A stretch of DNA of 64,000 bases, taken from NCBI RefSeq assembly GCF_018977255.1, contig NW_024704751.1, positions 9,362,001-9,426,000 on the forward strand. Direction: 5' to 3'. The DNA is from Callorhinchus milii. Its lineage: Eukaryota. This document shows, piece by piece, positions 1-64,000 of the stretch. Under the pieces are notes generated by a model that ran no database searches, had not been told where the DNA came from, and saw only the letters and a program-made list of their open reading frames with translations. Positions within the stretch are counted from its first letter, which is position 1, and the number at the start of each line of letters is the position of its first letter. Position numbers and translations under genes: made by a program.

Positions 1-2695
1 GGAGAGTCCTGAAGGTGAGATCGATAGTCTGGAACTGCAAACTCCTGGAAAACCACAGCAAGCTCATTAGAGCAAAGGAAAATCAATACAGGGAGGGCAC
101 ATCAACTAGGTAATGCTACGAGCTTTAATTGTTACAGTGCACGAGGGGCCCACGAAAACCTTTATTCTTTTTAAAAAGAGTATAAAGAATACACTGCTTA
201 CAGAGGAGCAGCTTTGACAAGGTGTCCTGTCAGCCTCTCGCCTCTGTCAGAATGATGTGAGTTCCAGGCCCACGTCAAGACTTTGAACTGACAGTCCAGG
301 CTCACACTCCTACACAGTGCTCAGCGAGGGCTGTATTGTTGGAGGTCTTGTCCTTCAGTGGAGATGTTAAACCTAGGCCACGATCTGCCTGTTCAGGTGG
401 ATGGTAAAGATCCCATGGCACTATTAAGAAAAGAAGGGAGTTTCTCTAACCCCGTGCCATGGCCAACAATCCCCCAGATACAATGGTCATTCACTTCACG
501 GCTGTTTGTGGAACACTGCTGTGTGCAAATTGGCTGCCATGTTTACTTACAGAACACAGTCACGGCCCTTTTTAGCAACACTTTGGGAGACATCTTACCG
601 ATGTGAAAGACTCTATAATAAATGTAAGAATTATTACTACAGTGGAAGCCACTTTAACCGGACACCAGTTAACCTCGGACACCGGGTAAATTGGATAAAA
701 TGCGTTTGCATTCATTCTTACCCGTTATAAATATACCAGATAATCTGTACAACAATCTGATTAATCTGGACAAAATGCTGCGCTGGGGTGGCCGCTGAAC
801 GTACTCACTGGGGCCTTCTGCATCTCGAGCGGCTCCATTTGGCCATGAACGGCTCCTGGATGAAGACGGGAGGAGTCGAACCGCAATTGATTTGAACACC
901 GGGGCTCCAGCCGTCCGCGAGCGGCTGGGGATTGTCAATCGGGTGACGAGGGGGGACGGGGGTAACGACGCAGGAACGGGTAAGAAACAAGGGAGGGAAC
1001 GGAAGGAGTCAAATCACAGCCCGTGCCACTTGCGATTGGCTGGAGCCCATCCGTTCACAAGCGGCTCCAAGGCTGTCCGTCGCCTCGGAGTCACCCCCAA
1101 TTGGTTCCCTTCCCTTCAAATGGGAACAGCAATGGGAGGGTGGCAGAGCCGCTACTCTACTGGGCAGGAAGAGGTAATGCTATTTTGTTTAGCCTCAGAC
1201 AACCCCACCTCCATGTGTCCGGTTTCCACTGTATATTACTACAGAAATAACCGCTAGAGTAAAGAAGCTTTCTCCCCACCCACCCAATCATTCAGTAAGT
1301 GTTACCAGAGTAAAATCCCACTGAATGTCTCCCGATGTTTTATAGCATTGGTTGAATTTTGCTTTGTATAAGAAAACGAATCAAACGGCAAGGATTTAAA
1401 GGCTCGGGTTTTTGCCCCTCTCTTCCTGTGAACTTTGATGCAGTGAATTGCCAATATCAGACACTTAAAAGGTAGAGGTATGGATTACAAAGTTTACCAC
1501 GGGGTGGGGCGGGGGGTGAGAGAAGATCATTTTATAAGGTCAGAAATTATTCACACCAAATGGAATTCAGTACTGCGTAACACTTGACGGTTAGAAAGTC
1601 TGCACAGTTAACCACAAGAGGGGCGCAGCTAATGTCAACAAGACAGGTTCTCTAGCTTGGCTTCCGTCTGCGTCTTCTCACCACAGGCACTGAGCGCAGA
1701 GACCCTGAAACTAAACTCAACCAGGCTCTGAGACCTTGTAGAACAATCTCCAACTGTTGATGAAACCCAACATCTGAGCTCTCACACCATTGGCTTTTCC
1801 TATCCTTTATAATATTGTACACCATTATAACATCAATCACCACTATATCATTCTCCCTGGGACCCAATCCACACCTTCATCACCTTCCAGGCTTGATTAT
1901 TCCAACACCCAACTCACCGGACACCCTCACTCTGCCCGACACATCAAGAACTCTGAAGACTGTGTCCTCTCCTGCACCAAGCTCAGATAGCCCATCACTC
2001 CCATGGCGACTTGGCTCCACTGGCCCTTCATCCTCCAGCGGATCAAATGGAAAATTCTAGTCTTCACTTTCAAAAGCCTCCTCCGCCTCACCCTGTCCCC
2101 ATCTCTTCGACCCTACAAGTCGCTCCCTGTGCTCAGCAAACACCGCTTGACTGGTGGTACCCCACCTAACGACCCAATTTCGACTGCACTGTCAGCCATG
2201 ATCCCCGCCCCCACGTGCGTGAACTGCTTCGAGATGTTCTCTCGATGTGAGTGGCGCAATATAAATGTAAATTATTGTTAGTGCAGCAGAAATCTGGAAA
2301 TAAGACCAAACTATTTTGGCTCCATAACAAACTAAAAGCATAGACAGACACACTGAATTTGTAGCTGGTTCGCAGCACCACGAAGATGAAACAGAACTGT
2401 TGAAAATGAAACAGAATTCTGCAGAGGCTGCTCCCCCACCCCCTGAGCATGTTCACAGCAGACTGGATAACTTCACCATAACCACTAACGTGGATTCTCC
2501 TCCAGTGACGTTATTGGTTCACTGCAGTGTTAGAGAGACTCTGCCAACACCCTCTCCCTGACACGTGATGCGAGTTTACGTACTGTTGCTGTTACATACA
2601 TATCACCCGTGTGATCCGAGGCCAGACAAATTTCATATTGCATTTCCACCCTGTCTGTTGGTGCTTTCGGATAATCATTTGTGTTTGAGCCAAGG

Positions 2696-2738
<43 letters not shown>

Positions 2739-5700
2739 CAGACAACAACGGAAATACTACAGCAGACAAGCACCTCCTCCCAGCCATGCAAGGGTGAATC
2801 CACACACAATCAATGGTCATGAAAACTGCTCCCTAGCCATGTAACCAGGATTGCTAACAAAACCTCCACGGTCTCCCCGCTTTTGCCCCACACACACTGT
2901 ACACACAATAATTTGGTCAGTCAATCCACGACTGTCTGTGGGACACTGCTGTGCGCAATTGGCTGCCGCGCTTCGCATTTCCACAAAATATAGTCAATTC
3001 ACTTTACAACGTATTCTGTGAACCCCTTTGAGACGTCATGAAGATGTGATAAGGCGCTATATGAAATGCAAGGATTATTATTATTATTATATACAGATGC
3101 TATAGCCACTTCTGTAAATACGAATAAATCATTGTAGTTAGGGAATTTCAAACCAGTGTTTGGGAGGAGTGAGGAGGCAAATTATTACAGCCGGAGGGAA
3201 TTAAAATCTGGGACAATATAATCAGGCAGAGTAATTGCCAATTAATGCACTTTTATATAAGCAGAACAATGACAAAGCACGGCAGTACCTTAGCCTAAAC
3301 CTTTTTTGGAGAGGTAAGCATTTGTGTGAAGAACATGCCTTTTTCCCCCTCCAGACCGCGAAAAGAACTGCACAATATTTTAATGCATAAAAAGAAATCA
3401 GGAGTGAAATCGTTAGAGCTTTAGAAACCGGACACCGGTGCCTGTGGGAAGGACCCTGATCTAAAGCAGAGACTACCATCACACAGGTCTCTCTATCTTC
3501 TTCAACACCCGACTTCCCCCCACACTCAGAGTCCTTTACTGAAACTCACGATGAACTAATATGGACTAAACAAGCATAAATTGTTATTTGAGTCACAAGG
3601 AGTTCTTAGATGTCTAAATTTACCCAACGCTTTGCTATTATTTACACAACCGATAAAAGGTTCTCTGTCTGGGGCAAGGGGGGGTCAGTCCAACTGGAAT
3701 GCCTTATCGTCAGAGCTTTCTGACCTCTGATTTTTCCCAAGAATGCTTCTGCATATCCAAAATAAATGGCAGCTTCCACTTCACTCACCCACTCTTCAAA
3801 CGCCAAATCACTCAAGATTAACCCTTGATTAATTTGATTTAATTTGATTTAGCGCCTTATCGCGTCTTCCAAGAAGTCTCAAAGCGCTTCACAGAATATA
3901 CTGTGAATATAATGTGAGGTGAGTCGCCTATGTGTTTTGTGGGCGAAACGCAGCAGCCAATTGCGCACAGCAGCGTCCCACAAACAGTCGTGGATGGAGT
4001 GACCAATTTTTTTTTATGTGTAAGGATTACTCTCAGAAAAACAATACACCAATCGACTAACAACCGGGTTCCTACTTACTGCTCGGCAAACAGAGGTGCG
4101 TGGAGTAAGCAAACTTGCCCGACTTTTCACCTTGCCCGGGAATCAAATCCAGGTACTCTCGCTTGCGAGGCGAGTGCTCTAACCCAAAGCTACAGAACTC
4201 CACAAAATAAACATGTTGGTCACAGAATCCTACAACTGGACTCTCCCAGTGACTCAGCAGGAGTATTCAATGAGTAGCTTAGCCACACAGACTCAGAAAA
4301 TCCCTGGTCAATTCTTAGTCTGTACTTCATTAGCTGATCTCACCTGGATCTAGCAATGCTATAATTGGTTTCAGTGGCCTGGGGCAGGGAAGGTGTCTTT
4401 AAAAACACACAGGATTTCCTATCCTGCTATCAAAAATAGTGCTGCCTGCTGGAAACGCATTTGAGTGGCACGTCAAATGATAAAAGGATCTGGCTTGGCT
4501 GTGATATCTTCCCCAATAGAATAGTCTACAATCGCCCACTGGCTGTTGCACTCACACACATGAATAACTGTTGCTCAATTATCACTAACTACAACAACAA
4601 GATTACATTTGTATAACGCCTTTCACATCGGGAGGACGTCCCAAGGCACTGGTCAGTGTACCAGAGGTTGGGGGCAGAGTGACTGAAGGCTCTCCCGCCA
4701 ATGGTGGGGCGGGTGGTCAGGGGACGTGGAGCAGGCCGGAGCTGGCTAAGCGGAGGGAGCGGGTTGGTTTAATAATAATTTATAACTAAATAGTTTAATA
4801 AACTAACTGAGACTAGCCCAAATAAAAAGAACTGGAACCCAGTCAGGGCACTAACACTCTCCTACAGGAGAGTAGGGAAGAGGGCAAAAAGTCAATAAGC
4901 AAAAGAAACAAACCACATTACTGATGCCCCGATATTGCCACTCAAAAAAGGCTGTTCCTGGGTTCTAAAGATGACACCACTTAAAGAGGCTTTGCCATGG
5001 AAGCCATTCTTAAATTAAGCATAATAGTCAATAGCTTCCCTATATTTCACCTCTTCCTAAAGTCTGTTTCCAAAAAATATTGGTTCCATTTTCCACGCTG
5101 AACATTTATTTTTCCCTTAACATCCTGTCACGTTTTACAAAGACTATATTCGGGCAAGTTGTAAATACAATTAGGTTTTCAAGTTTTGTCTCTTGCTCCT
5201 CCCAATCCAAATGCATCTCTTCCTACTCTGTGCTGAAATCAAGGCGCTATTCTTACTATTGCTCTCCCAAGAGCTCAAATTGTGCACTGTCTTCCCTCAG
5301 TTTCCTCTTCCTGTAAACTAATGACTTTGAAAACCCATATTTAACTGGTTGTTGGCTTACTTTCAAAATACAGTCAATTCACTTTACAGTGTATTCTGTG
5401 AAGCGCTTGATGTCTCAAAGATGTGATCAGCTGCTCTGTCAAATGCAAAGATTATTATTGTACTTTTCAACCTTGGTTACCATATTCTCCTGAGCTTCTC
5501 AAGTTCTTCCAAAAAAACATCTAAAGCGTTAACTGTGTTACCACAGTATCAGTCCACAAATGACAGCCATCTGTTGAGCCTTGACCCGTACTTTTCTACG
5601 GATTTCCATGGAGGTAACATGAATGTTTGGCTGAACCTGCAGCATCGATGTTCCAACAATCTATTTCTCAATTTGAGGTCAATAGCTTTCAGTACATTTG

Positions 5701-7584
5701 AAAACTAAACAAGCGCTCATTACAGTTTACTCTGATTAAGAGGTCAGAACCACAGCAACATTCATTCTGCTGCCAAACATCTTGCGTGCAAAGCATTTTG
5801 TTCTGTACAAAAGGGAAACAAAAACAATTGCAGAATTTCTGGACTAGACACGGTTAAATGGATTAATGAATACATATCACAGTGTATCTGTATTCCGGGA
5901 ATCTGGAGTAATGGGACTAAGCAAACGTTAGGAAGCAGTACTGCAGGTGTAGGGAGCATTCTTGCACATTGAGAGTCTGTATTTCAGTGATTTCTAAAGC
6001 ATTTTATTGTTACATTCACCACTGATAGATTCACCATTACATTCACCGCTATTAACTAGTTGCATGAGCAATTTGCATGAAGAATGTCCTTTGGCTCATT
6101 TGATCTTATCCTCTAACAGGACGGGGCCCCACGTCCCAGTGAATCTGCTCCCCCAACAATCAAACCACACAACAAACCCTTCTCACCACAAACCAAATCC
6201 CGCCACAACAATCCAGAGGCAGGACAGAGACCAAGGCAATCAGTGGATCAGGAACCCATTCATTCACTGCAGATAATTTGTCTCTAAACAGGGCTTTCTA
6301 CTTAGAAGCTGGAGGACCAACAACCAAGCCAGGCCAGCAGCTAACACAAGCTTAACAGGAAAGGGAATCCCATGAATACAAAATACTGTTTTCCTTACTT
6401 TAAATATAAACAGAGTTCAGGCAATTTCAGAAAAATTGTCATAAACAACCAAATGAAATTTTAGTCATAAAAAAAGCACGGAAATCATGTACCATTGTTC
6501 GAAAAGGACAAGATGAAATTTCTACAAGCCGATGGGCAAAAACAAGCAGAAGACCACAGCTCTTCCCATTCAGCTCCTGCTAATCTCCATACCAAAGCCT
6601 TAATGGACAAAAGCAGGAAGCTTGCCAGACAGTGTTCAGTTTAAGCACCTTGGGACGTCCTCCTGACGTAAAAGGTGTTGCTGTATAAATATACATTGTA
6701 TTATTCACAACAGCAAGCTGCACAGTTAAGACTGCAGAAGTACCCCAACACCCACTCCACACAACTCAATTGAAGGCTTACCAACTGCAAAGTTTCCAGT
6801 GTTAAGTGAGAAAGCCACGCCCCTCAGTTGACATGCGGGTGAAATATTCAGTAGTTTGGACCCTCTTAAGCATGATGATGGGTCGAATTCAAGATCCTCA
6901 TCCTCACCTACAAGGCCATTCACGGCCTTGCTCCCTTCTACCTCTCCGACCTACTATCCCCCTACCTACCTGCCCGTACCCTCCGTTCCTCTGGCTCTGG
7001 TCTGCTCCACATCTCCTGCCCCAACCGCCCTACCATCGGTGGTCGGGCCTTCAGCCTCTCAGCCCCCAGGCTCTGGAACTCTATCCCCCAGTGCCTTCGC
7101 CGCTTCCTCCCTTTCCTCCTTCAAGGCCGGTCTCAAGACCTTTCTCTTTGACCGTGCCTTCAGCTCCCCTCTCGACTCTCTACCCCCTCCTCGCTCCCTC
7201 CCCTCACCCTGACCATTTCCCCCCTGCTTGGGTCCCGACCCAACTGTCCAGCGCCTTGGGACGTCCTCCCGATGTGAAGGGCACTCTATAAATGGAATCT
7301 TGTTGTTGTTGTTGATGGGTTTCTGCTTGTGTTAGACACCCAGGAGAGAACAAACAGAGACCATACAAGACCAGCAGGAATCCCTGGTATCCTGTGAAGC
7401 GCTTTGAGACGTCTCAACGACGTGATAAGGCACTATATCAAATGGAAGGATTATTTTTGTTATTCTTATAGCCTACCTGCTGGTGTCTGCTGTTGGAGAA
7501 GGTGTATTGTACAGCATGTGCTGGAAACCGGTTCGGTTCTGCACTGAATGGGCCCTGGCCTGTAGGGTAGCCTGAACTTGACAT
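1..7584 (-). CDS. NCOR1: Nuclear receptor corepressor 1, 5' part; coding exons 7584-7477 and 44-1 (continues beyond the left edge)
   Basis: Minus strand 7584-7477 translates MSSSGYPTGQGPFSAEPNRFPAHAVQYTFSNSRHQQ, followed by a GTAGG donor. The next exon starts after a CAG acceptor at 45-47 and reads EFAVPDYRSHLQDS. Both match the known NCOR1 N-terminus (MSSSGYPPNQGAFSTEQSRYP...RHQQ|EFAVPDYRS). The acceptor of the ATG exon is at 7658-7660. Confidence 0.96.
260..637 (+). mobile_element. Old Deu-domain SINE (SacSINE1/AmnSINE1-like); related copies at about 8965-9415 (+), 10470-10905 (-), 51745-51960 (+), 63140-63530 (+)
   Basis: Contains GAGATGTTAAACCTAGG...CTGTTCAGGTGGATGGTAAAGATCCCATGGCACT...GGCCAACA, resembling the Deu domain from memory, followed by an L2-type tail. 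The same blocks recur at the listed positions. Confidence 0.65.
640..1231. mobile_element. Non-autonomous Tc1/mariner (Tigger/pogo-like) MITE
   Basis: TA|CAGTGGAA...CCGGACAC at the left end and GTGTCCGG-TTTCCACTG|TA at the right end: inverted termini flanked by TA. No transposase ORF. Confidence 0.7.
1770..2280 (+). mobile_element. Decayed L2 LINE 3' fragment
   Basis: Remnant RT C-terminal motifs (RLDYSN, HITP, LHWP...RIKWKILVFTFKSL) followed by an L2-type tail. Confidence 0.7.
2697..2737 (+). repeat. (CA)n microsatellite
   Basis: About 20 uninterrupted AC units. Confidence 0.95.
3845..4201 (-). mobile_element. tRNA-derived SINE, long subtype
   Basis: Reverse complement gives GGAGTTCTGTAGCTT...GGTTAGAGCACTCGC head, AGCAGTAAGTAGGAACCCGG insert and GTGAAGCGCTTTGAGAC tail. 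Confidence 0.85.
4240..4900 (+). mobile_element. Older unclassified tRNA-like SINE with an embedded L2 fragment; related pieces at about 11090-11250, 21240-21380, 23620-23700 (-)
   Basis: Shared block CCCTGGTCAATT...GTCTGT...TTAGCTGATCTCA...ATTGG...CAGTG.CCCTGGG recurs in reverse orientation elsewhere. An antisense L2 tail lies at 4590-4770. Confidence 0.45.
6900..7313 (+). mobile_element. L2 LINE 3' end; similar at 20530-20948 (+), 31670-32080 (-), 48960-49172 (+), 55400-55620 (+)
   Basis: KILILTYKA...GRAFS...P.LWNSL...SSFKAGLKTFLFDRAF, then GCGCCTTGGGACGTCCTCCCGA.GTGAAAGGCGCTATA and a (TTG)n tail. Confidence 0.85.
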
Positions 7585-10500
7585 TTTCAGAGAATCAGTC
7601 AGTCAAAAGCCAGCTGGGAATCAAGGTCACCACGTGATCATGTTTCTTGGAAACCACCTGAAAAAAAAGATGCAAAGAAAATACATCAGGCGAGTGCTGA
7701 GACCCTGCTAATGGATGTTTTTTTTCCACATCTTCCAGTCGCCACTTAACCCTCCCACTATTGAAGGTCCTTTCAGCTGCAATAAAGATGCCTCATGACT
7801 CAAATAACATTTCTGTCAATTCTCTTTATTGTTAGCATTACAATGCAGCACATCTCTTCGAATAATGGACCAGTACTGAATAGACGTAACCTTGCCAGTC
7901 ACTGTTGTTGTACAATGTTAAGGCATTCCAAGAGTTACACAGTTCTTCTGTACAAGATTTGAAGCTTCACGTTTACAACAATTCAGAATTAACATAAAAG
8001 GCGTATTTCTGCTCAACACTCCTTCAAACTCGTATTGTAGAAGCTTTGTGATTATATTTCTGGGCCCTTTCCTCATTTTGCTGAAGTACTAATACGCCCA
8101 TCTTTCCAAAACACTGAAAAGTTATAACTGGGCTGAGAATAAACCCTATTTAAGCCCTCCTCACACTGTGCTCCTTCCCTTACAGTGCTGTAAATAGCTT
8201 CACTGAACTGTAGGACTTTAGGGTAAAATCCACAAAAAAATCAAATGGCTTTTTATTAAATGAATTACAATAAAATAACATTCCTGCATTTGATATCGCA
8301 CCTTCCCACCTCGTCAAGAGCTTCTGAAGCAAAGTACTTCACAGGATTCACTGTAAAGTGTAGTGACTGTATTTGTGAGCCAATTTCTACATAGAAATCC
8401 CCCCATAAAACAACCATGAAGTGAATGACCAATTTTATTTGGTGAATTGTTGTCCAGGACACCAGGAAAAACTCCAGGAGAATTAGTCGTTGAGGACCAG
8501 AAAGCTTGTTGGTAAAAAGGAATACTATAAAATCATCAATATTGCTCAGAACTGATTTTTAATAATATTTTAGAAGGATTTGGTGGGGCACTGAGACATC
8601 TATTAAACCCTCCTCATGGTGTGCTACCTTTCTCGCTGGACACCATTTAAAATCTGCATTCTCTCGGATGATGGGATACGTTTATGTGTAATCCATTAGC
8701 CAACCTCAGCAGATAATCAGGCCATTCGCAGTACTCAGCTGCTAATCTGTTCTCTGCAGGCTTTCCAGACGTCTGCTTTTGGGTTTCCCTCATAATTTAC
8801 ACTGGATGCATCCAGCCGTGCCCAGTCAGCAATTGCTTTCACATTTACTGCGAACGGCTCATGGTCACTGTACAAGGAGTAAATTCACGCGGGGCAGTGT
8901 CTTGAAGGGCTTAACACTGGCTCTGAACCCTGGTCAGAGATGGTCACCCCCAATATCAACTTGCTATGAGCTTGGCTCAGTCAGTAGCACTGTTCCCTCT
9001 GCATGAAGGTTGTGGATTGAAGCGCCTTGGGACGTCGTCCTGTCGTGAAAGGGACTATACAAATGTAATTTGTTGTTGTTTGTGGAGTTGTTGACGGCCC
9101 ACCTTGGGTTTTAAGCCTAATAAATAGGGAGCACTGCAGTGAGGAAAGCACTGTCCTTTAGGAGATGTTAAAACTGAGGTCATGTTTGCCTGTTCAGGTA
9201 GACGTTAGTGATCCAGTTATATTGTGGGGAAAAAAGAAGGGGTTTCTTGTGGGGCACTAGCCAAAAGCCATCAAGAAAAATGGGTCATTCACTTCATTGT
9301 GTCCTGCACAAAATGGCCACTTTGTTTGCCTACAAATAGTCACTAAAGTTCACAGCAATTGCCAGTGAAACATTTTGTGACGTGATGGGTGCTATATCAA
9401 ATGTAAGGATTATTAGCCTAACTGTGCAGTACATCTCTCCCTCTACCTAACTCACATCAATCTTTGGATGGGTCTAATCACTCTGTTGCCCTTTTAATCA
9501 TTTCTTATTTCTCTACACATCTCCAACATCCCCCCCACCCCACCAACAGTCTGTTCATGTCTGTCCTCCCTTTATCCCTACTTTATCCCTTTATCTTCTC
9601 CTCCCCCACGGGCTCCAAAACGTGACCCTTCCCCCACCCCCAACCCCACAGCCCCTCGGCCTTCAGGATCTCTGAAAGCCTCCACGTTAATATTGATAAA
9701 CTTGCTATATGATCTGGAACAAACGCACCTTTGGAACAGGTTTTCTTCTACCGCCGGTGAGAAGAAGTGACTTTTACCGAAATTTCTAGCTGCATTTCAA
9801 CCTACGTGAACCTTGGCAACCAAAGCCCCGTCAATTTCTGTCCACCCCAAAAAGAAATCGTACCTGCACAAAAACACATTTTTCAACTTTCAGTGAAGAC
9901 ATACAGTTAAACGCTGACAACACTGACAAGCTGAGCTGCTCTTCTGGCCAGCATGGATTCCAGTCCTGAGCTTGATTAAACACAGCAACAGTCAGATTCA
10001 ATGCAACTGCATTACATTTAAAGGAACAGCACACATAGATGGTTTTGCCTTTTGGCTTGGTGCCTTGGCATTAGCATCTGCTGAGCACATGTTGATGAAA
10101 TGAGTTTCAGAACAGCTGCCTCTTCAGAAATAAACACAAAGAAAGAGACAGACAGATTCTGTCCCACGTCACACAGTGTCAAACACAGCGACTCGTTGTT
10201 ATGGAAACTCGGCAAATCAATTGCACACTTCCTGGTTGCCTACAAATGAACTTACTACTTCTGAGGAACAAACTTGGTGAATTATTCTAAAGACGCATTT
10301 TAGTTTCTTTCATACAGATTCCCACTAATATATTTTCTCTCCTCTTTCTTCCCCTCCTAAGTCCTAGATATAATGGAGGTCAGTGTCAGAGCTGCGCAAT
10401 CTAATCACAACCTCAACCATTTATACCAAGAGAATTAATACTATGCAAGAGATTATACAATAACAATATTATTTGCATTTGATATAGCGGCTTTCACATC

Positions 10501-13500
10501 AGGTGGATGTCTCAAAGTGCTTCACAGGATTTGCTGTATAGGTTAGTGACTGTTTTTGTAGGTGAACATGGCAGCCAATTTGCACACTGCAATATCTGAC
10601 AAACAGGCCACAAAGTGAATGACCAATTTATACTTGGGAGATTGTTAGCCAGGACACCAGGAGAAACTCCCTTCACTTTTCAGATAGTGCTATGAAATCT
10701 TCGAAATCTACCTGAACAGGCAGACAGTAACTTCGATCAACATCTCATCCAAAGAATGACACCTCCGACAATGCAGCACTCATCCAGCACTATATTGCAG
10801 TGTCAGACTAGAGTGAGTTATAAAGTCCTGACCCGGACTCAGAACCAACCTTCTGACAAGACATGATCTTCAGAGGCAAGAGTGCTACCAACTGAGGCAC
10901 ATTAACGCTCTCTCCCTCTCCTCCCACTTATCGCCTCTTCTAAAACTATGGGTGTTGTGTTATAGGCTCTTGGGCTCTTCTTATCCTGGTTCACAGAGCA
11001 CTGTTCAATTGTGGGGGCTTCATAGCCAAGCTCTATCTTACACTCAATGTCCAAACTCAAGCACTTACCCGAGATCACTGGGGGACAAACCCTAGCTGAT
11101 TTCCCCCCACACTAGCTCAAGAACACGGGGAGCAACTGCAACAGCCAAGTCCAACTCCCTTTCCCACTTTCTCGGTTGAGGTCACAAACTCAGGAAATCC
11201 AAGAGCAAAACCAGAGGCCCCTCTGAACTCTTTTGGTTCAGTTCAGCACCACCTTGTTTCTTTAAAGAAGAACGTTACCTTGCATTCAGAGTCCCAGCTC
11301 GAGTTAATATGCCTAACTCCCCAGGTTAATCTTCCAAATCTCAAGAGTACCAAACTCAGCGCATGATATCATACGTTAGGATGGTAGTGATGCAGGATTC
11401 AGCACGACTGGAGCCTTTTGTGTCTACAACCAATATTAACAGACCCACAAAAGTTAAACATATACCAGTGCATCGTTCTTGAAACTAGGCAGTCAATCCT
11501 ATGGCGGCAGCTTTGATGTGCAATGGATTGTGTTCGACTGGAGCTGACACAGCACTAACCCTTATAATGACAGTTAAATAAGGGTAGGACAAAGCGCACG
11601 CAGCTTATTTAACCCATGGTGATAAAGTACTGTTTCAAATATTAAATTGAAAACTGTGTCTGTCATATATTTTTCGCCCCTGAAATATACAGTCAATTCA
11701 CTTTACAGTATATTCTGTGAAGCGCTTTGAGACATTTCAAAGACGTGATAAGGCGCGATATCAAATGCAAGGATTATTATTATTATCCACTTTCTGCCAG
11801 AAACCTCTAAAATAATTGCAAATGAAAGAATGAGACATTTTAAGAAAACACTGAAAGACACCAGATGTGGGTAGTCCTGTTTATGGTGCAATGCAGCAGT
11901 GTAGACAAGAGAGAGGTGGACGGAGTGAGCTGGTCCTAGTCCAGTAAATGAAACGGGATTCAATTAAAAACCTCTTCCACAGTAACCCCAACAATAACAG
12001 ACCGGTGAGGAGCGAATTGGAACATCGAGTTAGGAGATGATGAATGCGCAGATAATATAAATGCGAGTTGTTGTTGTGAAGCACTTTGAGATGTCCTCCC
12101 AAAGTGAAAGGTGCTATACAATGCTGAGTATTTTTTTATAATTTATTAAGGCACTATGTATTTTTATTTTGATTGCAATGATTGGGCTGCAGAAGCCCTT
12201 TGCAGCAGGGACCAAGAAATGAAATACACGCAGAATTTTAAAACTTACAATCACGAACCACAAATCCAATAAACAATGTGTCTAGTTTTTAATTGAATTA
12301 CATTGCAAAACTCCCGTCACATTTGTATTGCTACCACTGATGTTGGTATCAACTGCGCTGGAATAAGGTTCGTCAATCCTTTTGGGATGAAGGCAAATAC
12401 ACACATCTGTAAAACTCCAAAGCACACTTCCATCACTAAGTCACAAGAGAGGTTTGGATGAAGCAGCCCATTTGATCACATCCTTCCTGAGCACCAACTC
12501 TATCATCTTTCCATTCCAGCATTAAGATGCGTTTTTAAATGAGTCCAATATCATGCCCTCTACTCCCTCTTTCTGACATGTTCCAGTTGTTGTTTTTCTT
12601 CTGTGAAAAGAAACTGCTCCCACTTCCACATCCTAAAATTGTACTTTACACCTGAACCTGTCTCTTGTCCTGTAACCTTGATATACTTGAAATTATTGGT
12701 CTGGGCTTACTCTCCCTATACTGTTAAGCATCTTATACAGTAAAACTCACAGAAGTCATATCAGTTGGGACCATAAGACTTAATATGAGTTACGCAAAGG
12801 TTTCTATGGTTTAATCCTCTTTCAGATTATCCAGCATTCTGACACGCAGACACAGATTTGCTCCTGATTCAGGAACAATTTTCCTCAACAATTGTAGTAA
12901 AAACAATGGGACTAAATTCAATGTTCCATAAGCCTTCATTAAAAATGTGTGGATGTGGCAGAGGTCCACAAATTGCATACTATACTGATTTTAGTCCCAG
13001 GGCCACTCATTTCTTCCTCCTCCTCATCATCATAACATTCTGGTTCAGAGTTAAATACTCAAATGTTTAAGATACCAATTGTTTTAATCCAATATAAGAC
13101 CACTGATTTAACAAGCATAGTCACCAGAAATCATTAATTATTCATGCCCATTCTTATTCAAGTTGTAGGCTTGAAATGATTATATATTTTGTGAAGCGCT
13201 TCAAGACGTCTCAATGACATGATAACGCCCTATATCAAATGCAAGTTTTTTTTTATTATTGTTATATGCTTTTCCTCAAGAGACATATGCATGTTCTTCT
13301 ACGTATATGGCTTCAACATTCTTAACTTCAATTCAAGGACAATAGCTGTCTGGTCTAACCACCTGTCTGCCACCAAATCCTGGACGAGACCTATACCTCC
13401 GTTAACAAGACTGAGGGCATCTTGTTTGCCTCTCATCATCACAACCCACTTAAATCTGACTCTAATTCCTATAAATTCCCCATTTGCTTAACCAGGTAAC

Positions 13501-16230
13501 ATATGGTGGTTTGCAACCTTATCATTCGCACCACCTCTGCCATCGAAGCCCTTATTCATGTCTTTGCCATCTCGAATACCGATTTCTACAATGTCCTCTG
13601 TTTACCTAGCAGTAAATAGGAAACCTGTTGTTAGTCGATTGGCAGATCACTCTCCGGGGGTAATAATCCCTTTAAAAAAAAAACAGAATTTGGTCACTCA
13701 TTCCACGACTGTTTGTGGGACACTGCTGTGCACAATTGGCTACCGTGTTTCCCCACAAAATATAGTCAATTTAATTTACAGTGTATTCTGCAAAGTGCTT
13801 TAAGAGGCATAATAAGGCGCTATAACAAATGTAATGATTATTATTATCATAGTTCCTCCCAATAATCACACCTCCAAAACCATAGTTACTACACTTTACA
13901 GTAAATCCTGTAAAGAACTCTGAGATGTCCTTCTGATGTGAAAGGTGCGAATATCAAATGCAAAGATTATTATAGCATTATAAATATTCCTTGCATTTGA
14001 TATAATGCCTTATCACATCAGCAAAACATGTCAAAGCTCACAGGATTCATTCTAAAATGTAGTGACTACTTATTTGTAGGCAAACTCAGCAGCCAATTTG
14101 CACACTGCAACAAAGTCATGAATTGAATGACCAATTTTATCTGGAGGGTTGTTAGTCAGATTATTGGGAGAAACTCCCTTCTTTTCGGACAGTGTCACGG
14201 GATCTTTAACGTCTGTCTGAACAAGCAGCAGGAACCGCTGTACAACATCTCCAGGAACGGTTGGTGGCAGCGAAAGAGGCATTCAGTAACTGAAAGCATT
14301 CAACGTTCAATTCAGTATTCGCCGCAGGACAGACCAGACCCGTAGTAACACCACAACGAGACCCTAATGTTTATGTCTCCACAGCACTTCCATTTGTAAA
14401 CCAGAACACTTGCAATCTTGGCATGCTCCAGTTTACAACTCACAGTATAAAGAACACTCACCAAAGTACTGTGGTTTCTCCCAGAGCTGTGATTATTAGT
14501 CTGCCAAGTCCACTTTGCTTATCACTACTTCAGCTTTACGTTATGTTGCTCAAAATGTTCAGTCCAGATAGAAAGACAAACATCTGCAAATTATATATAT
14601 TGGTCACTTTTCACAGTTCAACTAAACAACACATTTCATCATAATTATTTTACCTCAATCCTAGTTTTTTTTTTAAAAAAAGCCTGCAGTGCAGTAAAGC
14701 TCATACGCCGAACCAATCACTAAAACCCAAGCCACAAAACCATCTCTAACTTCACCTTCATCAAATCCTGCAACATTCAGCCTTGCGTTAGTAGTCGTGT
14801 TTCAAATATAAAAGCAGAGGTAACAGATTGTACGCGGTCTACAAAGGTTTACAAAAAATTGTTCGCACTGTTCTCCAGCACAAATGCTTTGGGTGCAAAG
14901 CCATCGATACTAACAGCAAAGGCAGCATTGTTGGCTCTGCTGAACACCAGCCCCCATCAGATGAAGGCTCACCTCAGCCCTGGTGTCATGGAGGCACCAG
15001 CAGGGGACAGAAGCTTCCTGGGAAGGAGTCACCCCCCCACCCCCAGCCCACCCCACCCCCAGCCCTTCCCACACAGCTTACACAGCCCCTACTCAACAGC
15101 AGGATCCAAACTCTCCTTTTAGGACCACACGCTGGAAGAAGATACCCCCAGGGGCAGGCAGGGCGCTGGGAGCATAACGCTGCAACCCAAAAAGGTTGCA
15201 AACCTGCCCAAAATCAGGACTCTGCCGAGTCTTGTGCGTTTTTCCCCTGAAGGGCCGGTTTCAGAAGCCGCCTCTCCAGCCCTAAACCTGCGACCACCAC
15301 AGCAGCACAAGGCTGGAGGCGGGTGCACCCCCCCGGACCGGGGCTGACCAGGCGGGTCTCCCACTCGCAGAGAGGAGGAGGCGGCGCCGGTGCGGACGTA
15401 TCGATTCATTCAAAGAAACAGCGGATAATCGACGAAAACGCTCTTTTCCCCCATTCCATTCCCAGTCAAATCTGTGATAGCACCACCAGTGCAAAGGTGC
15501 GGGCATTCACTTCCTGCTCCAGCAGCAGCAGTCTGCAGTCTGCAGTCTGCAGGCAATAATATCACAACAAACAAGGACCACTGGGTTTACTGCCTGCCAC
15601 ATGGTGCTGGCCAGCCGGCCGGGGAGTCCTGGTCTGCATTGACCCCAAACGATCCTGTTGCCACAACGTGTGCACTGCATACTGCACCCGCCGCACGTAC
15701 ACAAAGTGAATAAGACTGCAGAACAGTCAACTGTGTGGGGGGGAGGGGGTGGGGGTTGGGTTGGGAATCTGAGCAGCGTTTGGAAAACGAGATGTAGGGT
15801 GATTTTTTAGGGAGAGAGAGAGAAAGAGAGAGAGAGAGAGAAAAAAAAGAGCACTTCATTTGTTTTAAAACCGACACGTTGTCTCAACGTGGGGCGATGC
15901 AGTGTTTTTGGGCTCAACCAAATAATTAGGAGATGTATCCTGATACCGGTCTCCATACATTCCCCCAGCACCGATTTTTCACCAGAGCCTTGAACTGTTC
16001 TTTGGACCAGTCGTGTACGTGAAACAGAAGAAAAAAAAAGGGGGGGATGAAAGACAAGACAATGAAACGTTGCCCCCCCTTTTTACATCAGGGCCTCTTC
16101 GGTCTGGTGCTGGTGGTGGTGGTCGTCGTCTTCCACTGGATTTCTAAGATGCTTTTATAACGTTATGAAGGGGGAAAAAATGCCAATTCAAGAGCGAACT
16201 GGGACATGAATGGAGTGTACGCCTCTTATT

Positions 16231-16387
16231 NNNNNNNNNNNNNNNNNNNNNNNNNNNNNNNNNNNNNNNNNNNNNNNNNNNNNNNNNNNNNNNNNNNNNN
16301 NNNNNNNNNNNNNNNNNNNNNNNNNNNNNNNNNNNNNNNNNNNNNNNNNNNNNNNNNNNNNNNNNNNNNNNNNNNNNNNNNNNNNNN
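16231..16387. other. Assembly gap (N run)
   Basis: 157 consecutive N next to the GC-rich NCOR1 first exon/intron region. Confidence 0.99.
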
Positions 16388-16479
16388 TCGTCACGTTTTG
16401 CCAGAGCACAGTGCAAAAGTGATGGAAATAAAAATTAAACCCAGACTGGAGAGAGAGAGAGAGAGAAACCCCGCCCTCC

Positions 16480-18120
16480 AACCCCTCCTGATCCCAATCC
16501 CCCGACTGACTGCCCGGCGCCTTGGGACGTCCTCCCGACACGAAAAGGACCGCCGGACATGTCGGGAGGACGTCCCCGAGGAGCGACTCCTGACCTGGAG
16601 ATTAACGTTAAAAGCTGAAGGGTTGGGGGGGTGGGGGGGAGGGGGAGGTGTGAGGAGCTCCCGGCTACACTCACCCTGTGAGCCGCCCGAAGACTCGGCC
16701 GCAGACTCCGGCTTCACTGTCCTGCCCCCCCACTCCCCACTCCCCCCAGTGAGCTCAGGGGCCTCACAGGGCCACTCGTCCTACCCGTGGAGGTGCTCGG
16801 CGGTCGGTGGTCGGGACCCCCAGCCAGGCCGCCGCCACCAACCCCCTCGCGGGCGTGTCCTGCTCGGCGGGTGGGCCTCCCGGGGCCCCGGGCTCCCCTG
16901 TCCGGTCCGGTCCGGCTCTAATCCCGGTGGGCAGCCGCCGCCATCTTGAATGCGAAAGGCTGAGGCGAGAAGCCGAGCTGCTGCCGCGGGGCGGGGGCGG
17001 AATATGGCGATCGTCAGCGAAAGCGGCTTCAGCATTTGAGCCGCGCCATCCCCGCGGGCCCCGGGGTCTGGGCCGCTGGCGCTACCCCCGGTGTGTGTGT
17101 GTGTGTGGGGCTCCGCTCGAGGTGCCGCCGCCGCAGCTCCGGCCGCTTCTGACCCCGTTTCTTTCCGGACCCGATTCCGTCAGACACGCGGCGCTCTGCG
17201 CATGCGCCAGGTCCTCACCGGGGGGAAGACGGAGCCGAGCGGTGGCGCCCCGCGGGTCAGCGGTGGCCCCGGGGAACGGCTCCCGCCCACCCATCGCCAA
17301 CCGCGGGCGCCCCGGGGCGCTCGGGGCCCCGGTACCCGGTCCCTCCGGTGATGGGGCGCTGGTCACGCTCCTTCTGTATGTCCCAACAGGGACCCGGCGG
17401 TGTAACAGTAATGTCGTCCGGAAGACAACAAATGCTCTGGAAACCCCCCCCCCCAGAGAGCCCCCCCTCCCCTCCCCGCTCCCTCCACCCCCCAGCGCGA
17501 GATTATGCCCATCGGGGCGGCCTCACTGGGGGTCAGTCACGGGACCCCGGGTTTGACTGATGCGGCAGTGGGGTCTCTCGGGGGAGGTGTGGCCCCGCGG
17601 GGCGAGACGGGGCGGAACGTTCGTGCGGGGCGGCGGGTGACGGTTGGCGGATGGAGCGCGTGGGGAGGAGGTGAGGTGTGCGCGGTGGCGCGGTTGCCCG
17701 CTGCCATGGAGACGCCGGGCCTGGCGGGAGCCGGGCTCCTGGCGGCCGCTCTCTGCCTCGGCCTCTCTCTGTGGATGCGGAAAATCAGCGGCGAAATCAG
17801 GGGACGTGAGCGGCAGCGCCTGGGCTTGTGGTTGGCGCCGGCGGCGGGAGAGGGAGAGGGCGCGGCGGCGGGCGGGGGCCTGTCCCCGCCTGTGACCGGG
17901 GGCCTGAGGCCGGCGCTGCTGGTGATCGCTCACCCGGACGACGAGTGCATGTTTTTCGCTCCGGCCGCGGTCAGGCTGGTGGGCTGCGGGGTCCCCGTGC
18001 GGGTCCTGTGTTTGTCGGCAGGTAATGGCGGCGGCTCGGCCCTGCGAGATAACTGCGATGAAGAGCTGTCGGTCGTTCCCACTTGACAACCCGAGGCCGC
18101 GCAGTGACGGGGCGGAGGGA
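16480..18120. promoter_or_regulatory. CpG island / bidirectional promoter shared by NCOR1 and PIGL
   Basis: Very high GC and CpG density between divergent genes. NRF1 palindrome TGCGCATGCGC at 17197-17207, GC boxes (GGGGCGGGGGCGG near 16987-17000) and a YY1 motif on the minus strand. Confidence 0.85.
16675..16990 (-). other. NCOR1: Probable non-coding exon 1 of NCOR1 (5' boundary approximate)
   Basis: GC-rich segment ending in a strong minus-strand donor CAGG|GTGAG at 16675/16674. It contains an AAGATGGCGGC (YY1-type) motif near 16935-16947, typical just downstream of CpG-island start sites. Confidence 0.6.
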
Positions 18121-21100
18121 GAGGCAGCTCTGCTCTGCTAACATTTCTGGAGTCCTGTAGCTCAGTGGTTAGAGCACTCGCTTTGCGAGTGACAGACCTG
18201 AGTTCAATTCCAGGCAGAGGGCGAAACCTCGGGCAAGTTTCCTTACTCCACACAGAGCCTAATAATAATCCCTCCAAAAAACCCAAAACAATAATAAATT
18301 GGTCATTTTCAATCCACGACTGTCTGTGGGACATTGCTGTGCGCCATTGGCTGCCGCGTTCGCCCATAAATATAGTCAATTCACTTTACAGTGTGTTCTG
18401 TGAAGCGCTTTGGGACGTCAGGAAGACGTGAAAAGCGCTATATCAAATGCGAGGATTATTATTATTGCTGTGGCTGACCGGGTGGAGAGTCCGGGCGGGG
18501 ATTCCTCCCAGGGTGGGGGGGGGGGGGGGGGTAACAGGGTCAAAGCCGTCACTGGGAGGGAAGGGACGATTCCCGCTCCGCTCCTGTGAACACTGCAAAC
18601 CGAAGCCCTAACGGTCGGGGGTGGTCCTTGGTGGGCGGCGCTCACTCACACACCGGGTGGTTTCAGCTCGTTACACTGCCATAGTACCCCCCAACACACT
18701 CTGGGGTCCCCAAACCTCAGCTCTCGCCAACCTGAGCCTAATTCCCTCCGGGATGAGGTAAGCAGTATATGTCCCCCCCCCGGGGGGGAGGGGGAGGGGG
18801 GAGCATTCACATTCCCTCTACACGCAGGTGTCCAGCCTCGACATCTGTCTGATGTGGACACTCTTTGGCTGGTGATAGATCTGCACGTGTGTCAGACACT
18901 CAGCTGATCAAAAAGAAAACCTTATCCCACAGCCCATGCTGTTGCCGACTTGGCCTGGGAGGACCTGTACCGCGTGTCGCGGTACAGATGTTCAATATTC
19001 AGCACAATGCCTTTCGCTGACGGCTCCCAGATAAACATTGATTGAGTTGTTAATTAATCTTCCCTGTGAGTTATATGGAGAAGAGGAGTGCATCGCAGAT
19101 TCGTCCAGCTTTTTAATAGAGGCTGATTCGGAACGCTACCGTTGCAAGCCCGTTGCTAACAATGAATAACTTCACTGCTTGAAAGTTATCAAACGGGACG
19201 TTTAGCAATGGCGGAGCCAGGATTTGAGGAATGAGGAAAGAGAGCGATTTCCTATTGAAGAGCCAATAAACTAGTATCACTCTATCTGACGTCTGGGTCA
19301 CTTCACTCTCAGCTCTGATTAAATAAATCTAATCGCCAATTTGTGATGTAAAACAGATGGAAAATATTACTACTTGTTTTAGGTACGTTTAATATTTTCC
19401 AGCAAACGGTATTTGAGCCACTTAGCTCTCTATCTGAGGTATCCCATTCTCCCATTTGCCAAAATTGCAGCCAAAGTCTTTAACGTTTAGAGAAAACAGA
19501 TGTAATTAAATTATTACTGTTTCAATGTGAATACAATACAGTACTATTTTTGTTGGTTTGTCAGCCTGATCTGGTCACACACGGACACTCATCGCCATTC
19601 TGTGTCCAAAGCAAACTGAGAGTTTCATCTTTGCATGGAAATTTCCCTGTTATGGAATAGAATGAGAGCACCCTTCCAGGAACGACACACCCTACTTATC
19701 TAATTCCAGAGAGTATAAGATGCAGGTTAACTCCAGAATATGCATTGGTGTATCACTGAGATTTAATCAGCTGAACCGACATAGCTTGGCATTGAGAGCA
19801 CTGTCTTTGTCAAGCTTTCCTGCTGCTTGTCCAGCAGTACTGATCCCTGCCTATACCAGGCAGCTCTTGCCCTTATTGTACCACACTGACATTCAACGTC
19901 AGCTCTTTGAATTTTCTCTGAAAAACCCAAATGAATGGATTTTAATAACCTAATTAATTGAAATCCTGGTAATGATTATTTTTAATTAATTATAATTTTC
20001 CCAAACCGTTGAGTCTCTACATTTGGTGATGTTTTAACTATAATATATACTTTGCACGGTTCTGCAACAAAGCAAAGCAGCATTGTAATAAACCACAAAT
20101 CCACAATGACCGGTCTTGACTAGATTTTTATCACCAGAACTATATATAGAACAACTAAGATTTAAAACAGGTTATTTTCCTGATTTTAAGATAAATAATG
20201 AGTTAACGTTGTGTGGATGTTCTGTATTTTTTGCACACCCTCAGTGCTGTGAAAGTGAGAAACTGCGGCTCTTTGATGCTTTCAGGGAATTTCTACAATC
20301 AAGGGGAGATTCGTAAGAAAGAGCTACTGGAGAGCTGTGGTGCTCTAGGAATCTCCTTGTCCCATATAACCGTCCTAGACCACAGGTAGGTGACTGCTGC
20401 AGTGTTAATTAAAAACACATTTGCACTGTCCTGAGGGTTTCGGCAGCCTGCGGAGTGAGACAGTGGCAGAGCTGGGTGATTATTGGGGAGGTGGGGGAAG
20501 GCAGAGTGGGTTATGGCGCAGCCAACTGTACCTCTCTACCTCTGTCCTCACCTTCAAAGCCCTCCATGGTCTTGCTCCCCCGACCTCTGTGATCTCCTAA
20601 CCCCCTACCATCCTGCTCACTCCCTCTGCTCTGCTTCACGTTCCCCACCTCACTTGCCCCACTATTGGCAGGTGGGCCTTCTGTCACTCTGCCCCCACTC
20701 TCTGGAACTCCAACCCGCAGTCATGCCACCTCACCCCCTCCCTTGCTTCCTTCAAGACCCATCTCAAGACCCTCCTCTTCGACCATGCTTTCGATCTCCC
20801 TGCTTCCCCACCCTGTGCCCTCCTCCCCCACCCCCCACCGATTCCGACCCCCAGCTCGGGTCCGAAACTCTGTCTGTCCGGTACCTTGGAACGTCCTCCT
20901 GATGTGAAAGGCGCTATACAAAATGTAATTTTGTTGTTGTGGTTGTTGTCTCACCTAAAGCTCTTAGTACTGGACCTCCATGCCCAAGATTTAAGCTTTG
21001 TGTTTTAGAGAATTCACTGTGGGTTACAAAGTGCTTGTTTGGATGATCTTTCTGTAATAAAGTGTGTTGTATTACGCAAACACAACGCACAATCTCTTGT

Positions 21101-24100
21101 GGCAGAGTGTGTTCACAACATTCCCAGGAATGCCTTTGTCTTGGCAATACCAATGCCAACTTTCTTTGCTTGGCATCCACATGCCAAGTTCTAGATGGCG
21201 GCATTCCATTCAACTAAGCTATGGGTTATTTTTCTCCCCTCCTTAGCCATTTTTCAAACCTCTTTTGCTGCTCTGGCTGGCATCAACTAACTCAGGTCAT
21301 CAATGGAACCTTGACCTTTCTGGCTTTACTGGCTTAGTAGTACACTGATTTATTTATTTTATTCATTCATTCACTGCCATCAGGGAACACTTTTATCTTT
21401 TTTTAAAAAATGTTAAATGCAGAGTCAATAGAACATCAAACTAATTCTTTGGAATATGGTCATGCTTGATGTGTGTGAAAAGATATTGGGTCATACCAAC
21501 TTACATAGAGTTACATAGAGTGATGTGGCATGGACATAAGCCATTTGGCCCAAACTCCTGATGTTTCTTCTACACAAACCCCTTACCTATAAATCATAAT
21601 AATAATAACGCGATCAGGCTGTATCAAATACAAGGATTATTATTATGATAAAGGCATGATCAAAGAAAGACTTTTAAGAAAGTTTTGAAGGCAGAAGGGA
21701 AGGTACAAGAGAAAGGCAATCTTTTGTGATGAGATAAATCGGGAAGGCGTCCCAAAATAATTCACCAATAATAGGTTGAGGTTTTTCCTCCTAATTCATC
21801 TTTGCTTCAAATGACCTATTATATAGAGAAACGTTTGCATTTGAGGGTTAATTGTTTTATGGGGAGCCTTGCTGTTTCTCTTCATGGCTCCCTGGCTCTG
21901 TCAATGTTTAGCAATGAACATGCTAATACTGAGCTTTATGCTTGAATAGGAAGGCTGCGCTGACAGCCCTCCTATCCTGGGGCATTCTGGGTTCTATTAT
22001 AATCGGTAGATACGTGCACTGTGCTCTGATGCATTAGCAGTGAACTGACCTGACCCTGGGCTCTGTGATGCTAAAGGAAGTGCTGGATGGATTGCTTTGA
22101 CAGCACGCTCGGAGGTCCTGCAGACTCACAACATGCTGCTGCTTTGCATTCTGCAGCAAGACACTTTGTTCACCCGTCCGCGAGGACTTCTCGCGAGCTA
22201 GGTTCCCCGTTTGATTAAAACTTTAACGTAAAGACCATCAATGTAAACCACAAGCAGAGATACCTTCACAATCTGCCTCACAGATGTCACATTTGCTGTT
22301 TAGTAGTAATAATAATAATCCTTGCATTTGATACAGAGCCTAATCACGTCTTCGAGACGTCTCAAAGCGCTTCACAGGATAAACTGGAAAGTGAATTCAT
22401 TGTATATTTTGTGGGCAAAACAATGTGCCGGTACATCAATTTGTTGTGACGCAGTCCAGCTGTGTATTACCTCTGTTCAGGTGTTGACAGACTGACTGGC
22501 CACCTCTTAGCTCTTTTTAGCTTGAACCTCTATTCAGAAGGCTGGCTCACTGCAGCTGCAGGGAGGTGATGGGCATTAGCATTGGCGAGGAGCCCCTGGA
22601 CAACATACGCTGCTGCTATGTTGTGAAGCGCAAGGAAATTCCTACATCCAACCACAGTAGTGTGGCCACACCGAGGTGCTGCACTGCACTGCACTGCTGG
22701 GGCCCCTTGAGTTGCAGAGTCTGTGTGTCTGTTGGAGACTGCATTCTGGGGACTGCTCCACATCAACATATTTAATTCGTTGTGTGACCTTGTCTCCCAA
22801 GGCAGTCAATAAAGACTGTTGCTGACAAGTCTCCTTTTATACACAATCTTGGAGGCTGTATTGGTGTGCCCCGCGAGACCATAATAGATTTATCAATCGT
22901 AAAGAACCCTCCCCACAACCACCCACCCACATACACACACACAGACACCCACCCACCCCCTTCCTGTAGGTCAGAGTTCAGCAGCTGCATTTCAGAAGCC
23001 ACAGGCTATAAAATTAGCATGAGAAGCGCTCGCTCGCTGCCAGAGGTTACTCCGGGTCATTGGTGCTGTTGCCATGGCAAAATCATTGCGTAAGGTCTTG
23101 CTTTCCTGGAGCAGTGTTGTGAAGTGCCATCTCTTGCTGGCAGCAGTTCAAAGCATTTGGCTTGACAATGTTTAACTCTTTGACGACTGAGGATTTTATT
23201 GAGCGAAAGTTTTTTTTNATTCAGGCCCCGACCGCAATCGACTAACAACCAGATTCCTACTTACTGTGAGCAAAACAGAGGCGTGTGCAGTAAGGAAATC
23301 TGCCCAACGTTTCGCCCTGCCTGGGAATCAAACCTAGGTCCTCCCGCTTGCGAGGAGAGCGCTCTAACCACTGAGCTACGGGACTCCGTATGTGAGCTGT
23401 TTCCTCAGCAAAATTATAACCTTCTGACTCATTCTATGGCTCAGTTTGCAGCATTCTCGCCTTTGGGTCAAAAGGTTGATGGTTCTTGCCGCATACCAGG
23501 TCTTGACATTATGTAGGGTTATGATCATAACCTGGAGGAAGTTCTGCATTGTCAGACACCAATTTTTGGATGAGATGTTAAACTAAGGTTGGGATGTTAA
23601 ACCAAGCCTCCACTGTGACCACTCTAGTGCTGAGCTAACTCAGGCCAGATCAACTCAACACAGACCGGGGATTGAACTTGGGACCTTAAAAAACAGACAT
23701 ATCTCAATTTTACCCCTTTCATTCCATCCGGTCTTAAGGAGTAAATAGCTTTTGCGTGTGATGGCTTGGAGTCGTGCTCCGCCACTGTCAAGCACTCTGG
23801 GACGCTACCCTACACAAGCTGTTGTTGTTGATGGACTTGACCCTTGAACCAAATGTGATTCACAGCAAGTAAGTTCTAGATGTAAATACTTCTCTTGATG
23901 GATTGTGTATTTGGTTTGTGATTAATTTCCCTCCCTGGCCCCAATCCCCCTCCCTCCCCCCTTCCACCCTCTTCTGCTTGTGACCCAGTGACCTCCGCAG
24001 GCTCTGATTTATACATTGATCCATCACCCTGCCTGACTGCAGTAACTGCTGGAGCTCCACACTAGAAGCTGTCAGGATCCTTTTGAAATCCTCTGTATAA

Positions 24101-27100
24101 TGGGTGCACTGTGACCTTGAGCTAACAACCGAGCCTCCAGAAATGCTTGACCAAGATATGATGCAGAGAGAACTTAATTTTTCAAATGATTCACTTTACA
24201 ATTCAGAAAACACAATGATGATGCACTCTTTTTCCTTATTGACCTACATAGACTGATTGGTGCTGTGCAGTGTGTTTGGGGAGTCTGGCATGCAATGTCA
24301 GTGATGGGTCACGTCTGGAGTTGGGCATGTGAGTCCTAGGGTTTGAATTTTAGGTTCCAAAGGTCGGGGTCAGGCAGTGTCAGGAGTCCTGTAGCTTAGT
24401 GGTTAGAGGACCCGTCTCGCAAGGGAGAGAACCTAGGTTTGAGTTTCCTTACTCCACACGCCTCCAGCAGTAAGTAGGAACCTGGTAGTTAGTTGATTAG
24501 CGGATCTCATTTCCGGGGGTAATAATCCCTTTTAAACATAATTTGGTCACTCAATCCATGACTGTTTGTGGGACACGGCTGTTCTAAATTGGCTGCCTGG
24601 TTTCACCCACAAAATATATAGTCAATTCACTTTACAGTATATCCTGTGAAGCGCTTTGAGATGTCTTGAAGACGTGATAAGGCGCTATATCAACCGCAAG
24701 GATTATTATTATTATTTTCGCCCTTTCCTGCAGAGATCTTCCGGATCATCCAAGAGTGCAATGGGACCGGGACCTTGTCTCGTCACTTATCTTGAGATAC
24801 ATCCAATCGCATCACATCGGCCTGGTGAGAATCCAAGATCTGCCTCTGTACTTTTAACCCCTTTGTGGGTCCCCTCAACACTCACTTTCCGTCTATTACC
24901 TCGGAGAATTACTTTTTTTAAAAAAATCTGTCCCCTTATTCTAAAGCCTTTCAAATCGATGCCATTTTAATTGTGTTCTTATTGTCATCCATTTTGCCTT
25001 TTTAGCACTGCTTATTTTCTAAAGTCCTCTCAGGTTTCTCTGGTTCTGTTGTGTTGTCGGTTTCTTACCGAACACCACACACCCTTTGCTCACACAGATG
25101 TCTCCAGTTATCAGTGTAAAGCGCCCTCCGGTGGTGGATCTTATTAGAGCACAGTGAGACCCACTGCAGGGAGGTCTGGGTGGTATAATTGCCATCCCAC
25201 GCGCACAATTCCCAACTCCCAACTTTGCTCATCCTGATAAAGAAGGCCAAGGAAAATTCCCCTTTGCAGTCCTCTCACTTCATAGTATATTCTGTGCAGC
25301 GCTTTGAGACATCTCAAGGACGTGATAAGGAGCTATATCAAATGCAGGGATTATTATTATTGTAAGGCGATGTATTGAGTGAGTGTCATTCATTGTTGAA
25401 ATGTACTCTGTGAATACATCTTCCTGTCTGTTTCTTAAACCCTGGACAGTTTAAAAATAATTTGCGTCTTAATTCTGGGAGCAGCAATGCCCCCTCCTGT
25501 TTGATGTATGACAAACTTCATCTGAAATGCTCAGTTACTAGAAACAATGGGCTCTATCTGAACAAACAAGGGAGCTCACCACAACATGCACTGCTGCCAC
25601 TTCCTCTGAATTACTCTGGTCCAGATACAGAAATGGTTACATTTAAATAGTTATTTTCATATAAACGAAGAAGCCCCAGCACTGACTGAAGCCAAGTGAC
25701 TTTTGTTGTGATTCTTGGATGGCCCACTTCCTAAAGAGGAAGAGAAAGTCTGCTTTGCGTTTTAGAAAGTTTACCAACGCTGCGGTTCGTGTCTCAGACA
25801 GAAAACGCTGGAGCCAGGAACAATAAGGAAATGATTGGTTTTCCATTCCTCTTGCATTGGCCAAGTCAGAAGGTTGGACAGTTTGCAGTTTGGGTCCCAG
25901 GCGTTTTGCTTTTGCAAATAATGAGGCAGATTTCCTCCTCCACTCTGGAGATTACTTGGGAGTATTCCTTGTTTATTTTGGCTCCATTACAAACAGGCAG
26001 CAGTGAAGCTCTTCAAGTTACTGTCTCAGAGGGTGATTTGTAGTTTTGCATCAATGAAGATTAGCATTCTGTGCTGTTTATATAATGACCTTTGAAGAGA
26101 TGGGTCATTGTGTGAAAGACAGCAACAAAAGAGAATTCAAATCTGCATGTTGTCCCTCACTGTGTTCATCATAATTTGATGAATCACTAAAGCTTGAATT
26201 TGTTTTCTTGCGGTCCCCAGATGGGGGACTTCCCTCCTGTTCCGAATTAGTTCAGTTACATAAATAACCCACTTACACAGTCCTGTGTCTCAAAACTCTG
26301 GTATAATCCAGACCTTCAAGCCAGCCCTAATGTTGTGCTGCCAAAAGGCCGGAAGGCGACACAGGCACACCGGTTCCAAGCTTATAACGCCTCCACCTTC
26401 ATCTCAGTATGACCTCGACATCCATAACCGCGCAAAGTTAAAACTACACTTGATCCTAGGCTGAAAATCACTGAAACTGAAGCAAAGCTCTCTCACCAGA
26501 GATGTATCCTTTCGCAACTCCTGATCTCTCCTCACAGTGCCATGGAGGCAAACCAATGCCACGGGGCATCCGTCTGTAGTCATCACATCAACAATTTTTC
26601 CTGCCTTCTCAGGTCCTTGTGGTAATAAGGTTTTATGGCAGAGACCAGTTCACCCGGCCCTGGGATGAAGTCTGTAATAAAAGAGAGGGTGGATTGAAAA
26701 ATATGGAAACACTCATTTAAAAGCAGTTTGTGGCATCTCTATGGTTAATGCCACCAGCCCCATCCCAGTTGGGGGGTGCACACCTGTCACCTGTCCCCAC
26801 CTCCCGTAGTACTGTGACTGGTTATCAGGATGTGAAAAAATGAAACTTGCTGCACCTTTTATGCACAGCAGTATCTTTTTGCACTAACGCCTGGTCAAAA
26901 TCTTGCCTTTAAAAACGTCAAAATACAATTGCAAAATAGTTTGTTCCTTGTCAGCAGACTGTTATAGCTAAGATCTCACCCTTTGCTATGTCATAGGTAC
27001 TAACATTCGATGAAGGAGGAGTGAGCGGACATGTCAATCACATCGCTGTCTACTATGCTGTCAGGTAAGTAGTGAATTGTGCCCTTTTTGAGCACTCTTC

Positions 27101-29655
27101 TCTCCTGGAGTGCTGCGGACGCTCTTTGCTCAGGAGCCAGATTTCCGAGACACACCAAACAGGGTTCACTCAGTTTGAATATTATGTTACCAAACACGTT
27201 TGAGGGGTACGACGATGTTCATCAACTTGTTCAAGAAAAGGTGGGGAGCAAGAGGTTTCTGTGGATGTTACCTGGTTAAAATCCAATAGGAATTTTGAAA
27301 ATTGAACAGTTCGGTGCTGAAGGGGTTAACACGTTGCCGCTCGCAGTCTGGGAAATGTCAGCATGTCTGGAGCCCCCAGGGCCTGGAACGCTGCTCTCTG
27401 CTCTCGTGTTCTACCCTTTTCTTGCTCCACTGCACGAACCAGTGACCTTCAGCCCTAGTGACATTTCTGCCTCCTGTCAACAAGTCTGTGGCTGTATCGG
27501 TGCCAGCAAAGCCTTATCGGGAAACAAAATTGGATAAAGAGTACCTGTATTCTGAGAGTTGGATGCCCTCTGATTGCATGTTGGGGATGGGTTTGTATAC
27601 AATCTTTTGAAGAATGAAGCTTTGTACAAAAAGCCAAGGTCACAGACTCGTTCACCTCCCATTTTCTCAGACCATTGCAACTTATTGCAGGTGATCGGAA
27701 AAGCAGGAATATTGTAATTCTCAGAAATTTGTGTGGAGAAGGCAAAAAATTGCTACCTGCAGACCTTTCGCCTTCAAAGCCCTCCATGGCCTTGCTCCTT
27801 CCTAACTCTGCGACCTGCTAACGCCATATTAAAATGTGTTAAGCTACAAAAATAATAGCTGTAAACATTTATGTAGTACAGCACAGAACTAATGAATGTT
27901 TGACTTTGCTGAACCTAAGCATCAGGTATCTGCTGAATATTGATTCCTATAAAAAGTCAGGACATGGGGGTGTTACTGAACATAATTGTGCTTCGGTATT
28001 GGTGAGTCAGTATTGGCAAGAACACTTTAAGCCTTTCCACCAAAAGGGATTTTATAAAAGGGTTTTTTTTTTGTCATTTTTTTTTTGTCGATCCTATTGG
28101 CAAATGAATTGATCCACGTGACCAATGCTCTGGGCACTTTTGTGCTGTGCTGCTCAGCAAGATAATGTCATTAGCCAGGTGGTTCAACTCCCCCGAGCAA
28201 AACCTGATCCTGCAATGGCTTGGGCGAACCATTGGGTGGGGCACGAGGAGAGATGATGAGAGATGTTTTTTCAGGCAGTCAGAGAAAGGTGCTGCCCAAA
28301 TGGTACATGTTATGCTCGACTCACAGAGTAGCAGCATTAGACCCATTAGACCTGACTGAGCTGGAGGATGGAATGTGCCGCACTGTTAGGTGAGGAATAA
28401 AAATGTCACATAGGGAGGGAGTCCTGTAGCTCAGTGGTTAGAGCACTCGCTTTGCAAGCGAGAGACCTGAGTTCAATTCCAGGCAGAGGGCGAAACCTTG
28501 GGCAAGTTTCCTTACTCCACACAGAGCCTAATAACAATCCCTCCAAAAAACAAAAACAACAATAAATTGGTCATTTTCAATCTACGACTGATTGTGGGGA
28601 CATTGCTGTGCGCAATTGTCTGCCGCGTTCGCCCACAAATATACAGTCAATTCACTTTACAGTGTTTTCTGTGAAGCGCTTTGGGACGTCGAGAAGACGT
28701 GAAAAGCGCTATATCAAATGCAAGGATTATTATTATTGTATCTAACGCCTGTTGTCCTTTTACAGGAAGCTTTGCTCAGAGCGGAAGCTACCGGTGGGTA
28801 AGTGATCCGCGATATACGTCCATTATTGTACATTGGATATGTGCTCGGATTAGTGCAGCGCGTTTGTGAGCGGAGGTGCTTGATCTACCGCTGGGCTATT
28901 CCTGGATCTACTTAGTGATTTCAGAAAATGAATTGAACTGCTTCTGCCTGCCTCTCGCAAAAGACAAAGTATCCAGAACCAAGACAACCACGGTCTGTAT
29001 TTAACATTCAGCCACTCTCTGATCCTGTTTAGGGTGCCGGGTTCTTGTACTAGAATCCACCAACATCATTCGGAAATACATCTCCATCCTGGACCTGCCG
29101 ATCAGCTGGCTAAGACCTCATGATATGATATACATATTATCTAGTGAGGAATATCAACAGGCCAGGGTAAGCAATTCATTTTGTGTCCTTTGTTATTTTT
29201 TGTTTTACATCTTGTTTTATCCTCCGTGCTGTGTCCTAGAAAAATACAGTCACTCCAATCTCCATTACATCCCTTGAAGCGCTTTCAGACATCCTTCCAA
29301 TGTAAAAGGCAGAGATACCAAACATGAGGATTATTATTATTTCATGGAGTTTTTCTTTGTTTATGACTCTGTTTAAATGTTATGCATTCAGCCACATTTA
29401 GGCCTGAAATATTCAGCAGCTTTTATCTGTGGAATAAACATACTGGGAGTGCATGTGGGAGCTTTACTGTAATAGAAAATTATTCCATTCCTGTCACTGA
29501 TAGCTCTCATGTTATTGAGCAGAAAGTTGTATTGTAACTGTTTTTTGTTTCAGAACGCTATGCTCTGTCATCGAAGTCAGCTGCTCTGGTTCCGCCATAT
29601 CTACCTACGAATTTCTCGTTACATGCTTATAAATACACTGAACCAAATTTCCTGA
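17706..29655 (+). CDS. PIGL: N-acetylglucosaminyl-phosphatidylinositol de-N-acetylase; exons 17706-18021, 20286-20385, 24734-24824, 26997-27064, 28766-28797, 29033-29166, 29554-29655 (280 aa)
   Basis: Kozak GCCATGG, N-terminal hydrophobic anchor, [16 protein letters not shown] motif, [39 protein letters not shown] (HxxH), [11 protein letters not shown] and HRSQLLWFR. All introns are GT-AG with compatible phases; total 843 nt. Confidence 0.97.
18149..18466 (+). mobile_element. tRNA-derived SINE, short subtype, full length
   Basis: A box TAGCTCAGTGG, B box AGTTCAATTCC, body, L2-like tail GCGCTATATCAAATGCGAGGATTATTATTATT; near-identical to the copy at 28418. Confidence 0.9.
24382..24716 (+). 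mobile_element. tRNA-derived SINE, long subtype
   Basis: Same head, AGCAGTAAGTAGGAACC insert and (ATT)n tail; ends about 17 nt before PIGL exon 3. Confidence 0.85.
28418..28737 (+). mobile_element. tRNA-derived SINE, short subtype, full length
   Basis: GGAGTCCTGTAGCTCAGTGGTTAGAGCACTCGCTTTGCAAGCGAGAGACC...GGATTATTATTATT. Confidence 0.9.
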
Positions 29656-29966
29656 TAAACTTCGGATCAGGATCATTGCCCTTCAAATGTATTGGATTCT
29701 GTTTATCAAAGTGATGAAAAATCCTGTTTTTCTGGGCAGTTTGATTCTTTGCAGAGATGTTTGAAGATAGTGGGGAAAAAAGCCCAAAACAATATTATCA
29801 ATAAGCACTTTAATACAAGTCTGAGCGGTATCTAGTACATGAATACCAGGCACAAAGTGTCTTTCAAAAGCAGTGTCAAACAAAAATCAAGGATTCTATA
29901 GCAAACTGTGTCTGAGTGATGTAATTGTGGTTTCAATTTCTGGGACTCTGAACTTGTTTTCTTTTT

Positions 29967-29972
29967 TTTATT
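29967..29972 (-). terminator. Candidate CENPV polyadenylation signal AATAAA
   Basis: TTTATT on the plus strand, about 220 nt past the CENPV stop codon. Confidence 0.5.
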
Positions 29973-30194
29973 CTTGTGAGAAGATCTGAATTGTATTTCT
30001 GTCTGCCTATGTGTCAGTTATTTTATCTTATTCAAACGGGTGAAATAGAAAAGATATTGGAAAATCATGAGATGAGACAGAATGGACCATACTAGCTGTT
30101 TTGTAGAACAAGTGAGACAATAGCATGGAAGCCAGAATAACCTTCTGAATCCAACAATGACTTCATACTCAAGAGTTATTAATATGGTATGTGC

Positions 30195-34193
<3,999 letters not shown>

Positions 34194-34797
34194 CGCCTTT
34201 AGTTTTACTTTTGAAAAAGAAATCCCATGTTTACAGCCCCAGCCGAAGTTTGCTAAGTGCGTGGCTGTTTCTAAGGCTGTGCTCCTTCAGGAATGGCTGA
34301 GTCCGCTCCGGGAGGTGGGGCCCTCTCTACCGTATTATATCAATCCAAAAGTACTGCACTTCAGAGTCCGGCCGCCCCCCAATATGCATTACCCGCATCT
34401 GGTGCTGAGGCTGGAATAACACACTCAAGCCTTCACGGGAAGGGCCCTGGTAGGAAGTTGTGTGGCAAATCACACATACAATAACGCATCTTTCAGCCCA
34501 TATCACGCTGAAACATAAAATGGCTCCTCCGAGATGGGACCATTAGGGTTGTGGCTTGCTGAATTAATGGGAGCTGGGTGGGAGAATCCCTATCTACCAC
34601 AGGGGGTTGATTTAATTCGAACTTTCCTTTGCTAAGCATGTCACAGTAGCCGGCTCAGCTCCAAGGAAGCGCCACTTTATCTACCCCACCCCCACCAGTG
34701 GATCCTGTCTCGAAAGAACCTTAACGTTCCTCAAAGGTCACACCGGCCTTAGTCGTTAATGGCATTTTAAGTGTACGGTCGCACCACAATCCCCTAT

Positions 34798-35118
34798 GGA
34801 GTCCTGTAGCTCAGTGGTTGGAGCACTTGCCTTGCAAGTGAGACACCTGGGTTCAATTCCCGGCAGGGCGAAACCTTGGGCAAGTTTCCTTACTCCACAC
34901 GCCTAATAATCGCCTAATCCCTCCAAAAACAAACAAAAAATAAAATTGGTCATTTTCAATCCATGACTGTTTGTGGGACATTGCTGTGCCCAATTGGCAG
35001 CCGCGTTTCGCCCACAAATATACAGTCAATTCACTTTACAGCATATTCTGTGAAGCGCTTTGAGATGTCTAGAAGACGCAAAAAGCGCTATATCAAACGT
35101 AAGGATTATTATTATTAT
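34798..35118 (+). mobile_element. tRNA-derived SINE, short subtype, full length
   Basis: Same head, body and tail as the other copies. Confidence 0.9.
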
Positions 35119-36104
35119 TTGTGCCCGTTTCTTAGTGCTGTCTTTCCAAGCCTCGCACTACTGTTTTTGAACAGTTTTCTAGTGTTCTACACTATTCTAA
35201 GTGATCCTCCTTCCTTGTAAGAAAGATGAGCTCCATTTAACACTACAGATATTTGCAGATAATCAATGGGCAGAGTAGCATATGCCAGTAGGAAGAAAAT
35301 TAGAAAAACACTGGACAAGTTGAAATTTAAAAAGTCTTCATTAAAAGGGAGTGAAAGAAAAAAAATGGAGAGAACAAATATACTTTCAATTGTGCAGCAA
35401 AGCATTCTGAAATACAGCTCCATTCAACACCGCAGTGATTCAACTTCACATCGAAAGCACGGAGAATTACGTTGATACTAGAAAGACAAAGAACTTTCAT
35501 GCTTGTTTCCGGGTATGTTCAAGTGAGTCACGTCATGAGGCGATAGACGTACCTATGTACGTCAGTTTGTTTCGTTTCACATTCCTTTCAGGAAAGGTCT
35601 CTTTGTTTCAACCAGGATAGTAGAAACACAATGCAATCACGAGTCACCCCAGCAATTATCTGGAGACAGAATTTTTAGGTTTCTTTTTTTGCCTACGCGG
35701 CTCGATTTCCTAACGTCAGATTTTTTTTTTNAAAATGACACATCCAGAACAGAGGTCACGGATACAAACTAGTGACAGTCCTTACGGGGCTCAACCCAAT
35801 CGCTCTTTCGGAGACCGTACGGCCTCCTTTACGTCCCGTTAATTTCTAATGGCTCCATAACAGCAGTTTTATTTATCGCGTCAAATAAAACGTCCGGGGG
35901 ACGGAGCGCTTCACAAAACCTGAATAGAAAGGTAGAATTAATCAAGGCGCGGGAGATTTAGTCAGGCAAGAGGCGTAACTCGTCTATGATGGTTGTTTGC
36001 AGTCGGTGCCAGCAACCTCCCGTGACCAATCACAGGTGAACGGCCAAACTCATTTTAGCACAAAAATGGGGAAAACGATACTACCGGCGGGATGGTCGGG
36101 CAGT

Positions 36105-36712
36105 CGCCATGTAATTCGAGCTGAGCGGGTTGGACCATTCGCCCGGCAAGCGAGAGAGACCTGGGTTCGATTCCCGGGCTGGGTGAAACGTTGGGCAAGT
36201 TTCCTTTACTCCGCACGGCCTCGGTTTACCGAGCAGTGAGTAGGAACCCGGTCGTCAGTCGATCGCTTTTCCGGTGGTGGTGGTGGTGGTGGTGGGGGTA
36301 ATAATTCCTTCTTTTAGAAAAATGGCCACTCACTCAATCCACGACTGTTTGTGTTCGCCTCCGCCGCCGTCAATCAGCTGCCGCGTTTATCCCCCCCCCC
36401 CCACACACAAAATACAGTCACTACACTCGAGAGAGAGAGACCAGAGTTCAATTCCCGGCAGAGGGCCAAACCTCGGGCAAGTTTCCTTACTCCACACAGA
36501 GCCTAATAATAATCCCTCCAAAACAATAATAAATTGGTCATATTCAATCCACGACTGTCTGTGGGACATTGCTGTGCGCAATCGGCCGCCGCGTTCGCCC
36601 ACAAATATACAGTCAATTCACTTTACAGTGTGTTCTGTGAAGCGCTTTGGGACGTCCTCCCGACGTGAGAAGCGCTATATCAAATGCGAGGATTATGATC
36701 ATTATTATTATT
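36105..36712 (+). mobile_element. Two tandem/nested SINE copies (diverged long subtype followed by a 5'-truncated short subtype)
   Basis: First head GCAAGCGAGAGAGACCTGGGTTCGATTCCC at about 36146; second copy begins GAGAGACCAGAGTTCAATTCCC at about 36435 and runs to an (ATT)n tail. Confidence 0.8.
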
Positions 36713-38090
36713 ACACTCGACAGCGTATCGTATGCCCGGCGAAAGCGCTTGGAGAACGTTCTCGAAGAAGCGCCGGATCCCAGCGCGAGGAGGTATTGCT
36801 GCCGTCCCCGCACGAGGTTCGGGTCGAGTTTCCTTTACAGAAGTAATTCTTTCGTAAAAAAAAAACGGCGGCCGCCGAGAAACGGTGCGACAACAAACAA
36901 CACTCACACATTCGTACATACTGTGTCGGGAGTCAGTTGGGACAAACACGGTAACACAACACAACCTAACGCAATGCCGCCGCCCCCCTCTCACCCCCCG
37001 GGTCAGGCGCCACAGCGGACACCGTGGAAACTTCTCGACTTTCACCCCGACTGCTTTTGGCGGTTGAAGCACGAGGCGGTCACGTGCCTCCCACCTCCTC
37101 CCCCCCCCCCCCCACGGGCCGCACGCGGTGTTTCTCGGAGCAACAAACGGCAGCTGCTTTTTGCACGTGACAGGCTCCGACCACGTGATCCGCTCCGCCC
37201 CCCCCCTTCGCCCCGCCCCGGGGGAGGGGTCTCCTGGTCCACCCGCCACTCACAAGGCAGGAAAAACACGTCTCGTCACTAAGCGTCGATGAGGGCGGGA
37301 TTATGAGCCACGAGAGGCCGTCCGTCCGGAACTTTTTCAGATATTGCCTCAGCTCCACCTTACTGGCAGTTAAACAAATCACTCCGCCCCCTCCTCCTCC
37401 TCCTCCTCCAAAAAATCGTGACCTATCCATCCTTCCCTTCACGGCCCGACTCAAATCAAGATTATTATTTTTTTTTCGAACGCAGTAAAATGCAGCCGTT
37501 CAAACGGTGCGAGAATTTCCGCAACCGGAGCGTCGAAAGCCGTTCCCGGAAAGGTGGGACCTATTTTGTGAATGCGGAAGGCAACCGATAGGTGGGGGAG
37601 GGGGGGGGTGGGGAGAGTAGGAGTGACGTAGCCGCCCGGGGGAGGCTATAAATGAGCGGCGCTCGGAAAAGCCGACAATTTAAGCGGAGTTTGAATCCCT
37701 ACCGGTGCTGAAGATTTGCCGAGAGTTAAAGCAGCGTTGCCGAGGTTTGTGGCGTTGACGTTTACTTTCGCCGTACGTTTCCGTCGTGTATTCGATGTCC
37801 GCAGGTTGGGGAAATGATTCCAGCGCTGAACCAGTTTTTTTTTGAGGGGGGGGAAGAAAAAAGGAAAATTTTTTTTAAAAAAAACCGTCGCAGATCCCCG
37901 TCGCTTTCAACCGCCCGACGGGAGGAGCTCTCGCTTCGGAGCTGCGGCCCAAACCCCCCCCACACAGCGCAGCGTTTTCGGCGATAACGTCGGTTTAAGA
38001 AAGGTCAACCCCACGTTCACCCAAAACCCGGGGAGTTCCGAGTGAAAATCCGTGGGTGAACTTGTTTTCCGGCGGCGCGAAATCATTGTT
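36700..38090 (+). promoter_or_regulatory. CpG island and TATA promoter of UBB with non-coding exon 1 (about 37680-37804)
   Basis: TATAAA at 37647-37652, CRE-like TGACGTA at 37624-37630, TTCCCGGAA at 37543-37551, three CACGTG boxes at 37081-37187. Donor CAG|GTTGGG at 37804; acceptor TTTCAG at 38729, seven nt before the ubiquitin ATG, as in vertebrate UBB/UBC gene structure. Confidence 0.8.
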
Positions 38091-38697
38091 AATATTATTG
38101 TTGTTATAATTCATGATGATCTTTGCGTTTGGTAGAGCGCTCGGTCGAGAGAGGGTGTCTCAAAAGTATTTCACAGACTATACGGTAGAGTGACTGTATG
38201 GTGTTGGTGGGGGGGGGAGAGCAAACCACAAATCTGAGTGGTTGGGAGGAGCCACAGCGACACTCTCTATACAATAATAATAATGATGATGATGATGATG
38301 ATCCTTGCGTTTGATATAGCGCTTTTCACGTCTTCTCGACGTCTCAGAAGCGCTCTCGTGAGGAGAGGACCTGCGGGACCAGCCCGAAGGGGTTTTCGGA
38401 CCGAAATGCTCACCGTCCTCTCTGTCCTTCGCTCCCAAGATGAAGGGTTGGATAGCTTTAGGAAGGAAAGGACAAGCCTTTGGAGTCTGTGATATTGTTC
38501 AGGGCTCTCGCTTTCTTGCTTAGATTTCGCAAGCTAGGATTCCACCCGGTGGCGAAACCACGATTAGTAAACATAAACTAAGCTTTTGAACCTTCTGAAA
38601 ATAAATCTGGTATCGAGGCTTTGACATGTGCTTACGGAAGCAATCCAGGCTGTTGGTCATTCTCCCCCCAACTGCACTCTATTTTTCTGCAGATTAA

Positions 38698-39881
<1,184 letters not shown>

Positions 39882-40679
39882 TTTTAAGTAGTTTATTGCT
39901 CTGCTCTCTTGCTTTGGTGTTTTTTTCAATTCACTGATGTATAAATCATGAATGGACTTTGGATTCTTGTGTGCACATGTTGTAGATAATAAAGATTTTT
40001 GGCATTACCTCGAATTGTTGAGTATTGGCTGTAGAGGATAATGAACTTTACAGAGTTTATGTTCCCACTGATAACTAACTTTAAAATACTAGAAAATGGA
40101 ACCTTGTAATGTTAAAATTCTCAGGCCTTTAAACATGACTGACTGCTATATTAAACTATCAAGTTATGACCTCTGAAGAATTTGGAAATTTTAGATGTTC
40201 TGCCTCTTAATGCTTTCAGTAAAGTAGGATTCACCACTATAATAATTTATTCCTAACTGAACCTGCTTTAAACTACTAAATGGGAGTTTGTGTTGACAAT
40301 ATGAATAACAAATATTTGACAAGGATGCAATGCTTTCTAAAGCTTTGCCGAGCAATGCTCTCCTCCCATAGACCCCCCCCCCCACCTGCACCCCCAGGGG
40401 TTATACGTGGCCTCCATTCTGCACACCATTACATACTGATGATTAGGAAACATGGGAGTGGTGGCCTGTGCATCAGTTCCTTAACTGAAAAACAACCAGA
40501 TTTGTGCTTTAATGAGGCAGCATTGGAGTACCTTCAATTTTTCTACCCCCAACTCTGAAATTCCATCCTGGATTCCCTCCACCTTGCCCTTCCACATTCA
40601 AGCTGTCTCAAGACTGGCATTTGAGTTGGTATCCTGAGGGCACTGATTTAAAATAGTTAAAAAAAAACAGGGTGGGGGT

Positions 40680-40925
40680 GAGCAGAAACTTTCGCACAGC
40701 GAGTTCGGATCTGGAATGCATTACCTGAAAGGGTGGTCGAAGCTGATCTGATAACAACTTAAGAAAGAAGCAGATAATTATTTGGGGAGGTCAAGTTTGC
40801 AAGGCTAATGGGGAGAGAGAGCGGGGGAGTGGGATTAAATTGGGTAGTTCTTTTCAAAGAGCGAGCACAGAGACGATTGGCCGAATGGCCTCCTTCTGTC
40901 CTGTATAATTCTCGGATTCCAAGAC
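40680..40925 (+). mobile_element. CR1 LINE 3' end; others at about 46975-47190 (-), 48125-48340 (+), 53300-53430 (+)
   Basis: IWNALPERVVEA-like coding remnant, GGCCGAATGGCCTCCTTCTGT terminal motif and ATTCT.TG repeats. Confidence 0.8.
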
Positions 40926-43254
40926 TTCTTTGATCATGCTTTTGGATACCTCCCACTCCATTACTCTCGATTCCAAACCCCAGCTTGGATGCAAACCCTT
41001 TGATGTTGATTGGTTTTGTGTAAAACTCACTGGGAAGGTAATAACATTTTCAAACTGACGTTGAGTTTGTGCATGTCTTTTGTCTTGAAACGCAACGTTA
41101 AGACAGTTTTATATGGGGCTACATTTTCATACAAATTCTTAGTGCTGAGGTGTCATTCTCAAAATTCCTTTGACACCCAGCTAAAGACACAGGACTACAA
41201 TTGCATTATGGATGAAAGGGATGAGAATCTAAATGGGTGTGATCACAAGATTCATTTGGATTAATCTCTTAATTAAAATCCCTTAATCTCTTCCCATATT
41301 CCACCCTTCAGTTCTCCCTTCACATTGAAGGTCCATTGGACTCTAGGGGGAGCTGTTCATTTTAATTACAATGGCGATGCAACTTCATGCGTTAAAAAAT
41401 AACACAACACGTGGAAATAAACAAAGGAAATTCACTGGATCTTCTTCCCCCATCCCCTGGGACAGAAAAGCATAATTGTGGAAGTGTGAAGTTAGCATTT
41501 TGATTACTGCTTTGCTGGCACTCCAGAAGATTGATTGTTCATTTCTTCAAAATCCAGAAAGGCTTTACTGATTCGAATTGCTAGTGTAAGACCTACTGAT
41601 GTCAAGAGATGAAACTTCTAGCAGAGTGAAAAGCAAGTATGGTTAATTTTACTGAGTTGGAGAGAGTAATACATTCAGCTGTGTATGTATCGCAGCACTA
41701 TATATTTACTGAAATATACTGCAGTGAGCAGACTTGATTTTTTCAAAAAAAAACCAGCAATGCTTCCGTGAAGCGCTCTGAGACATCTTGAAGACGTGAG
41801 AAGGCGCTATTCAAGTATTATTGACTCATTTTTCTTCAGTGGCCATTGAAAAGATTACCTTCTCATTTAACGGATGAATGATTGAACTACATCACAAATG
41901 GCAATCACTTAACGATTGAATTTATATTTTACCTTTGCAGGAGCCTTCACTTTAAACGAAAGTCAAAATACTCATCCCGAATTCCACGCTACTGTTCTCC
42001 CTTCACATTGACTCCAGGGGGCACTGTTCATTTTAATTACAATTGCAATGCAACTTCATGTTAAAAATAACATCAGAACGGGCAAAAAGTTGTCGAACTG
42101 AAATGTTAACGTTTTCATAGATGCTGCCTGGCCTGCTGAGTGTTCACACTGACCTGTTCTTGTTTCCCTTTATACTTGCCTGTCCGATAGGCAATCTCGG
42201 AAACCAGGACCGAGGAGCCATACAACGCACATTCTTCAATGGCGGTGTGACGATTTGGGTGAGCTGTTGCTAAGGAAACTTGCAAGAAAGTAGTTGGTGT
42301 CCAGAGGTTGCTCCTGGAAGGCTGAATTGTGTGATACGAAGATATTCTTCGATGCCTTGGCTGCATCTGGAAGCAAGCACACTCACAAGATTAGTTCAGA
42401 TGAAGGAGGCCCTTCAGTCCATCTGCTCTCCTAAAATGAACAAAACGACCAGCCAAGTGCCTGATGTGTGGAAACCCATCACTATGCTTAAAAGAGTTCC
42501 ATGCATTTCACCTACACGCGAAAACTATTCTATCTGGAATGGAATGTGTACTCGGAAGGATGTTTCCCTACTTACCTAATGCTTATCTAATTCCAAAATA
42601 AGATTGCACATCTACAGGAAGGTTAATTTTAAACCTAGAATTCCCGCTGGTTGTCTGTTCCTGAAACATTTAATATCCCATTGGCTTTAATTTCGGAGAT
42701 GCTAGCATTTTGAATTACAAATGTTTGAAGGTTGGCTCAGATGACGGCAGTAATTCACATTTCAGCAAGATCTCCGAGTTGTTGCTGTACTGAGCAGGGA
42801 TTGCTGAGACTCTTGAGAAGTACTCCATGCATGCATGCAGTAATAGCCCGCAGGCCGAAAGTGACTCACAGAGCCGTCAAGAAGCGCCCCCTCGAACATT
42901 CGCATGAGATCAGTGAGTCTGTGTTTTGATGTGTTTTGAGTGTGTGTTTTCAGTTTTTTCTTGATTGAATATTTAAAACCACGACTATTTGTGGGACCCC
43001 TGCTGTGGCAATTGGCTGCCGAGTTTTGCCCACAGGTACAGTCAATCCACGTTACAATATATTTCGTGAAGCGCTTTGAGACGTCTTGATTTATGGCATG
43101 AAATCAATAAATAATCGAGACAATTTGTTTTGTTGGCCATCCATAAAGGTTGGCCACAAAAGTTGTACGCCACTGCTGTAAATAAAAGATTTCTTCAATG
43201 TAAAAGTACTTTCAGATAGTCAACAAATACAGCATTTAGGCAGCTCAAAGCACA

Positions 43255-43362
43255 AAAAAGATGTTCTGACGAAGGGTCGTGGACCCGAAACGTTGACTCA
43301 CTTTACTTTCTCCATAGATGCTGCCTGAACTGCTGAGTGTTCCCAGCGACTTCTGTTTTTGT
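43255..43362 (+). mobile_element. Penelope-type short repeat carrying a minimal hammerhead ribozyme; degenerate copies at about 42075-42160 (+) and 56375-56472 (-)
   Basis: CTGACGA-AGGGTC-GTG-GACCC-GAAAC-GTT core followed by ATAGATGCTGCCTGA.CTGCTGAGTGTTC, a block shared by all three copies. Confidence 0.65.
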
Positions 43363-43806
43363 TATAAAAAAGGTGTATCGATCAGGTGCCTATGCAGCAA
43401 TTAATTTCAAAGTATACTGAAGCCAAGATTAAAATTATGGTTACATTTGGCCAGGTTCCAAACCTCTACATAATGCACTGCATAAAAGTTCTCGTCGAGA
43501 AATAGTCTGCAGTTCTTTTCTAAGTAAGCAACCTGCAGTATTTCCTGTTTGCATAACAGAGGTTTGACATAATACACTTTCTGGAGTTCTGTAGCTTAGT
43601 GGTTAGAGCGCTCGAGAGACCTGGGTTCTATTCCCGGCAGGGAAACGCTTTAAGACATCTAGAAGGCGTGAAAAGCGCTATATCAGACGCAAGGATTATT
43701 ATTATTCTGTCCAATTTAAATTGGAATACTTATTTTACCAATGAGGGAAAGGAGGGTGGAAGTAAGAGGTGAGTGGGGTAAATTGCTTTGTAGGAGACTG
43801 GTCATA

Positions 43807-44110
43807 TAATAATAATAATCCTTGCATTTGATATAGTGCTTTTTCACGTCTTCTCGACGTCTCAAAGCGCTTCACAGAATAGCCTGTAAAGTGAATTGGC
43901 TGTATATTTGTGGGTGAAATGCGGTAGCCAGTTTCGCACAGCAATGTTCCACAAACAGTCGTGGATTGAAATGAGCAGTTTTTTTATTATTTTTTTCTTG
44001 AGGGATTATTATCAGGTGTGTGGAGTAAGGAAATTTGCCCAAAGTTTCACCCTCCGGGAATCGAACTCAGGTCTCTCGCACGTGCTCTAACCACTGAGCT
44101 ACAGGACTCC
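43807..44110 (-). mobile_element. tRNA-derived SINE, short subtype, full length
   Basis: Reverse complement of the family consensus, from the (AAT)n tail to ACAGGACTCC. Confidence 0.9.
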
Positions 44111-45581
44111 ACAAACAAGCAGCCATAAAGTGAATGATTGACTATTTTATTTGGGCGGGTTATTGGCCAGGACACAGGGAGAAACTCCCTTCTCTATTTG
44201 AATACCACCTGGATAAGCAGCCGGACAGCAATATCAATGGGAAGCTATGTGGTTTTAGCTGGTTAGACTCCCAGCAGTACCCCAACGCGCATTCTGGGGT
44301 TCCCAAGCCCTGCCTCGTGCCAAGCTGCGCCTAATACGTTTCCGGAATTAGGTAAGCAGGAAGCATCCTTCCAGAGAGAGAGAGAGAGAGCACATTCCAT
44401 TCCAACAATCTATCTCTGGGATTTCCATGTGGAGGTCGGATGCACGAAATTCTCAGTTTGATTTGGATACAGTGATGGGTTTACGCATGTGTCGGATACC
44501 TGGCTGACCAAGAAAAAGAGTTCACAATGGGATAGTCTTTCCAAGGTCTGTGGAACAAGGGGATGTGTGTGTGGAAAAGGGCGTGATGAGCTGAATTGTT
44601 AAGGTTTTTTTAAACTTTTTATTTTCTACTAGTATCGGCTCATTTAGTTTATAATTATCATTTAACTAAATTCATCAAAGCTCAGTACTGTGTTTCCCAG
44701 ATTGGCCTCACTTTTATTGAACAATGTGACCTACATTACATAAAGCCTACGCTGAAGCCCAAAGTAACTGCTGTCTGCAGATGTTTGTGGTTTTGAAATG
44801 TTATCTCATGTCTGCACTGTTTTTATAATGGGGTTTGAGCGCCGCTGAGACATTTTGAGGAAACGTTAAATTTGTCTCAAGGCTGCAATTTACAACGGAT
44901 TTTTTTGCTGAAAGCATTTATAAATGTATCACACAGTTTTCAATATCTCACATTCTGCAGTCGACAGTGTGGTTTGTACTGGCACTATGCCAGTTCTATG
45001 CCAATGACTTGCCGTCTGTCGATTGCAATGACTTGTCATCTGTCTGGAGACAACGTTCTTTCAGCTTTCTTCACTGAAGAATCCGTGATGGCTCCCTGAT
45101 AGCTGCCTGTGCAGAACATGAAACAACTTTGTAAACCAGCGAAGACACCATATTCACAGCTTCGTGGAAAGTACAGCTCAGAAACAGGGCATTCGGCCCA
45201 TCCAGTCCGGTCGTTGTTTATACTCCACACAAGTGTCCATCCTAGATCCTATCTCTAGTTCCTTGTCTCTCCGATCTCCTCATGCCGACCTGCTCAAATG
45301 GCACCTGGCCCTCAGCAGCCAACTGATTTGAGCCAACGTCAATCATGACGTTTTTCTATTTTATTTACGTAATACACGTTTCATGTGACTAAAACCACAT
45401 CCTCGTTGAAAATTGTTATCTGAAAAAAAAGAAACAATGTGTGTCTGCTGAGCTGTACGAACAGACTAACACATGGTCTGATATCTGTTTTACTGGAGGA
45501 TCACTTTTCTTAAACTTGAACGCTATAAGGAATAAGTCTCGTGTGTCGTTCTCGGATGTTTTGCAGATTAAATTGAAAAAA

Positions 45582-48500
45582 ATGATCTCACTCCTACTTC
45601 TGTGGCTGGGTAGGTACATTTTGATTTCTTTGTATCCACATGTTCACAAGAAGACCAATAATAATAATCCTTGCATTTGATATAGCGCCTGATCACGTCT
45701 TCAAGACGTCTTAAAGCGCTTCACAGAATATCTTATAAAGTGGATTGACTGTAATTTGTGGGCTAAACATTATGACGTTATGTGATGCTTACAGGCAGCT
45801 GTGTAAAGCAAATTTTATTCTAGATTACTGCATATGGAAATGGCATACCTGAGCAGAGCTATTGTTTTCTGAGTTATCTCACAGAGCAAACAATTCAGTG
45901 ACTTAATTTAGATCGTTTTGTAATTGTGACTAACCCCAAGGTGAGATTTGGCAACAGAATGGCAGAATCAAGCGGTCTCTGCGACGGTTTTAGTAATCCA
46001 GTTCCTGAGCCAGGCAAGTCCGCAGTACTCTCGAGCCCAGCCTGACTGATCGGTAGTACTTGGAAGGGCAAACCAATTACTGGGGGCAGGAAATCCTCTC
46101 ACTCAACTCCTGTCAACCCTGCAAACCAAAGCCCTATTTGGTAGAGTGATCCAAGCTGGACCGGCAATAGGAAGCTTGACAGTCAGTGCTTTCGGTGGCA
46201 AGCTGTGCGATTTTAGCTGGTTAGAGTCCAGCACTACCCCAACCACGCATTGAGGTCTCCAAGCCTTGGTTCTTGCCAACCTGCGCCAAATACTTTCTGG
46301 AATTAACTAAGCAGGGCGGGTCCCGCCAGGGAGCCATTCCATTCCAATAAACGTCCCTGGAATTTCAATGCGTAGGTGGGATGCATGGGATGACTCCCAG
46401 TCTGGTTTCGAAACTCTTAAGCATGGTGGTGGGTTTCCATATATGTTTGACGCCCATAAAAAATCCTGATTGTTAAGAATTAGTCTGTTTTATCTATGAG
46501 TTTAAGGGTTTACATTGCTCTTAAATGATTTTTAAAAGTACTGTCTTCTCTTGTTGTGAAGTCCTGTAGCTCAGTGGTTAGAGCACTCGCTTTGCAAGCG
46601 AGAGACCTGGTTTCAATTCCCGGCAGGATGAAACTTTGGGCAAATTTCCTTACTCCACATCCTGATAATAATCCCTCAAAAAAAATAATGAAATTGGTCA
46701 CTTCAATCCACGACTATTTGTGGGGCACTGCTGTGCACAATTGGCTGCCGCGTTTCACCCACAAATATACAATCAATTCACTTTACAGTCTATTCTGAGA
46801 AACGCTTTGAGATAACTAGAAGGTGTGAAACGGGCTATATCAAATGCAAGGATTATTATTATTATTATTGCTGTTCACTTTGATTTCAACTGGAATATTG
46901 GAATATCCAATGCACTTTTATTATCTAAATTACATCTCATACAGTTGCAAAAATACTTTTCGATATTATACGTAGAATTATATAGAATAAACGGTACAGA
47001 AACAGGCCATTCGGCCCAACTGGTCTATGTTGGCATTTATGCTCCACGTGAGCCTTCTCCTCTTCCTTAACTAAGCCTAACCTTCCGTTCCTTTCTCCCT
47101 CATGTACTTATCTAGCTTCCCATTAAATGCATCTATGCTATTCGCCTCAATTACTTGTGATAGCAAGTTCCACATTCCCACCACTCTCTGGCCTTATTCC
47201 TATGTTGATTTTTCTTTTGTTATTTATGTCTGTAGAATATCTTACTATTTCTTTTTATATTCCTTGATAATTTAATTTCATACTTCCTGTTTGCCTTCCT
47301 AATTGTTTTTCCTTTCCTAAACGCTTCGTATTTTTTTTGTCATGTTGTTGTTTATGTACTTAGTGAACGCCTCTTTTCTCAGTCTTAACTTTGATGGAAA
47401 AAAGTGTGTGGAAGAAAAACATTCTCGTCCCCAATCTATTACCGTGGTCTTTGTCATATTCAAGTTCTTCTCAATCTTTATCTTAAACCTTATTAAGTTA
47501 CGATCGCTATTGCCTAGATGTTCCCCTACCCTTCTCTTATCTGCTCAGGTTAATTATTAAATCCGGCAGGGATTCCTCCCTTCTTACATGCTAGGTAATA
47601 CATATTGTAAAATGTGCTAGCTGCAAAAAAAANTCTACTGCAGCCTCTACAAAGAGAGAGGAGTTGATTTTCTGCTAATTTTACTGATCTTTGGTGGTTT
47701 GAAAGCTTCAGTTCTTCCACTGTTTAGTAAAATGACTTATTTTTAAAAATTATTTTTTCAGAGGAACCGATATGATTGAAAAATAAATGTAAATTGTACT
47801 GTATCAGAATGCCGCGATAATTGTGAACATCAGGCGTTAACATTTCTGTATTAATGTCCCCAAAAAACAGGAAATTCTGATTATTGCCTTACATGGCAGT
47901 TGCTCTTAAAGTTTAATGAAACCAGACTTCAGAGGAAGCAGAAATTACTTTTGCAAACTTAACCTCATTAACCTCAAACACCAACGCGTCAGCTTATATT
48001 ATTCGTGTTGTGGCTTTGTGCAGACAGCAAAACCTGCTTTGTCTCGTAAGTAAGCTTGTCTGATTGGTGGTGGGATCCATCTTAGTTTGGGTCATATCAG
48101 CACGACAATTAAAATGGGCTTATGATTGTGAGCTCCTGAAAGGGTGATGGAAGCAGATTCGATAATAGCTTTCAAAAGGGAATTAGATAGGTACTTGAAA
48201 AGGAAGATTTTGTAGGGCTATGGGGTAAGAGCGGGCGAGCGGGACTAGTTGGTAGCTCTTTCAAAGAGCATGCACAGACATCATGGGCTGACTGGCCTCC
48301 TTCTCTGCTGTAAAATTCTATGATTGTATGATTCTATGAAAGCTTGAAATAAGAAGAGGCTTTTCAGCTCACTCCACAGGTGATGCAAGAATCACCCTAT
48401 CGTGCTCCATCCTAGATACTCCGATCACCTTGGGAAAATTATACCTAAGTAATTCCCTGAATTAAAGGCTATCAGGCAAAAAATACAGAATATTGATCTA

Positions 48501-51500
48501 TTTCTAAATCTTCACTAGTTAGCCATGTTTTGTTTCCCTTCAAAGACACATTCCCCAGATTTCAGCTGCACAGAAAGCATTATGTCTTGTGTATTATTTA
48601 AGTCATCTACCATGTTTCGCCCACAAAACACGCAGTCAATTCCCTTTACAGTATATTTTGCGAAATGCTTTGAGACGTCTCAAAGATGTGATAAAGCGCT
48701 TTATCAAATACAAGGATTATTATTATCTCAGTTTGCATATAACTTTAATAGGATCTGAAGTCCAGATCCCTTGTTCATTGATTCTGCCACTCAAGATCAA
48801 AACAGTCTGTCATTCTGTGGTTTATTCCACTATATTGAAATATAGTTTCACAGCAGCTGGAAGCCTATACAGTAGTCTGTCAAAGTAGCGTCCACGTAAA
48901 ACAGTCAGGTACAAGATACTTAGATGTGGGATATTTCTCTCTATTCTCTCATTTCAGCCTCTCTACCCCCACACTCTGGAACTCCACCCCATGCCTCGCT
49001 TCCTCCCTTGCCTCCTTCAAGGCCAGTCTCAAAACCCTTCTCTTCGACTGTGCCTTTGGTCTTCCCCCCGACTTCTCTGCCTTCCCTCACCCCTAACCCG
49101 ACACTTGACTGTTCAGCGTTTTGGGACGTCCTCCCGACGTGAAAGATGCTGTGTAAATGTAATTTTGTTGTTGCGTTTGTGTACTGTTGCACCTGTTCTT
49201 TAAGATCTATTTAGGGTCAGGCTCACAGACAGCATCTGTGTGGCTTAGTTAGTTTGGTGCTAGTTTTAAGGAAGATCTGAGAATTAATGTTCACGGTGTG
49301 AATTTGCACATGGAAAATGTCTGACCTGTATATTGCATCACTAAATATCTGACTTGGTAAAATAATGTGTACCCAGTGTGCAGACCTGTTAATTCTTCAG
49401 TCAGGATCATTTAACCAAAGGCACCTGAGGACCCCTATCCCAGTAATAACAGTTGTGTGCCTGACTTCAACTTAATGTAGCCCCTACATACCTGGTTTTT
49501 AAGCACCTACCAATTTCAGTCGCACCCATGCTTATGACTCCCATGGGCCCGTACCATGTGTGATGATAACTGTAGGTACATTTATTGTGTCGTTAGCTCA
49601 GAACCAGCTGCCAATACAATCAGGATTATCCAGCTTAGTCACTTGTCGTGGGAAAAGAAAAATATTACTAATGTCTCAGGCTGCAACACAATGAACAAAT
49701 TAGTCTTTTTAATGGTTACAAATGACTCCGTGATTTACTATGAAACGTCAGAGTTGATAATAATGATGAAGTAAATGGAGATAGAAAATGTTTTAAAAAG
49801 CATCTTTCACAAAGTTTTTCTTACTCCTGAGGAGGTTTATTGAAAATTACCATTCCATCTCCTCCACAACAGATTGTGGATTTTATTTTCTTTAAAACAA
49901 GCGCTTTTTCTCTTTGGCTCTGATGAGCTTATACTCTTTCTCTCTCTCGTGCTCTGTCCCCAACTGACCGGCCTTTCCAGATTGTTCTTCCGAAAAATAA
50001 AATAAAAACAAACCAAAAATAAATCTTCCTTTCTTTCATTAATTCTATGTTTGCTTCTTACAGCCTTGAAATCATCAGACAGCTTCAACATCGATACTAA
50101 AATAAAAGCGGTCTTTGAGGGAGAGAAGACAATCTTGTTTGGACAGAATGTTCTTCAGTATAAGGAATGGTAAGCGGATTTCAAAGATTAATGTTGCTTT
50201 CCCATTTATTTTGTTTTTGGTGCTATTTTTAGTGTATAATTCACTCAGCTTATTAATGCAAAACTTGATATTTTCATCCTTAGGATTTTGATCAGCTCTC
50301 CACTCTATACGGATAACAGTAAAACGTATGGGAAAATGGGGAAGTGCAATGTGAAAACAAAAAAGTGTGATCCTTTCAACTTCAAAGGTAATCCATCAAT
50401 ACAACTTGCGTTCAGAGATTCAAAAGTTTGTCAATAATAGACAAAGCCAGATATTTCTATGCCTATATTCTGATTTCTGTTGGTATGCTTTTTGGCACAG
50501 GAAGGAACAAAGTTCAGATTTAGCATATTCCCTTAGAATATCTGAAACCAACAAATAGGAATAATAAAAATACAAGATATGGAAAAAAAAGTATGCTACA
50601 GAGTGTAAAATAATCCCTGTATTTGAAATCATGAACAATGTAATAATAATAATAATAATCCTTGCATTTGATATAGCGCTTTTCACGTCTTCTAGACGTC
50701 CCAAAGCGCTTCACAGAATATACTGTAAAGTGAATTGACTGTATATTTGTGGGCGAACGCGGCGGCCAATTGCACACAGCAGAGTCCCCACAAACAGTCG
50801 TGGATTGAAAATGACCAATTTATTATTGTTTTGTTTTTTTGGAGGGTTATTATTAATGTAAAATAGAATGTTCATAAATAATGTGTAGCATTTATAGTCG
50901 CTCCAACAAAAATACCTTTTTGTGAATTCAACGGTGGTGTTACGGGCAACGGTACCCCATGGCGAGGGGAATATTGGGTTTTTGACAGTGATGTAGGATA
51001 GAGCTCTGTTTATGTACGGATGAGATGCATTGCAATACGGCTTGCATTGATCTAAAAATTGGACAGTGACAAACTTATTTATATGCGTGCTAAAACCAAG
51101 GGGGGAAGTGAGGAAACCACTTCAGCAAATTAAACTTTAAAAATGACTTGCGTGCATAGAACAGCAAATGGATGAATCTGCAGCTCTGTGTGGTTGTCTC
51201 ATACTTTTACACTGTGGCTGTAATATAGTGGAAACAAACCGTATATAAAGTACGTGAACAGAATAGGCTTGTTTTCTTGATTCTTAAACTTAGTTAATGT
51301 GTGCTTATTGTTTTTTTCAAAAGCTGAAAATGCAAATATTAGACCCGGTATCACCACAGCTTTGGACTCCTTACGCTCAAAAGTTTTGGTAACTGTTCTA
51401 CTTTTTTCATTAAAAATATTCCAAAAATATTTCAGTACATCTTTTTTAACTTGATGCAACACAAATAAGATGCACAGTGCACTACCCACAGCTTCATTAC

Positions 51501-54500
51501 TACTTCCTTCATCCAATATGGCAGCTGTACTGAGGTTACACGCATACTATAACGTTTTAATTATATTCTAGATGTGCCGGCAATACAGGCAACAATTTAA
51601 AAGAAACACCGAAGATCTGAATGGAATCTGCACTTCCTTTTCTTCAAAGTTGGAATCAGATGGTTCTTTTGCCCCTGCAAAGTTAGGTTGGTATAAATCA
51701 GCTCAATTCTGATCTCCTTCGTACATTGATTGCGAGGCACCAAACCTGGCTCAATTGTTTGCATCCTCACCTCTGAGTCAGACGATTGTGGTTCAAGCCT
51801 CATGTCTCAGGCTGGGACACAGAGCTCATTCCTGACACTCCACTGTAGTGTTTGAGCACTGCATTATTGGAGGTGGCATTAAACAAGTCTCTGTCTGCCT
51901 GTTCAACTGGACGTTAGAGATAACATGGTGGTGTTCAAAAAGGGAAGGGAATTTCTCCCGGTAAATAAGTGCATATTGCTGGAAATTAATGTTAAAATGA
52001 GTTATTCTGGTACTCATGGATTACCATTAAACCAGCTCGTACTTTGCTTCTCACTATACATTAGAATAATATAGCATTTCTCATTAACGAATATGCCATC
52101 TGTTTTAACCCACATATTACTGATACTGATGACACATGTTCACCTGAAAACAAATGTCAGGTGTGAGCACCAGAATAGTATAAATGGGCATTTTTACCCT
52201 GTTCACAGAGTCAAGGAACAGTTAAAATGAGATTAATTTGATTTATACAACAGCCCATGTCTTATTTGCTTGTACCACTGATTACTGAACTGAACAAATC
52301 TCAGCAGCTAGATTCTATATATGGTATTTTCATTGAACAGAAATCATTGAATAAAAGGTTTTTTGTGTCTTAGTTGTAGCTGAAATTGCTCGTGCAAATG
52401 GCAGCAGCAATGGCAACAACAACAACAACAACAACAATGATAACAGGGGCAAACTCTCAGGTAAGCCATTTCATAACCATTTGGAATGGGAACATTTGGG
52501 CAAGGCATTGTGACCTGGACAAGATAGGGAAATGTAAATAGGTGAATATTGGTAGAAATTAATCTTAAAATAAGATATTCTGGTACTCATAATATCTGCC
52601 CGGGTGAATACTGATTTTATTACTGTGTGTCTCAATGCGATTATCCCATAACCAGTAATGTCATCGCACAAACAAAAAAATTGCAGTCTCTACCTATTTA
52701 ATAGTCTGTACCATTTAACACTGTCCCAATCCTTATACAAGCTGGTCCCCAATATCTTTCTCCATTTCTGTCCTGTGTATTAGAGCATCAGGTTGCACAT
52801 ATTTCTTCTTAACCTGCCTGTTGTGATAATAATGATGTGCACAATCACTGCTTAAATAGATACTATCAATTGAAGGCTCCAGTGTTAAATGTAAATGTCC
52901 TGTAGCTCAGTGGTGAGAGCACTCGCCTTGCAAGCGAAAGACGTGAAAAGCGCTATGTCAAATGCAAGAATTACTATTATTATGTTATTACAATTTCAGG
53001 AAACGCAAATCAGAACAACAACAACAATAACAACGAAGAAGAAGATGGTGATGATGAATTTGTAACCTTTAACCCAGGGTTAATGTCAGGGGAAAAACTC
53101 CTCGATGTTGATTAAAACAATACATTTGAATCTTGTAAATTTACAGCTGGTTAAGTGTCTTGACAGTACCAGAGGCAAGGAATGTAAAAATGAAGCTAAA
53201 ATTAGGGTACGATTAGCTTGATGCTCACTGAACGCAGATTCCTCTTGGGAAATTAATGATTTGCACAGAATGTACATTTTTGGACAAACTTGTGGAAAAA
53301 CTTTTACATGAGGGAGATAGAGAGTTTTGGGAGGGAGTAAGCAATGGATGAAGACTTATGTAGAGTACAAACACTGACCGGTACGGATTGGTTGGGCCAA
53401 GTGACCTGTTTCCGTGATCTTTAGATCTTTTGTATCTGAGGAGCTGAACACATTGACAAACATATCAGTTCATTGTTTGTTGCCTAATTTCTTAGACCTT
53501 TTGTTGATGCTGTTTATTAAGATGGAGGAATGGAGATTGCAATCATTCTGGATGGATCTGGCAGTATTGATGCTCCTGATTTCCAAAGAGCAAAGACATT
53601 TATCATAAACATCATAACAAATATTTGGAAAGTATGCTTTGAGGTAAATGAGAAAAGTGATCTGTGCTTTGACTTCAATTTATTTCTTTATAAATGATGG
53701 AAGCAATCTATACTTTGCTTTCTATGCACAGGGGAACTCTGTTGTAATACCCTTTGCTGTAGCCGTGCATTGCTTACAGAGAAGGCCCACTGTTGACTTG
53801 CACCAACTGAAAATGTAGTAAATCCAGGTGCCGGTGCTGACGAGCTGTCTCCTCACCCTGACAATGGCTTTAGCCACTGACGTCCAAATAGTTTTAATAT
53901 ATAAAATCTACCGCAAAATATACAGTCAATTCACTTTACAGTGTATTCTGTGAAGCGCTTTGAGAAGTCTTGAAAATGTGATAAGGCGCTGTAGCAAATT
54001 CAAGGATTATTATCGTATTTCTAATAAAATCATTCGCTGATGGCTGTAACAGCTGTTGGGTGGTTGTTAGGTTTGGTTTTGAGATTTGAAAGCCAGAGCC
54101 AGCGACCAGAGGGAGAGAGATAAGATGTGAATGATGTTATATTAAAAAGATACCTAAATGGAATAGAGGGAGGGCAGAGGAATAATTTATGTTGAAACCA
54201 CTTCTTGTACTTAACTTTCTTCTCTAATGGCAACCAAGCCCAAAATTAGGGTATAGCTTTAGTACCACCACTGGCCAAACTGTTGAGTTCTGGATCACTG
54301 TGGCCCTTACCTGTCTCTGCAGACGATGATTTCTTGTTGGTAAATAGTTTAACACTCACGTAAAATAGATTCAAATTAACGTTTTTTTTTAATTTCTGTT
54401 AAAGTGTGATTTTGCACTTGTGCAATACGGTACAAAAATTGAGACCATATTTGATCTGAATGAAAGTCGTACAAACAGTTCTGGGATTTTCTCAATTGTC

Positions 54501-57500
54501 AAAAATATGAGGCAATTGGGTAACGTCACGAAGACGGCATCAGCGATACAGCATGCTCTGTAAGTATTAAAACTGTTGTCTTAATTGGTGTCAGAACGAA
54601 AGTATAAAAATTACTGATACAATTGACTGCCGTGTTTCGCTCACAAAATATACTGTCAATTCACTTTACTGTCAATTCTGTAAAGCACTTTGAGACGTCT
54701 CGAAGACGTGATAAGGTGCTATATCAAATGCAAGGATTATTATTATAAATATAGCAGAGAGCTGATATTGTTATTCTTACTTGTTAACAGTGACCACATC
54801 TTTAATGAAGAAAAAGGCTCTAAAGCGAATGCCAAAAAATTCATTGTTGTGGTGACTGATGGAGAGATATACCGCGATCCTCTGGATATAAGTGATGTTG
54901 TAAATTCGCTCAAAATGAACAATGTTGAGCGGTTTGCTATTGGGGTAAGCTTTTTATTCTTATTCCCTTGGGATTGTTAGTTAGTGACAGATTTATTAAT
55001 CCATAATTATTTCCTATGAATTTGCAGTGAATTAAAACCGGGGACTTATGTCAATACATCATGCCAAAAATGTGTAATTATGCATCAACAACACAAGTGA
55101 GTTTAACAGTTCATTTTTCCTCAGAATACCAGTCCGACTATCTTCCTTTAATAGCATCAAGCTGTTTCCTAAGTGTATCCAGTGTCCTGGCCCCTACCGC
55201 CCTTCCTAGTAAATATTCAGACTGTTAATTATTCTTTTGTAAATAAATACATTTGGGGATCTATTCTAACTTAGCCCTCACAAGCTTTTACACAGAGGCT
55301 TATTTGGACAGTAGACTTGAATAATGATTAATTTATCATTGATGATAATTTATATTGGCTTTGTTTCAGGAATTATGGTTAAGTAGTACTCCAAGAATTG
55401 TCTTTGGAACCCCCTTTGGAACTTGATCCCACAGTCCCTTTGCCTTACTCCCTCCCTTTCTTCCTTAAGGCACATCTTAAGACCCTCCTCTTCGACCCTG
55501 CCTTCGACAACCTTCCTACCCCTGCCCTCCATCCCCTCCTCGGATCCAGATCCCTGACTATCCAACGCATTGGGACGTCCTCCGGACGTGAAAGGCGCTG
55601 TGTAAATTTAAGTTGTTATCTTTCAGTTCTTTGAAGATTTTCTACTTGTTGCCCACAAATCCTATCGACAGACACTTTTTTTTAAACCTTTGACGATTTC
55701 ATTCCCTCTTCAACTACTAATATGGTTGTCCTCGTTTTCTCTACTCATATCAAGTGAATCTCACACATTTTCTTCCAAGATCTTCCAAGGAAGCTTGTTT
55801 CGGGCCAACATTTCTTTTCTCCTCGACTCAATAAAACCCATGACTGCCCAAGCCTTGAATTTGCTATAGTCCACTATTTTTCGTTTGTGGTTTATGTTCC
55901 TCTAACTAGGTTGGAGATGCCACTAAGAAACCAAAACCCGTGGAAGAACTGAAACTAATCGCTAGTGATCCAGATGATAAGCACTTGTTCAGTGTGGATA
56001 ACTATGCTGCTTTAGATGGACTGCTGGAAAATCTGGAAAAAAATATTGTTGGAATTGAAGGTAACATTATGTCTATGGTTGTATTTCAATTGCTTATCTT
56101 GAAGTCACTGTTTTCCTTGCTCGCCACAAGCCAGTTAATGGAAATGATGATAATGATCTTCAGATTCCGAAGAGACCATAGTTGATTCGATTAGTCTTTC
56201 AAAAAAATTAACACTGAAATTACCAGAGCGGGTGACCTATGGCAAATTATTGTCCCATCCATTTGTACAGCAAATACACACTATCGAATCAAACAATTTA
56301 GCAGCGCAAAGCTTCAGTAATACTTCTTTAGCGCATTACATACCATCCAAGGAAAGCAACACAACCTGGAGTTACAATCAGAATTCGCTGGGAACACTCA
56401 GCAGGTCAGGCAGCATCTAAGGAGAGGAAGAAAGTGAGTTAACGTTTCAGGTCAATGATCATTCGTCGGAATAGTAAAACAATTTAAAGTGTTATGATTT
56501 CCAAAGTTCATTTCTGCTACCTTTGTGTTATATTAGTTTTGTGAATTTATTCAACAGGCACTCAAGGCGCCTTTGAAATGCAGCTGGCACAGGCTGGATT
56601 CAGTGCACAATATACCCAAGATGTAAGATTTTGTGACATTTACATTGTGTTATGTTTTTGCAGTTACTTTGTTTAAAGGTGTGAAAATCGGTTTGAAAAA
56701 CAGTTATAACTCGCGCTCTAACAAAGTGCCTGATAATGGGGGTCACCCTCTATTACAGTTGTGATTTCATCACTTTAACCTGACATTGACTGCAGCCCAG
56801 ACAGAAGGATGACATTTTCCTCCTTGTTTCTTAAAATATTAAAGTATTAACTATTAAATATCAAAAGTATTTGATATTAACGTTTTAAAATAACATATCC
56901 ACGTTAGATTGGTTTTAATAAAAAAACAAAAAAAAATTATGACCGTGATTATCACAATTGATTTTTGTTGTAACGTCTTGTGTTATTACCCCCTGTAGGG
57001 CAACATATTAATTGGTGCAGTAGGGGCATATGATTGGGCTGGAGGAGTTATAATGTACAATGAAACAAGTCAAAAGGTACAATTTCTAAATGAGTCTAAA
57101 CCATCAGAGGATACAACCTATGGTTACCTCGGTAAGTTTGACCCTAACAACTTGATATACGTCTATTTGCATAATTGTCAGAACTGTTTTCAGTAGCAGA
57201 ACTGGGGAACTATGCGCCTTTTGAAATGTGTTGTAGCTACTGTAGTTAAGAATTGTCGTCGGCTTTTTTGTGGGTAATAATTCCTTTTTAAAAAAATTTA
57301 CAAAACAATATGAATAATTTGGCCACTCAATCCACGACTGTTTGTGAGACACCGCTGTGCGCAATTGGCTGACGCGTTTCACCCACAAAATATAATCAAC
57401 TCACTTATCGTTTCATTCTGAAAGTGTGTCACACAATGAATTATTTTGAAGTGCTGTGGGTGTATAAATCGAGCATTAATACATGCGTAGTCTTGAAAAA

Positions 57501-60500
57501 CAGTTCTGTTAATATCTATTTCTGTGTTGCAGGGTACAGTGTCACTACAGTAAAGGGAGCAAGCGGGGACATGTACATTGCTGGAGCCCCTCGCTACAAC
57601 CAAACTGGCCAAGTCCTAGTATTTGAAGCGGGAGCGTCCAACACAATAAAGCATCGTCTGAAAGGCAAACAGGTACTTTCACTTGTTTCAACTTGTCATT
57701 TAATACTGATAAATGTAATAACTTACTTTGGTGTGGAATTAAGTTTGAAATTTTAAGTCCCAATGTGATATTAATACCGCATTGGAATCTAATGATGTTC
57801 AGTGATAGGGGCTAAAGATAAGGTTTTGTGGGGTAAACCCACAAAACATACAGTCAATCCACTTTACAATATATTCTGTGAAGCTCTTTGAGATGTCTCA
57901 ACGACGTGATAAGGCACCATATCAGATGCAAGCATTAATATTATTACTAACATTAATTGAACATTTCCCTCTTCGTTACAGCTTGGATCCTATTTTGGCT
58001 CAGAGCTGTGTGCTCTTGATCTAAATAGAGACGGTGCAACAGACTATCTGCTGGTTGGTGCACCGTTCTATCACAAACAAGGAGAGGAGGGAATAGTTTA
58101 TGTCTACCATCTGAATGAAAAGGTATGAATTGTCTGGATTAAAAGGCCGGGTTACCTCCTTGCAGTCTGAAGTATGGAACAGCTGAGAACAATCTAAACT
58201 GTTCCCATCATGGTGTTTCTAATGTTAACTGCCTTAACTGTAAGGTTAAAAAAAATCCAGATATTATGTACCTATGCACCTGTAATCTGTGTGTGTGTGT
58301 GTGTATATGTGTTTCGCTTACATGTCCATCATATGAACTGTTTCCTAGAGAAATTCACACTTGACACTAAGCTCAATTTCTCTTGTGAAATCACCTGGTG
58401 GTTTAATAAGATAATAATATTCCTTCAACAGCTGATGCACATTGTGGAGAGAGCTGTACATAGCTCTCAGCACACAGGAGGGCAATCTAATAGCAATTAC
58501 CAGTTCAGTTCCTCCAACATTCAAACTAACACATCCCCAGAAACAAGCAGAACCCGACAAAGATAAGTAAGTGGTTTAAAAGTTCCACGTTCACTGAGAC
58601 TGAAAAATGTGGAACTCGAAGCTGCTTGTTGATGCGTGAAACCAATTCCTGACAAGTTAACTGGAACCAATTCCTGATCTGGAGTCCTGTAGCTCAGTGG
58701 TTAGAGCATTCGCCTCACAAGCGAGAGACCTGGGTTTGATTCCTGGCAGTGTGAAACCCTGGGCAAGTTTCCTTACTCCACACGCCTGATAATAAGCCCT
58801 CAAGAAAAAAAAGCAATAATAAATTGGTCACTTCACTCCACAACTGTTTGTGGGACGCTGCTGTGAGCAATTAGCTGCCGCGTTCCGCCCACAAATATAC
58901 AGTCAATTCACTTTACAGTATATTCCGTGAAGCGCTTTGAGACTTCTGGAACACGTGAAAAGCGCTATATCAAATGCAAGGATTATTATTATTATTTTAA
59001 GTTCCATAAGTAAGATTTTCTGAGACCGGATGAACCGCAGGCAGTTTTTTTCTAATTCCTTTATTTTTGCTTATTGAACAGAATTACTTTGAAGAAAAAG
59101 GAAATCTAAGTGGTTTACTCCGATTTACCAGAGCCAGGTTTGGGTTTGCGATTGCAAACATAGGTGATATCAATAAAGATGGCTACAATGATATTGCTAT
59201 AGGAGCACCTCTGGAGGAAGATGGCACAGGAAGTATCTACATCTTCAATGGGAATAAAGACAATGGGCTGGAGACCCATTCCCAGGTCAGTGTGTTCATT
59301 TTAAGACCGGTCTCATAATTTTCTAATGGCCTTGTTGTTTCATGTGCCAAATCTTACAAATGATTCATTCCACCTGAACCTTTCCTGTAGCATTCTATAT
59401 GCGGATCTTTTCTGTAATATTTTGAAAATAACCAATACATTATCATATTAAGACACTGGTGATCCAAGCAAATACACAATGTCTGCTTTAACTTTACTAT
59501 GTTTAGAGGATACCAGGAAAAGAGGTTAAAACTGGGCTGCAATACTTTGGACAATCAATTGGTGGTGCAACAGATGTGGATGAAGATGGGTTGATCGATA
59601 TAACAGTTGGTAGCTGTGGTGCTGTTGTTGTACTGAGGTATGTAAGAACATAAGTTATTATGTTAGTCAATTGGCAGATCGATCCAGAGGGTAACAATCC
59701 CTCCAACAACAACAAAAAATTATAATTTAGTCATTCAATCCACGACTGTTTGTGGGGACGCCGCTGTGCGCAATTGGCTGCTGTGTTTCGCCCACAAAAT
59801 ACACAGTCACTACACTCTACAGTATGTTCTGTGAAGCACTTTGAGGTATTTCAACAATGTGATAAGGCGCTTTATCAATTGCAAGGATTATTATTATTAT
59901 TTTTATTAGATTGCCAAATATGCTGAATTTCAAATCCCTAGAAATCATATTAAACCGTAGTGTTATATTCGGGCCACACCTAAACCGCACACAGTGTTGG
60001 GTGGTAGTTCTGTAGGCAGTGTAGAGGGAGAGCAAGGCATTTGCTAGGTTCCATCATTTGGGACACTTGGATCCATTTAAGTGATGATGTGAATAAGTAT
60101 GTGCTCCTCAGGAACACTCAGGTATCAGTGCTTTGCAATTAATCATTTTCTTGAAAGGATATAATTCTATTGTATTTAATTTTATACTTTAATAAGTTAC
60201 GACTTTTTTACAGCTCAAGGCCAGTTATCAATGTAATTGTCACCGTGACATTTTCTCCAGAAAGCATACCTCTGCCTTCCACAACTCACCAAAGACAGGA
60301 ACAACTTATTCACGCAACTGTATGTTTTACCACTGGATCGAACTTTAAATCAATAGGTAATGTTAGCGCAATATTCTACGTTGCAGAACTGAATGTATTT
60401 ATTTGTGTTTAGTCTGGTTTCAAAGGGGAGTGGAAGGATTTTGAGATCAGAAGTCAGACTTTCACTGTACAGTACTGATGATGGGATCAGAATGAGTGGA

Positions 60501-63500
60501 ATATACAGTATAAATACACTGAAATGTGGAACATTGTGAGTGGATTGAGGTCCTATAGGAAATGTAACATACAGGGAAGGTCTGAGATCAGATTATGAAA
60601 GAGATAATATGAAGAGCCCTGAGTTATGCCATCTTGGACAGAGTGATAACAGAATAAATCAATGATGGCAAAACTCTAGGATTGAAGATGTCGATGTTTT
60701 CCTCAGAGTCTGTTATTCTATGTAATAAATACTGAATTGTTTCAAATGTATTTACCCTTGTGCTGCATTACTGATAGTTTAATGCTGATTCAACATCGGG
60801 TAAGGCAATAAAACAACTTGGGTAAATTGAGAGAAAAATCTGACCATTATATAATATACTGAAATATACTTATAATAAATTGTAAGCATTTTATTCTCCA
60901 TGGCATTACAGATTTGAGCAACACGAATGCTAATTATACTATAATCCTGGATACAAAGCAGAAAATCAAAAGAGTGAAGTTTACAAATAACGTGAATCCT
61001 TACACTTTATCAAGTTTTGTGACACTCTCCTCTGATGTCTGTGAAAGTTATAACCTCACTATACAGGTAAGATGGGATTGTTTAATAATGCAAAAGAAAT
61101 CTGCTTACATTTTCTATGCAATAATCAAATAGGTACAGATTTTTTTCCCCAGTAAATGTACATCAATAAATGTATATTTTGTAATGCAGTGTATATCTGA
61201 AACCTATCTTTAAAATGGCAAACCTCACCTCACCCTCCATCTGAGGGCTTTATCTTGAATGTGAAGTCCTGTAGTGTCGTGGTTAGAGCATTCGCCTTGC
61301 AAGCGAGAGGACCTGGGTTTGATTCCCGAGCAGGGAGAAACGTTGGGCACGTTTCCTTACTCCACACGCCTCTGTTTCACTAGCAGTATGTTAAGGGAAT
61401 TAGCTATGCCTATGAGGAATGAATGAATGATTAGACAAGCTGGGGCTCTTCAGCTGGGTTCCAGATATATTTTACATATATTTGTGTATTTTATATTTCA
61501 GCGCTGCACCACTGACTGTGTCTCAGACGTCGATGTAGAGGTGAACTTTACACTGGACAACACTGAAAAGAAGAATGAACTCCCGTTACCAGTTCTTGAT
61601 AAATTTAAGGATGTGTCTGTACATTTTCAGGTAAAACCCAGAAATCATGAATCATTTAGAATTATCAAGTGTAATATTTGGGGTTATTGATTATGACTAT
61701 ATTGGTCTCCAGCTATTTTTTCAAGGAGTTAATTGACTCAGCAACATCTGCTTTCACTTGAAATATCCAGTGTTCTATGGGAAGCAAATCCTAATCTTTG
61801 GTCTTACTTTATAGACTTGTTAGTTTTATGTTCATGGTCCAAGTCAAATAATCTCCTTACATGCACATCATTTTTGTCTCAATATTTTAAATATTGGATT
61901 ATAACTTTCTTTTCCTTTTCTCTAATGTAAACAAATTCAATTATGTATGTATGCATTTGCACCCAACGTATTGGCTCATTTCTCAGCACTCACTCCGATA
62001 ATAACGTCCACAAATATACGGTCGATTCACTTTACGGTCTATTCTGTTAAGCGCTTTGAGACGTCGAGACAACGTGAAAAAGCGCCAAATCAAATGCAAG
62101 GATTATTATATTAGGATTCTGAAACCAAAAATGTACATTGTTAGATCAAAACCCAAAGAGAAGTTATTTTCAGTCCTGGGTAACAAACAACTTGCAAAAA
62201 GGAATAGCTTCTGGCATTTCCACTATCTAAAGTTTCTATTTTTTTTAAACATAGTGCAGCAATATGAACAAAGAGTTTCAGAAAGCTTAAAAAATGTATT
62301 TCAGTCAAGGTTTACACATACGGTTTTACTTTTTTTTAACTTCACCTGTCAGCACAGGTGTTGTGCTTGTCTCCCTGGACCTGGCTGGTTTAGTTTGCTC
62401 TCAGCTCTGTGTTGCTGAAAACATTTGAGTATCATTACAATAATAAAACTAGTTCTATGGAGTCCTTTAGCTTAGTGGTTAGAGCACCTGCCTCGCAAAC
62501 GAGAGGACCTGTGTTTTTAGACATCTCGAAGACGTGATAATGCTCTATATCAAATGCAAGTATTATTATATTAAAGTCATAATGGTCTTATTTTGAGAAA
62601 AGTAGATATTTGTTCTGATACTTTTGAAATTGGGCCATTTAGAAAAAGTAGAATGGTGAGTTTATAACTAGGTGTTTTCTTTTTATTACTTTACTCCGTG
62701 ATTTTGAAAGTAGACTCTACATTTTAGAAACTTTAATCTATTTTGTTCATTCATCTACTAAAATACAAATAGTTTGTGATATTCTACAATTTCATAAACA
62801 ATTTTTTCTGTTAGCTTCCATTTCAGAAGGACTGTGGCCCTGATAATATCTGCCTTGCCAAATTAAATTTGATGTCCACTTTGTCACCGTAAGTTAATTT
62901 TATTACTTTAAACAAATAATATCTGTCAACGGTGCTAATTTCACTTGTGCTTTTTATGTGAATCTGTCACAGCATTACCTCTGCATTTCAAGTGTTGCGC
63001 ATGAGGTTCATAGTGTTTGCATTTGTGTTTTGTTAGCTATACAGCAGAGGGTGTTTTCCTACCAGGATTGACTGGAAAATACATGAGGACTGAGCTTGGA
63101 TAAGCCTCATTTTTCACAATAATTAATATAATAGGTGTCATCTTAGCTCATTCAGTTGGGTTGCACTCTTGCCTCTGAGTCAGGACTTTGAACTCACATT
63201 GTCCAGGCTGACACTCTAATTCGATGATCAGAGTTACTGCCCTTCGGTTGAGATGTTAACCTGAGGTCTCGTTTGCCTATTCAAGTGAATGTTAAAGATC
63301 CCATAGGGCTCTAGAAAAGAAGAGTATTTCTCCTGGTGTCCTGGCCAACACTATTCAAGTAAGATTGATCATTTGTTTCACAGCTGTTTGTGAGACATTG
63401 CTCTGTGCAAATGGGCTGACGTGTTTGCCCTCAAATACACAGTCACTCTACTTTGAGTAAATCGTGTGAAGCACTTTGAAATGTCCTGATGTGCTATACT

Positions 63501-63985
63501 AAATTCAAGGATTGTATTTGATTGTATAATAATCCTTGCATTTGATATTGCGCCTTTTGTTATCAAGATACATATGGTGTTAGTAAAGATTAAAGCAGAC
63601 AGGATGAATGACGCATTGATTAATTTGATTTGAAACTGGTTTACCAATACAAAGCACAAAATGATAACTGCAGCCAAAACCCTCTCGCAGTCATGTCAGA
63701 ATGCAACTTGTGCCTACTGTTCATATTTATAAATGATAGGACAGAGGTTCTAACTATTGGAGACTATCATGACTCTGATAGAATAGTTACGCTAACAGTA
63801 TTGTTAACTTCTGTTTGAATGTTACCAACACACATTCATTTCATTCTTCAAGCGCGAACTGGATTGTTGGTTCCACTGCAAATGTGACTATGGACATGTG
63901 TCTGTCGAACAAGGCGGCCTCGTATTTCACCACCATGGATATATCCCACCCAGATAATCTTGACTTCAAGTTTGTAAGATCAGAG
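45582..63985 (+). CDS. ITGAE: Integrin alpha-E (CD103)-like, 3' truncated; exons 45582-45609 (tentative), 50064-50169, 50284-50387, 51324-51388, 51572-51686, 52374-52460, 53000-53047, 53522-53643, 54405-54559, 54791-54944, 55910-56060, 56558-56622, 56999-57131, 57533-57672, 57982-58122, 59082-59285, 59507-59637, 60214-60356, 60912-61066, 61502-61630, 62815-62888, 63853-63985
   Basis: Signal peptide MISLLLLWLALKSSDS then mature FNID. The I-domain starts MEIAIILDGSGSIDAPDFQRAKTFI...CFE|CDFALVQYG, an alpha-E signature with MIDAS DxSxS, and continues with VTKTASAIQH, VVVTDG and DNYAALDGLL. FG-GAP repeats: GAVGAYDW, AGAPRY, LGSYFGSELCALDLNRDGATDYLLVGAPFYH, GDINKDGYNDIAIGAPLE. Thigh SRPV and genu LPFQKDCGPDNIC follow. 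Splice phases are consistent. Confidence 0.92.
46561..46869 (+). mobile_element. tRNA-derived SINE, short subtype, full length
   Basis: Family head, body and (ATT)n tail. Confidence 0.9.
58681..58996 (+). mobile_element. tRNA-derived SINE, short subtype, full length
   Basis: Family head, body and (ATT)n tail. Confidence 0.9.
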
Positions 63986-64000
63986 GTAAGATAGCTGATT

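What the first reader, a model, noticed from the sequence alone, without database searches (positions are those of the whole stretch)
43263..43297. Intact-looking minimal type I hammerhead ribozyme upstream of ITGAE
Seen: GTT-CTGACGA-A-GGGTC-gtg-GACCC-GAAA-CGT-T-GAC. This has the hammerhead core CUGANGA...GAAA, a 5-bp stem II, a 3-bp stem I (GUU/GAC) and a palindromic ACGU in place of stem III ahead of a GUU cleavage triplet. Established: Penelope-like retroelements carry minimal hammerheads of this kind that cleave as dimers through the palindromic stem III. The two other copies (about 42075 and 56440-56472, the latter with CCGACGA) have damaged cores. Inference: this copy may still self-cleave and could cut UBB read-through or upstream ITGAE transcripts, since it lies on the sense strand between the two genes.
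Basis: partly seen in the sequence, partly recalled or inferred. Interest (0 to 1): 0.7.

Follow-up and report, generated by a model that had tools for sequence, protein, structure and literature searches.

The report
Solo Penelope-element hammerhead stub
The motif is a real, unmutated copy of the tiny hammerhead self-cutting RNA motif known from Penelope-like jumping genes, but it is the front of a 101-base leftover of such an element, one of thousands in this genome, and it is likely a passive passenger that rarely cuts and was not recruited by the neighbouring genes.

Summary
The motif is at 43263-43297 exactly as written and is not chance (1 full-descriptor hit, 0 in 300 shuffles). It is the first 35 nt of a 101-bp solo end piece (pLTR) of an endonuclease-positive Penelope-like element. 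The family is large: 428 exact motif copies, 2,640 hits to an adjacent 22-mer. A decayed whole element pLTR-RT-GIY-YIG-pLTR exists elsewhere. Copies decay neutrally: core-breaking CpG changes are as common as tolerated ones, and 4 of 43 are intact, so an intact copy needs no selection. This copy has lost a stem I pair, is predicted to fold into a core-blocking helix, and has no intact partner in 64 kb. It lies 3.3 kb past the polyubiquitin AATAAA and 2.3 kb before the integrin alpha-E ATG. A role in cutting those transcripts is unsupported. Side result: copies start at the motif's first G (20 of 69 within 4 nt), and starts at the cut site are rarer than at neighbouring positions (10 vs 64 and 21). 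Uncut RNA was therefore likely the template. The scan noted this before in this and other genomes. Ordinary.

The parts
43263..43297 (+). Minimal type I hammerhead motif (3-bp stem I, 5-bp stem II, palindromic ACGU, GUU triplet, predicted cut after 43294); identical to the family majority
43263..43363 (+). 101-bp solo pLTR fragment of a Penelope-like element, from the family's 5' hot spot (G of GTT) to the T-rich 3' end; 2 substitutions (43305, 43329) against the family majority, both outside the motif; no clean target-site duplication (best exact repeat 7 nt, A-rich)
43268..43294 (+). Predicted core-blocking helix GACG (43268-71) with CGUU (43291-94); pair probabilities 0.84-0.99 at 4 of 4 context lengths, against 0.10-0.17 for stem I
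   Evidence: ViennaRNA prediction
43230..43244 (-). Possible remnant of an inverted arm of the same insertion (14 of 16 columns); borderline: 36 of 1234 control windows score as well
42076..42167 (+). Older decayed copy of the same repeat; core and stem II destroyed; nearest same-strand partner
56376..56472 (-). Decayed antisense copy in an integrin intron (CCGACGA, broken stem II)
38737..39993 (+). Polyubiquitin gene (five repeats, stop 39879-81, AATAAA 39988-93); UBB by synteny with an upstream CENPV-like gene (synteny recalled; Pfam GFA E 0.0023, below cut-off)
45517..45609 (+). First coding exon of an integrin alpha-E-like gene (ATG 45582); a spliced contig joins it to 50063

Best explanation
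The motif is the unmutated hammerhead at the front of a 101-base solo end piece of a Penelope-like retrotransposon, one of thousands of such copies in the genome, and it is likely an unselected passenger that would seldom cut any RNA here. Shown: family membership, copy number, link to RT and GIY-YIG, neutral decay of the core, a 5' hot spot at the motif's first base, and no excess of starts at the cut site. Inferred origin: the element's protein likely nicked A/T-rich DNA, started reverse transcription inside its own RNA at the T-rich site about 100 nt in, and ran off the front of an uncut RNA that likely begins at the motif. This leaves a stub without the upstream promoter-like sequence and without the fourth stem I pair. 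Inferred behaviour: with no stem III the motif needs a second hammerhead or the element's protein to cut. In the whole element two pLTRs lie on one RNA; here there is no intact partner, and read-through RNA past the UBB poly(A) signal would be short-lived.
For: Copy number: 428 exact 32-mer matches vs 0 control; 2,640 matches to a 22-mer 3' of the cut; 3 hits in 399,944 random bases. Element link: 9 of 20 RT loci have RT, EN and pLTR collinear; L232 has pLTR-N-term-RT-EN-pLTR in direct order; a CX4CXXC linker is seen in L034. Neutral decay in copies not selected on the core: G8>A 10 of 51 vs tolerated N7 10 of 51; G12 14 of 60 vs C11.1 12 of 60; 4 of 43 fully intact. Stem II: 3 compensatory, 21 one-sided, 21 broken cells. 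Folding: blocking helix P 0.84-0.99, stem I P 0.10-0.17; active homodimer -11.3 vs two monomers -19.6 kcal/mol; heterodimer with the 42076 copy -5.0 vs -13.5. 5' starts: 20 of 69 at -6..-3 and 1 of 69 at the cut site, a locus-edge artefact; genome-wide 10 cut-site-type hits vs 64 and 21 one base either side. Papers: PMC4209133 (single motif inactive, dimers low) and PMC11167929 (no cleavage without protein, unprocessed RNA is the insertion substrate, no RNA-seq reads ending at the cut site).
Against: All four CpGs of the motif are intact and both substitutions lie outside it; that fits selection, though about 9% of copies are intact anyway. Nearest-neighbour energies ignore tertiary contacts and Mg2+. 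The native 4-bp dimer is also unfavourable (-14.5 vs -21.6), so these energies do not separate this copy from the working element. The blocking helix is not family-wide: its median probability falls to 0.02-0.14 in longer contexts of other intact copies. Pfam hits for RT (E 0.009) and GIY-YIG (E 0.037) are below curated cut-offs, and 1 of 3 peptides had none. 6 of 10 family copies with a double change at pair 10.2-11.2 restore an A-U pair, a weak hint of covariation, though transition bias predicts that change. The 64 control hits at -1 are likely inflated by 1-base deletions. No orthologous locus could be examined.
Confidence: 0.88

Rival explanations
1. Unselected but leaky ribozyme: UBB read-through RNA reaches the motif, and a small fraction is cut with help from RNA chaperones or other family transcripts in trans, with no effect on either gene.
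For: The motif is intact, on the sense strand, 3.3 kb past a polyubiquitin AATAAA. Unspliced low-depth contigs from probable RNA runs cover parts of 40.2-42.7 kb, but strand and RNA origin are not shown. Protein-assisted cleavage is reported for the anole element (PMC11167929, parts 1-2 of 4 read).
Against: The predicted blocking helix and 3-bp stem I; no intact partner in the window; low activity of such motifs even as dimers (PMC4209133).
Confidence: 0.08
2. Domesticated ribozyme: the host keeps this copy to cut UBB read-through RNA and insulate ITGAE.
For: Position between two same-strand genes; 0 of 35 motif positions changed against 2 of 66 downstream. A probable DNA run of another study carries the same 5' junction and core up to 43287, but with only 25 nt on the repeat side, under the tool's 31-nt bridging bar.
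Against: Intactness is expected in about 9% of copies, and 428 others are as intact. The copy is young (2 of 101 differences). It lacks stem III and a partner. In HeLa constructs an efficient hammerhead placed past a poly(A) site left the termination profile unchanged (PMC2288634, passages read).
Confidence: 0.03
3. The 101-bp unit is a separately transposing, SINE- or retrozyme-like element rather than a by-product of the long element.
For: Many copies share both ends, and it ends in a T run.
Against: No diagnostic differences were seen between short and long copies in the printed rows (not tested with a tree). Short units lack the upstream promoter-like sequence. They carry the inverted arms and optional ~35-nt tail typical of PLE insertions (PMC8557442 passages). 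There is one motif per unit rather than tandem motifs.
Confidence: 0.04

Closest known systems
Minimal hammerheads (min-HHR) in pLTRs of metazoan Penelope-like elements (Cervera and De la Pena 2014, PMC4209133; parts 1-2 of 4 read)
   Same: Type I, conserved core, extra nucleotide between 9 and 10.1, G10.1-C11.1 pair, palindromic 15.2-16.2 with no stem III, thousands of dispersed single copies tied to truncated PLEs.
   Different: Stem II is 5 bp (7-8 bp in the Schistosoma families); stem I is 3 bp here, 4 bp in the family. Within-family variation looks like neutral decay rather than covariation. Cartilaginous fish are not named in the parts read.
Poseidon element of Anolis carolinensis, PAc (Frangieh et al. 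2024, PMC11167929; parts 1-2 of 4 read)
   Same: Hammerhead in the pLTR near the pLTR-ORF junction; two 3' end points separated by an optional tail; uncut RNA as the apparent template.
   Different: This family has a CX4CXXC linker (Neptune/Nematis type per PMC8557442). The window copy is a solo stub with no ORF. A 5' pile-up at stem I is not described in the parts read.
Neptune/Nematis clade EN+ PLEs (Craig et al. 2021, PMC8557442; passages read)
   Same: RT followed by C-terminal GIY-YIG, Cys linker, 5'-truncated and inverted copies, tail, hammerhead in pLTR.
   Different: No tree was built, so Neptune vs Nematis is not resolved; all coding copies examined are broken.
Host-associated vertebrate hammerheads (Clec2 3' UTR, RECK intron; PMC6155905, passages and legend read)
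   Same: A hammerhead near a host gene on the sense strand.
   Different: Those are drawn with tertiary contacts and lie inside host transcripts. This one is minimal, one of thousands of young repeat copies, and intergenic.

Membership tests
PLE minimal hammerhead (min-HHR) | Core CUGANGA...GAAA...UH intact | tested here: met
PLE minimal hammerhead (min-HHR) | Extra nucleotide between 9 and 10.1, and G10.1-C11.1 pair | tested here: met
   A43273; G43274-C43286; features from PMC4209133
PLE minimal hammerhead (min-HHR) | Palindromic 15.2-16.2 in place of stem III | tested here: met
   ACGU 43290-93; dimer pairs all canonical or G-U
PLE minimal hammerhead (min-HHR) | Short stem I closing the motif | tested here: inconclusive
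   3 bp here vs 4 bp in long copies; predicted probability 0.10-0.17 in context
PLE minimal hammerhead (min-HHR) | Lies in the pLTR of an RT-EN Penelope-like element | tested here: met
   9 of 20 RT loci collinear; direct-repeat element L232
PLE minimal hammerhead (min-HHR) | Covariation of stems | tested here: inconclusive
   Within this one family: 3 compensatory vs 21 broken cells in stem II, 0 in stem I; 6 of 10 double changes restore a pair. Dead copies of one family are not expected to covary; other vertebrate genomes were not available.
PLE minimal hammerhead (min-HHR) | Self-cleavage as dimer or with protein help | not testable with these tools
   Needs an in vitro assay; no excess of copies starting at the cut site
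Rfam hammerhead families | Covariance-model match | tested here: not met
   No hammerhead family among 21 matches at E<=10
EN+ PLE, Neptune/Nematis type (parent element) | PLE-type RT followed by C-terminal GIY-YIG | tested here: met
   Order; Pfam RVT_1 E 0.009 and GIY-YIG E 0.037, both below cut-off; RT motif reading is from recall
EN+ PLE, Neptune/Nematis type (parent element) | CX2-5CxxC linker between RT and EN | tested here: met
   CX4CXXC in the L034 translation; first Cys changed in L040; feature from PMC8557442
EN+ PLE, Neptune/Nematis type (parent element) | Direct pLTRs, inverted 5'-truncated arms, optional 30-40 bp tail | tested here: met
EN+ PLE, Neptune/Nematis type (parent element) | RT phylogeny places it in the clade | not tested
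   No reference PLE proteins were on hand
Domesticated host hammerhead | Conserved at the orthologous site under purifying selection | not testable with these tools
   No related vertebrate genomes are held
Domesticated host hammerhead | Monomer-competent fold with stem III | tested here: not met
   No stem III; blocking helix dominates

The most novel reading that the evidence does not exclude
This stub is a DNA record of how the element copies itself. The hammerhead is the first 35 nt of the element's capped RNA, begun at an initiator-like site about 30 nt below a TATA-like motif (both consensus matches recalled). Reverse transcription starts internally about 100 or 136 nt downstream and runs off that 5' end, giving thousands of strong-stop-like solo inserts from uncut RNA. 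The ribozyme would then act, if at all, after or apart from insertion. Not found in 4 searches aimed at it or in the paper parts read; noted earlier by this scan in other DNA.
Probability: 0.5. Interest if true: 0.45.

Novelty: new member of a known kind. Interest (0 to 1): 0.15.

Why it matters
As a locus it matters little: it is one intact stub among hundreds, of a motif class described in 2014. A self-cleaving insulator between a housekeeping gene and an immune integrin would be notable, but I put that at about 3%. The family-level pattern is the useful part. Shared starts at the motif's first base and no excess at the cut site give a testable genomic counterpart to the in vitro finding that Penelope-like elements insert uncut RNA by internal initiation.

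Tried and rejected
Rfam scan: no hammerhead hit. The bare core pattern is chance-level. An apparent preference for T before GTT in the top 30 hits was query bias: the preceding base was about even (by-eye tally T 11, C 12, G 13, A-only 14; at least one row was misjudged by eye, so one search counts are used instead). A spliced upstream exon as the cause of the 5' hot spot was rejected, because no shared upstream sequence was seen among such copies; an acceptor-like CAG does lie there. A target-site duplication for the window copy was not established (best 7 nt, A-rich). The inverted arm upstream is borderline. Family-wide self-inhibition was not upheld in longer contexts. RNA: no RNA holder is on record (RNA labels are guesses); only contigs were available, which show no starts, ends or strand; no listed contig of probable RNA runs X1, X2, X4 covered 43110-43211, which proves nothing; no pile-up of ends could be tested. 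Lunse et al. 2017 was not held and is known only through a review's passages (PMC6765202). No supplements were read; supplementary alignments of PMC4209133 may already list this family. No protein-homolog, structure or complex jobs were run, as they would not bear on the question.

Full report
Observation. The loose core pattern occurs 6 times against 5.77 expected. The complete descriptor occurs once in the window and never in 300 shuffles. Rfam gives no hammerhead match at E<=10. The copies near 42076 (+) and 56376-56472 (-) are damaged as stated.

What it is. The motif opens a 101-bp unit (43263-43363) whose best genomic relatives are 92-99% identical over about 100 nt (811 candidates, 40 scored). 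A 32-mer with two free positions has 428 exact matches against 0 for the control. A 22-mer just past the cut site has 2,640. Forty 10-kb stretches taken at fixed round positions held 3 hits in 399,944 bases, one of them only 34 nt, which extrapolates to very roughly 5,000-7,500 copies. Longer copies run upstream through a pyrimidine-rich region into a GIY-YIG C-terminus and an RT. Pfam support is weak (RVT_1 E 0.009, GIY-YIG E 0.037, third peptide none). The order RT-EN-repeat is collinear in 9 of 20 RT loci. L232 is a decayed whole element: pLTR (-46..+136), N-terminal region, RT, EN, second direct pLTR. A CX4CXXC linker in L034 points to the Neptune/Nematis type by PMC8557442 (passages read); no tree was built. 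Inverted arms and an optional ~35-nt tail are common, as that paper describes. The 0.99-Gb genome is likely a cartilaginous fish (recalled resemblance, no call).

Is intactness meaningful? In 69 alignments from loci chosen on the downstream 22-mer, on RT, or at fixed positions (arms of one insertion counted separately), 43 span the motif; 4 are fully intact and 18 keep the core. The four CpGs dominate the damage without regard to function: G8>A 10 of 51 against 10 of 51 at the free position 7, and G12 14 of 60 against C11.1 12 of 60. Stem II has 3 compensatory, 21 one-sided and 21 broken cells; stem I has none compensatory. A genome-wide search for double changes at pair 10.2-11.2 gave 13 hits (control 1); 10 belong to this family and 6 restore an A-U pair, which transition bias alone could give. 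The window copy differs from the family majority at 2 positions, both outside the motif. It is a young, lucky copy.

Could it cut? Long copies have a 4-bp stem I; this one begins at the G and keeps 3 bp. The predicted fold pairs the core GACG with CGUU (P 0.84-0.99 in four context lengths) and leaves stem I at 0.10-0.17. The active homodimer is -11.3 kcal/mol against -19.6 for two monomers, and a heterodimer with the 42076 copy is -5.0 against -13.5. Caveats: the native dimer is also unfavourable (-14.5 vs -21.6), tertiary energy is ignored, and in longer contexts of other intact copies the blocking helix mostly disappears (median 0.02-0.14). PMC4209133 (parts 1-2 of 4) found single motifs inactive and dimers weak. 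PMC11167929 (parts 1-2 of 4) found cleavage only with the element's protein.

Gene context. The polyubiquitin CDS ends at 39881 with AATAAA at 39988; a CENPV-like gene upstream (weak) fits UBB by recalled synteny. The integrin's I-domain exon best matches alpha-E. A spliced contig joins 45517-45609 to 50063, and low-depth unspliced contigs reach back to 44647; contigs cannot show a start. The motif is thus 3.3 kb past the poly(A) signal, 2.3 kb before the ATG and 1.3 kb before the furthest such contig. In HeLa constructs an efficient hammerhead past a poly(A) site did not alter the termination profile (PMC2288634, passages). Whether this site is transcribed remains open.

How the stub arose. 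Maximum-likelihood 5' boundaries in the 69 unselected alignments: 23 extend past -14, 20 fall at -6..-3, 6 at -2..0, 15 at +1..+26, 4 beyond +31, and 1 at the cut site (a locus edge). A second set, chosen on part of the motif, had 11 of 42 exactly at -3. In L065 both arms of an inverted pair end at -3. Genome-wide, 10 copies fit a start at the cut site against 64 and 21 for the neighbouring positions. Five of the 10 keep upstream motif sequence, three are inverted-arm joints and two are unclear. Some earlier scan notes on other genomes report a few percent of starts at the cut site; I do not see that here. The native sequence at the hot spot resembles an initiator with a TATA-like motif about 30 nt upstream (recalled consensus), and in L232 and L218 the pLTR tail leads into the ORF region. 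I infer that the RNA starts at the motif, is reverse transcribed uncut from internal U-rich sites, and yields solo stubs. A Pol III start or an RT stop are not excluded. PMC2377424 (passages) places the Drosophila Penelope promoter inside the pLTR, and PMC3846280 (passages) describes solo pLTRs. I noted this reading before consulting the scan's notes, which hold it many times over; those notes are not independent support.

Verdict. Correct identification of a known kind of motif in a known kind of element. Confidence 0.88 that it is a passive stub, 0.08 that it is leaky but inconsequential, and 0.03 that it is domesticated. Interest 0.15.

Noticed in passing
window ~39380: The third ubiquitin repeat is 227 rather than 228 bp (one base short in an A run), shifting the frame of the polyubiquitin ORF; most likely an assembly error.
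   Followed up: no
L191:1501 (G000:C1023) and L190:1501 (G000:C166): Two other minimal-hammerhead-like motifs with unrelated stems II and flanks on small contigs; possibly other PLE families or non-host DNA.
   Followed up: partly
L181-L189: Six family copies swap G10.2-C11.2 for A-U; could be a minor sublineage, hairpin repair or transition bias.
   Followed up: partly
L031:34-2078 and 7856-9898: A 2-kb inverted duplication at 99.6% identity, about 6 kb apart, each arm holding a long copy of this element; a recent duplication or assembly artefact.
   Followed up: no
window 46560-46631, 34800-34871, 58683-58754 and others: tRNA-like Rfam hits are the heads of an abundant SINE, not tRNA genes; one sits at 43587-43645, 220 bp past the motif.
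   Followed up: no
window 52341-53062: Two short integrin exons encode Asn/Glu/Asp-rich runs just before the I domain, like the acidic extra domain of alpha-E (recalled).
   Followed up: no
L007:1465-1503 (native sequence upstream of the motif): The pyrimidine tract ending in CAG also looks like a splice acceptor whose AG falls in stem I, as reported for Drosophila virilis Penelope in PMC4209133; no spliced copies were seen.
   Followed up: partly
window 31077-31304 (-): CENPV-like exon upstream of the polyubiquitin gene (Pfam GFA E 0.0023, below cut-off).
   Followed up: partly
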